Below, piece after piece: positions 1 through 64,000 of a stretch of 64,000 nt of DNA. Numbering within the stretch: the stretch's first letter is position 1; every line of letters begins with the position of its first letter. Below the pieces are notes generated by a model. That model ran no database searches. It was not told where the DNA came from and worked only from the letters and a program-made list of their open reading frames with translations. The position numbers were made by a program, and so were the translations under genes. The stretch comes from an uncultured archaeon (lineage in GTDB: Archaea > Asgardarchaeota > Lokiarchaeia > Sigyniarchaeales > SOKP01), in contig CAZBPC010000005.1 in assembly GCA_964493715.1 (NCBI GenBank), positions 1 through 64,000 of the forward strand, given 5' to 3'.

Positions 1-159
1 TTTTAATTTTCTATTCCCCAAAAACATGAAAATTTTTATTAATAAAATTTTGCATTATGGATCATTTACGCTCTATTTCTAAGAAAAAAAGGAAAAAAGA
101 TTTTTTATCAATCAAAACGTCTTATAACTGACAAGTATAAATAAGTATTTTAGATTGGC

Positions 160-1449
160 TTGTTATTTAATGAATTAATAGATAAAAGTAAGAATAAGAG
201 AATGCCAGAACGTTATAATAAAAGACCAGAATTAGTTTCCCCGGTTCAAGATTGGAATACACTAAAAGCTGTGGGAGAGATATCAGATGCGATCTATTTA
301 GGAATAAAGAAATTCAATATGAGAGCAAATGCCAAAAATTTCGAAAGATCAGACTTGAAAAAGGTAGTGGAATATTGTCATAGTAAAACACCGCCTTTAA
401 AAGTGTATTTAGCGACAAACATTTTAATATATGACTCAGAACTGCAAGACTTAGAAAATTTATTAAGCGCAGCGAAAGATGTTGGAATTGATGCTATTAT
501 TGCTCACGATATCTCTGTAATTAGGTTTGCAAAGCGTTACAATCTCAAATTTCACGTTTCAACTCAATGTAATGTATCTAATATTGAAGCTGCCAGTTTT
601 TATGAGGAATTAGGTGCTGAAAGAATAGTTTTAGCAAGAGAATTATCTTTACAGCAAATAAAATTGATTAAACATCATCTATCAATAGCAGAAATAGAAT
701 GTTTCATTCATGGATCGATGTGCACCTCAATTTCGGGAAGATGTTATTTTTCAGCAACGCTTACTGATTCACAAGAATTTTCAGCTAATCGGGGTAATTG
801 TATTCAACCTTGTCGGAGAGGGTGGCGTGTAATTGATGATGAAAATAATGAACTCATCTATGATGGCGAAATGTTCCTAAATTCTAAAGATCTTTCAATG
901 ATAGAATATATACCCGAATTAATAGATGCTAAAATTGATGCATTTAAAATAGAGGGACGAATGAAAGACCCCCTATATGTAAAAACAGTTACTGAATGTT
1001 ATAGAGAAGCAATTGATAGTTATTTTTCAAATTCTTACACTCAAGAAAAAGTAAATGGATGGGTAGAAAGGTTGTCTCAAGTATTTAATCGAGGATTTCA
1101 CACCGGGTTTTATTTTCAAAAACCATCTCTAAATGAAATCGAGTTGAATAATAGAGGAAATGTATCCCTTTTTAAGAAACATTATCTTGGAAAAGTACTT
1201 TCATTCGATGAAAAAAGTAAAACTGCGAATGTTTTATTAGAAAGTCTAGAATTCCCTCTGCGGATAGGAGAAGAAATCATCATTATTGGTGACAATACAT
1301 ATCAAACAGAAATTATTAAAAAAATGACATTTAAGGGTGAAAGAATTAAAAGTATAGCTCGAAAAAGGTACAGTGAACCTGTTAAAATCAATTTACGCAT
1401 TGAACATTGCGAAGTCAATGATAAAATTTATATCATCGCAAAAACATAA
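160..1449 (+). CDS. Peptidase U32 family Fe-S protein (TrhP/RlhA-like, probable RNA hydroxylase); true start may be ATG at 202
   Basis: PELVSP N-terminus, HVSTQCNV, LARELS, Cys cluster CTSISGRC...NRGNCIQPCR, FKIEGR. Confidence 0.85.
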   Translation: MLFNELIDKSKNKRMPERYNKRPELVSPVQDWNTLKAVGEISDAIYLGIKKFNMRANAKNFERSDLKKVVEYCHSKTPPLKVYLATNILIYDSELQDLENLLSAAKDVGIDAIIAHDISVIRFAKRYNLKFHVSTQCNVSNIEAASFYEELGAERIVLARELSLQQIKLIKHHLSIAEIECFIHGSMCTSISGRCYFSATLTDSQEFSANRGNCIQPCRRGWRVIDDENNELIYDGEMFLNSKDLSMIEYIPELIDAKIDAFKIEGRMKDPLYVKTVTECYREAIDSYFSNSYTQEKVNGWVERLSQVFNRGFHTGFYFQKPSLNEIELNNRGNVSLFKKHYLGKVLSFDEKSKTANVLLESLEFPLRIGEEIIIIGDNTYQTEIIKKMTFKGERIKSIARKRYSEPVKINLRIEHCEVNDKIYIIAKT

Positions 1450-1511
1450 TTTTAAACGGACAGTTCGGTAAATAATTATGAATAACTAAAAATGAGAAAA
1501 ATATAGATCAC

Positions 1512-2183
1512 ATGAACTTAGAAGAAAATAGAAAAAAATTAGTCAATAACCTTATAGAGAGTAAGATTTTAACTTCTTCACGAGTCATAGATGCGATGAT
1601 GAAGGTAGAAAGGCATCTATTTGTCCCAGAAGGGGCATTATCTTCTGCTTATATTGATTCTCCTTTATCAATTGGCTCAAATCAAACAATCAGTGCACCT
1701 CACATGAATGCGATGATGTGTGAGTATCTTGAACTAAAGGAAGGAGAGAAAGTTTTAGAAGTTGGAACCGGTTCAGGTTACCACGCTGCATTATGTGCGG
1801 AATTAGTTGCACCAAGGGATTCAAAAAACCCAGGTCATGTATATACTATTGAGCGACATTTGGAATTAATAAAGTCTGCTCGAAATAGTCTTAAAATCAC
1901 GGGATATGATGACCGGGTCACCGTCATTCATGGGGATGGAACATTAGGTTATCCGGCTGAAGCTCCTTATGATAAAATTTTAGTTACGGCATCTTCTCCG
2001 AAAAAAATTCCTCCTCCTTTAAAAGATCAACTTCGAGATGGAGGAATCTTATGTATCCCTGCAGGTACAAAAGATTGGGCTCAAGATTTATACATTTTAC
2101 GGAAAAAAAGTAATGAATTTGAAGTAGAAAAAAAAGTAGGAGTAAGATTTGTTCCTCTTATTGGGAAATATGGATTTGATTAA
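1512..2183 (+). CDS. pcm: Protein-L-isoaspartate O-methyltransferase
   Basis: QTISAPHM, VLEVGTGSGY SAM motif, GDGTLG, APYDKI, VRFVPL. Confidence 0.95.
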   Translation: MNLEENRKKLVNNLIESKILTSSRVIDAMMKVERHLFVPEGALSSAYIDSPLSIGSNQTISAPHMNAMMCEYLELKEGEKVLEVGTGSGYHAALCAELVAPRDSKNPGHVYTIERHLELIKSARNSLKITGYDDRVTVIHGDGTLGYPAEAPYDKILVTASSPKKIPPPLKDQLRDGGILCIPAGTKDWAQDLYILRKKSNEFEVEKKVGVRFVPLIGKYGFD

Positions 2184-2215
2184 AAATAGATTTCAAATCT
2201 CTAGATTAGAAATAG

Positions 2216-2356
2216 TCAGGAAAATTTAGCTTTATATTTCTCTTTCATTAGTTTTGTTCTCACATTTTTCACGAATTCATTTTTTTCAATGCTTTCCTTG
2301 ATAGTTCTACTTGTATAGGTGTAGCCATTTTTTCTAACATAATTGTAGTTTCCCAT
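2216..2356 (-). CDS. Putative 46-aa basic small protein (MGNYNYVRKNGYTYTSRTIKESIEKNEFVKNVRTKLMKEKYKAKFS)
   Basis: Translated by hand from ATG at 2356 to TGA at 2216; fills the gap convergent with pcm; below the ORF-track size cutoff. Confidence 0.4.
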   Translation of the reverse strand: MGNYNYVRKNGYTYTSRTIKESIEKNEFVKNVRTKLMKEKYKAKFS

Positions 2357-2468
2357 GAAAACAAAACCGAAGTGTTTTTTTTACTTATAAATGATATTGT
2401 GGTTCTAATGTATTTAAATATATTTAAAACCGACAGAAAATCTTGATTGGTTTACAAAAATGTAATTG

Positions 2469-4661
2469 TTAATTGATAGTGATGGTGATGAGATATTCAT
2501 ACTCTTTTTTTAATTTAAAACGAGGAATAATTGTAATTCCTTGATAAATTTCCTTATACCCCTCATCTGTGAATGCATAAGCGATAATTGGAAACTTGTT
2601 AATCTTGATCGTTTCCTTATCAATCTTAGTTTCATTGGTTATCTGAAATTCTAAATGAAGATCATATGTTTCATCATACGTCTTAAGATGATATCCCATA
2701 AATTCAAAAGGTTCTATTAAAGAATTCTTAACATTATCAACAAATAACACTTGATTACTCTTCCATTCAAATCTTTCTGGATCTCCATTAAAGAAGAAAG
2801 GCAAATCGATCCCTAATGAAACGGTTTCAATTATTCTTTTCAGAATTTCTTCTTTTTTGGGAATTTTAATAAACTCTCCTTTTATCCTAATATCAATTTG
2901 AGATTCGAGAATGACAATTTCTTTAGTAAGTTTACATGGATTAAATTCTTCAGATTCTGGATCTTTTACCGCTCCCTTAAACTCAAGAGTGATAATGGCT
3001 TTTTGTCCATCTTTTTCATTTCGAACTATGTTAAAATCTCCATCAATAAAATTACCTAATTCTACATATTGATCACCTTCCAATTGACCTAAAGTAACAT
3101 CTTGATTGAAAAATCTAGCACGAAGCATGCTCTTTCTATATCGATCGACCATTACAGAGCCTGATTCTATCTCTTCATCTTCATGATATGCTTCAGGCCA
3201 TCTAGTTAGAGTATTCAATAAATTGTATGATTTAGGTTTGTAATCAAGTTCAAAAATAGTACCACCGTTACTAGGGTCCAAATAAACATTCAACTTGTTA
3301 GATTCGATAATAATATCAGTTTTACTATCTTTATTAAAATCCATTGGGAGAATTGAGATATAATTAGTAGATACTAAATTTATATCTGAATTTAATGAAT
3401 CAATGATTTTTTCAGCATTTATTAAATGTGAATATACAGAGAACCGTAAAAATTGTAAGTAAACCCCTCCAAAAAGACCATGCCAATAACAATCATTACA
3501 CTGGGCTTTATAAATCTCATCCCAAGCCTCATCGATTCGTGGTTTATAGGGAAGTGCACCAGATGCTTGGATAAACTGATTTTCAATAGTAAGTAATTTA
3601 GTTCTGACATGCAACATCTTTTTATGCATATTATTTGATTCAGGATATTTAACTAGAAAGGAACGCCAAAAACCTCCTTTAAGAAATAGGTACTCATCTT
3701 CTTTTTCAGGGTTATCCTTCAATTCCTTTCTTAATTTTCCAAATCTTTTTCTAATTGGTGTGGGGAGGACCCATTCTTCCATCTTATCATAACTTGCAGT
3801 TGGGAGATAAACAAGCGCTTTGGCAGGGTATTTTTCCATGTATTCTGATAAATTAATTGACTTTATCCATTCATTCTTAATTATTTGTTGGAAAAATGCC
3901 GGAATGAAAGGTTTGCCATCATCTCCTTCTTGATGTCCTTTACCATCAACATAACAAATCTGGTGGGTGGTTCCCCACACACCCATTTTTTCAGCATCAG
4001 ATATCATCAGAATAAATTTATCCCCCCGCTCATCTTTATTACCTTTTAAATAGTCAATAGTCATGTATGTTGGTTTCCAAGGGGTTAAATATCTAATCTT
4101 TTCGTTAATTGGAAAGATTCTTAACGTCTTTCCTTGATCCTCAGTGATATACGTATACAATGTTTCATTTTCTGTAATGCCAGTTGAACGGAAATGATTA
4201 TCATCAACAATTATATATTTCAATCCGACATCGCTAAGGAAGGAAGGATAATTCGGTTCCCAAACTCTTTCAGATAACCAAGCACCTTTAACATCAAGTC
4301 CAAACTCTTTTTTTATAAGAGATGAAAGTTTTTCTATTTGAGCAATTCTGTCTCTATAAGGGATGATTGAAAAAATAGGTTCATAATAACCTCCACCAAT
4401 AATTTCTATTTGTCCCCTATTTGTCATTTTTTTCAATTTTTTAATGAATTCAGGTTTATTGACCAGAAACCACTCTAATAAATTTCCTGATATGTGTAGT
4501 GTAGTTTTTACCTCAGGATATTTGAAAATTTCATCAATTAATGGTTTATATGATTTTCTAAACGCGTCTTCAATTACGAAATCAAAATTATCAACCGGCT
4601 GATGTAAATGAAAGACTATTCCAAAAAAAATGCTTGAGTTATCTGAATTTTCCATAATCAT
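2469..4661 (-). CDS. GH57 4-alpha-glucanotransferase/alpha-amylase
   Basis: HLHQP motif, WLSERVW (nucleophile Glu), SDAEKMG (acid/base Asp), AQCNDCYWHGLFGG. Confidence 0.92.
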   Translation of the reverse strand: MIMENSDNSSIFFGIVFHLHQPVDNFDFVIEDAFRKSYKPLIDEIFKYPEVKTTLHISGNLLEWFLVNKPEFIKKLKKMTNRGQIEIIGGGYYEPIFSIIPYRDRIAQIEKLSSLIKKEFGLDVKGAWLSERVWEPNYPSFLSDVGLKYIIVDDNHFRSTGITENETLYTYITEDQGKTLRIFPINEKIRYLTPWKPTYMTIDYLKGNKDERGDKFILMISDAEKMGVWGTTHQICYVDGKGHQEGDDGKPFIPAFFQQIIKNEWIKSINLSEYMEKYPAKALVYLPTASYDKMEEWVLPTPIRKRFGKLRKELKDNPEKEDEYLFLKGGFWRSFLVKYPESNNMHKKMLHVRTKLLTIENQFIQASGALPYKPRIDEAWDEIYKAQCNDCYWHGLFGGVYLQFLRFSVYSHLINAEKIIDSLNSDINLVSTNYISILPMDFNKDSKTDIIIESNKLNVYLDPSNGGTIFELDYKPKSYNLLNTLTRWPEAYHEDEEIESGSVMVDRYRKSMLRARFFNQDVTLGQLEGDQYVELGNFIDGDFNIVRNEKDGQKAIITLEFKGAVKDPESEEFNPCKLTKEIVILESQIDIRIKGEFIKIPKKEEILKRIIETVSLGIDLPFFFNGDPERFEWKSNQVLFVDNVKNSLIEPFEFMGYHLKTYDETYDLHLEFQITNETKIDKETIKINKFPIIAYAFTDEGYKEIYQGITIIPRFKLKKEYEYLITITIN

Positions 4662-4862
4662 TTCAATTCTAATTTTTATTCTAATTATAATCTAAAATAA
4701 TGAGTCATTAAAATTTTATTTTAAAAACATTAATTCATTTACAGATTTAAATAATAATCTTTTTTCTATTTTAAAGAAATATTAAAATACTACTTCTTAA
4801 ATAAAAGAAGATATAAAACATATTGTGACCTAAATATTTATTAGATTAGGAAATGTGATGAT

Positions 4863-5471
4863 ATGAGCTTAGCGGCTTTAGTAAAAGTTAGGAGTTCTTT
4901 CAAATTAAAAATTTTAGTCGTTGGGTCGGCTAATTCTGGAAAAACTTCATTCTGCTCAAAATATTCCGATAGTTTTTCTCAAAAGTTTCGTGAAGCTATA
5001 GGAGTAGATATATATGTAAAAGATGAATTACTCCCGGATGGTAAATTCGTCACGTTGTCTTGCTGGAATTGCGCTTCACAGGAAAGGTTTTATTCATCCT
5101 ATTCTGTATTCTTCAGGGGAGCTCTTGGAGCATTTGTTTTATTTTCTGTTAATGATTTAGAGAGTTATAGGGTAGCCAAAAAATATATAGAAGAAATAAG
5201 AACACGCGTCAATGGTATACCTATTTTACTGATTGGAAATAAGGTTGATTTAGAAAAAGAACGACAAGTAAACTATAATCAAGCTAAGGAATACGCTCAT
5301 AAATTAAAGTTAGTAGGTTACATCGAAACATCCACCAAAGAGGATATTAATATTTCAAAAGCGTATGCCGTGTTAAGTGAAATTGTATATTTCTACATAC
5401 GCTCAGGTAGAAAGGAATTTGATATTAATATCCTTGATTTAAAAACTCGAAATAAAATTGATGAATTGTAA
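4863..5471 (+). CDS. Rab-like small GTPase with degenerate G2/G3 motifs
   Basis: G1 GSANSGKT, IGVD, G4 NKVD, G5 ETSTK, Rab-like FFRGALG; G3 reads WNCASQ. Confidence 0.85.
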   Translation: MSLAALVKVRSSFKLKILVVGSANSGKTSFCSKYSDSFSQKFREAIGVDIYVKDELLPDGKFVTLSCWNCASQERFYSSYSVFFRGALGAFVLFSVNDLESYRVAKKYIEEIRTRVNGIPILLIGNKVDLEKERQVNYNQAKEYAHKLKLVGYIETSTKEDINISKAYAVLSEIVYFYIRSGRKEFDINILDLKTRNKIDEL

Positions 5472-5494
5472 AATTTCTCATAAATCTGATTAAA

Positions 5495-5866
5495 TTAGTC
5501 TCCTGTAGGTTTAATAGACTTTTTTTCCATAAGTAGAACTGATGTACGAGATGGAGCTCTTGTTTTATGTATAGTGCCCATTGGAACTGTAAAAGCTTGA
5601 TTGGGCTTTAAGTTAATTGTTTTATCTTCCAAATCAATTAAAAGCAATCCTTCAATAACGTAAAAGAACTCATCTTCCTTATCGTGTTTGTGCCAATGAA
5701 ATTCTCCTTGAATAACAGCTAGTCTAACAACGCAATCATTGACTTCACATAATGATAAATTTTGCCAATTTTTTGAACAATTTGCTATTAAATTCGATAT
5801 GTCTATAGTCTCTAAAGGTTTAAATTTCACTTCAAGATCAATCGAATAATTATTATAATCACTCAA
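5495..5866 (-). CDS. Cupin domain protein
   Basis: GEFHWHKH..EDEFF and VPMGTIH cupin motifs. Confidence 0.88.
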   Translation of the reverse strand: MSDYNNYSIDLEVKFKPLETIDISNLIANCSKNWQNLSLCEVNDCVVRLAVIQGEFHWHKHDKEDEFFYVIEGLLLIDLEDKTINLKPNQAFTVPMGTIHKTRAPSRTSVLLMEKKSIKPTGD

Positions 5867-5989
5867 TTTAATACCTTTTTTTTCAATATTTTATTATTAA
5901 ATTAATTAAAATAAATTTTAAAGATAACGATAATTCAATAAGTAAGATATCATTTATTCAATGTTATTCTATTTTCGAGGTTAGAGAGC

Positions 5990-7726
5990 ATGTTAAACCT
6001 TATAGATAAGAGTCTTTTACAACAAGTTTTTAATTCGAATGAATTCAAAGCATGGTTAATTTCAAAGAGATGGTTTGGTGATAAGTCATCCTTATCCACA
6101 TTAGATTTTACTGTTATTATAAACTACTTTCAAATTTTATCAGATAATATATATTTGACAATTATCAGAATTACTTCAAAAGGATACTCCAAGGAATACT
6201 TTTTACCCTTAATCCGATACGAGAAAATTCAAGAAATAATAGAACCCAAAGAAAATAATCGTGAATTAATAGTTGTACTGATAGAGAAGACATTTAGTAA
6301 AATTATTACATTAAGTACTTCAGATGATATACTTGATTCTGTTTTATCTTTGAATTTATTGGAAGCTGAATACAGTGCCATATTTTGGAAAAAACTTCTT
6401 TTTGATAAAAAAATTTCAGAATTATTTCCTTCCATGAATTTGGAGCTAAAATTATATGACGATCAATTTGAAAATGAAGAACATCTTAAAAAAGCTCGAA
6501 GTTTAATAGAAGCAGGATTATATCCCGATAAATATGATCTCTCTCTTGAATTGTTAGGAGGAGGAAATACAACGAATGTATTATTCTTACTTCGTATTTA
6601 CAACAAAAAGACTCCTGATCAGAAACCAGATACATACGTGTTAAAGTCATATAAGGTATATGCGGAAAGAATTGAGCCTCGCACTTTATACGTGTTAGTG
6701 AAGAATAAATTCCCCAATGCTCCCAAGATTTATGGCATGGTCGATATTGATGGAAAAGAAACCATAGGCATCCTTGAAAATGTACCGAACATTGGAAATT
6801 TGGGAGATATTTATTGGAATGAATTAAATCAGATGATTAAATCGTTATTCACTAACATTGAAGGGAATTATTCTTATTTGACTAATAAGGATACAATCAA
6901 TGAAGTGATAAAGGAATATTGTGGAGAATCATTGAAAGTATCTCAAGAAATTGGTTTGTATATTAAAAATTTACATAAAGCCCTAATATTAAAGGGAGAC
7001 AGCCAATATTTCGAAGAAACCGTTAATAGCGATGAATATTTATTAGATTATACAAATAAATTAAATGATGTTGTTACAGAAATCCAACAAAATATAAAAA
7101 AGAATACTGATCGTGCTTTTTATACTTCTCCCAAAATCAGTTCAATCCTAATTGATATTAAAGATATTATCGAAAGATATCGATCTGAATTCGAGACAAA
7201 ACAATTTAAAATCCAACCAGTCCATCAAGATTTGCACATGCAACAAATCCTATACAATAAAGTGAATGATCATTACAAATTTTATTTCATTGATTTTGAA
7301 GGAGATCCTCAATTAACTATTAAAGAAAAGAAATCTCGATTTCCAATAGAGAAGGATCTGGGTTCATTTTTGAGATCCCTTAGTTACATAAAGTTCAATA
7401 CGTTGCTCAATTTTATTGGAGAAAAAATTATTGATAAAAATAAATTTGAAGTGCCTGAAGAATTTTTATTCAGTATTTATTTCAGAAAATCTGCAAAAAT
7501 TACTAAAAAGCAAAAAATGCTAGAAATAATATTGAATCTCCTGAATTCATGGGAAAAAAAATTAATGAGTAAGATTTTTAATCCAGGTTTAAATCTCCAT
7601 TTCACATTAATTAAATATTATAGCATTGAACGAGCTCTTCATGAGCTTGATTATGAATTGCTTTTTCGACCCAATAATATCATTATTCCTATTTTAGGAT
7701 TAAAAGAAATTATAGATAAAAATTAA
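5990..7726 (+). CDS. Maltokinase (Mak/Pep2)-like kinase of the aminoglycoside-phosphotransferase fold
   Basis: WLISKRWFGDK N-terminus, VHQDLHMQQIL, IDFEGDP, DLGSFLRSLSY, ERALHELDYEL..RP. Confidence 0.8.
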   Translation: MLNLIDKSLLQQVFNSNEFKAWLISKRWFGDKSSLSTLDFTVIINYFQILSDNIYLTIIRITSKGYSKEYFLPLIRYEKIQEIIEPKENNRELIVVLIEKTFSKIITLSTSDDILDSVLSLNLLEAEYSAIFWKKLLFDKKISELFPSMNLELKLYDDQFENEEHLKKARSLIEAGLYPDKYDLSLELLGGGNTTNVLFLLRIYNKKTPDQKPDTYVLKSYKVYAERIEPRTLYVLVKNKFPNAPKIYGMVDIDGKETIGILENVPNIGNLGDIYWNELNQMIKSLFTNIEGNYSYLTNKDTINEVIKEYCGESLKVSQEIGLYIKNLHKALILKGDSQYFEETVNSDEYLLDYTNKLNDVVTEIQQNIKKNTDRAFYTSPKISSILIDIKDIIERYRSEFETKQFKIQPVHQDLHMQQILYNKVNDHYKFYFIDFEGDPQLTIKEKKSRFPIEKDLGSFLRSLSYIKFNTLLNFIGEKIIDKNKFEVPEEFLFSIYFRKSAKITKKQKMLEIILNLLNSWEKKLMSKIFNPGLNLHFTLIKYYSIERALHELDYELLFRPNNIIIPILGLKEIIDKN

Positions 7727-7737
7727 GTATCTCAACT

Positions 7738-8331
7738 TTACTTTAAAGTAGTAAATTCATAAGAATAGTGAGATTCAGATCTATTAACTACTTTAAAGTC
7801 ATTTTTATACTTTTGTGTTAAACTTTTATTTCCCTTTAAATTTTCTTCCGAATAATTAAGATCCATTTCCATATCGTTAAATATTCTGAAAAGGAACGAT
7901 TCTACAAACTTCTTTGGACCAAATTTTTTAGTCACTAATACAAAATTTTCTTCATCAATGAATTTTGGAAAGAATCCTAAATTATCACATATATCTAATT
8001 TATAATTAAGATCATCTACTCTACCTGAGATTCTTGCAATATCATTAATAAAGCGAGCTAACTTATCACCTAGCACTATTTGATCCAATTCGTCTAAGGG
8101 TGTTATTAATTTACGCAAAAAACTTCTTTTAACAATTATGAAATCTCGATCATTTAATGACTTTAAGGAATTCTTCTGTTTTATCATGTATTTAGATAAT
8201 TCAAGAAAGTTCCGGGTGAGATCTGCTTTAGATACTCCTAATCGAAGTTTCATCCTATTTAAATTCTCATCTAATTCTTTATCTATTCTAATAGTTAAAA
8301 CACTTGAATCCGAATTTTTTCCCCTACTCAC
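7738..8331 (-). CDS. Ribbon-helix-helix (CopG-like) regulator with additional C-terminal domain
   Basis: VLTIRIDKELDENLNRM...GVSKADLTR RHH pattern. Confidence 0.7.
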   Translation of the reverse strand: MSRGKNSDSSVLTIRIDKELDENLNRMKLRLGVSKADLTRNFLELSKYMIKQKNSLKSLNDRDFIIVKRSFLRKLITPLDELDQIVLGDKLARFINDIARISGRVDDLNYKLDICDNLGFFPKFIDEENFVLVTKKFGPKKFVESFLFRIFNDMEMDLNYSEENLKGNKSLTQKYKNDFKVVNRSESHYSYEFTTLK

Positions 8332-8358
8332 TTTTAGTCTACTCCAATATTTTATAAA

Positions 8359-8410
8359 GTAATAATTGTAATTTTTTGTAATTTAAGTAACAAGAAATCA
8401 TTTTTGTAAT
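8359..8410. promoter_or_regulatory. Array of five GTAAY motifs upstream of the RHH gene (candidate operator)
   Basis: GTAAT at 8359, 8368, 8378, 8406 and GTAAC at 8387. Confidence 0.4.
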
Positions 8411-8937
8411 TAAATCATTGCTTTTTTCAATAAAATGATGAGAAAATTTCTAAAATTTTTTATCACATAAATTTAGATTATTACAATATGTTCTTTTGAA
8501 ATAGGATTAACAATTTAATCGTAAGGGTTCAATTTTTTAAGATAAGATATAAATCGTTAATAAACTCATAATTTTTTTTGTTATAATTTATTTCTCATAT
8601 AAATTTCAATATCGTTTTAAATCCTTATAGATTAAATAAATAACCTTTTGACTAAATAAAATAAACGCTAAAAATAATTCGATTAAAATTTGTTTCACAT
8701 TTATAATTAATGTTTTATTAAATTTTTAAAAAATGTTTAGAACATCTAAAATGATAAAGAACGAATGCCCAACAAATAACTAAGAATTCTCTTATTTTGA
8801 ATATCATAAGTATTTAATAAATACAATTGCATAATAGAATTACAGATGAATATGGGATCACACTTATTAAGTTGAAATAATTTATATATTCCGTTGAATA
8901 CACCAATATTTTGAATATTAAGGGTTGAATAAGCTAT

Positions 8938-9297
8938 ATGGAATTGACCGAAACAAATTTTGCAGAAGAAATAGAAATCCAAGGGCAGCTAGAATTAAAA
9001 TTGATAAGTGAAACAGATAACGCAACAACATTTGATTCCGTTAATGAAATCGATTTAATTCTTAAAGCACTTTCATCTGAAACACGTCGTAAAATACTGC
9101 AACGAATCCAATCAAGTGAAGCTGATTTAGATGTGTCAGATTTAGCCTCTCATTTAAAAATGACTGAAGCAAACATCTCAGCACAAATAAAAAAGCTCAA
9201 AGAGGCAGGATTAATTGAATGTATATATTGTTCTGGACAACATGGTGTACGGAAAGTAAGTAAACTCAAATATAATAAGCTATTGATCAAATTCTAA
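8938..9297 (+). CDS. ArsR-family winged-HTH regulator
   Basis: LKALSSETRRKIL, DLASHLKMTEANISAQIKKLKEAGLI; CIYC and GQHG in the wing. Confidence 0.88.
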   Translation: MELTETNFAEEIEIQGQLELKLISETDNATTFDSVNEIDLILKALSSETRRKILQRIQSSEADLDVSDLASHLKMTEANISAQIKKLKEAGLIECIYCSGQHGVRKVSKLKYNKLLIKF

Positions 9298-9334
9298 AGC
9301 TTTTAAAGAATAATTTTAATTCATCGAAAGAAGA

Positions 9335-10489
9335 TTAGGTAAGATCTTGTTCCAGGAAATGTGAAACTAAAGTAGTTTTTATATTTTCAAAATGACCTAA
9401 ATTTACTTTTTGAATATTATTTAGAGTGTCCGTTAATCCAACTTCCTCAATTTCTTTCGTTAATTTGAAATAAGGACTCTTCTTAATTTCTTTGATTAAC
9501 GCTTTGTTGTTTTGTATACCGCCCAATAGATTCTCAGTACATTTTATATCTTCAATATCCAAGATTCTTTGAATTATTGCTAATAACATTGTATCAAAGG
9601 TAACTCTTAATACTATCTCCCTATCAAACTCTCTCTTCTTAGGAAATAAATAATCTTTGAGTAAGGAGATCGATTCCTTAAAGAGTTCTATGGAGTTCAT
9701 TCCCAGGTTTTTTAATTTTTCATCATGCTCTGGAATATTTGTTGCAAATAAACAGATCGCAGATATTGTTTGGTATTCTGCAACAAAATGGATGAACCTT
9801 GCTTTTGCGTTAAGCATGGTATCTTTATCTTCTTCTTCATTTAAAAGATCACTTAAATTATCAAGCGCTTTCTTAAAATAAGAGGCGACATCATAGAACT
9901 TTTTTGATGCTGCTTCGAATTCTTTGTTTGCAATTAAAAATTGACCCCGTTTTTCTTCTTCTTGATAAAGTTCAAAAAATTTATTATGTCTCATTACCGC
10001 TTTGAAAATTAATTGCTTTCCTAATTCTTTGGTTTGTAATGCTCGTTCATAAGATTGTCCAGCTTTAAGTAAAAGGATTGATGCTAAGTTCAGAAATTCC
10101 TCAGGATCAGATCGATATAAATAATCAGAAGCTTGATTCCAACTCTCACCAGCAGTCTCCCAATCATTCATTTTAAAAGATATATTTCCTAAATTAATTA
10201 ATAATTTAGCTGAAATTTCGAATAACTTTAGTTCGTCTGTTTTTCTAATGATTGATTTTAATCGATATACTGCTTGAATGTTATTTTTAAATTTTAAGAT
10301 TATGGATGTTATTCGGATGAATATTTCATCCAATTTAATGTAACTTCCAAGATCTAAGTATATTTGTGCTGCTTCTTCATATAGATTAATCGCTTCATCT
10401 CCTTTTCCTCGATCAGCTAGATTTTCGGCTTGATCAATAAGTTTTATTGCTTTTATTTCTTGTTCTTCTTTATCTTCTTCATTAAACAT
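9335..10489 (-). CDS. All-helical TPR / alpha-SNAP-like repeat protein
   Basis: Repeated helical hairpins AINLYEEAAQIY, AGESWNQASDY, ASKKFYDVASYF. Confidence 0.6.
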   Translation of the reverse strand: MFNEEDKEEQEIKAIKLIDQAENLADRGKGDEAINLYEEAAQIYLDLGSYIKLDEIFIRITSIILKFKNNIQAVYRLKSIIRKTDELKLFEISAKLLINLGNISFKMNDWETAGESWNQASDYLYRSDPEEFLNLASILLLKAGQSYERALQTKELGKQLIFKAVMRHNKFFELYQEEEKRGQFLIANKEFEAASKKFYDVASYFKKALDNLSDLLNEEEDKDTMLNAKARFIHFVAEYQTISAICLFATNIPEHDEKLKNLGMNSIELFKESISLLKDYLFPKKREFDREIVLRVTFDTMLLAIIQRILDIEDIKCTENLLGGIQNNKALIKEIKKSPYFKLTKEIEEVGLTDTLNNIQKVNLGHFENIKTTLVSHFLEQDLT

Positions 10490-10632
10490 TCGTTATAACC
10501 TCTAGAATCAATTATTGCGATAATTATTATATTACAAGGCAATTCTCAAATAATTTCTGAATTAACTTAAGCTATATTTATTTTAAGAAAATAGCTTTAT
10601 TTATACTTTAGTTAATGGATTAAGTATGAATT

Positions 10633-11520
10633 TTATCCATTATTTAATGATCCAAACAATCGAATATTATGTTCAGCAACAGTTTTTTTGAATTCAAATG
10701 CTTGATAGGCCGAAGTAAAAGATTCAGTTGCGTCTTCTATTGGGCCATAGAAAATGAAATTCGAAAACCAACTAGCAATGAACATGATGCTTGCTCTTCT
10801 GTATTTAGTGTGGAATTTTATGTTTAATCGAGGAGAAGAGTATTTGAATAGAAATAGATTTGAGGCTGTACCAACGGGTAATTTAAGTGATGTTGATATT
10901 AATTGTTGAGTTTCCAATATATGTGCTAAACTTTCAAGATCTATTACACCTCCATCAATCCAAATCCTCTCGATACCTAATTTTTTCAAACCTTCGATTA
11001 TATCTACATTATTAGGTTGATTTTTTTCCGTGATATATCCATATCTTTGAGTTGAAGTCATGTTTGGTGAAGTTAACATTAAAACAACTATAGTTTGAAT
11101 CTTGTACTTTTTAAGAATTTCCATTTCAGTTTCATTTTTTAAATTCGAAATTGCATTATATATGATTTCTGTTGATTTTAATCCTCTTTCAAAAAGATAT
11201 TCAAGTCCTGATAATCGAGCTTCAAAAGTTCCTCCTAGAACAATTGGAGGATCAAAATGATCAAGATAAAATTCAAGATATTTCAACATTGCTTCAGGAG
11301 TTTCAGCTGAAATTTCTAATAATGCGGGGATTTTATACTGGTTCGCTAAAGCTTGTTGCTTTAAAATCCGTTTTTTCGCTTTTTCAATATTAAACTTTAT
11401 TGGATCATCTCGCTCTACTAGAGTTTGCCCTTGATAGAACATGGTTCCTATCAACACAGGGGGGAAATGGAAATTTCCATATCCCATTTTAATGTTTCCA
11501 TATTCATAAAAATCTGACAT
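10633..11520 (-). CDS. MtrH-family pterin methyltransferase (stand-alone)
   Basis: PPVLIGTMFYQGQ.LV, IYNAI, LPVGTASN, FYGPIE match MtrH-family patterns. Confidence 0.75.
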   Translation of the reverse strand: MSDFYEYGNIKMGYGNFHFPPVLIGTMFYQGQTLVERDDPIKFNIEKAKKRILKQQALANQYKIPALLEISAETPEAMLKYLEFYLDHFDPPIVLGGTFEARLSGLEYLFERGLKSTEIIYNAISNLKNETEMEILKKYKIQTIVVLMLTSPNMTSTQRYGYITEKNQPNNVDIIEGLKKLGIERIWIDGGVIDLESLAHILETQQLISTSLKLPVGTASNLFLFKYSSPRLNIKFHTKYRRASIMFIASWFSNFIFYGPIEDATESFTSAYQAFEFKKTVAEHNIRLFGSLNNG

Positions 11521-11619
11521 GATATTGGCTTTTAACTCACAATTCTAATATTATAATGGTTTCTTAAAAAACAAAGGTTCATTCTTTACCAAAATTAGTT
11601 TATCGATGTTATTAATACT

Positions 11620-12804
11620 TTATAACTTTAAAAAGGATTCGCAACTTTTGCATTGCCCATTTTTTAATTCTCCAAAGCAATGTTCATGATAAAGCGTTCC
11701 ACAATTCCCACATTTCACAATTCTTTGTCCATCATCAAAGATTAAATTACAAACTGGACATGAGCTGAACATTGCATCTGAATTGAATTTAACTATTTCA
11801 GCATCGTATTGTTGTGGACCTTGAGGTTGCTCTCTAGACTGAATACTTGGTCTTGATAAGTTTTTAAATTTTTGAATTTGTGTAACTTCTGTGGGGATTT
11901 TCAACAAATAGAAACAATGAGGACATCTCACAGCTCCAGCTCGTCTCATTTTGGCATCTTTTTGTGAATCTGCCCAACCTGCTAAACAATGAATATGATA
12001 TGGGGTTTGACAGCTTGGACAATATCTCCCACTTACGTAAAAAGAACTTTTAGTGTATGGATTTGTGTCTGAAAAACAGATAGAACATTTTTTATAATCT
12101 GCTAACCCTCTCATTTGTAGCAGTCGTTGTTCCTGATCTTTTGTCAAATCTTGAACTCTTAATAAGTCAGCTGCAATTTTTCTTAGAAATACTGAATTTT
12201 CTATCAGAGATCCTAAGCTTCCACCATAAGTTTTAATATTTGATACTGCAAGATCATGTGCTGATTGAAGTAATGATTCAGCATCATTATTATAGTAATA
12301 TTTCCCTCCAGTAATATCGCTGATTTTCTTTAAGATATTATTGGCTGATAATTCTCCCAAACGAAAGGAATCAATTTTGATTTTTAACCCTTGAGCCAGT
12401 CTTGCCATTTTAATAGGATCGATCGCCATTTTGGAGTATATTCCATCAGTTATAAGGAGGATGCGTGGAGTTTTGGCTGCAATTTTCCTTAATTCAGTAA
12501 TGATCATTTTTATTGATAAGCCAAGAGCTTCACCCATTGATGAATTTCCAGAAAACTCTAAATTTTCTAGGATTTCATAGAGTTCTTCTTTAATGTTAGT
12601 AAATTCTATTAATTTTTTAGGTTTCGATGAAAATTTCACAATCGCAAAAAAGCTATTCGGATCAGCTGCTAATCTTTCACTGATTAATTTTTTTATAGCA
12701 TCCACACTTACTTGTAGTCGATTTGGTCTATAGTCTGTCCTAACCATAGATCTAGACGTATCTATACAAATTACAATGTTTTCTGGAACTCGTTCAGCAG
12801 ACAA
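11620..12804 (-). CDS. VWA domain protein with two C-terminal C4HC3 RING-like zinc fingers (Ssl1/p44- or Rpn10-like N-terminus)
   Basis: IDTSRSMVRTDYRPNRL, LITDG; CSIC..CPSC...HIHC..CPHC and CPVC..CGNC...HEHC..CKSC. Confidence 0.8.
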   Translation of the reverse strand: MSAERVPENIVICIDTSRSMVRTDYRPNRLQVSVDAIKKLISERLAADPNSFFAIVKFSSKPKKLIEFTNIKEELYEILENLEFSGNSSMGEALGLSIKMIITELRKIAAKTPRILLITDGIYSKMAIDPIKMARLAQGLKIKIDSFRLGELSANNILKKISDITGGKYYYNNDAESLLQSAHDLAVSNIKTYGGSLGSLIENSVFLRKIAADLLRVQDLTKDQEQRLLQMRGLADYKKCSICFSDTNPYTKSSFYVSGRYCPSCQTPYHIHCLAGWADSQKDAKMRRAGAVRCPHCFYLLKIPTEVTQIQKFKNLSRPSIQSREQPQGPQQYDAEIVKFNSDAMFSSCPVCNLIFDDGQRIVKCGNCGTLYHEHCFGELKNGQCKSCESFLKL

Positions 12805-12986
12805 TGTTCACTAACCTAAACCTCAAGTAATCGAGGGTCTATGAATAATTCTAATTTTTATATGTAACAAAAAGAATAAATAATTATGGTTTTTTAAAAA
12901 ACTATAATTTTATAAATCAGAAGTTTCATATTAAATAAAACCCTTTTCAATTAGTTGGTTTTTTGTATAGACTAATTTGAATTCTT

Positions 12987-14207
12987 GTGCGATGTTTCAT
13001 GTCAAATAATGAGATGAAGAATGTAAAAGTTAAAGATTTCTTCAAGAGTTCGGTCTTGATTAATGAGCTTGAAGAAGCGTTAGAGTTTAAACCCGATACT
13101 CTAATTGGAGTAGACCAAATATCATCTAACAAATTAGAAGAACATCAGATCAAATCCATCGAAGATCTATCGAAAATAACTGAAGATAATCTTCCAGATA
13201 TCAAGGGAATTCCATCACAAATCCTTTCAAAATGGGTTAAAATTGCTAAAGTTGTAGTTAAATCTATAAAAGAACAGATGAAATCACATAAAAAACTCCT
13301 AATGATTGGTTTAGATAATGGAGGAAAAAGCTCTATCTTAGCAGTATTACAGGATAAATTTTCGATCATCAAATCCTTGTTACCTACGAGAGGTGTAAAG
13401 CGAGAAAAATTAGATTTTTTCGGTTATCCGATCATCTCTTGGGACTTAGGAGGACAAGTTCAATACAGAGAAAAATTATATTTTAATAGACCAGAATTAT
13501 TCTTCACTGATGCAGATTTAGTATTATATGTCATTGATACAAAAGATTCTGACCGCTTTGCTGAAGCTGCTAATTATTATAGGCAGGTGTTAAAATCTCT
13601 CCATGAATTAAATGAAGACCCACCCGTGTTAGTTGTTCTTAGCAAGAGTGATCAAGATTTTCGAAGAACCATGGAATGGGAAAATAATGTTAAAGCTGTT
13701 AAGAACAAGTTTAATCAGATTTCTAATGAATTTGGTAATATTAAAGTTGATTATGCTGATACTACCATTTACCAAAAAGAGACCATTATGCAAATGTTTA
13801 GTGAAGCACTAAAGAAAGTATCTGAAACTTCTGAAATTATTGAAAATATTTTAGAAGATTTCACGGGCACAATTAAAGGAAAGGCTTCTAGCTTGATTTC
13901 TATGGATGGTTTGATTTTTGGTACTTACACTTCAACTGACGTTGATGAGGCTTTACTAAATAATACCGCTTTACTTTTACAGACACTATCTAATTTCCAC
14001 AATTCCATAGGTTTAATACGTGAAAGTATCATAACTCTTGAATTTCCATTGAATGGTTTTACAATTCGAGGAGAAAAGCTATTTGAATATTCTGAATTGA
14101 ATATCCCTGTGTATCTATGGTTTCTTTCTGAAAATCCTCAGCTACTACATGATAAAATTGGTTATTTCAAGAAAGAATTACTACCTCTAATCAACCTGTT
14201 CATCTGA
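12987..14207 (+). CDS. HhH-like domain + Arf/Rag-like GTPase + C-terminal roadblock-like domain
   Basis: GLDNGGKS, PTRG, WDLGGQ, SKSD; C-terminal ASSLISMDGLIFG roadblock pattern; N-terminal LIGVDQISSNKL..IKSIEDL HhH-like segment. Confidence 0.8.
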   Translation: MRCFMSNNEMKNVKVKDFFKSSVLINELEEALEFKPDTLIGVDQISSNKLEEHQIKSIEDLSKITEDNLPDIKGIPSQILSKWVKIAKVVVKSIKEQMKSHKKLLMIGLDNGGKSSILAVLQDKFSIIKSLLPTRGVKREKLDFFGYPIISWDLGGQVQYREKLYFNRPELFFTDADLVLYVIDTKDSDRFAEAANYYRQVLKSLHELNEDPPVLVVLSKSDQDFRRTMEWENNVKAVKNKFNQISNEFGNIKVDYADTTIYQKETIMQMFSEALKKVSETSEIIENILEDFTGTIKGKASSLISMDGLIFGTYTSTDVDEALLNNTALLLQTLSNFHNSIGLIRESIITLEFPLNGFTIRGEKLFEYSELNIPVYLWFLSENPQLLHDKIGYFKKELLPLINLFI

Positions 14208-14240
14208 AGAATTTTTTATTAAAATATTTAAAACTTACTT

Positions 14241-14459
14241 TTATTTAATATGATCTATTACTGAAAGCAAGTGTTTACTGCACGTGTCTATTGACTCAAT
14301 AGCTTTATTCAAATCTTCAACGACGGATTTTAGTTGCATTTCATTTGCGATATCCCGCCATTTTACAAAACTTTCCTTATGAGATTCATTGTGATTTGCC
14401 CAATGTTCACATAATTTAGCTAATTTTTCCTTTTGTTTATCTACCATAATAACATTCAA
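14241..14459 (-). CDS. Small helical His-motif protein, possibly metal-binding
   Basis: EHWANHNESH motif; directly downstream of cdhA on the same strand. Confidence 0.65.
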   Translation of the reverse strand: MNVIMVDKQKEKLAKLCEHWANHNESHKESFVKWRDIANEMQLKSVVEDLNKAIESIDTCSKHLLSVIDHIK

Positions 14460-14558
14460 AATTTTTAGTAATTATATTTAGTGAAATTATTTATTTAAGA
14501 TAAATATAAAATAAAAAGTTAAAAAATAGAAAATAATAGTAAAGAATAGGATTAATGA

Positions 14559-16922
14559 TTAAGTTCTACATAATCTCTTGATTAAAGTTGGATCTACTAT
14601 ATCGCGTGGTTGCCAATCTTTTTGCTTAAGGTACTCGTGAATTTCCTCTTTCATGTTGATAGGAATATCTGTTTCTACACGAATATACTTTTCTAAGTCA
14701 TTTGGTAAATCGATACCTTTATACTTTCGTTCCAAGTCAATCCAGTGAGATAATTTAATCATTCTACCTTTTGAATTATCCGCTGGACGTATGGCTAATT
14801 TCGCAACTAAGCATATAGCTTGTTCTATTGATTCAGCAGTTGTAAGTAAATGTTCTGGGGCGGGTCCTACTAATTGATCTGGTGTTCCATCTCTTGCATT
14901 AAAAACTTTCCAAGTTTCATCATCATCTGACCGTCCAATATACATTCTTCGGTATTCTGCAGCATGTGGTCCAACTACCGCGGGAATTCCTAAACCATTA
15001 GCTCCAGAAGCGATACTTGCTGCTTTTTGAGACATTGCACCCCAAGCTACGCCTACAGCACCTACTCGATTCAAAATATAATCCGCAATCTCTTCAAAAT
15101 TACCTCTTAAAGGTCTTCTTGCAAAAATATTTGCTACCTTGCAAGCTGCACCCGTAATGTGAGGATTAGATACGCATGAACCAACATTGACCAATCCTCC
15201 TCTATCAAAGTCTCCCGGAAATCGATCGTATAATGTTTTTCCTTCTTCATTTTTAACGAGTCCAATATCCATTGCCCCACATCCAGAAACAACTACAATG
15301 TAATTTCGGATAAGGAATTCCTCTGCCATCTTGTATAATTCTTGTATTTCTTTGCCATAACTAGCACATCCAATTATTGCAACTATTCCCGGTATTTCTC
15401 CAAGTACAATCGGAGCTCCAACATTTCTTATTTCAGTATCTTGTATAGGTCCTCTCCCAACTCTAACATTAAAGGTTTCATTTCTTATTTTATCCCGACC
15501 AGCAAACATTAAGAGCGTTAATGGAGAAACATTTTTCATGCAATCTGCCTCACATCTACCACAATCTAAACAAGTGTCAAAAGCATCTGCTAGTACAGAA
15601 AAATCACCTTCTTTGGCAAGTCTCACGCCTTCTACGAGAGGGAGATCATTAGGACAATTTCTCTGACAGTTACCGCATCCATTGCAATTATAAGCCATAT
15701 CAATGCAACCTTGTTTATCTGGAACTCCACTTTTACCTTTTCTAATTGGTTTTACTTTAATTGCAGTTTCTGCTGCTACTGTTCCCGCTTTTATTGGATC
15801 TAAGATCAACACTCCCGGAACTCTACCACTAACCAAATCATCAATAATCTCCTCGGCAGGATCGTCAGTTCTGTCTGGTAAACCACCCATATTTTTCTCA
15901 TTTGTAGCAATAAACGGAGATCCTACAAGTTGGGCTTGTTCAAAACTTCGGAGGTTTACACATTGCTCATCTACCATAACTACATCTGCTAATCCTGAGC
16001 GGATAAAGTGCATCTGTCTTGACATTGAACCAATTACTTTAGCACCATCATAATATCTTGTTAAATCATGCGCTGTGCAGCAAATTGCCCCAACATCAAG
16101 TTTATCATCTATACCTTTTTCTCTCATATAATCTACAAGTTCGATGCCGGGTGCTACGTTATGTCCAATCATCAATATCGTTGCTTTATTTTCTACATCC
16201 ATCGTTCCCATACCTAACTCGACAATAGGAACATCTGCTTCACCCATTGGAAAACCATATGCTGCGATTTGAACAGCATCAGCTATTTCCATACCTACCT
16301 CATCAGCTAATCCCGCTACAAAACTTTTATTTTCATAATCCTTGTAATTTGATTCTTGACCAGTGTGCCCAGCAGCTAAAACATGCGTAATGGTGTAATG
16401 TACCCATTCCATTGCAGTCTCTAAATCTTCTAATGTTTCTGGTTTCATCCCCACAAGCAGCCTTGTTAGTGGCATTTCAACGGCAATATTGTTTCCGAAG
16501 TTGATCGGTATGTTTCCGTATTTTTCTTTTAACCAGTGGAGTAGATGATCACCATGAGCACTATGACAAGCAGCTCCAATAGCACAAGCAATTTGGACTA
16601 TCCTTGCTTGTTGAGTCTCCATGTTTATACCACAAGCACCAGTTCGCCCTTTGGAAAGATTACATTTACCGTATGTACATAAACAACACATATCACATAT
16701 GGGCATATAATAGGGTTTGTATCTATCCATTAATTTGAAGAACCAGGGACGTAACGTCGGTATGTGAGGTTTTGGAGTCGGTCCCATCACTTCCCATTCC
16801 GTTTCGTCGCCTTCACTAATAAATTTTCCTGCAGTGAACTCGAATCCCTTGACTTTTCCTAGTGGACCTGAATAAGAGTCAACTTTTAGTTTGACGCCTT
16901 TTTCATTCATTTTTTTTTTCAC
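14559..16922 (-). CDS. cdhA: CO dehydrogenase/acetyl-CoA synthase complex alpha subunit
   Basis: CDMCCLCTYGKC, ACHSAH, GHN, ICCTAHD, DEQC, two ferredoxin motifs (CNGCGNC, CLDCGRC), VGSCVSN, WGAMSQKA. Confidence 0.96.
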   Translation of the reverse strand: MKKKMNEKGVKLKVDSYSGPLGKVKGFEFTAGKFISEGDETEWEVMGPTPKPHIPTLRPWFFKLMDRYKPYYMPICDMCCLCTYGKCNLSKGRTGACGINMETQQARIVQIACAIGAACHSAHGDHLLHWLKEKYGNIPINFGNNIAVEMPLTRLLVGMKPETLEDLETAMEWVHYTITHVLAAGHTGQESNYKDYENKSFVAGLADEVGMEIADAVQIAAYGFPMGEADVPIVELGMGTMDVENKATILMIGHNVAPGIELVDYMREKGIDDKLDVGAICCTAHDLTRYYDGAKVIGSMSRQMHFIRSGLADVVMVDEQCVNLRSFEQAQLVGSPFIATNEKNMGGLPDRTDDPAEEIIDDLVSGRVPGVLILDPIKAGTVAAETAIKVKPIRKGKSGVPDKQGCIDMAYNCNGCGNCQRNCPNDLPLVEGVRLAKEGDFSVLADAFDTCLDCGRCEADCMKNVSPLTLLMFAGRDKIRNETFNVRVGRGPIQDTEIRNVGAPIVLGEIPGIVAIIGCASYGKEIQELYKMAEEFLIRNYIVVVSGCGAMDIGLVKNEEGKTLYDRFPGDFDRGGLVNVGSCVSNPHITGAACKVANIFARRPLRGNFEEIADYILNRVGAVGVAWGAMSQKAASIASGANGLGIPAVVGPHAAEYRRMYIGRSDDDETWKVFNARDGTPDQLVGPAPEHLLTTAESIEQAICLVAKLAIRPADNSKGRMIKLSHWIDLERKYKGIDLPNDLEKYIRVETDIPINMKEEIHEYLKQKDWQPRDIVDPTLIKRLCRT

Positions 16923-17049
16923 ATTTTTTAGTTGATAATTGATTAATATTCATAATTTTAAATTACTATAAGTGAAATTATTAATGCTTATATTTTAAAT
17001 TTTATAATTACTTTTAACAGCCAGAAAGCAATGTTATTTTTAGAAAATA

Positions 17050-17067
17050 AGTGTGAACCTTCACACT
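17050..17067. promoter_or_regulatory. Perfect palindrome AGTGTGAA-CC-TTCACACT upstream of cdhA
   Basis: 8-bp inverted arms with a 2-nt spacer, about 130 bp before the cdhA start. Confidence 0.55.
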
Positions 17068-17175
17068 AAGTAATTACTTTATGAAAAGAAATATCTGTTT
17101 AAAAGTGAGAGCATTGCGGGATTTTATCAAAAATATTCCATTAGATTTTTTATGATCTAAAGTGATCATTAAAAT

Positions 17176-17781
17176 TCAGAGAGAGGCTAAAAATTCAGTT
17201 ACAGTTTCCTCTGAAGAATCAGCATCAACTAAATCATCGCCAATTTCTTCTCCAACGAAGTCAAATTTAAAGGAACATTTTTCACCACCAGTTAAAATGC
17301 ACTCAATTTCTTTGCCATCTGTCTCAATTCCGAGCACGCTCAAGAATCCCGTGAAGATACCAAGATACAAGATGCATAAGTTTTTCGCCATAATATTTTC
17401 TTTTTCTTCTTGTGCTAGTGATCCATACACGTTAATCAGAATATGATCTTTTTTGAAGAAGCCTACAAATGCGCCATAACCCATGAGCATCAATGCCTCT
17501 AAAGTTCCAAGAACCACTTCTTTCTTTACAGCCATTGACTCAGTACTCCAATCCTTGTGATAAAAGAATTGTTCCATAAAACTCTTTCCGAGAGTTTTCC
17601 CAACCCAACTTAGGATATCTTCCGCGTTTGTACCGGTGAACTCACAAAATTCCATAATTTCATTAGGTCGAAGCATTACTAAGCGCATGTTTTTCTTTTT
17701 ATCACCTAAGAATAAATGTCCATCTTTCTCTTCGATATTGATATTCAAATCTTTTTTTAATCTTTTTGACATTGTGAGCAT
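17176..17781 (-). CDS. V4R domain protein (Bet3/TRAPP-related fold)
   Basis: GKTLGKSF, MGYG, LCILYLGIFTG, EIECILTGGEKCSF V4R signature. Confidence 0.8.
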   Translation of the reverse strand: MLTMSKRLKKDLNINIEEKDGHLFLGDKKKNMRLVMLRPNEIMEFCEFTGTNAEDILSWVGKTLGKSFMEQFFYHKDWSTESMAVKKEVVLGTLEALMLMGYGAFVGFFKKDHILINVYGSLAQEEKENIMAKNLCILYLGIFTGFLSVLGIETDGKEIECILTGGEKCSFKFDFVGEEIGDDLVDADSSEETVTEFLASL

Positions 17782-17883
17782 CTACTCGGTTTTTTATAGT
17801 ATTTATCTCAATTATTATAATAGAAATTTAATCTTTTAGATTTATAAATTTAATCTTTAAATTAGGATTGAAACTAAAAAAAC

Positions 17884-18888
17884 CTATTTTGAATTTACTT
17901 TAACTGAGTTAAAAAGAGTGTTCATGACTTCATTCATGTTATAATTAGTCTTTACAGATGTAAAAAAGAAAAAATAATCTCGATCATTAATTCTGTCAAA
18001 TTCAAAAAAATCAACTATTTCTTGTTTTGTCCTAAATAGAGTGTTATCTTGTTCTTCAGGTTTTTTGATTAAATCAGATTTATTTCCTAGAATTATTAAC
18101 GGGATTCCAGAAGAGTCGTGTTTATTCATAAAGTTCCATAATTCTCTTTTAGATTCTTCAAATCGCAATTGGTTTGCAACATCTATCATGTATATAATGA
18201 CATTGGAATCTTGGATACCCTTAAACCATTTTTCTCTAAATGCGCGTTGTCCTGGCATATCCCAGACTGCTAAATATCCGTTTTGCTTTTGAACATACTC
18301 AATATTAAATTTTCGGTTTGGAGTGAAGTAATTATCAATGAAATCTCCTGTTTTAATTCGACGTACAAATGAAGTTTTACCAACATCATCAATACCAAAT
18401 AAAAATACTTTTATGAAAATCCCTGTCGGTTTGAAAGAGATTTCAGGGGTTTTTTCCACAAATTCATCTCCATATCTTCTAATATCTATAAAAAGAGTTA
18501 TTAAAAAATTTTCAATCTCCAATTCGTCTTCAAACTTACAAGATCTTTCTGTATTAAGCATTTCATTTGATAAATCTTCAAAAATCTCTTTATAATCATA
18601 AGGGTTATCATCTTTCTCAAAAATTAATCCAATTATCATTTTTGAATTAATACAAGACGTATAAACATTTAGACCATCAATAACTTGAGGAACAGGACGA
18701 TCTAGAGAAAAATGGTTTAAATCGCATGTTTTTTTCTGATTTGAAGAGTCATAATCATGCCCAATAATAACTTTTCTTACAAAATCTGAGCAACCATTCG
18801 TTAAGATATCATCTGGATAACTAAAGATATCTAGGGAATTCAAATCATGAAAATTATTACCTTTTAATAAAAAGATATTGGATAACAA
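17884..18888 (-). CDS. Small GTPase (Arf-like) with N-terminal longin/uDENN-like domain
   Basis: GIDDVGKTS, WDMPGQ, GNKSD, TSVK; about 150-aa N-terminal alpha/beta domain (FSYP, IIGLIFEKDDNPY). Confidence 0.8.
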   Translation of the reverse strand: MLSNIFLLKGNNFHDLNSLDIFSYPDDILTNGCSDFVRKVIIGHDYDSSNQKKTCDLNHFSLDRPVPQVIDGLNVYTSCINSKMIIGLIFEKDDNPYDYKEIFEDLSNEMLNTERSCKFEDELEIENFLITLFIDIRRYGDEFVEKTPEISFKPTGIFIKVFLFGIDDVGKTSFVRRIKTGDFIDNYFTPNRKFNIEYVQKQNGYLAVWDMPGQRAFREKWFKGIQDSNVIIYMIDVANQLRFEESKRELWNFMNKHDSSGIPLIILGNKSDLIKKPEEQDNTLFRTKQEIVDFFEFDRINDRDYFFFFTSVKTNYNMNEVMNTLFNSVKVNSK

Positions 18889-19071
18889 TTAATCTTCCTA
18901 ATTCTTTAATTTCTTAATATCTTTAAGGATATAAATAAAAACTAGTTAAAAAAAGTTTTGAATGGGGGAAAATTTACCAATTTAAATACAATTTGACTTT
19001 TTAGGCAAATTATTTTGGGGGATTTATTTAAATTGTGAAAAGAGATTTAGATTTGATATAAAATATTGATT

Positions 19072-20424
19072 TCACTCTTCTGGTGGTTCTGATGATTCTT
19101 CAGATGGTTCCTCGAGGTCTTCTTCCTCTTTTTCAGGAGCAAGTTCTCCGACAGGGGTCTCACAAATAGGACATTTTTCCCATCCTGATCTTAGAGCATA
19201 TCCACAGTTCTTGCATTCCGGTAGTTCTTGATCTTCCCATTCTGGTATATCTAATCCCCCGCCTCCTCTTTGTTTCGCTAATTCTAGCAATTCTTCTTCA
19301 GTCCACATCTCAATTCCCTCGGGAAGTCCAGTTCCCCGTTCAGAAATATGTTTAGCCAATTCTTCTTCAGTCCACACGGGCATATCAGGTTGAGAATTCA
19401 TTCTTGATTGTGCTTGTGCTGCTAATTCCTCAGCAGTCCATACTTTAAGCTCTTGACCTCCTGGTGTGCTAACAGATCCGGGAATTTGTTGTCCGTGAAC
19501 AGGAGTAGATCCCATTGTTGGAACGGGTGCATTACATGCAGCAGCAGAGAATTTTAATTGTGCCTCAAAGCATTTTGAATATCTATTGTTATCATTACTT
19601 TCATCAACTATGATCACTAATGTTGTCTTATCTGAAGGGATTGGTATCGCGATACCGCAAACAGCAGTATCTGATTTTGTCCTGCCACTCTCGTAAGCGG
19701 AGGTTAATTTCGATAATGACTCTTTTAAGTCATCTTCCTTCATAAAAAAGTCACATATTGGATCTCCATGCCGAGAGAATTCTTCATGATATTTAGCTAA
19801 TTGACTTGTGGTAATAGCGGAGTCAAATGAATTTATTATGGCATCAACATAAGGAAATAATTCTGATTTAGGTTCTTTTGCTGACTCATCAAGCTTATAT
19901 CCTCCTAAATCAAGATTTCCAGTGAATGGCGCAAAAAGGGGATCTTGATCCTTGATTTTTCCATAAAGCGTGGTTCTACCAATAAAACACTTGATTTCAC
20001 CATAATAGGTAATTGGATTGTCTAAGAGTTTCACTTTTTCATCAAATACAATACGAGGTACAGTTCGAAATATAATATCAACCCAGGGAAATTCTTTTAC
20101 TGGAATTTTTGCTCCGCAGGTTTTGATAATTAGTTCTGGTAATTTATTAAGATAGTCCTTTAAATGCTTCTTAATTTCCTTATATTTTTCTGATTTAAGT
20201 TCCTCTTCTGCGTGTTTTAATAATTCGTTGTATTTTTCCTCGTTTTTTTTGATATTTCCTCCAAAGGGTTTAATATCTCCAACAATATTTTCCTTGAAGA
20301 TAAACGTAGCTTCATCTATAATTTCTTTTTGCATTTCTGTGAGTTCTTCTACGAAAAAATCATCGATTTTTAATTGAATACTCTCAACAAACATAGAAAA
20401 TAATTTTGCTTCAGACAATAACAA
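19072..20424 (-). CDS. Hypothetical protein with tandem WTxEEL repeats, C-terminal zinc ribbon and acidic tail
   Basis: VWTAEEL, VWTEEEL, MWTEEEL; CKNC...CPIC; GAGGT ribosome-binding-like motif before the TTG start. Confidence 0.8.
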   Translation of the reverse strand: MLLSEAKLFSMFVESIQLKIDDFFVEELTEMQKEIIDEATFIFKENIVGDIKPFGGNIKKNEEKYNELLKHAEEELKSEKYKEIKKHLKDYLNKLPELIIKTCGAKIPVKEFPWVDIIFRTVPRIVFDEKVKLLDNPITYYGEIKCFIGRTTLYGKIKDQDPLFAPFTGNLDLGGYKLDESAKEPKSELFPYVDAIINSFDSAITTSQLAKYHEEFSRHGDPICDFFMKEDDLKESLSKLTSAYESGRTKSDTAVCGIAIPIPSDKTTLVIIVDESNDNNRYSKCFEAQLKFSAAACNAPVPTMGSTPVHGQQIPGSVSTPGGQELKVWTAEELAAQAQSRMNSQPDMPVWTEEELAKHISERGTGLPEGIEMWTEEELLELAKQRGGGGLDIPEWEDQELPECKNCGYALRSGWEKCPICETPVGELAPEKEEEDLEEPSEESSEPPEE

Positions 20425-20431
20425 TTACCTC

Positions 20432-20476
20432 ATTGTAAGTTTTAACTATAAATATATTGTAAGTTTTAACTATAAA
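20432..20476. repeat. 21-bp perfect direct repeat ATTGTAAGTTTTAACTATAAA, period 24 bp
   Basis: Copies at 20432-20452 and 20456-20476 in a divergent intergenic region. Confidence 0.85.
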
Positions 20477-20558
20477 AATTTATTTGAGAGAACAAGATAA
20501 AAATGATATATCTATTTTCATTCCATTTTAATTACCTAAATCAATTAAGGGAAATATA

Positions 20559-21590
20559 ATGTCAAACATATCTGAAAAAATAACCGTATTATTCATTACC
20601 AAAATAGCCCAACCCATACAAGAATATTTAGTGACAAATTTGAAAAAATATGAAAACTTGAAATTGGATTTTCCTTCTGACACTTCGAATAAAAATATTT
20701 TATCTCTTGTTCCAGATGCAGATGTATTAATAGGGTGGCGTCCAACTAAAGAGATTTTGGTAAAAGCTGTTAAGTTAAAAATGTTTATTAATCCTGGTGC
20801 AGGTATAAGTCACTTGATTGATTTATTTAGAGAAGTATCTCAAGAAAAAGAGATATTACTAATTAATGGGCATGGAAATTCCTATTTTGTCGCGCAACAT
20901 GCGGTTGCTATGTTATTAACATTTATGAATAAAACCATTTTGCATCATCAATGGATGAAAGAAGGAAAATGGAGGACTGGTGATGAGGAAGCTGCTTCTA
21001 TACCTTTACGTTTCAGAAAGGTAGGATTATTAGGCTATGGAGCGATTAACAAAAAAGTCCATAAAATGCTGCAAGGCTTTAACATCGAATTTTCTATTCT
21101 ACGCAATCATTGGGAGAAACAGAAAGAGCCATTAATCACTCCTGCTAAAAAATTTTCATATCATCAAATTAATGAATTCTGTGACGATATTGATATCATA
21201 ATAATTGCGATACCACATACATCAAAGACAATGGATTTGATTGGAAAGAAACAACTCAACTTGTTAGGAAAAGAGGGAATAGTAATAAATGTTGGACGAG
21301 GAGAGATAATTAATGAGTTAGCACTCTACAATGCTTTAAAAGATAAAACAATTACAGGAGCAGCAATTGATGTATGGTATAATTATTCACCTATTGAAGA
21401 TGATGATGGCAAAAAATACCCATATAATTATCCTTTTCATAACCTTGATAATCTTATTCTTTCACCTCATAGAGGCTATTCTCCTTTTATTGATCTCCTC
21501 AGATGGAATGAAGTTATAGAAAACTTATCTCGATTATCTGATAATAAGAGCCTATTTATTAATCAAGTCAATCTATTTGAAGAATATTAG
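20559..21590 (+). CDS. D-isomer-specific 2-hydroxyacid dehydrogenase
   Basis: GLLGYGAI Rossmann motif, INVGRG, AAIDVW, LSPHRG. Confidence 0.9.
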   Translation: MSNISEKITVLFITKIAQPIQEYLVTNLKKYENLKLDFPSDTSNKNILSLVPDADVLIGWRPTKEILVKAVKLKMFINPGAGISHLIDLFREVSQEKEILLINGHGNSYFVAQHAVAMLLTFMNKTILHHQWMKEGKWRTGDEEAASIPLRFRKVGLLGYGAINKKVHKMLQGFNIEFSILRNHWEKQKEPLITPAKKFSYHQINEFCDDIDIIIIAIPHTSKTMDLIGKKQLNLLGKEGIVINVGRGEIINELALYNALKDKTITGAAIDVWYNYSPIEDDDGKKYPYNYPFHNLDNLILSPHRGYSPFIDLLRWNEVIENLSRLSDNKSLFINQVNLFEEY

Positions 21591-22020
21591 TAAGAAAGAT
21601 CACAGAATTGTCAAAGCATAAATTTCACTCTATTCACAAGAAAATCATGCAAATGAAATTATTTTTGAAAATTTTTCATATAACTGAACAGTTATTAAAT
21701 TTTTATATAAATCATAATTAACAATTACTGATCACTATTTATACTTGATAAAACAAAATAAGTAATATAGCCATAAAAGAGAAAACCTTTTAAACAAACG
21801 ACTTAAATTCTATTTTCTCGTCTTAAATATTAGATTTCTACAATTGGGAAAAAATTTATTTTTTAAAACATATTAATCGGTTAAAAAAAAAGATTTAAAT
21901 ATAATTTTACCATAAATTATAATATCACCAAACAAGTAAATTTTAAAGGTTAAGGCAGTTTAAAATTAATGGAATCCTAAGGATTTCTCAATAAGATCAT
22001 TCTGACTTAATTCATTAAAG

Positions 22021-22335
22021 ATGGATTGTGAGAACATGAAAATTGTAACAGTTAACGTCCCTGAAAGTTATATAGATGCCATCAACAAGTTGATTGGCGA
22101 GAATGGCCTATATCCTTCACGATCCGAGCTTATTCGATGTGCGGTACGACAATTTTTAATAAGAGAATTGTCAGCAGCAAATAAGATGGTAAAAATTGGC
22201 GATCTTAGTAATTTGGATGATTTCGATGATGAAAAGTTTGTTCGTGTTCCGATTGATAGTATAAATGATAAATCTGAGCCCATCCAAACTTTTAAAACTT
22301 ATAAAATTGTGAAGAGATTAGACGTCAAGTCTTAA
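22021..22335 (+). CDS. Ribbon-helix-helix regulator (CopG/CdrS-like); probable start ATG at 22036
   Basis: MKIVTVNVPESYIDAINKLI..GLYPSRSELIRCAVR. Confidence 0.85.
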   Translation: MDCENMKIVTVNVPESYIDAINKLIGENGLYPSRSELIRCAVRQFLIRELSAANKMVKIGDLSNLDDFDDEKFVRVPIDSINDKSEPIQTFKTYKIVKRLDVKS

Positions 22336-22554
22336 GCTTTTTATTTCTATTTTTTTTTTCTTTTTCGATGACAATATAATCCAAAATTATTTGATTTTTA
22401 TACTAATAAGTCAGATTTAAGGAATTAGGTTTTTGTTCAAAAAAAAATCATTAAATTAAAAAACGTTAAAAAATAAAATATTGAAATCTGTTTCATTTTT
22501 TATTATTTTATCAATGCTTCAAAATTCATTAAATATTTAAAATTTGGTATCTGA

Positions 22555-23859
22555 TTGGTTATTAATAATTCTAATAAGGTACTTATCATTCCATCGAAAT
22601 TAGATAAAATCGAATATTTTCCAAGATTTATGGAATGGGGAATAATTTCAAAAGAAAATTTCAAGGATATTTATGATGTCCCAATTAAAAGATGGGATCC
22701 CTTATCAACCATTACAAGAACAACTGATGAATTTGGATTGCACAAAAAGATAGAACGATACTATGGACATTATGCTTATCTATCTCCAATCAGAGGTCAA
22801 AGACCTAAGGGTTATGAAACAATCGATAAGAAGAGTTCCATTCAAAAATGTTCAAAAACATATTGGAATGATTATAAAGATGTCTTTAGTGCAACTACTG
22901 AAGGAATTCCATTGAATAATGGTGTAGAAAACGATCGTGGTGACAGTTACACTCTAATCATTACCGAGGATGAAAAAAGGAAGCAAAATCCCTTTTCCGG
23001 CACTCTATCTGAAATCGAGAAGATTTCAGAAAGATGTAAAGCACTTACATTAATTAATCGTTATCCAGCAATGGCACGCGTCATCGATCCAGAAATTGAT
23101 ATTTATATTGAAGAAAATTTACCTAAGCACTTAAAATTAGCACGAGGGATTAATTTGGTCACAATCGCTCGAAATTTCTATCCTTCTTCGTGTTTTGATC
23201 TGATACCTGAAGATGTGTTAACAGGAATTTTTTTATCAATGAAAGAAGCAATACTTTATTGTATCTTAGAAGCTATCGAACTAGATTATTTTGATATTCC
23301 AGTAGTTCCATTTTTTAACATTGGTAGTGAAGTGGGCGGAAGTCAACCTAGAATTCATAGCCAAGTATATATTGATTTAAATGGCGATGGACATGGTTCG
23401 CGCTTGGAAGGACATCTACAAGCTTTCAAACAAATGGGTGATAATTGTCATTTATGTGAAACAACTCACGGGGATACCGACCGGATTATATTAAATACGG
23501 AATATTGGACATATTATACCACTGGAAGCCCCATAAGAAATTATCACATTAGATTCCATCCAAATGAACATATACGCCGGTTCTCCCAATTAAATATAAA
23601 CCAGTTAGAAGATTTAGCAAGATCAATGAAACTAATCTTTAACGCTCTTGATGACATCAAGATAGATGAGAATCGTAATATCTTATTCAATTGTTGCCCG
23701 TATGGATATGATGCGAATTTTCACATGTTTGGAGATATCATACCACATGAAGTCATAGGGGGAGCAGAAATGGCAGATGATATGCGTGTCGCAAGAAAAT
23801 TACCTCACAAAGCTGCCGCTGAAATACGGAAGGCATTAGAGGAAAGGAACAAAAAGTGA
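22555..23859 (+). CDS. GalT/HIT-superfamily sugar-1-phosphate nucleotidylyltransferase-like protein
   Basis: SPIRGQRP, NPF, NRYPA, FFNIGSEVGGSQPRIHSQ (cf. GalT HxHxQ), CHLC, FHM. Confidence 0.7.
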   Translation: MVINNSNKVLIIPSKLDKIEYFPRFMEWGIISKENFKDIYDVPIKRWDPLSTITRTTDEFGLHKKIERYYGHYAYLSPIRGQRPKGYETIDKKSSIQKCSKTYWNDYKDVFSATTEGIPLNNGVENDRGDSYTLIITEDEKRKQNPFSGTLSEIEKISERCKALTLINRYPAMARVIDPEIDIYIEENLPKHLKLARGINLVTIARNFYPSSCFDLIPEDVLTGIFLSMKEAILYCILEAIELDYFDIPVVPFFNIGSEVGGSQPRIHSQVYIDLNGDGHGSRLEGHLQAFKQMGDNCHLCETTHGDTDRIILNTEYWTYYTTGSPIRNYHIRFHPNEHIRRFSQLNINQLEDLARSMKLIFNALDDIKIDENRNILFNCCPYGYDANFHMFGDIIPHEVIGGAEMADDMRVARKLPHKAAAEIRKALEERNKK

Positions 23860-23945
23860 TTTTGATTTTTACAGTTTAATTTAAATAATATTCTAAATTG
23901 GATGGATTTTTATTTTTAATCTATTTTGGCAATTTTTAAATTTCA

Positions 23946-25160
23946 ATGAAAATTAGATTTATAGCTACTAAAAAACATATAAATAATGAGAAAAAATTTG
24001 AGAGATTCAATTTGAGGGAATGGTCAGCGATAATCCTTGCTGGTGGTAAAGGTTCGAGACTCATGCCATTAACATCCCAAATACCAAAACCATTAGTAAA
24101 GGTCACGAATAAACCAATGGTTGATTATTCAATTGCACATTTGATTTATGCAGACATCAAACATATAATACTCGCTTTAGCTCATCAGGGTCAACAAATG
24201 AAAGATTACATTGAAAAAACATGGACTGCGGAAAAACTGGGAGACGTGGAACTGGAATGTGAAATCCAAGAAAGTAAGGGGACTGCTGATGCCTACAGAA
24301 TGTTGGATGATAAAATTGATTCAGAAAATATAGTAGTAAGTATGGCAGATATCGTAACTAATCTTCCAGTAAGAGATTTCATGAATTTTCATTCTGAAAA
24401 AGCAGGAATAGCAACAATTTCTATGAAAAAAAGTGAAACTCACACAAGTCAATATGGTGTAGTTTTATTAGATGATAACCGAAAAATCTACTTATTTTTA
24501 GAAAAACCGGCACCAATGGAACTATATCTGAGTAGCATGGCACAAAGAGCAGATTTATTTCTTAATACAAATATCATAAATACGGGTATTTACTGTTTAA
24601 AAAACAAAATTGCAGATATCATTGAAAATACCAACCTCATAGATTTTGGAGGAGAAGTTTTTCCATACTTACTTGAAAATGAATATAATCTATATGGGTT
24701 TGTTAAAGATTACTATTGGTTGGATTGTGGAAATATTCAAACATATAAATGGGCAAATTGGGATTTATTACGAAAGTATGCATGGCCCATCACACCTAAC
24801 GGGGAAGAATATGATAATATTTACGTAATGGGAGTGATTGATTCGGGTCAAAATACTATAATAGAAAAACCAACTTGTTTTGGGGAATTGGTTCATCTCT
24901 CAAATAGAGTTAAAATCAAAGAATTAACATCAATTGGAAATCAAGTTAAAATTGGTGAAGACACGGTAATTGAGAAAAGTATTATTTGGGATAATGTAAT
25001 TATTGGAGCGGGATGTATAATTGCGGATTCCATTGTTTGTAATGATTGTAATATAGGAGATAATGTCGTATTACAAAATGCAATTATTGCCCCTAATTGT
25101 CAAGTGAGTGATGATTCACAGCTTCGAGATAAAACTCTTGATCTTGGGACAAGTATATAA
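23946..25160 (+). CDS. NDP-sugar pyrophosphorylase (mannose/glucose-1-phosphate nucleotidyltransferase family) with left-handed beta-helix; start may be a downstream TTG
   Basis: ILAGGKGSRLMPLT..PKPL, GTAD, FLEKP, YWLDCG, hexapeptide repeats. Confidence 0.9.
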   Translation: MKIRFIATKKHINNEKKFERFNLREWSAIILAGGKGSRLMPLTSQIPKPLVKVTNKPMVDYSIAHLIYADIKHIILALAHQGQQMKDYIEKTWTAEKLGDVELECEIQESKGTADAYRMLDDKIDSENIVVSMADIVTNLPVRDFMNFHSEKAGIATISMKKSETHTSQYGVVLLDDNRKIYLFLEKPAPMELYLSSMAQRADLFLNTNIINTGIYCLKNKIADIIENTNLIDFGGEVFPYLLENEYNLYGFVKDYYWLDCGNIQTYKWANWDLLRKYAWPITPNGEEYDNIYVMGVIDSGQNTIIEKPTCFGELVHLSNRVKIKELTSIGNQVKIGEDTVIEKSIIWDNVIIGAGCIIADSIVCNDCNIGDNVVLQNAIIAPNCQVSDDSQLRDKTLDLGTSI

Positions 25161-25355
25161 TCAAACTTATGTCTTTTTTTAAATGATGTGAGTAGAAGCA
25201 ACATGCTGAAATGTATATGGGGAGTATTGTGGGATTTAATTCTAAAAATCTTTATATATTACTCTTTATTTTATCAAAGGAGAGAATTCAAATAAATTAT
25301 ATAGTTAAATCATCCATTTATATCAGATATAATAGTTATTTACTCTTACACCTAC

Positions 25356-25787
25356 GTGATTTTTAGTTATATAATCCTTTTTGGAGGGATATTTTTAATA
25401 AAATTTTTCACTGACAAATTCGAGTATCGCAAATCATATAAACCTCCAGTATTGATTAATGTAATCTGGTTTTTAATAGCATTTTTTGTTTTAGGTATTT
25501 TAACCAATGCGATAGTGGGTTATTTCGTCATTAGTAGTGGAGATATTGCTTTTATTGCAATTAGCAATATAATTATATCAATAATAAGAATAGTGTCAAA
25601 TTTTCTAATAATCGTTCAATTAATCAAGTTTTTTTATAAAAGTGGGTATAATGATTCAATTTTTATCACCTTAGCAGTTATATCAATACAAATTTTCATT
25701 CGAATTATAATAGCTAACATATTAAGCATTATTTTTAATGCTACAACAGGGGGATTTATTTCATTTTATGAATTTCAATTTATTTAA
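25356..25787 (+). CDS. Small multi-pass membrane protein
   Basis: About 4 hydrophobic segments; similar to the next ORF (FYK..Y.DS.FIT). Confidence 0.65.
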   Translation: MIFSYIILFGGIFLIKFFTDKFEYRKSYKPPVLINVIWFLIAFFVLGILTNAIVGYFVISSGDIAFIAISNIIISIIRIVSNFLIIVQLIKFFYKSGYNDSIFITLAVISIQIFIRIIIANILSIIFNATTGGFISFYEFQFI

Positions 25788-25837
25788 CTACATTTAACTA
25801 AAAGTAATCCAAAAATTAAAAATCAAGGTAGGAGATC

Positions 25838-26290
25838 ATGGATTTTATTATTATTTTAACAGATATTATATTATTAATAATAGTGTTAATTTTAAGAGCA
25901 TTATATACTAACTGGCTTACGCTAAAACTGAAATGGGAAAGTTCTTTTAGGAGGGCATTTTTAGCAAATCTAGTATGGATTATCTTTATAGTAATTATAA
26001 GTTTGCTAGTTATTTTCATCGCCCCTCCACTATTTATTGAATTAAGTATAACTGAAGATGACATAGCTTCATTTTATCTAATAATCAATCTTTCAATTTT
26101 TATAATTAATATAATAATTGGAATTATTATCATGTATTCTTTTTATAAGAAAAAATATTGGGATTCTTTTTTTATAACGATTATTGTGGTGATAAGTGAA
26201 AGAATTTTAAGGTATATAATAATTACAAGCATTTATTTGATCCTAGGCGTATTTTTAACCGAAGGTTTTTATCTATTTACTCCTTTCTAA
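25838..26290 (+). CDS. Small multi-pass membrane protein, paralog of the preceding gene
   Basis: Hydrophobic; shared N.(I/V)W and FYKK.YWDSFFIT pattern; GGAG upstream. Confidence 0.7.
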   Translation: MDFIIILTDIILLIIVLILRALYTNWLTLKLKWESSFRRAFLANLVWIIFIVIISLLVIFIAPPLFIELSITEDDIASFYLIINLSIFIINIIIGIIIMYSFYKKKYWDSFFITIIVVISERILRYIIITSIYLILGVFLTEGFYLFTPF

Positions 26291-26311
26291 ATAATCCAAA
26301 AGTTAAATACT

Positions 26312-29300
26312 CTATACTTGACTTTGCAGACTTTCAAGGAATGCATTTACCTGATATTTTGAATTTTTCGCAGTTTCTCTCCATTTAAGAAATAAGTTTG
26401 CTATTTTATGTAGTGGCTTTACTAAATCATCACCATTGCTAATAAGATTAATGAGAGATATTATTGAGAGCCATCTTATGAATTTTTCAAAATTTTCTGC
26501 ACTGAACCACAATATATCTTGATATCTATTAAATCGTAGGAATTGTTGTACTTCAGGATTTTTGAAAAATTCGTTAATAATCGATAGTTCATCATTTTCT
26601 TTGATTTGAATTTTATCCAGCCAATTTTGGTGGATTATGAGTATTTTAATTAATGATAATGATCCTGAAATATCCTCTATATCATCTTTCTTTAATTGTT
26701 GAAGCATTGATTGAATATATTTTGATAAATACCAATCATCTATCCAACTGCGGCTCCTTAACTCGTAATCTTCCTCCGAAACAATTTTTCCAAGTGGATG
26801 GATCACAATCCAAGAATACAGGATACCCCACTCAATCGCATTCAATGGAAATAAGTCTTTAATCAAAATTGATATTTGATCATCTTTCAGATATTTTTTA
26901 ATAATTCCATCCAATTTTGAAGCGGATTTCACTTTGGTTAAAATTTCATTAAGTAGTGGTGTGACATTTTTACTACTGTTTGAATATTTCTTTACTTCTA
27001 ATAGGAAGTTATTGAGCATGCTAAGATATTTTTCTTGCTCGGAATCTTTTAGTTTATGGTTAATTATTTTAAGTAAGATTTTCTCGTTTACTAATTCTTC
27101 AATTGGAGAATGTAATGGACCATAGATAATGTCTGTAAGTGTTTCATCAATATTTGGAGTCCCTTTTCCATTTAAAAAGCCATAAAGTTGAGCATAATGG
27201 AAAAACTCATTATCTTGAACTATTCTAAAGTCCAAAAATACAAGAGTGTGATAAGCATGTAGTTCTACATATAGTCCTTGTTGATATATATCACTATTTC
27301 GTCTAATATATTCAAGATTCATGATCGCGTCTTTAAAAATGCAGTATCCATCTTTTGGCAAGCCTAATCCTTCAGCAATAGTTTTTTGCTGCAATTTTTT
27401 ATCTCCATTTTCTTTTAAAGCAAATGCTACAGAATTTTTTATAAATCCCTTAGTTTCAGCATACTTATTATGATAAATCACAAGAGCTCTTTCATTTCCA
27501 ACTCTATTTGAATAAGCAAAAACATCTTCATTAACAGTATCGCCCGTAAAAAAATCATATAACAAGAAGCTTTTTACTTCAGCAAATAGATATCTTTTTT
27601 TCATCAAAGGAAAAATAATTTCTTCGTGATGTTGTAATAATCCTAAATTAATTTCTTCATTCCAATAAGATCGCCTATATTCCATTCCATACTTCTCATA
27701 AAAACCCTCAACTTGTCCATGACCAAACATTGGCAGTCCAGGCATGGTAATCATCATTGTACATATCCCAAAGTATTTGGATCCATCACCAAATTGTTTA
27801 ATTGCTGTTACCTCATCGGGATTATTCATAAAATTAACGAATCGTTTAAGAATTTTAGGATCAAATTCAAGGGTATTTTTAATAACTAGTCGATACATAG
27901 CATTATCTTCATCTCTTAACATATTCATAAATGCTGAATTATATACGCGATGCATACCTAATGAACGAACAAAATATCCCTCAAGTAACCAAAATGCTTC
28001 GGCTAAAAGTAAAGTATCAGGATTATCTTTATTTATTCGATTGACTACTTCTCGCCAAAATTCTTCTGGCATTGCATTATGAAAGTCCTCTCTTGGGATT
28101 CCATATTCTGCTCTAGAGGGTATTGCGCCTCCGGTCCCAGGCTCCGGAAACCACAATCTTTGATAATGCTTTTTTGTTAAAGTCATTGCAGCATCAAATC
28201 TTATTATTTGAAACATTCTAGAAACATAAAGAATAGTTTGTATTACGGATTCTCTTACTTCCTTCTTGAGAAAATTTAACTGTGCAGTGTCATTCCATGG
28301 AAAACTCGTCCCATCATTACCGTGGTATATATATTTTGTTTCTCCCGTACTATAATCTACACGTTTGAATGTTACTGCGGCATCTGTTCGATCAAAATAT
28401 TTATCTTCTAAAAATATACCATAATTGGGATCATTTGATAAACTATTACCAGAATATGTATAAGACGGAAATGGAGGATAAGGAAGCGAGATATACCAAT
28501 CGGGATGTTCAATCATCCATTTAGATACAATCCCAGTATGATTCGGCACCATATCACTTGCAAGACGAATACCTCTATATAAGGCACGTTGTTTTAAATT
28601 TTCAAAAGCTTCTTGACCACCTAAATCGTAGGCAATAATATAATCATATAATGAATATGCACTTGCTTCTGCTTCGGGATTACCACACCAATTTTTTATT
28701 GTTTTTGATGCTTGACTTCTTTCCCATAAACCAATCAACCATAGAGCATTGAATCCCCAATCCTTTAATTGATCAAGCTCTTCATCGGGAATTTCATTTA
28801 ATTTAGTAATTGATTTGTGATATTTTTTGGATAATTGATCTAACCATACATACGTATTTTTTGCTAGCATAACCACTTTTGGCATCCAATCTTTATCAGG
28901 TGTAAAATTTTCCATTTCAAGCATATCATAAGAATATGCTTTAGATTTACCGGGACCTAATCCTCTGAATGTTTCTTCTTCTCGAATGAGGTCTAATGCT
29001 AATAAGATAGCTTGAGAATATTTTCCTAAAACATCGCCCCAATTTTCATAGAGATATTCTAATTGCTCACGAATTGAATATGGATGCATTTTTATGGGAT
29101 CCTCCAACATTTTTATTAAATTTTGATTTTTAGGACCAAACTTTGGTCTTTCTTCAAAAAAATTTTCTATCTCATTAATGATTTCTACATATTTAGTACC
29201 TTTTTCGAGTTTTTCATCGTTAAAAAGCTCTAAATATGGAGTAAATGATGGATTATTATTTCCCAACCAAAGAGGAATAAATTCTTCCAAAATCAAAGCA

Positions 29301-29716
29301 CTGTTATTAGGTTCTCCTGTTACCTTGTTAAGGAATTCAGATGTACTTAGTTTCTTGTTATATACATTCTCCGGAGGGAATTCCTCAATAAAAGTCTTTA
29401 AAGTATCATGTATTTCCTTAACACTAAACTTATTATTTATATGATCAAAAAGATCCTCCATTAAATCGGTAGATTTTGTCTCCTTTTTATATAACTCAAT
29501 TACATGTTCTTGAATTTTATAAATTAGAGCCATTCCGTTAAGATGACCCGCTTTATATGCCATTTCAGGAAACCTAATAAGGTCCTTTTTTTGGTTAATT
29601 TTTTGTATAAATTTTCTAACGGAATAAATATCACCAGCAAAAATAACATTACCACTATCAGTAAATGAAAAATCTTCAAGATGATATTGATTCCTTGCTT
29701 GTTTTGATAATTTCAC
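26312..29716 (-). CDS. Large GH13 alpha-amylase-family protein with N- and C-terminal extensions
   Basis: DMVPNHTG, RFDAAM, LAEAFW, NNPDE catalytic regions. Confidence 0.88.
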   Translation of the reverse strand: MKLSKQARNQYHLEDFSFTDSGNVIFAGDIYSVRKFIQKINQKKDLIRFPEMAYKAGHLNGMALIYKIQEHVIELYKKETKSTDLMEDLFDHINNKFSVKEIHDTLKTFIEEFPPENVYNKKLSTSEFLNKVTGEPNNSALILEEFIPLWLGNNNPSFTPYLELFNDEKLEKGTKYVEIINEIENFFEERPKFGPKNQNLIKMLEDPIKMHPYSIREQLEYLYENWGDVLGKYSQAILLALDLIREEETFRGLGPGKSKAYSYDMLEMENFTPDKDWMPKVVMLAKNTYVWLDQLSKKYHKSITKLNEIPDEELDQLKDWGFNALWLIGLWERSQASKTIKNWCGNPEAEASAYSLYDYIIAYDLGGQEAFENLKQRALYRGIRLASDMVPNHTGIVSKWMIEHPDWYISLPYPPFPSYTYSGNSLSNDPNYGIFLEDKYFDRTDAAVTFKRVDYSTGETKYIYHGNDGTSFPWNDTAQLNFLKKEVRESVIQTILYVSRMFQIIRFDAAMTLTKKHYQRLWFPEPGTGGAIPSRAEYGIPREDFHNAMPEEFWREVVNRINKDNPDTLLLAEAFWLLEGYFVRSLGMHRVYNSAFMNMLRDEDNAMYRLVIKNTLEFDPKILKRFVNFMNNPDEVTAIKQFGDGSKYFGICTMMITMPGLPMFGHGQVEGFYEKYGMEYRRSYWNEEINLGLLQHHEEIIFPLMKKRYLFAEVKSFLLYDFFTGDTVNEDVFAYSNRVGNERALVIYHNKYAETKGFIKNSVAFALKENGDKKLQQKTIAEGLGLPKDGYCIFKDAIMNLEYIRRNSDIYQQGLYVELHAYHTLVFLDFRIVQDNEFFHYAQLYGFLNGKGTPNIDETLTDIIYGPLHSPIEELVNEKILLKIINHKLKDSEQEKYLSMLNNFLLEVKKYSNSSKNVTPLLNEILTKVKSASKLDGIIKKYLKDDQISILIKDLFPLNAIEWGILYSWIVIHPLGKIVSEEDYELRSRSWIDDWYLSKYIQSMLQQLKKDDIEDISGSLSLIKILIIHQNWLDKIQIKENDELSIINEFFKNPEVQQFLRFNRYQDILWFSAENFEKFIRWLSIISLINLISNGDDLVKPLHKIANLFLKWRETAKNSKYQVNAFLESLQSQV

Positions 29717-29938
29717 TTTTTAATAGTCACTTTTTTTTAATTCGATTCTATTTGCAAATGATTTTCTTCATGACTCATTAAATTTAATAATATACGGTTA
29801 GCTAAATACCTATTAATCTCATTAATAAGAAATTAATAGAATTTTAATCTAACATTTTAATATTTTGAGGATATATGAGGAGAGATGAAATTTTATACAA
29901 AAATATTTTAGTTTTTAATAATTATAATATCCAATTCA

Positions 29939-31339
29939 TTGAATCAAAAAATTCGGATGAAAATGGTTGCAAACCTCGGTGAACTTAATAAAAATGGCAG
30001 AATAATTGGAAGGGCTAATTATATCTTTACACCAGAAATTTCAAGCTCAATAGGATCCATTCACGGTAGTCTATTTAACGTAGATGAAACTACCGTCATC
30101 GGACGTGATTATCATAATGATAGTCGCATGTTGAAGCGAGGTTACACTTCTGGGGTTATGAGTACTGGTGTTAATGTCTTGAATTTACGCGATTGTACGT
30201 ATCCATTACTTCAATTTACTATTAGAAGATTTGGAGCCAGTGGAGGTGTATATTTTTCTGGAGGACACTTATATAGTGAAGATGTCGGCATTAGGTTTGT
30301 TGATGCTGGAGGCATCGAGTTTTCAAAACCAGATATACAAAAGATTATCGAAGCATATAACACTTACCCCAATACTATAAGAAGAGTTGAGCCCAGTAAA
30401 ATTGGTCAAATTACAGCAATTCCACAAACACAAGATGTTTATATTAAGTCCTTGCAGCAATTTGTTGATAAGAAGAAAATTAAGAGTGCTGGATTAAAAA
30501 TTGTGGTCGATTGTTCTTACGGGCCTACAGGAAAGATTACACCATTATTAGTCAACGATGTTGGTGTAGAAGTAATAGCTCTCAATACACATTATAGAGA
30601 ACGATCATCAATTCCCGTACCGAGCATCAACACAATAAGAAATACAGCAGACATAGTTAAAGCTTCAAATAGTCATCTGGGTGTTTGTTTTGATGTTGAT
30701 GGATCTAGAATTCTAGTAATAGATGATAATGGGCTAGAAATAAATTTTGAAGATTTGCTCATGCTATTTATCACTTATGATGAACGAATAAAAAAATCCA
30801 AGTCAAATACAATTATTACGACTTACCATCTTTCTCCAGTTATCAAAAAATATATAGAAGAGAGTGGTTATCCTATTAAACAAGTTGAAAATGATCCAGG
30901 AGAGATTTCCAGACAAATTAGAGAAGAAAGAGCATGTTTTGCTGCTGCAGATACTTTGAAATTTTACTTTCCGCAATATGCACCCTTTTCAGATGGGAAT
31001 TTTATCCTGTTGAAAATTTTAGAAATAATGACAAAAGAAAATGACATATTAAGTTCATTAACAAGAGGATTTCCAAAAGGAATTAAAGTGAATAAAACCA
31101 TTCCCGTATCAGCAAATATAATTCAATCAATTCACAATAAATTAATTGAATTCGCTGAAACTCATAATTTTAAATATCATGATATAATTAATGAATTAAA
31201 AATCCTTAGTACGGATGTTAGTTCGACCATTAAAGTCGCTTTAAATCGGGATTCAATTCTTATATCGTCTGAATCAAGTGATCCTAAAAAATCTAAGGAA
31301 ATGATAGAAGAATTATCAATACTTATAGCCAATTTTTAA
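29939..31339 (+). CDS. Phosphomannomutase-like protein lacking canonical catalytic motifs
   Basis: IGRD..NDSRMLKR and VVDCSYG fold motifs; FSGGHLY in place of TASHNP; DVDGSR in place of DxDxDR. Confidence 0.8.
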   Translation: MNQKIRMKMVANLGELNKNGRIIGRANYIFTPEISSSIGSIHGSLFNVDETTVIGRDYHNDSRMLKRGYTSGVMSTGVNVLNLRDCTYPLLQFTIRRFGASGGVYFSGGHLYSEDVGIRFVDAGGIEFSKPDIQKIIEAYNTYPNTIRRVEPSKIGQITAIPQTQDVYIKSLQQFVDKKKIKSAGLKIVVDCSYGPTGKITPLLVNDVGVEVIALNTHYRERSSIPVPSINTIRNTADIVKASNSHLGVCFDVDGSRILVIDDNGLEINFEDLLMLFITYDERIKKSKSNTIITTYHLSPVIKKYIEESGYPIKQVENDPGEISRQIREERACFAAADTLKFYFPQYAPFSDGNFILLKILEIMTKENDILSSLTRGFPKGIKVNKTIPVSANIIQSIHNKLIEFAETHNFKYHDIINELKILSTDVSSTIKVALNRDSILISSESSDPKKSKEMIEELSILIANF

Positions 31340-31459
31340 TAGAAAAAATTATATTATTTTTTTTACAATCTGAATTGATTCAGTTAAAGATTTAATATAG
31401 TAGTGGTATTATAATAATATTAATTAATTCATATATTAAAAATAAAAGATGATTTAATC

Positions 31460-32149
31460 ATGGCGCTCTTCGATATAAACTCAATAATCGTTTTAATTAC
31501 ATTCATTATCATTTTTGCTGTGTTTTTGGCATTTGATTTGTTCGAACGAAATGAAAAATACGCTTACATGGCTTACATTGTCGCTTTATTACCCGTTAAT
31601 TTCTTATGGCTGCTGAATTTCGATATCTTAGGAGTTTACCTATTATTATTCATCCTTTGGTGCGTTACTTTAATTAGAGACCTTTGGGGGGTAAAAAAAA
31701 AAAAAAAAGAAATTAATGATATTGTCTTGTACATAGCCTTAGCCATTCTCATTCAATTAATCATAACTGCTATTCTTCCAGTATCCGTTCCTACACTACT
31801 CACAAACACAACTCCTTGGTTTGTATTCAATTTACCAGATATTTACACTGATACTTTTACTCCCGAAGCCTGGGTTAATCAAGGAATATTATTAACATTT
31901 AGAATTACAGCAACTATAATGATCATTTTAGTTATTATCCCCTTGATATTAGATATCAAGGATGAAGAAGTCCCTTTACCGATGTTTATTATTATTATTG
32001 CGTTGTTCATCTTGCCATTCCTATATTTGAGCTATTTATGGTTGCCCGAGGCAACGGGAGTACTTACACTCCTCATGAGTGTTATATTATTTATTGTACT
32101 ATTACTTATTACTCGAAGTGGTAAGGAGGAACTTCAGAAAAAAAAATAA
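31460..32149 (+). CDS. Multi-pass membrane protein of unknown function
   Basis: About 7 hydrophobic segments. Confidence 0.75.
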   Translation: MALFDINSIIVLITFIIIFAVFLAFDLFERNEKYAYMAYIVALLPVNFLWLLNFDILGVYLLLFILWCVTLIRDLWGVKKKKKEINDIVLYIALAILIQLIITAILPVSVPTLLTNTTPWFVFNLPDIYTDTFTPEAWVNQGILLTFRITATIMIILVIIPLILDIKDEEVPLPMFIIIIALFILPFLYLSYLWLPEATGVLTLLMSVILFIVLLLITRSGKEELQKKK

Positions 32150-32250
32150 AAACAATTTTTTTATTCTTTTATTAAGATTAGGACATTATTTTTATATATT
32201 TATGAAAATATAATATCAAGAAAACGATTTTTTGAAATAGTTGATTAATT

Positions 32251-33243
32251 ATGGCTAAGAAGAAAGTGCCAACCGATGGAGATGATGTAAATTCAAATTC
32301 TAATCCAACATATGAACTGGATGATTTACCTGGAGTGGGAGAAGTAACTCTTAAAAAATTGAAAGCCTCTGGTATCATGTCTATACGTTTGTTAGCAATG
32401 TATCCTCTCTCAAGATTAATGGAGGATGCAGGTATTGGTGAAAAAACTGCGGAAAAGCTCATAAAGACCGCTCAAGATATTGAACAGATGGGTTTCAAGT
32501 CAGCTGATGTGATTTGGGAAAAAAGAAAAGTGATGCGGAGAATTTCAACAGGAGGTCAAAATCTAGATGATTTACTTGGGGGTGGTTTGGAAACAGGAGC
32601 AGTTACAGAAGTATTTGGAGAATTTAGATCTGGTAAAACACAACTAGCTCACCAATTATGTGTGAACGTTCAACGTTCTTATGAAGATGGTGGTCTTGAG
32701 GGATCCGCACTATATATTGATACAGAAGGTACTTTTAGACCTGAGCGTATTATTCAAATGGCTAGTGCTAAAGATATGGATTATACAAAAACACTTCAGA
32801 ATATTGTTGTTGGTAGAGCATATAATAGTGATCATCAAATACTTCTAACCAAGGAGGCTTCAAAAATAATTGAGGAAAAAAACATTAAATTAGTTATTGT
32901 AGATTCTTTAATCGGTCATTTTAGGAGTGAATATATCGGAAGGGGAACTTTAGCTAATCGTCAACAGATTTTAAACACGCACATCCATGATCTTTTGCGC
33001 ATCAGTGAGATGTATGATGAAATGGCTGTATTATTTACAAATCAAGTTTCTGCAAGACCTGATGTATTCTATGGAAATCCAATAACAGCAACAGGTGGAA
33101 ATATTGTTGCTCATGGTGCAACTATACGGATTTACTTGCGAAAGGGTAAAGGGGAACAACGTGTTGCTAAAATTGTCGATGCACCAAATCTACCAGAGGA
33201 AGATGCTATTTTTTCAATTACAGAGGATGGTATTTCTGATTAG
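32251..33243 (+). CDS. radA: DNA repair and recombination protein RadA
   Basis: N-terminal HhH, GFKSA polymerisation motif, [24 protein letters not shown]. Confidence 0.97.
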
Positions 33244-33286
33244 ATCAATCATCAATAAATAATATAAAATAAAAGAATCTTAATGT

Positions 33287-33724
33287 TTAAAACTCAATAT
33301 TTACATTTACTTTAATTCCTTCTCTCACTGCTTGAGTTACTGTGCAATATTGTTCAAACATTTTCCTGCATTGTTCTGCTCTCTTCCTGGTATCGGGATC
33401 GTCTATTAATGTTTTAATATTTACATCAATTTTAAGAACCCTTAGAAATCCTTTTTCATTTCTTCCAATATGTATTAGGGCATCGGCTTTTAAATCTTTC
33501 ACCGTAAGATCCTTTTTTTTCAAACAAAAAATGAAACTAGAACTTAAACAACCTAGAAGAGCTAATCCCAAGAGTCTTGAGGGATTAGGTCCAAGCATAT
33601 CAAATTCAGAATCGTGAGTATCATCGATATAACAATCTTTTACTTTCATATCTCCAAGATCGCATTTAAAAATCATTTCTTCATATAAAGAAAGTGCCAC
33701 TTTAGCTGTTATTTCTTCAGAAAT
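33287..33724 (-). CDS. OsmC-like protein; start extended to ATT at 33724 (MSEEITAKV...)
   Basis: GPNP..LL..ALLGC...YCTV OsmC-type cysteines; GGTG ribosome-binding-like motif precedes the ATT. Confidence 0.8.
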   Translation of the reverse strand: MSEEITAKVALSLYEEMIFKCDLGDMKVKDCYIDDTHDSEFDMLGPNPSRLLGLALLGCLSSSFIFCLKKKDLTVKDLKADALIHIGRNEKGFLRVLKIDVNIKTLIDDPDTRKRAEQCRKMFEQYCTVTQAVREGIKVNVNIEF

Positions 33725-33823
33725 TTTTCACACCTTTGATGATGAAACAAAAAGCTTATTATTAATCACAAAATGGATGTTATTCTTAAAAATATCTGAT
33801 TTTAAATATAAATCCATTTTACC

Positions 33824-34414
33824 TTATCGCGTTTCTAATTTTTTTAAATGAAAATGGCGTGCTAAATGAAAATATAGCCCTAAAAAATAAAATAAGATAA
33901 TATAAATATATTCTAGTGCAAAAATGATAACGTTAACCACCATAATAACGAAAATTATCATTTCAATTGCTAAACAAGCTTTATTGGTATAATATTTTTC
34001 ATCAAAAAAAGATTCATTATACTTGTAGTTAGCGAGATATTTAGGTAAATTTTCTAACTCTTCCTCAGAAATTAATAATTTGCTGCCAACTGGTTTTTTA
34101 TGTAAAAAAAATAGATTTGTTCCCCAATCAAATGTATCTATTAGAATGTGAATTAAATATAATATACCACTAAAAATTAAAGCAAGCCAATTAAAAATAA
34201 AACCTAATAATATTATTATAAGACTTGGAATTAAAGAGTGAGTTATCAACATTCTATGATTATGATCTATTGCATACTTTGAGAAAAAAACATCAAAATC
34301 ACAAATAAAGGAAAATATTACTATTAAAATAAAATCAAAAAATGAAAATGAATAGAAATAATTCAATACTGATGCTATAGATACTCCAACAGCAAAATGA
34401 CTATTAATATGGAT
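33824..34414 (-). CDS. Membrane-bound metal-dependent hydrolase-like protein (YdjM-type); start extended to ATC at 34414
   Basis: In-frame upstream HINSHFAVG, DFD, HRMLITHSL, HILID motifs. Confidence 0.65.
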   Translation of the reverse strand: MHINSHFAVGVSIASVLNYFYSFSFFDFILIVIFSFICDFDVFFSKYAIDHNHRMLITHSLIPSLIIILLGFIFNWLALIFSGILYLIHILIDTFDWGTNLFFLHKKPVGSKLLISEEELENLPKYLANYKYNESFFDEKYYTNKACLAIEMIIFVIMVVNVIIFALEYIYIILFYFLGLYFHLARHFHLKKLETR

Positions 34415-34420
34415 AAGTAC

Positions 34421-35410
34421 TCACCCACATTCCAGAATATAATTTTTTTGACACATCCTTTTAAATACTTTTTTCATTGATTTACAACCATTTGTACCTT
34501 TCTTCTCCACTAAATATGATGCTGCTGAAGAAGCATATAAAGCTGCTTTTTCAACTGCTTTCCAAGAAAAATCTGAATTATAAAATTCGTAAAGAAAGAT
34601 TGCGAGATACACATCTCCCGCACCAGTTTCATCTACGACATTATCTGGTGTAAAAGCAGGAATCTTTAAAATATTTTCTCCTTGTTTCTTAATCATTGAC
34701 CCCGCTTCTCCTAAAGTCATGATATATATCCCCCTATTATCAAATTCATTAAAAAATTCCATAACTTCTGATAAATTTTCTTTTCCAGAAAGTATTTTCA
34801 TCTCGATTTCTGAACCTTTGAGTATTAACTTATTCCCGATTAAAGTTATAATCTCTTTAACATTTTTTAATAACTTGTCATCGAATAAATAGGAAACAAT
34901 CCCGTTTTCAGGATCAATCTTACGTATGAAACCTTGTAGATCTATTCCTATATAAGCTTCTGGAAACATCCTCAGAATATCATTTACGTATGCAATTGAT
35001 ATTTCATTACATAATGGTACTAATACTATAATATCAATTGGAGTTTCTCTCAATTTAATAGGAATGTCGATTATATCGAGATTTGGACTTCTAGATTTAA
35101 GGGTAAGAGATCTTGAATGATCTTCGTAATTTAGAATGAAATTCGTATTTAATGAATCAAACCATTTGATTGATAACTTAATTTTTTTTTTCTTTAGAGG
35201 GTTTAATAATCGAGGATCAAAGTTCTGCTTTCCAATATTAGAAATTATTCTAACATAAGCCTTTTTCGTATATTTCCTTAAAGCTAATGATCCAAATGAG
35301 ACACTTCCTCCCAAACTTGGTTTTCGTTTTTTCTTGAATCTAATGATAGTGTCAATTGCGAAATGTCCGATGAATAAAATATTCGTTGATTCGATGGTGT
35401 GATGTGACAT
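34421..35410 (-). CDS. PfkB-family carbohydrate kinase
   Basis: GHFAID, GGSV, DLQGFIR, TLGEAG, DETGAGD. Confidence 0.9.
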   Translation of the reverse strand: MSHHTIESTNILFIGHFAIDTIIRFKKKRKPSLGGSVSFGSLALRKYTKKAYVRIISNIGKQNFDPRLLNPLKKKKIKLSIKWFDSLNTNFILNYEDHSRSLTLKSRSPNLDIIDIPIKLRETPIDIIVLVPLCNEISIAYVNDILRMFPEAYIGIDLQGFIRKIDPENGIVSYLFDDKLLKNVKEIITLIGNKLILKGSEIEMKILSGKENLSEVMEFFNEFDNRGIYIMTLGEAGSMIKKQGENILKIPAFTPDNVVDETGAGDVYLAIFLYEFYNSDFSWKAVEKAALYASSAASYLVEKKGTNGCKSMKKVFKRMCQKNYILECG

Positions 35411-35483
35411 CTTTTATTTGGATAATGTCTTATCCCTCAAAAATTTGACCTTTAAAAGAAGAGTGCATATATTAAAAAATTCA

Positions 35484-36566
35484 CTAAGTTGAAGTTAACA
35501 TTCTGCTTAAATTTTGAATTTCTTGGTCTTTTTCCTTTATTGTAATCTTTAATTTATTAATACTCTTTTGTAATTCCTCCACTAAGTCTGCCATTGGGCC
35601 TGCTGGTTCTTTAGCTTGTATTCCTTGGGATAATTTCATATCAGCAATTAAAGTTTCTTTTTCTTGAATTTTGGACTGAAGTTCTTTTATCTTCATCTCT
35701 GCTTCAGCGTTTGCTAATTCTTGAATAGATTCTTTTGATTGAAATTTTAATGAATTTTGTAATTCAAGTACATCACGTTTTAAATTTTCATTTTCTGTTT
35801 TTAAAACCTTAATCTCTTCAATTTCTAATCCTACACCTTGATTTTCCATTAAACCTATTAATTGAGATTTATCTTTAGAAAGCTGTTCAATTATTTTTTT
35901 ATATTTGTTTAAATCTGTTTGCAAGTCTTGACATAAGGATTCCAATGGTAATGATGCTCCTTTGGAAGGTAACGGTTTAAGCATTGTTTCTTGTGGAGTA
36001 TTTACAGGGGCTACATAATCAGTTGGCACATTTTTAATTTTTTCTAAGATTTGAGCATTTAATTCTTCGTTTTTGGAAGTTAACTCCGCTACATGTTTTT
36101 CTAATGAAAGTATATACATATTCTTCTGATTTATTTGGGAATGTAATTCATTGGTTATATTGGCATTATCTTTTGGAGGAGTAAGTATTTTTACTCCAAT
36201 AGATTCTAATCTTTTTATCTCCTCATCTTTTTCAAGCAATAATTTTATCATACTTTTAACCTTTGTACTAAGTTCTTGATTCTCAATTTTTAAATTACTT
36301 ACACTTAATGTTAAATCCATGAGTGCTTCCTCTTTATCAACTCTCAATCTTTCTTTTTCAGAAGATAGATTTCTTATGATGTCTTCTGTATTACTGATTA
36401 GAGTAATGTTTTCGGAGATTTTTTTTCTTAAATCTTGGTTTTCTGCTTTCAAAACTTCCATCTGTTTTAAAGTATCACCAATAACAGATGGCGAATTATT
36501 TTTCTGTTCATTTTTTTCTTTCCACAAAGTCATAAAATCTTCAATTCTTTCATTATCTTCCGGCAT
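35484..36566 (-). CDS. Long coiled-coil protein of unknown function
   Basis: Heptad-rich E/K/L sequence interrupted by Pro-rich linkers. Confidence 0.8.
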   Translation of the reverse strand: MPEDNERIEDFMTLWKEKNEQKNNSPSVIGDTLKQMEVLKAENQDLRKKISENITLISNTEDIIRNLSSEKERLRVDKEEALMDLTLSVSNLKIENQELSTKVKSMIKLLLEKDEEIKRLESIGVKILTPPKDNANITNELHSQINQKNMYILSLEKHVAELTSKNEELNAQILEKIKNVPTDYVAPVNTPQETMLKPLPSKGASLPLESLCQDLQTDLNKYKKIIEQLSKDKSQLIGLMENQGVGLEIEEIKVLKTENENLKRDVLELQNSLKFQSKESIQELANAEAEMKIKELQSKIQEKETLIADMKLSQGIQAKEPAGPMADLVEELQKSINKLKITIKEKDQEIQNLSRMLTST

Positions 36567-36608
36567 TATTCTTCAAGTATAATTTTAATTTTAATATATT
36601 GATTGAAT

Positions 36609-37484
36609 TTATTTATAGATGATTCCTGAAAAATAGCCTACACAATATCCAAATTTTCCAACAATCTCAGTACTGGTGTAGTGTTTCATCATTTTACCTT
36701 TCTTAGAACCTAATTTAATACTTATTTGGAGTAAGGTTGAAATCGTGTGCTGCCCACATACTGATGCTCTTCTTCCAAGATTTATTATATTTTCTGGTTT
36801 TAGGTTTTCAAAATCTTTTATAACTTTTTCATCTTTTTCCTTGAATTTCTGCAAATCTTCTTCGTCATAAACATCCTCGTGATACAAATCGGAGGAAGCT
36901 ATAACAATAATATCCTTATTTGAAGATTTAATTGCTTGAGCAATATTCTCAGAAATTGCATCAATCGTTTTATAATCATGTGATGATATTTTAACAGGTA
37001 TAATTCTTACATCGTTTTTCCCAGCAAAAAATTTGATAAAGGGCATTTGGAGTTCTATACTATTTTCATCTCTTCCAATGAACGCGGAGTTATCTGCTAC
37101 TAATACATTACTATTTTTCAATACATCTTCAGCTAATTCATTATCAATAATTAAGTTTCCTAAAGGGGTTTCCCATTCTCCTTCCTTTAATAACGAATTT
37201 TTTACAAGTTGACGATGATCAAAACCCAGGACGATAACAACATCGGGGATTTTTTCTTTGAAGAGATTTAGGTAAGTATGAATCGCACATGGTCCAGAGT
37301 AGTCCATCCCAGCATGAGGTGATACACCTCCAATCATAGTTCTCTCAGATAATTTTGGTGAGAGAAATTCCTCACCAGGACCAAATTTATTATCTTTTAG
37401 AAAATTATTCATTTTTTTTGAACATGCTTCTCCAGAATAAGGATACCAACTTCCAGCTAAAGCCATACGTCGAATAATAGTCAT
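36609..37484 (-). CDS. MEMO1 family (AmmeMemoRadiSam system protein B)
   Basis: AGSWYP, PHAG..YSG, WETPLG, SIELQMPF, IASSDLYH, CG, VGY. Confidence 0.92.
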   Translation of the reverse strand: MTIIRRMALAGSWYPYSGEACSKKMNNFLKDNKFGPGEEFLSPKLSERTMIGGVSPHAGMDYSGPCAIHTYLNLFKEKIPDVVIVLGFDHRQLVKNSLLKEGEWETPLGNLIIDNELAEDVLKNSNVLVADNSAFIGRDENSIELQMPFIKFFAGKNDVRIIPVKISSHDYKTIDAISENIAQAIKSSNKDIIVIASSDLYHEDVYDEEDLQKFKEKDEKVIKDFENLKPENIINLGRRASVCGQHTISTLLQISIKLGSKKGKMMKHYTSTEIVGKFGYCVGYFSGIIYK

Positions 37485-37732
37485 GAATTTCTCATTAAAA
37501 CAATTAGTATTTTAATAATATCATTGTCATTAATATAATTTTAAGTTAACTCATCTTTTAAAATAATTCCCGATAAATAACCTATGATATACTTGCAGAG
37601 TCGACTACTCTCACTTTTTTTTTAAAAAGTAAACTGATGTACTGTTTTTCAGAAATCTATAATATCAATCTTAAAGATTATAATAGTTATTGTTATAATC
37701 AACTAATTCCGAATTGAAAGAATTATTAAGTC

Positions 37733-38356
37733 ATGATTAATAGTTCTATCTTGATGAGTGAGGAAAATATCACCCCAATTTCCATAGATGATATTAAAGA
37801 AGAAGATTTACCAGCTAAAATACCCACCAAATTCATTAATTCAAGAGTAATCGTATTTAATCCACTTTTCGCGTCCTATTTATATGTTAAATACAATTTC
37901 TATGGGGCGCCTTTGGGAATAAGTAAACCACGCATGGAATATTTTTCCAAACCAAGTGAATTATCGCTAATAGAAGCATATTACTTATTAAAAAAGGAAA
38001 AAATTACAATCTATGATCCTCAAAAAGGTAAAAACTTAAATTTGGAAGAATTCTTTGATATTGGAAAACAAATTCACCACAAATTCGAAGAAAAGCTTAT
38101 AATATATGAGGACCTAAGAGAAAAAGGTTATATTCCTCGCCCAGGACTTAAATTTGGAGCTGATTTTGTTGTATACAAGAAAGGTCCTGGATTAGAACAC
38201 TCTCCATTTATTGTGCATGTTCTCCCCCATGATTCCAAAATTACTGCAATTGACATGGTAAGAGCTGGAAGATTAGCCACATCCGTGAGAAAAAAGTTTG
38301 TCATAGCTAATCCTCTAACAATCAGTTATTATTTCTTCGAATGGTTTAAACCCTAA
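37733..38356 (+). CDS. endA: tRNA-splicing endonuclease, catalytic subunit
   Basis: LSLIEAYYL, YEDLREKGY, GLKFGADFVVY..GP..EHS, RLATSVRK. Confidence 0.93.
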   Translation: MINSSILMSEENITPISIDDIKEEDLPAKIPTKFINSRVIVFNPLFASYLYVKYNFYGAPLGISKPRMEYFSKPSELSLIEAYYLLKKEKITIYDPQKGKNLNLEEFFDIGKQIHHKFEEKLIIYEDLREKGYIPRPGLKFGADFVVYKKGPGLEHSPFIVHVLPHDSKITAIDMVRAGRLATSVRKKFVIANPLTISYYFFEWFKP

Positions 38357-38435
38357 ATTAGCAATCAATCTCACAAAGAATTATTAATAAATCCCCAAAA
38401 GAAGTTTTATTGTGATGAGATAATTTTCTCGGTTA

Positions 38436-40256
38436 TTAGGCTCTAAACATTATTCCTAACGATTCCTTGAGAATATTTTCCTTTAAATTTCTAATCTGTT
38501 CAAAATCTTCATTTGGAATAGAAATGTTGAGATTGTGAAATTTTTTTAAAACTTCTTCAAAATGATAAATGTCCAATTTAAAACCCTTTTCTAAGAGAGA
38601 TTTTCCCTCTTTATAAAGGATAAGAATTAATTTAATTAAAGCTAATAACTTTTTATGGTCTGTAAACATATCTATTTTTTCATAAGCATTTTGAATTAAA
38701 AAGCAATTTCTAATTAATCTTGCCATAAAAAGATTTAATTTTTGATTTTCTGTTAGATCTAAATCTCCCGTTAATTGCAGGACTAATTTAAATTCATTTT
38801 CATGAGATAAAATTTCATCTACTTGTTTTCGACATTCAAACCAATCCAGATTCATGTTATCCCATTGGAAATTTCTTTCTTCCCACCATTTTACCAGATA
38901 TTCAGGATAATTTGAATACGAGTTAAGCCAGTCGATAGCAGGATAATGTTTTAAATATGCCAATTTAGGATCTAATGCCCAAATACCTTGAACCACTCGT
39001 TTAGTTGCTGCTGTGACTGGTTCATTAAAATCACCTCCAGGAGGTGATATTGAACTAATTATCGTTAAAGAACCAATTCTATCTTTACCAGAAAGGTCAG
39101 ATCCCAGAGATTTAACAACACCAGCTCGTTCATAGAAACTCGAAAGTTTTGATGATAAATATGCGGGATATCCTTCTTCTGCAGGCATTTCCTCAAGTAA
39201 GCTGGAAATTTCTCTTAATGATTCTGCCCATCTTGAAGTACTATCTGCTACAATCGCAACATCATATCCCATATCTCTATAATATTCAGCAATGGTAATC
39301 CCTGAAAATAAGCTTGCTTCTCGTGCAGAAACTGGCATATTTGAAGTATTCACAATAAGAATTACATGATCCAAAATAGGCTGACCTGTTCTAAGATCCA
39401 AATTCTCGGAAAATTCCTTTAAGACATGAGCAATTTCATTACCAGGTTCACCACATCCTATAAACACAATAATATCCGCATTGCAATACTTAGCGATAGA
39501 TTCTTGGAGAATTGTTTTCCCCGTGCCAAATCCTCCAGGGATTGCAAATGTTCCTCCTTTTGCTATAGGAAATAATAAGTCAATTATTCTTATTCCTGTA
39601 AGTAATGGTTCTGAAGGATCAATCTTTTTCGTAAAAGGTCTAGCTTTAGAAATTTGGCTTTTTGTTAACATGCAAAAAGATTCCTCTTCTTGATTAATTT
39701 TAATTCGATATATATTATCGATTATGGTATAATCACCTTCATTTGCAATATATGACAATTTACCAAAAGCATTATAAGGTGCCATAATTTTATGGTCTAT
39801 TACGGGAGTTTCGGTTACAATTCCAATTAAATCTCCACCAATGATTTCTTCATCTATTTTTTTTTTTGGAATAAAATGCCATTTTTTTTTTCTGGAAAGT
39901 GATGGAAATTTCATTCCTCTTTTTAATTCACCTCCCTCAAATTTTTCAAAAGTTGTTTCTAATGGTCTCTGAATACCATCAAATACATGAGATAATAAAC
40001 CTGGAGCTAACTCCATAGAGAGAGGTTCTCCCAAATTTATAACTTCTTCATTTAATCTTAAATTGTACGTATTTTCAAAACATTGAGCTATTACATGATC
40101 TTTATAAATTTGAATAACTTCACTTAAAATATTAAACCGGGAAATTTTAATTAAATCATATAATCTTGTTTGATTTCCTAATCCTTTAATCTCAATCAAA
40201 GATCCATTTACAGCGGAGATATAACCCCGAATAGATCCTTTTTCTAATTCCGTCAT
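38436..40256 (-). CDS. atpA: Second A/V-type ATPase subunit A paralog (GCGEPGNE variant)
   Basis: [40 protein letters not shown]. Confidence 0.9.
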   Translation of the reverse strand: MTELEKGSIRGYISAVNGSLIEIKGLGNQTRLYDLIKISRFNILSEVIQIYKDHVIAQCFENTYNLRLNEEVINLGEPLSMELAPGLLSHVFDGIQRPLETTFEKFEGGELKRGMKFPSLSRKKKWHFIPKKKIDEEIIGGDLIGIVTETPVIDHKIMAPYNAFGKLSYIANEGDYTIIDNIYRIKINQEEESFCMLTKSQISKARPFTKKIDPSEPLLTGIRIIDLLFPIAKGGTFAIPGGFGTGKTILQESIAKYCNADIIVFIGCGEPGNEIAHVLKEFSENLDLRTGQPILDHVILIVNTSNMPVSAREASLFSGITIAEYYRDMGYDVAIVADSTSRWAESLREISSLLEEMPAEEGYPAYLSSKLSSFYERAGVVKSLGSDLSGKDRIGSLTIISSISPPGGDFNEPVTAATKRVVQGIWALDPKLAYLKHYPAIDWLNSYSNYPEYLVKWWEERNFQWDNMNLDWFECRKQVDEILSHENEFKLVLQLTGDLDLTENQKLNLFMARLIRNCFLIQNAYEKIDMFTDHKKLLALIKLILILYKEGKSLLEKGFKLDIYHFEEVLKKFHNLNISIPNEDFEQIRNLKENILKESLGIMFRA

Positions 40257-40306
40257 ATTTTTAATCTTTTTTAGTCAATGATATAATATAAATTAGTTTA
40301 TATTCA

Positions 40307-40720
40307 TTAAGATATTAGTGATTCTCCACAATTCGGACATTTCTTAGCAAAATGAGGCAATAAAATTCCACAATTTGAACATTTTCGAACAATTGGTTTT
40401 TTATATTTTGAATCCAGCTGAATATGATCAATCCTTCTTATATGATGGGTTTCAAACTCCTTTAGATATTTCTCTTTCTCATTCTGCTCTTTATATCTTT
40501 TACGTTTAAATAAGGTGAAAATTTCCTTACCCTTAAATAATATACCAATAAATAATAGAAAAGAAAAAAAGACTATTAGCAGAGCGAGTGGATGAGAACT
40601 TCCAAGATTTATCAAGCTATTATAGAAATAAAAAATAAATATCGTAAAAATTATTAATAGACTTAATTGGAAAATAAGTTTTGGAGATTTCTTTTTTGGT
40701 CTTTCTATTTCACTTGTCAT
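40307..40720 (-). CDS. Two-TM membrane protein with C-terminal zinc ribbon
   Basis: Two hydrophobic helices, CSNC...CPNC. Confidence 0.75.
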   Translation of the reverse strand: MTSEIERPKKKSPKLIFQLSLLIIFTIFIFYFYNSLINLGSSHPLALLIVFFSFLLFIGILFKGKEIFTLFKRKRYKEQNEKEKYLKEFETHHIRRIDHIQLDSKYKKPIVRKCSNCGILLPHFAKKCPNCGESLIS

Positions 40721-40746
40721 TATATTTTATTTTGGTAAATTAATTA

Positions 40747-43041
40747 TTAAAAATATTTTGAAGAAATATAGTTTCTTGCATCTTCAATACTCTCCCGTGT
40801 TTCTTCCGTTTCAATCTCTCTTTCTATGGTACTAGAGATAAGATCCTTCTCCGTGTCCATTTTAAATGTAATAGTAGAATAGTTTTCATCTAAAATAAAA
40901 GGAATAAATGTTTTACCCCTCCCTTCATAAAATTTAAAGAAGAATTCATAAAAGTGCAACCTAATTGCGTTTATAAAAACAAGAACCCCCTCTAAAAGTA
41001 TTACTAGAATATTTCCAAGTATCAATGATAGCATGACAACAATTTGTATAAATATACCTTGGCCAGGAATTATTGAAATCAAAGCTTGAATCGCGACCAA
41101 TAAAGATACATGTGTTAACGCTAAAGCTAGCAACCTTATATATGAGAGTGTATTACTCAATACCGATAAAACCGTCTCAAACGTATCCATCGATCCCTTT
41201 CCAATTAATTCCATGAAGGACTCTTTCTTTAAATAAGAGATCCCTAATAACTTACCAATAGGTTTAAAGAGGATTAACATTATAGCAGGGATTAGAGGGA
41301 GTAAAATAGGCGGAAGAGGAGATGCAAGCCATGCTTTAAGATTAATTCCCCATGTTGTAATTAGAAGGATACCCATATCTAAAAATAACATTTTCATTAA
41401 AGTTTCCGTAAATGCAGTATATTTTTTAGACCCTTTCCACAAATTTACAAATTGTATTGACCAACCAAGATTTATATGAACAATCCCGATAAAGATAGTT
41501 AAAAAAAAGATTGCCATCACATTATTTAATGGATCATACAAATTTATATATCCTATAAAGGGAATCGGTATTGGAATAGGATTAAGATGATATCCAAAAA
41601 TTTCTTCATATCCAAAAAATTCACCGTACAAGAATCCTCCTAAAATAGCCCACCAACCACACCAAAAAATGATCCAACAAAAATTACGAAGATCACCTTC
41701 TCGTTTTCTAAAAAGTATCCCACCTACAAGTCCTGATATTATCAAAATCATTCCATGTCCGATATCTCCAAACATAATTCCAAATAATAAAGGAAATGTA
41801 ATGAATAAAAATGTGGTTGGATCGATTTCGGAATAACTAGGTGTTCCGTACATTTTTGTTAGCGTTTCAAAAGGTCTTATTATACGATTATGCATCATCA
41901 GGGTTGGTGTTTCCCCTTTAAAAGTATTATCCACCGTTTCTTTTGATGATTCTTTATCTTTAGCGCTTTTTTTTGATCGCTCTTTCTTAGGTTTTTTTTT
42001 TAACGCCTTATCTTTAATATCTTGATCCCTTGTTACTTTTCCACCTTTAGCGATGTTTAACACTTCATATGTTATTTTATCATGAAAAAGATCATCCAAC
42101 TTTCTTTTTAATTCATCTTTTTTAGATTGAAGAACAAAAAATTTATAACTTAAGCGATTTAATGATAGTTCTTCAAATTGACTACTTACCCAACTATATT
42201 CTTCAAGATTTGATATTCCTTCTTCTATTGCTGCAAACTTTAATAAGTTTTTATCTCTAATTCTTTTTAATTCATTTTCATATTTTTTTAAGTAATTATT
42301 GATTAGTTCAAGTTCATTATTAATTCTTTCAAAATTAATCCCTGTTGGTGTTAAGAATTTCTTCAGTAATGGTACAAGCTCTCCATGGATTACACTAATT
42401 TTTTCTCTTAATTGGTCTTTTTTTTCCTTTGGGTAGATTATAAAAAAAGCAGTCCTGTCATTCGATATTGTTTGAGTCTGAATTACACTTGGAAATTCAG
42501 AAAATTCGAAGATATCATTTATTATACTCAAATTTTTTGTATAGGTTGTAAAAATCCTAAAGTTAAAATAAGTTAAATTAGTAAGATTCTCGCGTGATAT
42601 GTCATAATTTTCAAGAAAATGATATGTTTTTTCCAGATTATTCATTTTTTCTAATTCAATTTTTGTTGTTGATGAATATCTTTCTAATTCATTGAAACGA
42701 TTTGTATAAAAATTAATCTCTTCAGAAAAATAATTTATTAAAGCATGTGAGTCTTTTGCAACGAAATTAATTCTTTCTTCTTTTTTAATGTTTAATGCTT
42801 GAAAATCAAGTTCAGTAATATTTAATTTTTGTAATAACGTTTCAAAATTAAGTCTTAAATTCTTGAGTTTATCTTTAAATATTTCATCTTCTTCATTTTT
42901 TATTGTTGATTGGTATTCTCCTTTTTCCCTTATATGAGCTAATTTAAATTCAGCAAGACTAGTTAAAAGAAGATCTTTATAATCTTTATTGATTATTAAT
43001 TTAAATAGAGACATCTCGTTACCAAATTTCATCTTTATCAC
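40747..43041 (-). CDS. atpI: A/V-type ATP synthase subunit I (a)
   Basis: YGTPSYSEIDPT, FGIMFGDIGHG, SYIRLLAL essential Arg, RLHFYEFF. Confidence 0.95.
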   Translation of the reverse strand: MIKMKFGNEMSLFKLIINKDYKDLLLTSLAEFKLAHIREKGEYQSTIKNEEDEIFKDKLKNLRLNFETLLQKLNITELDFQALNIKKEERINFVAKDSHALINYFSEEINFYTNRFNELERYSSTTKIELEKMNNLEKTYHFLENYDISRENLTNLTYFNFRIFTTYTKNLSIINDIFEFSEFPSVIQTQTISNDRTAFFIIYPKEKKDQLREKISVIHGELVPLLKKFLTPTGINFERINNELELINNYLKKYENELKRIRDKNLLKFAAIEEGISNLEEYSWVSSQFEELSLNRLSYKFFVLQSKKDELKRKLDDLFHDKITYEVLNIAKGGKVTRDQDIKDKALKKKPKKERSKKSAKDKESSKETVDNTFKGETPTLMMHNRIIRPFETLTKMYGTPSYSEIDPTTFLFITFPLLFGIMFGDIGHGMILIISGLVGGILFRKREGDLRNFCWIIFWCGWWAILGGFLYGEFFGYEEIFGYHLNPIPIPIPFIGYINLYDPLNNVMAIFFLTIFIGIVHINLGWSIQFVNLWKGSKKYTAFTETLMKMLFLDMGILLITTWGINLKAWLASPLPPILLPLIPAIMLILFKPIGKLLGISYLKKESFMELIGKGSMDTFETVLSVLSNTLSYIRLLALALTHVSLLVAIQALISIIPGQGIFIQIVVMLSLILGNILVILLEGVLVFINAIRLHFYEFFFKFYEGRGKTFIPFILDENYSTITFKMDTEKDLISSTIEREIETEETRESIEDARNYISSKYF

Positions 43042-43058
43042 TTCCTTTAAATTTCCTA

Positions 43059-43691
43059 TTAATCTTTAATCAAACTTTTAGTTTTTTTTAATCTAATAAA
43101 ATTTTCTCTGTCAAGTTCCTCTAAAATCTCTTTAATAATCTTAATATCTGATTCTAATTGGGGTTTGATAACATTCTTCAATCCGTTTATTCTTCGGCTA
43201 ATTTTTTTAAAATTAAATGCAAGGCTTAAAAGAACAGCTTCTTTTTCAGCATATAAAATAAGATATTTGAAAAAATCTTTTAAATAAATAATTAAGTCAT
43301 CAAGATGATGACTTGTATTTTGAAAAGAATAAGGAGGGAGTTGCTTTTCTTGAACTAATTCATATTCTATGGATGGTAATAAAATACCTATATCCTTCTT
43401 ATATATTATATCTATAAATGGTTGAAATTGAATTTGACTAATTTGATTTATTATATTAATTTCTCGCTTTCCCATTTCTTTATAGGTTTCATTTAAAGCT
43501 AATAAAGCTAATTTATATGATTTATAAAGATGATTTTGATAAATTTTATATTCTATCCAAAGATTCTTGATTTGATTTATTAATTGTTCTTGTTTATATT
43601 CTAAAAAATTCTTTCCTTTAATTACAAAATCTAATTTTTTCTTAAGGAAAATTAGATTAGTCTTTGTAGGTTGTAATTTCCTAAAACTTAT
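43059..43691 (-). CDS. atpD: A/V-type ATP synthase subunit D, about 210 aa with a non-canonical ATA (or ATC at 43694) start
   Basis: Frame open upstream of the called ATG, encoding SFRKLQPTKTNLIFLKKKL..KGKNFLEYK; C-terminal RRINGLKNV..P, LEELDRENFIRLKK. Confidence 0.9.
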   Translation of the reverse strand: MSFRKLQPTKTNLIFLKKKLDFVIKGKNFLEYKQEQLINQIKNLWIEYKIYQNHLYKSYKLALLALNETYKEMGKREINIINQISQIQFQPFIDIIYKKDIGILLPSIEYELVQEKQLPPYSFQNTSHHLDDLIIYLKDFFKYLILYAEKEAVLLSLAFNFKKISRRINGLKNVIKPQLESDIKIIKEILEELDRENFIRLKKTKSLIKD

Positions 43692-43694
43692 GAT

Positions 43695-45086
43695 TTACAC
43701 CTCTTTTGGGTAGTATTTATCAATATATTCTTGATGAATCCTATATAATTGATTTTTTGGGAGATTAGATAATACTTCCCAACTTATTGTTAGTGTTTTA
43801 ATAAAATCCCGATTTTCATGAAATCCTTGATTTAAAAATTTTTTTTCAAAATCTTCTCCAAATTGTAATAACGCTTTTTGTTCTAAATTTAGACTATCCT
43901 CTCCTACTATTGATATTAAATCTCTTACTTCTAAAGCACTAGAATAAGAGGCAAGCAACTGAGAACTAACATCAGCATGATCTTCTCTTGTTGTCTCTTT
44001 ACCTATGGAATCTTTCATCAAACGTGATATAGAGGCCAAAACTTCAAAAGGGGGATATATTCCTCTTTTTTGGAAACTACGACTAAGAACCAATTGTCCT
44101 TCAGTAATATATCCTGTAGTATCGGGTATTGGATGCGAAATATCATCATTTGGCATAGTCAAAATTGGGATTTGTGTTATCGATCCTTTTTTACCCTTTA
44201 TTACTCCCGTTCTTTCATAAATAGAAGCAAAATTAGAATATAAGTATCCAGGATATCCTTTTCTACTTGGAATCTCTTCTTTAGCTGAACTTAATTCTCT
44301 TAAGGCTTCGGCATAGTTAGTCATATCAATTAAAATAACAAGTACATGCATATCTTCTTCAAAAGCAAAATATTCTGCTGTTGTTAATGCCACATTTGGA
44401 ATTAATAACCGCTCCATCACGGGATCGTCAGCAAAATTGATAAAAGAAATGATATTTTGGATATTTCCACTTTCTTGAAAACGGTTCATAAAATAAATTG
44501 CTTCATCTTGAATAATCCCAATTCCACAAAAAATTATCAAAAAGGGTTCTTCCGTTAAAACTTTTGCTTGCGTTACAATTTGGGCCGCTAATTTCCCATG
44601 GGAAAGACCTTGTCCACTAAAAATAGGAAGTTTTTGACCTCGAATTAATGTGAATAACCCATCAATAACCGAAATCCCCGTTTGTATTACTTGTGAAGGA
44701 TACTGCCTAGCAAATGGATTTATTGGAATGCTATTAATATCTTTTTCTATATCAGTTAAAATATCTATATTCAGCAATTTTTTTGTAAAGATATCAATAG
44801 GCTTTCCTAAGGAGTTAAAAACACCTCCCAACATATCTTTTGAGATTTTTATTTTAAATGTATCATTAGTGAAAATAATTTGTGAACTATCTGAAGACAT
44901 TCCTTTTGTATCTTCAAAAACTTCAACAACAATTAATTCCTTACTTATTTTTACTACTTGACCAAGTCGATTTTCTTGTTCTTTTGTATGAATTTCAACG
45001 ATTTCCCCATATTGCACGTTATGTTTATTTTCAATAAACAATAAAGGTCCGATTATTTGTTTAATATTAGTATAGCTTATACTCAT
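43695..45086 (-). CDS. atpB: A/V-type ATP synthase subunit B
   Basis: [49 protein letters not shown]. Confidence 0.96.
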
Positions 45087-46924
45087 TTTTCTTTCATCGT
45101 TCTATATGATATTTGTAGTTCAAAAATTTCACTTAATAATTTATCTTTTAATTTTTCAATTTTAGAAAATTCATTATTTGGAATAGAATTACTAATTCTT
45201 AATATCTCATCTATAACTTTAAGATCTTTAACTTCTTCAATTATAATTCCTTTACTTAAGAGCTCTTTAGCTTTTGTATATAATAAAAGAATTAATTTTA
45301 TTAGCCCCAATAATTTTTTGGAATCGGTAAAATTATCTATAACATCAAAAGCATTTTGAATCAAGAACCCTTCCTTTATTAATTTAGCACAAAATAGAAT
45401 AAGTTGCTGATCTTCTGGTAAATTTTCTTCTCCGATTAATTGAGTTATATTTTTTAAATCATTTTCAACTGATAAAATTTCATTTACTTGATTTCGACAT
45501 TCATTCCAATCGAGATTTAGCTCTGACCAGTAAATATCTCTTTTATGCCACCACTCAGAAATATATTCAGGATAATTAGAGTAGGAATCAAGCCAATTTA
45601 AAGCAGGGTAATGTTTTGCATAAGCAAGCCTTGCATCTAATGCCCAAAAAGCTTGTACAAAACGTTTGGTAGTCGCGGTAACTGGTTCACTAAAGTCTCC
45701 AGAAGGTGGTGAAACAGAACCAATGATTGTTAAAGATCCGATACGTTCTTCATTTGAAATATTTCCTCCTAGCGGGTAAACAACACCAGCCCTTTCGTAG
45801 AAACTTGATAGCTTTGAAGGTAAATACGCGGGATATCCTTCTTCAGCTGGCATTTCCTCAAGCAAGCCTGAAATTTCTCTTAAAGACTCAGCCCATCTTG
45901 ACGTACTATCCGCCATAAGAGCCACATCATAACCCATATCTCTATAATATTCAGCTATTGTAATTCCCGAAAAAATACTTGCTTCACGAGCAGATACGGG
46001 CATATTGGACGTGTTTGCTATCATTACAACTCTCTCCAATAACGGACGATCAGTTTTAGGATCAATAATTTTAGCAAATTCTTTTAGACTATCTGCTATT
46101 TCATTTCCTCTCTCTCCACAACCTACGAAAATGATAACATCTGCATCACACCATTTAGCCAAAGATTGTTGAATTACGGTTTTACCCGTTCCAAATCCTC
46201 CTGGAACTGCTACTGTGCCTCCTTTAGCTATAGGAAAGAGTAAATCAATTATACGTGTCCCTGTAATCAGAGGTTCAATGGGACTGATCTTTCTTTTAAA
46301 CGGTCTGCTTTTTGTAACTGACCATTTTTGAATCATATTAAATGATTTTTCTTCAGATTCACTTTTTAATCTATAAATTTCATCAACAATCAAATAGTCT
46401 CCTTCTTCTACAATATAAGTCAAATTTCCAGAGACCATAGGAGGTACTGATATGTAATGTTTTATTGAAGGCGTTTCTTGGACTACTCCAATTATATCAC
46501 CCCCCTTAATATCAATATCGGGTTTTAATAAAGGTACAAAATGCCATTTCTTTGTTCTTGATAATGAGGGTAATTCTACACCTCTCTTCAAGAAACTTGT
46601 GTTTTCAAGGTGCTCTAATATTTTTTCTAAAGGTCTTTGAATCCCATCATAAATACTGGATAATAACCCAGGACCTAATTCCATAGATAAAGGTTCTCCT
46701 AAATTAATAATTTCTTCATTTAATCTTATATTATTTGTATTTTCATAGCACTGAACAATTGTTCGATTAGCATAAATTTGAATAACTTCTCCTAATATAT
46801 TTTGGGTAGCAATCTTAACTAAATCATGAAGCCGAATATTTTGTTCTAATCCTTTGATTTCAATTAAGGAACCATTAATTGCAGAAATATATCCAGTTCG
46901 ATTATCTTTATGTGATTTACTCAT
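45083..46924 (-). CDS. atpA: A/V-type ATP synthase subunit A (canonical copy)
   Basis: [41 protein letters not shown]. Confidence 0.96.
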
Positions 46925-47642
46925 AATTTTTTATATATTCTTCTATATCATTTTTCTTTAATTGAATAAATTTTACTAAACTATCATCTAATTCTTTATA
47001 ACCTAAATCAGAAATTAGCTTAGAGAATTCTATTTCAATATCAACATAATTTTTATTTACTAATGTCTCAAGAGTATAATCATAAGAAATTAGTGCCTGA
47101 GGCAGATTTACATTAAATCCACCAATAATCTCCTTAGAATCTTGTTTAATTATAACTGAATTTTTAAAATTCTTTTCAATTTTATTAAGATCTTTACTAA
47201 AATAATTGTAATCTTTAGAATTTAAAAGTATGACAATATCTCCTTTGTTATCTATGTCATTTCTTATACTATGCATAAATTTTAAAAAAAACGCGATATA
47301 AGCCGAATAATTTTTGTTAATTTTTTCTTTAATTCTTTCATAAATAGTGAATTTTAAGTCATTTAACAATTCATTCTTTAAACTTATTATTTTCTCTTTA
47401 GATTTTAAAAGAGCAGATGTTAAATTATTATTAAAAAATTGTGTGTATGTTTCGATGAAAATAGTTTTGATCTTATTAGATCCCTCGATTTTTTTCTCTA
47501 AATATTCTTTTCTAATTTCAGCCTTTTGAAATAATGTTCTCCTGTGAATATCTTTGATTTCTTGTTGAGCTTTATCTATCATATAAATTCCTAATGCTCC
47601 AACGGACTTTTTTAAATCTGACTCTTCTGAAATATTAATCAC
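46917..47642 (-). CDS. atpE: A/V-type ATP synthase subunit E
   Basis: N-terminal coiled coil, IIGGF...YDYTLE; operon position. Confidence 0.85.
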   Translation of the reverse strand: MINISEESDLKKSVGALGIYMIDKAQQEIKDIHRRTLFQKAEIRKEYLEKKIEGSNKIKTIFIETYTQFFNNNLTSALLKSKEKIISLKNELLNDLKFTIYERIKEKINKNYSAYIAFFLKFMHSIRNDIDNKGDIVILLNSKDYNYFSKDLNKIEKNFKNSVIIKQDSKEIIGGFNVNLPQALISYDYTLETLVNKNYVDIEIEFSKLISDLGYKELDDSLVKFIQLKKNDIEEYIKNYE

Positions 47643-47968
47643 TCTTTTAAACTTAATATTTTTCCAATCGATTCATATATCTTGTCTAAGAAAAGATCTT
47701 TAGGTATAACATCTAAATTAAAAATTTCTGGAAGATAAAAGATAAACGGTTTTCTTTTGTTTAACTTAAAATTAAGCAAGAAATCTTCACTATCACTTGG
47801 TAATTTTAACGAAATGATTATCATATCAATTGAAGGCTTTTTGATTAAATTGGAAAATTCTTTCTGAAAATCATCACTTTCCTTAATAACAGTTCCCTCT
47901 ATCCCTAACAAACCTAACATTGAAACGATGTAATCATACCCTAATACATGGATTTTTTGTTCAGACAC
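47639..47968 (-). CDS. atpF: A/V-type ATP synthase subunit F
   Basis: KIHVLG...LGLLGIEG; size and position. Confidence 0.85.
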   Translation of the reverse strand: MSEQKIHVLGYDYIVSMLGLLGIEGTVIKESDDFQKEFSNLIKKPSIDMIIISLKLPSDSEDFLLNFKLNKRKPFIFYLPEIFNLDVIPKDLFLDKIYESIGKILSLKE

Positions 47969-48288
47969 TAAAAATCATATCCTAATTTTTCTAAACTTAT
48001 TTCTATTAATTTATCCTTATTTTTTTGATAAACATCTTTTATAAGTTTAATCTCATCATAATCTTTTTTTTCAAAATTTTCTAAATGATCTTGAATATCT
48101 TTTGAAAAGTTTTTTAAAACTAAATCAACAGACTCCTGCTTCTTTTTAAGGATTTCCTCAACTTCTTTTTTTTCAGTATCAATTAAAGATTGAATTTCAG
48201 TAATACTCTCTTCTTTCGCCTTATTAACTAAAGATTCGTATATCTTTTCAATATCATTTAACCATTTAAATAATTCCAAATTTATCAC
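47968..48288 (-). CDS. Probable A/V-type ATP synthase subunit H (G)
   Basis: 106-aa charged helix inside the operon. Confidence 0.7.
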   Translation of the reverse strand: MINLELFKWLNDIEKIYESLVNKAKEESITEIQSLIDTEKKEVEEILKKKQESVDLVLKNFSKDIQDHLENFEKKDYDEIKLIKDVYQKNKDKLIEISLEKLGYDF

Positions 48289-48298
48289 ATTCTATTAG

Positions 48299-49348
48299 TT
48301 AATTTGTCAGTTTTAGTGAATTATAGTTTTTATTTATAATACTTACTACTTTTGGTAATATTTCTAATTTTATCTCTTTTTCTTTCTTTATAATTAATTC
48401 TAAAATACGGTTAATAGTCAAGGATTCTATGTCATCTGTCTTATGCTTAATTTTTGTGAAATAATAATTCTTATACATTCTCTCAAGCTCCCATAAGGGA
48501 TGTTCTAATTCTAAAATGTTAAAGTTATACTTTAATTCGTGAGTTGCTCCTAAATATTCATTAATTTTTGAAAAAAAATCATTTAAGGTTTTTTGATTTA
48601 ATAGATTTTCAATTTCATCCGCTTTTAAAAAGAGATAGTGATTAATGATAAATTGATTTAATAATTTTTTATCAATTTTGTTAATTATACCACGATAGAT
48701 AGTATTGATATTATATATCTCAGTATTAAGGGAATTAAATAAAGAAATCATAGATTTTTCTTTTTCATTTAATATTTTTTCTCGTTTTAATAGATTTTCG
48801 TAATATAATTGGTCCAAGAATGCTTCAAGGACAAAAACTTCATTATAATTTTTAAAATAAAGAAAACCCTCTCTTATTACCCTATTATATTTAGTTGGTT
48901 TCATATATAATTGAATTTCATCTAACGTCTTTACTTCGATAATTTTTTTTATTAAATCTGTGTTTTCTAAATATTCTTCAATTAAAAAATTGACATTTTT
49001 TGATATTTCTTCTTTATTTAGCCCAATAATAAATCCTAATATGATTTGCTTGATATTCATTATCTCATATTTAACTAAATAATCTTTCAAAAAACGCCTC
49101 ATATTTATTGGGGAAATGGAAATTAATTTCCCTATCAGTTTAAAAAAGAAATGGAATAGTGCTTTCTCAATTTCTTCAATACTATTTTCTTTAATATTTA
49201 AATCGGGATAAAACGGCTCGATATAGTTTAGAAATCCTTCAATTTCATTAAAATCTTTTAACTTGTCTAAAGTTTCTTCATCGATGATTAACTGCTTAAG
49301 AGAAGCTATCTTAATGAAGGTGAAATCATAAGATGGAACCGTTATCAT
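48299..49348 (-). CDS. atpC: A/V-type ATP synthase subunit C (d)
   Basis: KYEIMNIK, LEAFLDQLYY, EIYNI...RG; size about 350 aa. Confidence 0.85.
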   Translation of the reverse strand: MITVPSYDFTFIKIASLKQLIIDEETLDKLKDFNEIEGFLNYIEPFYPDLNIKENSIEEIEKALFHFFFKLIGKLISISPINMRRFLKDYLVKYEIMNIKQIILGFIIGLNKEEISKNVNFLIEEYLENTDLIKKIIEVKTLDEIQLYMKPTKYNRVIREGFLYFKNYNEVFVLEAFLDQLYYENLLKREKILNEKEKSMISLFNSLNTEIYNINTIYRGIINKIDKKLLNQFIINHYLFLKADEIENLLNQKTLNDFFSKINEYLGATHELKYNFNILELEHPLWELERMYKNYYFTKIKHKTDDIESLTINRILELIIKKEKEIKLEILPKVVSIINKNYNSLKLTN

Positions 49349-49383
49349 TATTTAAACACCGATTATATATTATAAAAAAAAAT

Positions 49384-49767
49384 CTACGAATAAGGGGGGG
49401 TTGGGATTTTTGTCCATAACAATATTCCAATAATTAATCCATATATTGCTAACGCTTCTCCTAAAGCTACTACTAAAAATGCTTTAAAAAAATACTCTTC
49501 CCTCTCTGTCAATGCGGCTATAGCAGATGTTCCCATACTTTTTAAAGCTATACCACTCCCTAATACCGCTAAACCAACAGCTAATGCTGAAGCGATCGCT
49601 AATGACCCTGCTGTTGAAGATGAATAATAATCTATTGCGTCAGATGGAGTTTGGGCAACTACTGATGTAATCAAGCCATTTACGGAAAAAAACACAACTA
49701 ATACTAAAAATATTTGGTAAAATCCAATTAATAAATAAAATTTTTGTTTACCATTCAAATCTTTCAC
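49384..49767 (-). CDS. atpK: A/V-type ATP synthase proteolipid K (c), single hairpin plus N-terminal hydrophobic leader
   Basis: ALAVGLAVLGSGIA, VALGEALAIYG ion-binding Glu. Confidence 0.92.
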   Translation of the reverse strand: MKDLNGKQKFYLLIGFYQIFLVLVVFFSVNGLITSVVAQTPSDAIDYYSSSTAGSLAIASALAVGLAVLGSGIALKSMGTSAIAALTEREEYFFKAFLVVALGEALAIYGLIIGILLWTKIPTPPYS

Positions 49768-49850
49768 TTCCAGTTATTGTTTTTATTAAGTTTTAAGAAG
49801 TAAGAAAAATAAATTACGTAAAAACTTTACTAAAAATTGTTCAATATATC

Positions 49851-49876
49851 AATCAATCAATAAGTATTGATTGATT
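49851..49876. promoter_or_regulatory. Perfect 12-bp inverted repeat AATCAATCAATA-AG-TATTGATTGATT
   Basis: Lies between the DUF47 stop and the ATP synthase operon start. Confidence 0.55.
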
Positions 49877-49884
49877 AGGACAAA

Positions 49885-50520
49885 TCAATGGTACAATAAA
49901 ACACGAATTAGATCGGCTATATCATGTATTCGATCTGCTAGTTGTTCCAATAATACTATACTATCTCTCAACCTTAACAAAGATCTAATATTAATTTCCT
50001 CATTAGAATACAAATATTCTAAGAATTTTCTATAGATTCTATCAATTTCATTTTCCAATTCGTGTATCTCTGTCGTATTATTGAATACTGCTGTTTTATT
50101 ATCCCTTAAGTTCTTAATAGTGGTTTTTAAAACATCAGTCATCTGAATTATTATATTAATTAGATTATGATATTTTTTACTGACTTCCTTCTTTATTTTT
50201 TGGCTTAACTCTATTTTAGGCAACATATCTACAAATTCTAGTGGATAGTCAATTACAGCATCCATCTTTAATATTAAATCAATATAATCACCGTAGCCAG
50301 CTCCGACTTCAGAATATCCTTGTATTATTTGAATTTTTATTTCATCTGCTTCTTCTTCAAGCATCTGCATTTTATTTCTTTTCTTTTCAAGATTCTTATC
50401 TTGATCTTCAGTCCAAAAATTATAATATACAGCCATATCGCTAATTACATTATATATGATACGAGAATGTTCAATCAGTAAAGAAATTATTTCTTCTTTT
50501 ATTTTGCTATTTATTGCCAT
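49885..50520 (-). CDS. DUF47 / PhoU-like phosphate transport regulator
   Basis: LEEEADEIK, IHELENEIDRIYR, LEQLADRIHDIAD. Confidence 0.85.
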   Translation of the reverse strand: MAINSKIKEEIISLLIEHSRIIYNVISDMAVYYNFWTEDQDKNLEKKRNKMQMLEEEADEIKIQIIQGYSEVGAGYGDYIDLILKMDAVIDYPLEFVDMLPKIELSQKIKKEVSKKYHNLINIIIQMTDVLKTTIKNLRDNKTAVFNNTTEIHELENEIDRIYRKFLEYLYSNEEINIRSLLRLRDSIVLLEQLADRIHDIADLIRVLLYH

Positions 50521-50712
50521 TTATAGATTCCCTACACTTTTATAATCAATGAATAATATCTATGAATAATATATGATTATGTAAATAAAAATCATCAGTT
50601 TTCAAAATAAAGTATTTATTATCAAAAAAAATTATTAACTGATATGATTTCGTGAATTTAAAAATATACTTTTCATTTAATTTTTCTGTGAGTATAGGTG
50701 TTATATTAAATA

Positions 50713-51453
50713 ATGGGATTAAAAGATGTAAGGAAAAAATGGAAAAAATTCGCAATTATGTCAGATCTTGGAATCATAGTTCGCCGAAAATTTTTCAATA
50801 ATTGTTTTGATGGTGCTCTAACTTGTGCGGGGATAGTAAGTGGTCTTTTTATTGTATTTCTACATCCAGATGAAGTAAGGAACACTCCAAGCACAGTAAT
50901 TATCTATGGTTTTGCTACGGCTTTGGCTATTGGAATTAGTGGACTATGGGGAGCTTTTCTTTCTGAAGAAGCAGAACGGAAAAAAAAAATGGCAGATTTA
51001 AGAAAAGACATGGTAATACTTGAAGAAAATAAGAATTTGAAATCTATAGAAAATGATTTCATTGAAGAGCAAGAATTAAAAGACATCCAAAAGGCGATGA
51101 TAATTCCTATAAAAGGAAAAATCTCATTTATAAGAGAAAAGTTATCTAGTGAAAAAAAGAAGAAAGAAAAACCGATAATCCAACAAGCAGAGGATTTTGC
51201 AACTTGGATTGCATCCTTGGTTGATGGCTTTGCCCCCGTGTTAGGATCCTCTCTCCCTTTGATCCCCTTTTTTTTTGGTACCACATTGACATTCTTTCAC
51301 TTCATATTTTCTTATGTAATATTAGCAGGGTTACTCATTTATCTAGGAATTTTCCTTGGAAACATCTCAGAAGGAGGTAAAATAAAGTATTCAATTCATT
51401 TAATTACTGCAGGGGTTGTAACACTTCTAGTATCTCTTCTTTTGGGTATCTAA
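50713..51453 (+). CDS. VIT1/CCC1-family metal transporter-like protein
   Basis: NNCFDGALT, ISGLWGAFLSEEAE, PLIPF. Confidence 0.8.
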   Translation: MGLKDVRKKWKKFAIMSDLGIIVRRKFFNNCFDGALTCAGIVSGLFIVFLHPDEVRNTPSTVIIYGFATALAIGISGLWGAFLSEEAERKKKMADLRKDMVILEENKNLKSIENDFIEEQELKDIQKAMIIPIKGKISFIREKLSSEKKKKEKPIIQQAEDFATWIASLVDGFAPVLGSSLPLIPFFFGTTLTFFHFIFSYVILAGLLIYLGIFLGNISEGGKIKYSIHLITAGVVTLLVSLLLGI

Positions 51454-51542
51454 TCTATCTTAAAAATATCAATTTATAGCAACGCAAATTTAATATTTTC
51501 TGAACTATTTTTTTCTTTACAATTCATATAAGAGCATTCAAA

Positions 51543-52325
51543 ATGGTAACTTTTATTGGAATCGATATAGGAAGCCTTGCTACAAAAATTGCTTTATTCA
51601 TTGAAGGCAAATTAGTTGATCATCGTACTGAACGTTCAACATATAATTTTAAAAAAATAGGCCATGATTTATTTGATGAGATTCTTAACAAGCATAATCT
51701 AAAAAGATCTGACGTATATGTCATGAGCACTGGATATGGTAGAAATACTATTGATATTGCTAATGATAGAGTCACAGAAATTACTGCTCATGCTAAGGGG
51801 ATTCAATATTTCTTTCCGGATGCCCATTCAGTAATCGATATTGGAGGTCAGGATAGCAAGGCTATTTTAATTTCCTCCAAAACTGGTAAAGTTGTTGATT
51901 TTCAGATGAATGATAAGTGTGCTGCTGGTACGGGGAGATTCTTGGAAGTAATGGCTCGCGCATTAGAAGTTCCTATTGAAGATTTTGGTTCACTTGCATT
52001 AAAGTCAAATAAACCGGCGTCTATTAGTTCAACTTGTACCGTATTTGCGGAAAGTGAAGTAATAAGTTTATTTGCTAGAGGTGCATCAAAGGAAGATATT
52101 GCCAGCGGGATTCATAAATCAATTGCAAAAAGAGTTGCAGGAATGGCAAAGAGGATTGGAGTTGAACCTAAACTTGTATTTTGCGGTGGTGTTGCTTTAA
52201 ATAGCGCAGTTAAAAAGTATTTAGAAGAGGAACTCGGATACGAAATAGTTATACCAGAATTTCCACAATTAACTGGAGCGATTGGAGCAGCTTTAATTGC
52301 TCAAGAAAATAGCGCTAATTCATAG
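51543..52325 (+). CDS. 2-hydroxyacyl-CoA dehydratase activase (HgdC/HadI-type ASKHA ATPase)
   Basis: GIDIGS, TGYGR, IDIGGQDSK, MNDKCAAGTG, STCTVFAESE. Confidence 0.95.
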   Translation: MVTFIGIDIGSLATKIALFIEGKLVDHRTERSTYNFKKIGHDLFDEILNKHNLKRSDVYVMSTGYGRNTIDIANDRVTEITAHAKGIQYFFPDAHSVIDIGGQDSKAILISSKTGKVVDFQMNDKCAAGTGRFLEVMARALEVPIEDFGSLALKSNKPASISSTCTVFAESEVISLFARGASKEDIASGIHKSIAKRVAGMAKRIGVEPKLVFCGGVALNSAVKKYLEEELGYEIVIPEFPQLTGAIGAALIAQENSANS

Positions 52326-52434
52326 GGCTTTTTAAAACTCTTTTTAATACATTTGTTTATATTTATGATCGGTAAAATTTTATAAAGAATTAAGTCTTTC
52401 TTGATTAAAATTCAAATTTGACGGCTAATTAAAC

Positions 52435-53574
52435 ATGGATGTTATGACTCTTTTATCTGATTTTTCATTAGTTTTACAAGAAAAAAAACAAACTGGTGCT
52501 AAAATTGCAGCGTTTTTGACTCATGATAATATTCCCGAAGAGATGATGGATGCATGTGGTATCTTTCCTTTAAGAATGATATTTGGTGGAAATGAGGAGT
52601 TAATGAATGCCAGCCATGATTATTTACCTCCCTCAACGTGCGCCTTTGCTCAATCCAGTATTGGTCTTTTTTCTGTAAAACCTTCTAAATATCAGTTTCT
52701 AGATTTGGTCGACTACTTTATAGTATCTAACCATTGCGTTAGTGATATAACCGCTTCGGAAGTAATTACTAAATATTTCAATATACCACGATTAAACTTT
52801 TATGTTTCTTATACGAAAAACGACAATAGTGAAAAATATTTTAGGTTAGAATTAGAAGATTTCAAGCGACAACTTGAAGATATTACAAAATCTAAACTGA
52901 CAAATGATAAATTATATGCAAGTATAAGAAAATATAATAATTTTAAACAGAAATTATATGAGTTAAATTCTTTAAATTTAATCGGTTCAAAGAAATTGCA
53001 AATCATCCAAGAAGCGATGTTATTTGGACCCTCTTATTATGATAGACTAACCGATTTCATTGAAAGAAATAGAGAAAAACAGATTAATCAAGTAAATAAA
53101 TTTAAGAATGTAATTTTGACTGGTTGCTCGGTATTCATTAATGATTATTTAGTTGACTTGATTGAGGATGCTGGGGGAAATGTGTGTTTCTTTGACACAT
53201 GGATTGGAAATCATTATTATTCTCAGGTTTTTAGTGAAGATGAATTAAATTCGGACCTAAATCCATATGATTTATTAGTTCAGAGATATAAAAAGAATAC
53301 GCTTAGTGACCATTCAGTTCCAAACTTCTTGGATAATAAAATTGCTCAATTAATAAAAATAAATAATTCTCAAAAAAAGAAAACTAATAAAAATGTCGGA
53401 GTAATAAATCATATCATTAAATTTTGCGATCATTTTTCAATGCTTTCATCATATTTTAAAGAAAAATTACAAAAAGAAGGAATTACGGTGTTAAATTTAG
53501 AAAGAGATTATTCTGGATCCAATAGAGGTCAATTATCGACTAGAATCGAAGCATACTTGGAGTTATTAGAATAA
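52435..53574 (+). CDS. 2-hydroxyacyl-CoA dehydratase subunit (beta-type)
   Basis: PEEMMDACG, STC, NHC, KFCD, GQLSTRIEAYLE. Confidence 0.85.
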   Translation: MDVMTLLSDFSLVLQEKKQTGAKIAAFLTHDNIPEEMMDACGIFPLRMIFGGNEELMNASHDYLPPSTCAFAQSSIGLFSVKPSKYQFLDLVDYFIVSNHCVSDITASEVITKYFNIPRLNFYVSYTKNDNSEKYFRLELEDFKRQLEDITKSKLTNDKLYASIRKYNNFKQKLYELNSLNLIGSKKLQIIQEAMLFGPSYYDRLTDFIERNREKQINQVNKFKNVILTGCSVFINDYLVDLIEDAGGNVCFFDTWIGNHYYSQVFSEDELNSDLNPYDLLVQRYKKNTLSDHSVPNFLDNKIAQLIKINNSQKKKTNKNVGVINHIIKFCDHFSMLSSYFKEKLQKEGITVLNLERDYSGSNRGQLSTRIEAYLELLE

Positions 53575-54932
53575 TGAGTTTATATGCAGATGAAATTATC
53601 AGGTTTTCTTCCGTTTTAAAGATGTCTTATAATTTAATCGCTGGAAGAGATGAATTAAAAAGGATGAAATTAAGAGGAAAAAAACATCTTATTTCAGTTG
53701 CATTACCATTTTCTGACCTATTATTTGGCTTTCCGAACCTCGTTCCTGTGTTTCCCATAAGGATGGAAGTTTTCAAAGTAAGTAAATATCTATCATATTT
53801 AGGCTCAGCCTCTAGTATTTTTGGTTGGGACAATGTTTCAAAAATTTTAGGTTTTGTAAAAAACGCCGGGATTAAAGAAGTCAGTAAGGTTATTGATGAC
53901 ATAATCGAGGGTGTAATAGAAACATTAAATGAAAAGTATAATGAGATGTATGATATTGGAGTAGAAAGAGGGATATCGAGTGATTTCTGCTTTGCTTTAA
54001 AAACTTTAGTGGGGATGCATGTTTCGAAAATGAAAAATGTAGACGCTACAATAAATTATTCTATAAGATGTAGTGCGTGGAATAAGTATTTAGAGTCTTT
54101 AAAAAGCATAAATAATGAAGTCAAACAAATTTGGTTAGATATTCCTCCAAGAAATATTGGAAATGCCATAGAGTTGCTTGAGGATAATATTAGACATGCT
54201 ATAACTGATCTTGAGGATATAAGTGGTAACTCATTCAATGATAATCAGTTAAGAGAACATTTTAAAGTGGCAAATCAAATTCACAGAGATTACAAAATTA
54301 TAATTTATGAAATTGGATCTTCAAATTTCTATCCATGCAATCCAGCTACCTTCAGTGAAATTTTAGCTCTGCTTAGTATTAGTTTTCAAGATTATAATTC
54401 GAACCCTAAAAGATACGCTCAAAACATTCATCAAATGGTAGATGAGATGAGAGAACGAATTAAAAAGGGCATCGGTATGGATGTTTCAAAGTACAAAAAA
54501 ATAATGGTTACACCCATGTTCGGGGGTTGGGAGCCCAAGACTCACGAGATAATCTATAATCTTGGAGGTAGAGCTATTTATGCCGATTGGGATGTTTTTA
54601 AATTCCTTGATGATATCCCTATTTCAAGTAGATCTGATCCCATAGAAGCTTATGCATATTTCTTATCAGATATTACCGAAAATGGAATTGGTTGCGACAA
54701 TAACGTTTTAACAAATTCATACATGCGAGTAGCTAAAAATTTGAATGCTGATGGTTTAGTTTTTAATTCACTATTCGGTTGTCATTCTGTATCTAACTGT
54801 TATGCAATGTTAAAAGACAAAATACGACGAGATTTGGAAATTCCATCCATATCATTGACGTTTAATAGGATTGGTGATAATATTGAGCAAGTAAACACCC
54901 GACTTGGTGCTTTTATGGAAATGTTCAAGTAA
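53574..54932 (+). CDS. 2-hydroxyacyl-CoA dehydratase subunit (alpha-type), copy 1
   Basis: SDFC, IRC, FGCHS, TRLGAFMEM; overlaps the previous stop (TAATG). Confidence 0.8.
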   Translation: MSLYADEIIRFSSVLKMSYNLIAGRDELKRMKLRGKKHLISVALPFSDLLFGFPNLVPVFPIRMEVFKVSKYLSYLGSASSIFGWDNVSKILGFVKNAGIKEVSKVIDDIIEGVIETLNEKYNEMYDIGVERGISSDFCFALKTLVGMHVSKMKNVDATINYSIRCSAWNKYLESLKSINNEVKQIWLDIPPRNIGNAIELLEDNIRHAITDLEDISGNSFNDNQLREHFKVANQIHRDYKIIIYEIGSSNFYPCNPATFSEILALLSISFQDYNSNPKRYAQNIHQMVDEMRERIKKGIGMDVSKYKKIMVTPMFGGWEPKTHEIIYNLGGRAIYADWDVFKFLDDIPISSRSDPIEAYAYFLSDITENGIGCDNNVLTNSYMRVAKNLNADGLVFNSLFGCHSVSNCYAMLKDKIRRDLEIPSISLTFNRIGDNIEQVNTRLGAFMEMFK

Positions 54933-55044
54933 TAAAAATAATAATCCTAATATAGCTTTATATATATAGAAAATTTTTCAATTAGTAATAAATTATAAAT
55001 CAAAAAAAGGATATTCTTAAAACGTACTTGGAGTCTACAGAATA

Positions 55045-56397
55045 ATGAGCATCTATGCTGACGATGTAATCAGTTTTGCATCTGTATTAAAAATGTCCTA
55101 TAATTTTTTAACTGGAAAAGATTATTTAAAAAGAAAAAAAACGCGGGAACGAAAAAAGTTAATATCTGTAGCTTTAGGTTTTCCAGATCTCGTGTTTGCA
55201 GCAGGGGCTATTCCTGTTTTTCCAATAAGAATGGAAACTTTCAAATTAAATACTGTTTTGTTAGCACTTAACTCCGCAACTAGTGTTTTGGGTTGGGATT
55301 TGACATCAAAAGCCTTGGATCTTGCCCGGCAATTTGATATTCTTAAGATCGTAGATAAGATCCTCGAAGAAGTTATTACTTCCATTAATCATAAATATAA
55401 CACCATGTATGATTTGGGAGTTAAAACTGGTGTTCCTTCTGATTTATGTTATGGCGTTAATGCACTTTATGGAATGCATATATCAAAGGGAAAGAATGTA
55501 GATGGGAATCTAAATTTTGCCATGCGTTGCGGGGAATGGAATAAGTTTTCTGAATCACTTAAATCCACTGATTCCCCTCAAATATGGGTTGATATTCCTC
55601 CAAAGGATTTGGGAACCACAAATGAAGCATTAGAAATGATGGTCAATAATATAAACAAAGCAATTAAAAAATTAGAAAATATAACTGGAAACTTAGTCAC
55701 TGAAGAAAGTTTGAAAAAGCAATTTCGAATAGGAAACCAAGTGAAGCGATTCTACAAAACAATTTTATATGAAATTAGTACTTCTGATTTCTATCCTTGC
55801 AATCCTGCAACATTAGCAGAAATTTTGGCTTTATTAACGATCTCCTTTCAAGATTATAACTCAAATGCTCAAAGGTATCTTGATAATATCGGGCATTTAG
55901 TCAAAGAAATGCGAATGCGAATCCAAAAAAAGAACGGTACTGATGTATCTGGAATGCCTCGATTACTCTTCACTCCTATCTTCTCAGGTTTTGAGCCTAT
56001 GGTTCATGAGATGGTATATAATTTAGGAGGTCGTATTATCTATGCAGATTGGGATATTTTTGGCTTACTAGAAGAAATTCCTGTATCATCAAAGCTGGAT
56101 CCAATAGAAACTTATGCTAAATTTCTTTTAAATGCTTCAAATAAGGGATTGGGATGTGATAAAGATGCCTTAACTCAATCTTATTTAAAAGCTGCTAAAG
56201 ATTTAAAGATTGATGGTGTAATTTTTAATCAAGTTTCGGGTTGTCATTCAATTTCAAATGTATATAACTCTATAATGGAAAAATTTAATGATGATCTTGA
56301 AATTCCCGCAATTGTAATAAAATTTAAAAAGATAGGGGAAGATTTAGATGAAGTAAAAGGAAAGTTGGCTAATTTTATGAATAAATTTATTCGTTAA
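55045..56397 (+). CDS. 2-hydroxyacyl-CoA dehydratase subunit (alpha-type), copy 2
   Basis: Collinear paralog of copy 1: SDLC, MRC, SGCHS, FYPCNPAT. Confidence 0.8.
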   Translation: MSIYADDVISFASVLKMSYNFLTGKDYLKRKKTRERKKLISVALGFPDLVFAAGAIPVFPIRMETFKLNTVLLALNSATSVLGWDLTSKALDLARQFDILKIVDKILEEVITSINHKYNTMYDLGVKTGVPSDLCYGVNALYGMHISKGKNVDGNLNFAMRCGEWNKFSESLKSTDSPQIWVDIPPKDLGTTNEALEMMVNNINKAIKKLENITGNLVTEESLKKQFRIGNQVKRFYKTILYEISTSDFYPCNPATLAEILALLTISFQDYNSNAQRYLDNIGHLVKEMRMRIQKKNGTDVSGMPRLLFTPIFSGFEPMVHEMVYNLGGRIIYADWDIFGLLEEIPVSSKLDPIETYAKFLLNASNKGLGCDKDALTQSYLKAAKDLKIDGVIFNQVSGCHSISNVYNSIMEKFNDDLEIPAIVIKFKKIGEDLDEVKGKLANFMNKFIR

Positions 56398-56432
56398 AAG
56401 AAAAAATATTGAAATAAATACCAAAAATTTGC

Positions 56433-57011
56433 TTATTTAAATAAATCCGAAGGTCTCATAAGATGAGGTTCATCTTCATCATCCTTTTTCTTCTTCTTTG
56501 GAACATAACCATACACTTCTTGTTCTTGAGACGGGGTTGCTGCTGATGCGGGAGTAGGATTATTTAAATTAATCCCAGCTGTTATTGGCTCAGGTTTTTG
56601 GGTCCCAGGGATAACCTGAGTTGCTTGTATTTCGGGAGTTATAGTGGTAGATTTTAAGAATTTCAATTCACTAAGCACTTTCTCTAAATTCATTGATTGA
56701 ACGCTCCGATTCATAGTTTCCATTATCTCTTTTAGTGATTTTGACGTTTCGCGAAGTCCTTTTGGGTTAATCCCCGTTAATAACGAATCTAAATTATCAT
56801 TTATGTTTTCATTTAATTCTCCTAAGGATTCCAATACAGTAGACCAATGTTTATTCATCTGAGATTCGATAGCACTAATCATCTTGATCGTTTCGTTCAT
56901 AAAATTCACATGGGCTTCATATCTTTCCTCATCTTTAGCACGTAAATCAGAAATAAGCATAATAAGTTGGCGTAAAGCATCTTTTTCTTCTTCAGTACTC
57001 ATTTTAACCAC
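56433..57011 (-). CDS. Hypothetical helical protein with Pro/Thr-rich tail
   Basis: Helical N-terminal 120 aa, low-complexity linker, C-terminal KKKKKDDEDE...RPSDLFK. Confidence 0.7.
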   Translation of the reverse strand: MVKMSTEEEKDALRQLIMLISDLRAKDEERYEAHVNFMNETIKMISAIESQMNKHWSTVLESLGELNENINDNLDSLLTGINPKGLRETSKSLKEIMETMNRSVQSMNLEKVLSELKFLKSTTITPEIQATQVIPGTQKPEPITAGINLNNPTPASAATPSQEQEVYGYVPKKKKKDDEDEPHLMRPSDLFK

Positions 57012-57209
57012 TTTTTTTCATAATAATATCTTAATATCCTATTATACATATGATTATTTTGAAATTTATATATATTCATTTTATTGCCTAACTTAGAAGC
57101 CTATCTTGAAATAAGAATAATTTAAAAAGAAGAAAGGAAACTAGTATGCTTCAGTTTATTAAGAAAGTCAGATAAATATTAATCATTAATAAAAATCAAG
57201 TGCGAACTC

Positions 57210-58700
57210 ATGACAAATGGAAATTTAATTTGGTCCAAAAATCCAAAAATATATGAGATAAATACTTGGTCGTGGCTAAATAAACTCTCTGATATATATG
57301 GTCATAACATCAATTTAGAAAATATACCTGTTGATATTATAGATAAAGTACTAAGTAAATTTGATGCCGTTTGGACAATGGGCGCATGGGAAAGGAGTCC
57401 AAAAGGAAGGGAAATAGCAATTAATCATGAAGGATTGCAAGAAGAGTATAGAAAAGCTTTAAGATATTTTAACACGGAAGATGTGGTTGGTTCACCCTAT
57501 TCAATATTTTATTATCATATTGATTCACATTTAGGAGGAACAAAAGGGATGGAATCCTTCCGAAACGATTTAAAGCAACGAGGAATTCAATTAATTCTTG
57601 ATTATGTCCCAAATCATGTAGCCATTGATCATATATGGACATTAGAAAAATCCGATCTATTCATTAGTGGAACACTTCAAGATTTAATGACAAAACCTTA
57701 CGAATATTTCTCTATTGGAAAAAAAGTTTACGCTTATGGTCGAGACCCTAATTTTCCACCATGGACAGATACTGTACAGATAAATGCTTTCTCAGAAGAG
57801 GCACGCACGAAAGCTATAAGTACGTTATTATCAATTGCAGAACAATGCGATGGAGTTAGATGTGATATGGCAATGTTGGTGACAAACGAGGTTTTTAGTA
57901 AAACATGGGCTGAAAAAGTTGGTGATATTCCTAAAATTGATTTTTGGGAAGAAGTGATTCCCAAAATAAAGGAAAAATATCCTGATTTCTTATTTATTGC
58001 TGAAGTGTATTGGGATATGGAATGGAAATTGCAGCAACAAGGATTTGATTATTGTTATGATAAACCATTATATGACCGATTAAGGAATGATAATGCTCAA
58101 AAAGTAATTTCCCATATTCAAGCAGAATGTGATTATCAAATTAAGTTATTACGATACATCGAAAATCATGATGAGGGAAGAGCGGTTAATGTTTTTGGTG
58201 AAGAAGCATCATTAGCAGCAGCAGTAATAATCATGACTTTGCCTGGAGCTTGTCTTATCTATGAAGGTCAAATGGATGGGAATGAAATAAAATTACCCAT
58301 CCAATTAGGAAAAAATCCAATGGAAACACCCAACTTAAAAATATCCGTATTTTACGATAAGCTCCTTAATATTATCTCCTTCATTGAGAAGGATAAAGCT
58401 AAATGGTCCATTTGTGAAGTAACTCAAATCGAACATGAAGATTCTTCGTTTAACAATATTATTTCTTATGTTTGGGAGACAAATCAAAAGACTTTCTTGA
58501 TAATTGTTAATTATAGCATAAATCCCGCTAAAGCTCATATTAAAATAAAAGATAAAAAATATGGGTCTTCACAATGGAGCTTTAAGGATCTCATCATAGA
58601 TGAAGAATTTCAATATTTAGGAAAAGATTTGGATGAATACGGATTATTCATTCAATTAAATCCATGGAAATCCCATATTTTTCAAGTAAAAGAAGTCTAG
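57210..58700 (+). CDS. GH13 alpha-amylase-family protein
   Basis: IYEINT, DYVPNH, RCDMAM, IAEVYW, ENHDE. Confidence 0.9.
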   Translation: MTNGNLIWSKNPKIYEINTWSWLNKLSDIYGHNINLENIPVDIIDKVLSKFDAVWTMGAWERSPKGREIAINHEGLQEEYRKALRYFNTEDVVGSPYSIFYYHIDSHLGGTKGMESFRNDLKQRGIQLILDYVPNHVAIDHIWTLEKSDLFISGTLQDLMTKPYEYFSIGKKVYAYGRDPNFPPWTDTVQINAFSEEARTKAISTLLSIAEQCDGVRCDMAMLVTNEVFSKTWAEKVGDIPKIDFWEEVIPKIKEKYPDFLFIAEVYWDMEWKLQQQGFDYCYDKPLYDRLRNDNAQKVISHIQAECDYQIKLLRYIENHDEGRAVNVFGEEASLAAAVIIMTLPGACLIYEGQMDGNEIKLPIQLGKNPMETPNLKISVFYDKLLNIISFIEKDKAKWSICEVTQIEHEDSSFNNIISYVWETNQKTFLIIVNYSINPAKAHIKIKDKKYGSSQWSFKDLIIDEEFQYLGKDLDEYGLFIQLNPWKSHIFQVKEV

Positions 58701-58710
58701 AAACGCGATA

Positions 58711-60567
58711 TTAATGTACTGTCACAGTCTTAGACAGATTTAAAGGTTTGTCAGGATCAAGTCCGTGATACAATGCAGCATAATAAGAAAGAAGTTGTAG
58801 TGCAGGTGTAAAGGTGATTGGACTAAAAATGTTGTAGTATTTATTATCAGGTTGAGGTATTCTTATAGTGATATCACTCAGATCTGTGATCTGTTTATCA
58901 TTTTCTACCACTACTGATATAATCTTACCCCCTCTTGCCTTAAATTCCATAACATTCCCTACCAATCGTGAATAAGTTTCATCAGGTGGAGCAATAAATA
59001 TAATAGGGAATCCTTCTCTTACCAAGGAGATAGGTCCATGTTTCGCATGAGCTGCTGAATATCCTTCAATAAACCGACAAGCTACCTCCTTTAGTTTTAG
59101 ACCGCCTTCTTTAGCAGTGGCTATCGAAATTCCTCGCGCTAAATAGAAGAAACTTTGACTTTTTTCTAAGCTATTTACGATTTCTTTAATATGTTCTATA
59201 TTTGTATCAAGGAAAGTCTCAATTATATTCGGTGTAGTTTCGAGTGCAGCATAATATTTTTCGAGTTCTAAATCAGGGAATATTTTTCGTAATTTGGCGA
59301 TCTCTAATGCAATTAGAGCAAGGGATAATACTTGAGTGCAGTATGTTTTGGTGGCCGCAACACCTATTTCAGGTCCAGCTTGAGTTATAATCACTTGATC
59401 TGAATAACGTGTTATAGAAGATCCCACTACGTTAGTAATTGCAATAACAGTTACTTTTTTTCCTAATTTATCCTTAGCCCAACGAATTGCTTCAATAGTA
59501 TCCACCGTTTCACCTGACTGCGAAAGAACAATAATCACTGTTCCTTCTTGGAGAGAATTCCCTAATTCTGTTTGAAATTCAGAACATTCAATGGCTTGGA
59601 TGTATTTATCAAGAAAATGTGTTATAATGTGTTTTCCAGCTAAAGCTGCATAAAATGAAGTCCCAGCTGCAGTTATAAAAATATTTTTAGCACTCCATAA
59701 TATTTGAGCAAAGTTTTTGAGTAATTCTTTTGAAATTTTCAGTGTATTTCTCAAAGCTTTTGGTTCTTCATAAATTTCTTTTAGCATGAAGTGAGCAAAC
59801 CCTCCTTTTTCTGCAGCATCAATACTCCATTCTATAGTTTGTACTTCTTTTAATAAGGGTACATCAATATTGTTTAAATCAAAGAATTCCACAGTTCCAG
59901 GTCTTAAAATAGCCATTTGATCATCATCAAGGATATAGCATTGACGAGTATATGGTAAAAAAGCAGGAATGTCAGATGCACAATAAGTAGTTTTTCCTTC
60001 ATTAATCCCTATGACTAGTGGAGATTCTCTCCTAACTACAATGATTGTATCGGGATAATCGGCATGACATACAGCAATGCCAAAAGCACCTTTACACTTT
60101 TTTAGCGATTGTACAACTGCATTTTTGAAATCTAATCCTTTATCCATTAGTTCTTCGATCAAATGTGGGATAATCTCCGTATCAGTTTCGGATTTGAATA
60201 CATGATTTCGTGATTTTAATTCCTCTCGTAATTGTATAAAATTCTCAAGTATGCCATTATGAATTACAGCAATTTTATTTTTACAATCCAAGTGAGGATG
60301 GCTATTAATTTTTGTTGGTGGTCCATGTGTTGCCCATCTGGTATGAGCAAGAGCTAATTTTGAACCGCTTGGGAACTCATCAAGAACTATTTTTTTATGA
60401 ATCTCATCAATCTTCCCAGAATCTTTCTTAACTAGTAATTGAGAATCGTATTGGACAACAATACCACAAGAATCATATCCTCGATATTCCAATCTTCTAA
60501 TACCATCGAGAACAACTTTTCCAATAGAAATCTCTTGATTAGTGACTATCCCAAAAATTCCACACAT
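58711..60567 (-). CDS. glmS: Glutamine--fructose-6-phosphate transaminase
   Basis: MCGIFG, RLEYRGYDS, HTRWATHG, SQSGET, LKLKE, NLSKTVTV. Confidence 0.96.
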   Translation of the reverse strand: MCGIFGIVTNQEISIGKVVLDGIRRLEYRGYDSCGIVVQYDSQLLVKKDSGKIDEIHKKIVLDEFPSGSKLALAHTRWATHGPPTKINSHPHLDCKNKIAVIHNGILENFIQLREELKSRNHVFKSETDTEIIPHLIEELMDKGLDFKNAVVQSLKKCKGAFGIAVCHADYPDTIIVVRRESPLVIGINEGKTTYCASDIPAFLPYTRQCYILDDDQMAILRPGTVEFFDLNNIDVPLLKEVQTIEWSIDAAEKGGFAHFMLKEIYEEPKALRNTLKISKELLKNFAQILWSAKNIFITAAGTSFYAALAGKHIITHFLDKYIQAIECSEFQTELGNSLQEGTVIIVLSQSGETVDTIEAIRWAKDKLGKKVTVIAITNVVGSSITRYSDQVIITQAGPEIGVAATKTYCTQVLSLALIALEIAKLRKIFPDLELEKYYAALETTPNIIETFLDTNIEHIKEIVNSLEKSQSFFYLARGISIATAKEGGLKLKEVACRFIEGYSAAHAKHGPISLVREGFPIIFIAPPDETYSRLVGNVMEFKARGGKIISVVVENDKQITDLSDITIRIPQPDNKYYNIFSPITFTPALQLLSYYAALYHGLDPDKPLNLSKTVTVH

Positions 60568-60748
60568 ATAGACTCTCTACTTTCGTAATGTAATGTAATT
60601 ATATGAATAAATCTTTGAATAAGTTAAAAAATTATGTTATGTATTTTTAGATCAACTTGGTAATATCTTATTAAATTCATGTAATTTATTAAAGTATAGC
60701 TTATCGATTCATTTTACATTAAACCAAATTTCAAAGAGAGTTAACGCC

Positions 60749-61861
60749 TTGAAAGAAAAATACAATCCACCTAAAATAGGCGCACTAGGAAGTCAAACTG
60801 AAAAAGAAATCTTTGAAATTCCGGCTTGTTTGAAAAGAGCTACGGATCAAAAAAAATTGGTTAGCAAAATAAGCAAGTATATAGTCGAAAGAAATACTCA
60901 TCATATATATTTAATCGGAGCAGGCAGTTCATATCATGCTGGCTTTGCAATATCATACATGTTCAATCGGATAACAAAAATTCCTACATTTACGGAATAT
61001 AGCATGGAATTTCAGTATTTGATAAAACCAATTTTAAATAAAGAAGATTGTGTTATTGCCTTATCTCAAAGTGGAGAAACATTAGACACAATTGAATCTG
61101 TTAATATTGCTAAAGCTATTGGATGTTTAACCATTGGTATCACAAATGATATGAAAGCTACCCTCGCAAGTACGTGTGAGTATTGCATTTCATTGGAATG
61201 TGGTGTCGAAAATTCAGTATTAGCTACAAAAACTTATGTAACTGAACTTGCAATCCTATCAATGTTCTCATTGGAAATAGCTAAAGAAAAAAAATCTATT
61301 CCGAATTATGAATATAATGAAATTTGGATGGAGCTGGTTAGAATATCTGATAAATTGTATTCCTATTTACCCCAATTACATGAAAAAGTTAAAAATTACT
61401 CGCGTTATTTTAAATTTGCTGAATTTTGCTTTATATTGGGCAGTGGACCAGATTATGCAACAGCAATGGAAGCCGCATTAAAATTAAAAGAAGGAGCTAG
61501 AATATTTGGTCAAGCATATTCTACAGCAGAATTCCCCCATGGTCCCATAACACTTGCAGATCCAAAAACATGCATATTAGCTATTATACCACATGAAGAA
61601 GATAAAAGAAAACTAAATTTAATCAATTTACTCTCCCGCATTAAAGAACGAAACGCCACGATTTTTGGAATATATGAAGTAATGCAAAATGAAAAACAAC
61701 CCGATCCTATTGATTTTGGAATCCAAGTTCCAAATACAATAATGGACTTACAACCTCTAATTATTATTTTAGCAGTTCAATTATTAACTTTAGAAATTTC
61801 AAGGATGAATGGTATCAATTGTGATACACCTAAATTTCTCACTAAAATTTCAGGGATTTAA
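60749..61861 (+). CDS. Double-SIS sugar isomerase/deaminase (GlmS synthase domain without glutaminase)
   Basis: GAGSS, SQSGET, ATKTY, ALKLKE, HGP, PKFLTK. Confidence 0.85.
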   Translation: MKEKYNPPKIGALGSQTEKEIFEIPACLKRATDQKKLVSKISKYIVERNTHHIYLIGAGSSYHAGFAISYMFNRITKIPTFTEYSMEFQYLIKPILNKEDCVIALSQSGETLDTIESVNIAKAIGCLTIGITNDMKATLASTCEYCISLECGVENSVLATKTYVTELAILSMFSLEIAKEKKSIPNYEYNEIWMELVRISDKLYSYLPQLHEKVKNYSRYFKFAEFCFILGSGPDYATAMEAALKLKEGARIFGQAYSTAEFPHGPITLADPKTCILAIIPHEEDKRKLNLINLLSRIKERNATIFGIYEVMQNEKQPDPIDFGIQVPNTIMDLQPLIIILAVQLLTLEISRMNGINCDTPKFLTKISGI

Positions 61862-61877
61862 AGGATAATAAATTTGA

Positions 61878-63311
61878 TCATATTAAATTTAATTTACGCA
61901 TGTTTTCTTCCGCGTATTTATTAATTTTTATTGAGTCCTCCATATTTATATTTGATTCACCAGAGATTCTAAGATATGGGCTTGTGCCAGAACGTCTAAT
62001 TAAAATCCATCCATCTTGAAAATCAAATCTACATCCATCAAGTTTGTTAATTGATATAACCTTCTTTCCTAAAGAATCAAAAGTTTCTTTCATTAGAGTG
62101 ATAATTTTCTCATTAATTTCCTCCTTAAAAGGAATGTCCTTCTTTAATTTAAATTGATCCCGATAATACGGATAATCAGGAATATCAATCAATAACTCAT
62201 TTAAGGACTTTCCACTATTAACAACCATTTGCAATACTTTAGCTATTGTTACGATTGAATCTGGACCAAAATGAAAGTCAGGCCAGATATAAGTTCCTGA
62301 TGTTTCACCACCCAAAAAGCCTCCATTATCCTCTAATGCTATGGCAACTTTAATATCACCCACTTCAGTACGAATAATTTCGCATCCTAAAGGATGCAAT
62401 ACATCCTCAATTAAACTTGAAGAGTTAATTGGTGTAGCTATTTTTAACTTGTCTTTTGTGAGTGAATCTCGATGTTCTTGGATATAATATTTTGATAATA
62501 ACGCTAATAATCTAATTGGATCTACAATTTTACCAACTTCATCCAAAAAAATGACTCTGTCTGCATCCCCATCTAAAGCAATTCCAATATCTTTTTGTTC
62601 AGATGTTCTCAAAAAATTAGATATTTGCGCTAAATTTTTTTTGCTAGGTTCCGAATGACGTCCAGGAAAACGCCCATCCATATTAGCATTAAGAGTGACG
62701 ATATTTATATCATATTTTGTTAATAATTTAGGTACAATTTCACATCCTGCTCCATTTCCTGGATCAACTATTACATTTAATTGATCCCCATTGAATAAAA
62801 TCCGACTTGTCACATCTAAAATATGTGTATCGTTAACATCATTTACTTGGGTAACCTTACCGATATTATACCATTCAGTTTTTGCAAAATCCTTTTCATT
62901 AAATATCCGTTCAATTTCTTCTTCTTGATCTGGGGAATATCCTAATCCCGACGGATTCCACAACTTAAGACCTATATATTCAGGAGTATTATGACTAGCT
63001 GTTATCATTACACCAGCATCACCATTGAGATATTTTAAAGAGATGGCTAATGTGGGGGTGGTTACTATTCCTAGGGTAATTACTTTGCATCCTGTACTTA
63101 CTAATCCTGAAATTAAAGCATATTCTATTGGTAAAGCAGAAGTTCTAATATCTTTCCCGATGACAGCAATTCCTCCCTTCAAATAAGTTCCAAGCGCCAA
63201 CCCCACTTCTAATGCCATTTGAGGAGTGAACATAAGATCAGTTTCCGAATAATTTTTAAAAATACGTCTGATGCCCGAAGTCCCAAATATGTTTGATGTC
63301 ATATTTATCAT
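61878..63311 (-). CDS. glmM: Phosphoglucosamine mutase / phosphohexomutase
   Basis: FGTSGIR, TASHN, DGDADR, GGETSG, RRSGTSP; near glmS. Confidence 0.85.
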   Translation of the reverse strand: MINMTSNIFGTSGIRRIFKNYSETDLMFTPQMALEVGLALGTYLKGGIAVIGKDIRTSALPIEYALISGLVSTGCKVITLGIVTTPTLAISLKYLNGDAGVMITASHNTPEYIGLKLWNPSGLGYSPDQEEEIERIFNEKDFAKTEWYNIGKVTQVNDVNDTHILDVTSRILFNGDQLNVIVDPGNGAGCEIVPKLLTKYDINIVTLNANMDGRFPGRHSEPSKKNLAQISNFLRTSEQKDIGIALDGDADRVIFLDEVGKIVDPIRLLALLSKYYIQEHRDSLTKDKLKIATPINSSSLIEDVLHPLGCEIIRTEVGDIKVAIALEDNGGFLGGETSGTYIWPDFHFGPDSIVTIAKVLQMVVNSGKSLNELLIDIPDYPYYRDQFKLKKDIPFKEEINEKIITLMKETFDSLGKKVISINKLDGCRFDFQDGWILIRRSGTSPYLRISGESNINMEDSIKINKYAEENMRKLNLI

Positions 63312-63653
63312 CTTTCTCTTTCTAATCTATATAGATTCTTTTTTAATTTTAAATTTTATGAAGTAGTTTTTTCAAATTTTAAGTATCCATTATGGTTAAA
63401 ATTCAATTCTTTAGTATTATCGAAATCATTTTTTAAAATTTATTCAACCGAACTTTCCTATCATTTTTACCCCCACAAAACCCCTTTGCAAGGAAAAAAT
63501 CAAAAATAATGAAAACAAATTTTCATTTTACTTGATAAATACTGCTTTTAAATAATATATAAGAATAAAATATTAATTTCTTTTCATCTAAATAAAATAT
63601 AATAAGCTTGAGTTTTATGGTATAAATATAATTAAAATTTCACTTATGTATAA

Positions 63654-64000
63654 ATGATATTTCAAGGATTGTTTAATATTTTTAGTTTATATTTGGATCA
63701 TATTGATTCATTTTATAATAGGTTAGACCAATTTTTTGTTGAAAGTATAAATAGTTTCATTAAAAACACCAATGTTGATATAGATAATTTAGAGAATTTA
63801 GTTACTGAAGTTTTGGATCATATTACACCTGATTTACTAGAATTGGGATTTGAGCAAGAAGATATAGAAAATAGATTTTTAGATCTTTTCTCTGAAGGTA
63901 ATACTAATGATAATAATAAAAATTCTTTAATTCATGAAATTTATGATCTTAGATTGGCACCTATTATATATGAGATTTTTTTAGAAAAAGTTGCGGATTA
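63654..64000 (+). CDS. Partial hypothetical protein running off the window end (MIFQGLFNIFSLYLDHIDSFYNRLDQFF...)
   Basis: Frame read by hand from ATG at 63654 with no stop to the end of the window. Confidence 0.6.
   Translation, partial: MIFQGLFNIFSLYLDHIDSFYNRLDQFFVESINSFIKNTNVDIDNLENLVTEVLDHITPDLLELGFEQEDIENRFLDLFSEGNTNDNNKNSLIHEIYDLRLAPIIYEIFLEKVAD

Follow-up and report, generated by a model that had tools for sequence, protein, structure and literature searches.

The window, by which we mean the whole 64,000-nucleotide stretch of archaeal DNA analysed here, contains an ATP synthase gene run, K-C-H-F-E-A-B-D-I-Zn-A', that keeps a single orientation throughout. Its last two genes encode a Zn-ribbon membrane protein and a second subunit A, which we call A'. 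The open reading frames of A' and the Zn-ribbon protein were found where the original prediction had put them, and the whole co-oriented run lies on the minus strand:

38436..40256, minus strand: A', second A subunit (606 aa), from its open reading frame and Pfam matches
Within A': P-loop GGFGTGKT at residues 241-248; catalytic Glu270; Pro271, which replaces the GER arginine; intact Walker-B region ADSTSRWAE
39444..39446, minus strand: CCT codon of Pro271, where canonical A has its phosphate-binding Arg
40307..40720, minus strand: Zn-ribbon membrane protein (137 aa): two hydrophobic helices and, at the C-terminus, a CxxC...CxxC zinc ribbon
40747..43041, minus strand: subunit I, the a-type stator/ion-channel subunit (764 aa; PF01496)
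43059..43694, minus strand: subunit D (central stalk); counted from the B stop, the frame stays open for 211 aa
43695..45086, minus strand: subunit B (non-catalytic, 463 aa)
45083..46924, minus strand: canonical catalytic subunit A (613 aa, GCGERGNE)
46917..49767, minus strand: the upstream operon genes together, as follows
46917-47642, minus strand: subunit E, named from operon position alone, without a Pfam match
47639-47968, minus strand: subunit F
47968-48288, minus strand: probable H/G-type stalk subunit (106 aa), named from operon position alone, without a Pfam match
48299-49348, minus strand: subunit C/d
49384-49767, minus strand: K/c proteolipid

The D and I genes are each present once in the operon, and the D frame has no ATG, GTG or TTG at its conserved N-terminus. 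Searching the source genome (100% complete by marker count) with A' returned only A', A and one B-like match; the claim that there is only one B gene therefore holds for the source assembly. A scan for sigma-70 promoters and terminators gave 83 sites against 80.2 expected, with a bacterial consensus applied to an archaeal host. A TATA-like stretch occurs in the 50 nt that separate the Zn-ribbon gene from A'. We do not take it as a separate A' promoter, because the two genes nearly abut or overlap in several relatives.

Aligned end to end, A' and canonical A are identical at 383 of 609 positions (63%), with 3 gap positions, and both carry the same set of four Pfam domains (PF02874, PF16886, PF00006 and PF22919), in A' all above their cut-offs. 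The description of A' as a full-length, collinear paralogue of A was thus borne out, as were the retention of the P-loop (GFGTGKT) and of the catalytic Glu (that of GCGE), and the change of GCGERGNE to GCGEPGNE through CCT at 39444-39446 on the minus strand. A further claim, that QKW is TKS, is true of the source A' and is no general trait of these proteins (Q in 22/24 and W in 19/24 A'). The NCBIfam model of A/V-type subunit A, NF003220, gives A' 691.9 bits (cut-off 470); with the equivalog TIGR01043 it scores 680.9 (cut-off 972), and the canonical A of the source genome likewise falls below, at 775.4. We rejected the assignment of A' as a non-catalytic subunit B, as its P-loop is intact, it scores 122.8 bits with the B model NF003235 (cut-off 349), and it is 33% identical to B over residues 206-450.

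Across relatives, A' and A are 58-65% identical. All 24 A' keep 114 of the 141 positions that do not vary in 37 A, and only R272P and I317L are fully switched. Changes specific to A' are R272P, D278N and I317L, together with a cluster at 404-431 that contains neither Arg nor Lys; the Asp six residues past the GER arginine is Asn in 21/24 A'. Walker A reads GFGTGKT in 24/24 A' (GFGTGKS in three copies from other genomes), and the catalytic Glu preceding the Pro is present in all A' examined. Positions beside the catalytic site are partly relaxed (T341I in 17/24, R298H in 9/24). In addition, the 100-118 loop of A' has conserved surface features of its own: a one-residue deletion (24/24), Phe111 changed to Arg or Lys (15/24) and Leu118 changed to Phe (23/24).

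The Pro in A' is neither an error nor a private mutation, two of the possibilities that the original prediction had named against itself. A protein similarity search found GCGEPGNE in 24/24 A' and GCGERGNE in 37/37 A. Six A' from other genera have altered neighbouring residues (ACGEPGNE in three, CCGEPGNE in two and CCGEPGSE in one), with Pro in all. A codon-blind scan of the genus (41 genomes) gave 66 matches, 26 with Pro and 40 with Arg codons and no other; in the same scan of the family (133 genomes), only Arg or Pro codons occurred among the matches listed. The prediction had also called for a survey of the residue at the GER site in Asgard genomes, and in this 133-genome family Pro was found in every A' examined. 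All four Pro codons are used over 72 distinct A' copies (CCT 39, CCA 23, CCG 6, CCC 4). Contigs from other sequencing runs (X2, X3, X4 and X5) span the codon, with no variant there among the differences listed. That the residue is strictly Pro, not any non-Arg residue, hints at a positive requirement beyond a simple loss-of-function story.

A' is under purifying selection, in all four domains. For the 45 closest of 190 genome pairs, pairwise Nei-Gojobori omega was 0.08-0.19 in A' and 0.06-0.16 in A; across the full set of 190, the dN(A')/dN(A) ratio had a median of 1.27. By domain, the A'/A divergence ratio was 1.13 for the N-terminal barrel, 1.07 for the bulge, 1.41 for the nucleotide-binding domain and 1.33 for the C-terminal domain. 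The dN/dS check proposed beforehand thus excludes neutral evolution. The 24 A' frames from the first search for relatives (23 full-length, one ended by a contig edge) contain no stops or frameshifts, and there are no internal stops in A' among the matches listed. Repeated loss of the gene (see below) would suit a decaying or neutral duplicate. This reading, and that of the Pro as an assembly or sequencing artefact, are refuted by the intact frames, an omega of about 0.1, the persistence of Pro through synonymous codon turnover and the contigs from other runs, and we give them practically no chance.

A' is a vertically inherited paralogue of the catalytic A, of single origin and confined to one Promethearchaeota (Loki-type Asgard) family. 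In the tree, 35 A' form a single clade (SH-aLRT 99) on a short stem (0.10), and the two unlinked A' copies of genus g23 nest inside it. At least 80 of the 133 genomes of the family have A', compared with 0/19 in three sister families. A' is dispensable and patchily lost: its distribution within the genus requires at least three gains or losses, six genomes of the same genus lack it with the operon and flanks intact, an unrelated gene occupies its place in two genomes, and it was not found in five genera of the family with a DNA pattern and protein queries. A split operon in genome G109 (E-A-B-D and I-Zn-A' 860 kb apart) was set aside, since this genome is 90% complete, subunit C was not found in it with the window's protein, and misassembly is possible. 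No link of A' to the c-subunit emerged, the K sequences being similar in genomes with and without A'. Members of the A' cluster in public collections carry no protein name, and matches in the ESM Atlas were confined to Promethearchaeota clusters without names and to generic zinc-ribbon clusters.

In a species-wide scan, A' is followed by EndA, or preceded by the Zn-ribbon and subunit I genes, in 71 of 116 stored loci, these 71 being all the loci with A', a count that reaches only as far as each stored stretch of the locus. In genus g23 (2/2 genomes) it is separate from the operon, with hydrolase, glycosidase and transporter genes as neighbours, a placement that fits a head subunit and an independent role equally.

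The Zn-ribbon gene has a different history. Its product matches zinc-ribbon Pfam models below their curated cut-offs (19.6 bits against 25) and has four Cys invariant in 24/24 orthologues, and the zinc-ribbon assignment is based on these two observations. The gene comes directly after subunit I, with intact flanks, in the six same-genus genomes without A'; it is also present in genera of the family without A' and, more weakly, after I in one sister family. Because it occurs in all these places without A', the Zn-ribbon gene is older than A' and independent of it, and forms the end of the operon across the order; the link between the two genes implied by the original prediction is therefore unsupported. 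Within the Zn-ribbon cluster, one sequence carries the source label 'ribosomal protein L32', in our view a zinc ribbon wrongly named.

The replaced residue is the phosphate-binding arginine, as the original prediction held: A' Pro271 aligns with R264 of P. horikoshii A, and its spacing from the P-loop Lys equals that of Arg262 in E. hirae A. By motif position, we take Arg-182 of E. coli beta to be the GER arginine of F1. Arg262 of E. hirae A touches the gamma-phosphate, according to PMC5095293. In E. coli, PMC3268026 reports that beta R182Q and R182K abolish ATP synthesis, that ATPase of purified F1 falls to 0.020 and 0.250, respectively, from 42 in the wild type, and that Pi binding is abolished, the residue playing no part in MgADP binding. 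The AF2 model of A' (pLDDT 83.5, pTM 0.87) places Pro271 in the loop joining strand 262-268 to helix 274-284, and Foldseek aligned this model to solved A chains (E. hirae, T. thermophilus and eukaryotic) with TM-scores of 0.82-0.93.

These data bear on whether A' could be a competent catalytic isoform, in which another residue or an altered mechanism offsets the missing Arg. A' has kept its P-loop, catalytic Glu and Walker-B region, and F1 catalysis is robust to single-residue loss: with Ala at other key catalytic residues, rotation persists, 1,000 to 10,000 times slower (PMC5380711). Since such mutants rotate, 'dead' may be too strong a word for A'. However, the surroundings of the site have gained no basic residue, the new Arg or Lys 111 being in a distant surface loop; positions beside the site are partly relaxed; and in E. 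coli even Lys does not support ATP synthesis or Pi binding (PMC3268026). We therefore regard a competent isoform as very doubtful.

We consider it moderately probable that A' takes at least one of the A positions in the A3B3 head, where it would hold nucleotide, make or split ATP very poorly, and brake or re-gear the motor. Having kept the P-loop, Walker-B region and catalytic Glu, A' would fold like A and bind nucleotide, presumably sitting beside B around the D stalk. Loss of the arginine for the gamma-phosphate of ATP and for inorganic phosphate would leave its site near-inactive; such a site may throttle ATP-driven reverse rotation, with fewer ATP handled per turn. Its candidate partners are single: one B-like match in the genome, and one D and one I gene in the operon. 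We infer assembly with B because constraint spans all domains, and the physiological role is a proposal; loss of catalysis is predicted by analogy, because the E. coli beta R182 mutants lose ATP synthesis and nearly all ATPase activity (PMC3268026). Of the 'intact but catalytically impaired A subunit' originally proposed, the intact, full-length and selected protein with its phosphate-binding Arg replaced stands as observed, and its impairment stands as a prediction, as do its entry into A3B3 heads and its action as a brake.

A' might instead work outside the ATP synthase head, alone or with other partners: it could, for example, sense ADP/ATP, help to assemble B or the head, or act as a homo-oligomeric ATPase-like protein. 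Its dispensability in many relatives, its separation from the operon in g23 and the conserved features of its 100-118 loop would all suit such a role. In solved enzymes, the N-terminal barrel and C-terminal domain form the crown and face the stalk. Yet in A' these two are among four domains nearly as constrained as those of A, 114 of the 141 A-invariant positions are untouched, the EndA or Zn-ribbon and subunit I neighbours are found at all 71 loci with A', as far as each stretch reaches, and no new domain or partner gene accompanies A' across relatives, all of which makes a role outside the head improbable.

Another possibility is that A' forms unmixed A'3B3 heads of its own, giving parked or plugged complexes, idle in both ATP synthesis and hydrolysis, that could serve, for example, as a reserve or hibernating pool or as a seal of Ao. 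The conservation evidence applies to such heads as it does to mixed ones, the single B gene means that both kinds of head would share one B pool, and the distinct conserved loop could favour self-sorting. On the other hand, at 58-65% identity and with interface-rich domains conserved, mixing of A' and A is plausible, and a fully inactive complex would be costly to an energy-limited cell. We think unmixed heads unlikely.

Returning to mixed heads, a specific and speculative version, to which we give a low probability, is that A' acts as gear and ratchet, filling a defined position to give A2A'1B3 heads that make two ATP per turn, not three. In archaeal A-type synthases, three A-B pairs are served by two peripheral stalks, and thus one A position is unique; the conserved surface loop could direct A' to a defined position. 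If true, a higher ion/ATP ratio would let syntrophic, energy-starved cells go on making ATP when their membrane potential is very low, and ATP-driven reverse rotation would stall at the phosphate-blind site as well. A' would then be a third head-subunit class, and stoichiometry would be tuned naturally at the head, not the c-ring.

In the standard description, rotary ATPases have two kinds of head subunit, catalytic and non-catalytic, fixed before the last universal common ancestor. The Asgard family described here maintains a third kind, a catalytic-subunit copy that is young, under strong selection and short of just its phosphate-binding arginine, which bears on the first origin of the catalytic/non-catalytic split. 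Should A' join the head, it would offer a natural experiment in mixed-site rotary catalysis. To our knowledge, no dedicated inhibitor protein is known for archaeal ATP synthases; a head with A' in it could be a new route of regulation, possibly blocking wasteful ATP hydrolysis or altering ATP yield per turn near the thermodynamic limit. Our literature search, which covered papers without their supplementary files, turned up no paper that describes either a second A subunit or an Arg-to-Pro A subunit, and the available portions of two papers on ATP synthase evolution (10.64898/2026.10.01.756066; PMC10656485) do not mention such a paralogue.

A' resembles the solved A/V-type A subunits (AtpA/NtpA of P. 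horikoshii, 1VDZ/3M4Y; E. hirae, 3VR2-3VR6; T. thermophilus, 6QUM/7VAI) in length, its four domains, P-loop, Glu, Walker-B and fold, with a phmmer E-value of 3.7e-163 to 3M4Y. It differs in having Pro in every copy where canonical A subunits have the GER Arg (R264 in P. horikoshii, R262 in E. hirae), and in being a second gene copy beside canonical A. The ancient pairs A/B (A/V-type) and beta/alpha (F-type) likewise comprise a duplicated head subunit that kept its fold and place in the ring and lost catalysis, and A' could be a third, much younger instance of this route. Unlike those pairs, A' is confined to one family and can be lost. B has lost the P-loop and alternates with A at fixed positions, whereas A' keeps the P-loop and has low identity to B (33%), and would thus compete for A positions, not B positions. 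The closest mutants, E. coli F1 beta R182Q and R182K, lack the equivalent Arg and have ATPase ~170- to 2,100-fold lower (PMC3268026). They are engineered changes to an F-type enzyme and are present in each of its three beta subunits, whereas the change in A' is natural, is to Pro and lies beside a wild-type A gene. The NeqA-NeqB head of Nanoarchaeum equitans is reportedly inactive. Its core structure, described as 'a unique ATP synthase' (PDB 5BN3/5BN4), gives TM-scores to the A' model of 0.86 and 0.92-0.93. In N. equitans, a reduced symbiont, the sole A subunit is affected, whereas A' is an additional, altered copy alongside a normal A.

The A-type ATPase genes of the window form one co-oriented run on the minus strand, from ~50.5 kb down to 38.4 kb, which ends at a convergent tRNA-splicing endonuclease gene. 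The genes, in order of transcription, are:

49885-50520, minus strand, DUF47/PhoU-like gene
49384-49767, minus strand, K/c proteolipid
48299-49348, minus strand, C/d
47968-48288, minus strand, probable stalk subunit, 106 aa
47639-47968, minus strand, F
46917-47642, minus strand, E
45083-46924, minus strand, A (canonical catalytic subunit)
43695-45086, minus strand, B (non-catalytic head subunit)
43059-43694, minus strand, D
40747-43041, minus strand, I
40307-40720, minus strand, membrane protein with a zinc ribbon, 137 aa
38436-40256, minus strand, A' (second A gene)

The DUF47/PhoU-like gene lies directly upstream of the operon in the window and in most related loci; in three genomes (G023, G010 and G021) it is on the A' side, as though the operon had been inverted between its flanking genes. 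We also noted that subunit D has no ATG, GTG or TTG at its conserved N-terminus (an ORF listing of the window yields only a truncated 138-aa ORF), its frame opening immediately past the B stop as ATC ATA AGT TTT. Some relatives have ATG AGT TTT at this point and many have ATT or ATA AGT TTT; judging from these sequences, D seems often to start at AUU/AUA in this lineage, or to be tightly coupled to B.

End-to-end alignment of A' with A gave 383 identities in 609 positions with 3 gap positions, and both proteins contain the same four Pfam domains. A' retains the P-loop and the catalytic Glu, and reads GCGEPGNE versus GCGERGNE in A, the Pro codon being CCT at 39446-39444. The original prediction of a second A gene with this replacement was thus correct, as was that of a single B gene: when the complete assembly (100% by markers) was queried with A', the only matches were A' itself, A and a single B-like protein. 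The change of QKW to TKS, pointed out at the same time, is not a general trait of A'.

The Pro is neither a sequencing error nor a private mutation. The CCT codon is covered by contigs from three other sequencing runs, with no disagreement at it among the differences listed. Protein similarity searching of 60 genomes of relatives showed that most members of the window's genus have a second A copy, ~6.7 kb downstream of the first; 40 operon stretches were examined. GCGEPGNE was found in 24/24 downstream copies (among them that of the window and one truncated at a contig end), and GCGERGNE in 37/37 canonical A, including four distant ones; these counts are independent of the motif, as overall sequence similarity was what identified the copies. 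DNA scans that placed no constraint on the codon gave 66 matches in the genus (41 genomes), 26 with Pro and 40 with Arg codons and no others; across the family (133 genomes), the matches listed had only Arg or Pro codons. A protein search of the family also recovered second copies to which the exact pattern was blind, and all of these still have the Pro (ACGEPGNE in G110, G113 and G114, CCGEPGSE in G147, CCGEPGNE in G082 and G083). All four Pro codons are used by 72 distinct A' copies (CCT 39, CCA 23, CCG 6, CCC 4), which, as this set was gathered with a Pro-requiring pattern, shows synonymous turnover and not invariance.

Across the rest of the protein, 114 of the 141 positions invariant in the 37 A are unchanged in all 24 A', and only two have switched fully, R272P and I317L. 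Near the active site T341I (17/24) and R298H (9/24) are partly relaxed, and the Asp six residues past the lost Arg is Asn in 21/24. A surface loop, residues 100-118, has a signature of its own: a one-residue deletion in 24/24 A', Phe111 changed mostly to Arg or Lys, and Leu118 changed to Phe in 23/24. Confidence is high for the AF2 model of A' (pLDDT 83.5, pTM 0.87), which aligns with solved A chains at Foldseek TM-scores of 0.82-0.93. The model places Pro271 in the loop joining strand 262-268 to helix 274-284, and the fold should therefore tolerate the Pro. By sequence, architecture and fold, A' is a member of the A-subunit family.

Scanning for the motif across prokaryotes, with each species represented by one genome, gave at least 116 loci. 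At least 71 of these are A', followed by EndA, Memo, coiled-coil and PfkB genes or preceded by I and the Zn-ribbon gene within the stored stretch; all 71 have archaeal MAG titles, 48 of them among the 80 titles listed. The other 45 loci are without ATPase context, and the 32 with listed titles are all bacterial. In an order-wide pattern scan (152 genomes), the 74 genomes with matches all belong to the window's family, and three sister families gave none (0/14, 0/1 and 0/4 genomes). With six variant copies, A' is present in at least 80/133 genomes of the family: 26/41 in the window's genus (g1), 45/53 in g28, 3/5 in g18, 2/2 in g23, 1/1 in g25, 2/10 in g27 and 1/6 in g21. DNA pattern and protein queries did not find it in g19, g20, g22, g24, g26 and g29, where some genomes are incomplete.

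In at least six genomes of the window's genus A' is truly absent, the endonuclease gene coming straight after I and the Zn-ribbon gene with no break in the contig; on a tree of A sequences, these 6 absent and 24 present states need at least three changes. Two g28 loci carry an unrelated gene of 342-349 aa in the place of A', between the Zn-ribbon and endonuclease genes (L196 13332-14378, G099; L197 4299-5324, G103), and no A' remnant was detected there by tblastn. In g23, A' is intact and on another contig than the operon (L219 9072-10925, G083; L220 1154-3031, G082), surrounded by hydrolase, glycosidase and transporter genes; these copies nest inside the A' clade. Neighbours common to both g23 genomes encode an alpha/beta hydrolase, an ATC-hydrolase-like protein and a GH3 glycosidase, and one of the two has a small RING-finger protein nearby.

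For phylogeny, 117 distinct sequences were reduced to 62 rows by dropping those at least 80% identical to a kept row (IQ-TREE, LG+C20, short search). All 35 A' fell on one side of one branch (SH-aLRT 99) with a short stem of 0.10; the backbone of A is weakly supported, so the duplication is dated only to within the family or its base. Pairwise omega (Nei-Gojobori; 20 genomes with both genes, 45 closest of 190 pairs) was 0.08-0.19 for A' versus 0.06-0.16 for A, and the median dN(A')/dN(A) over all 190 pairs was 1.27. Divergence among A' relative to A was 1.13 in the N-terminal barrel, 1.07 in the Bulge domain, 1.41 in the nucleotide-binding domain and 1.33 in the C-terminal domain. Constraint extends across the whole A' protein, and neutral decay is excluded.

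The Zn-ribbon protein is not a partner peculiar to A': its gene follows I in every operon of the family examined, including those of the six same-genus genomes without A'. An orthologue profile matched 126/132 family genomes, including genera where no A' was found, and gave weaker full-length matches in sister families (for example G054, G053 and G052) ~4.3 kb downstream of A, the expected place of the gene after I. The protein is therefore older than A' and accompanies the membrane sector throughout the order, where it may have an accessory or assembly role. Four Cys are invariant across 24 orthologues from several genera, and one subclade of the genus has a doubled ribbon, with a second, C-terminal CxxC...CxxC. 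In public collections, one member of its protein cluster bears the name 'ribosomal protein L32', probably a wrong label given at the source.

In alignment with A of P. horikoshii, Pro271 stands opposite R264. It lies 24 residues past the P-loop Lys, the same spacing as Lys238-Arg262 of E. hirae A. From the GER motif, we take E. coli beta R182 to be the F-type equivalent of the lost Arg. In E. hirae, A Arg262, the P-loop Lys and the B Arg finger contact the gamma-phosphate of AMP-PNP (PMC5095293). A review of E. coli work states that beta R182Q and R182K give no ATP synthesis, that purified F1 ATPase falls to 0.020 and 0.250, respectively, versus 42 for the wild type, that Pi binding is abolished in both, and that R182 is required for high-affinity binding of MgATP and not of MgADP (PMC3268026). 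With Ala at other key residues, F1 still rotates, 1,000 to 10,000 times slower (PMC5380711); 'nearly idle' is therefore safer than 'dead' for A'.

A' has the look of an A subunit that is still required to fit its usual partners and to bind nucleotide but has lost its grip on phosphate. With single B, D and I genes, the simplest reading is that A' occupies A positions in the head, and on balance, with modest confidence, we regard it as a near-inactive head subunit. The three sites work in turn during rotary hydrolysis, so a single phosphate-blind site should retard or halt rotation powered by ATP. Under the ion gradient, rotation could still pass the A' site, with fewer ATP per turn. Candidate physiological pay-offs would be a brake, a gear change or parked complexes.

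Other unusual A genes occur among the relatives. Two genomes of the genus (L069, G008; L070, G031) have a different A-type ATPase operon, its A only 46% identical, in the order A-B-D-C with K and I on the opposite strand and the K hairpin doubled; in G031 it adjoins the same endonuclease and Memo genes. It appears to be an in-place replacement of the native operon. Canonical A is ~1,150 aa in some relatives (L197 10169-13639, G103; L199 10098-13556, G078; G045; G057), with open frames of 1,137 and 1,124 aa that match in two pieces, most simply explained by an intein; no such insertion was seen in any A' examined. G026 has a third A gene, of the Arg type, on another contig (L056, G026:C307), in an operon stretch where neither a Zn-ribbon gene nor A' was detected; it could come from a second strain or contamination in the bin (6% contamination).

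Judged by its sequence, A' lacks one defining catalytic feature of the A family, the GER Arg, and we therefore class it as an Arg-less A paralogue, a new variant. The portions of the literature searched, which included recent papers on ATP synthase evolution, supplements aside, held no description of such a paralogue. The closest parallels are the ancient divisions into A/B and beta/alpha, the laboratory beta R182 mutants and the A/B core of N. equitans, which is reportedly inactive.
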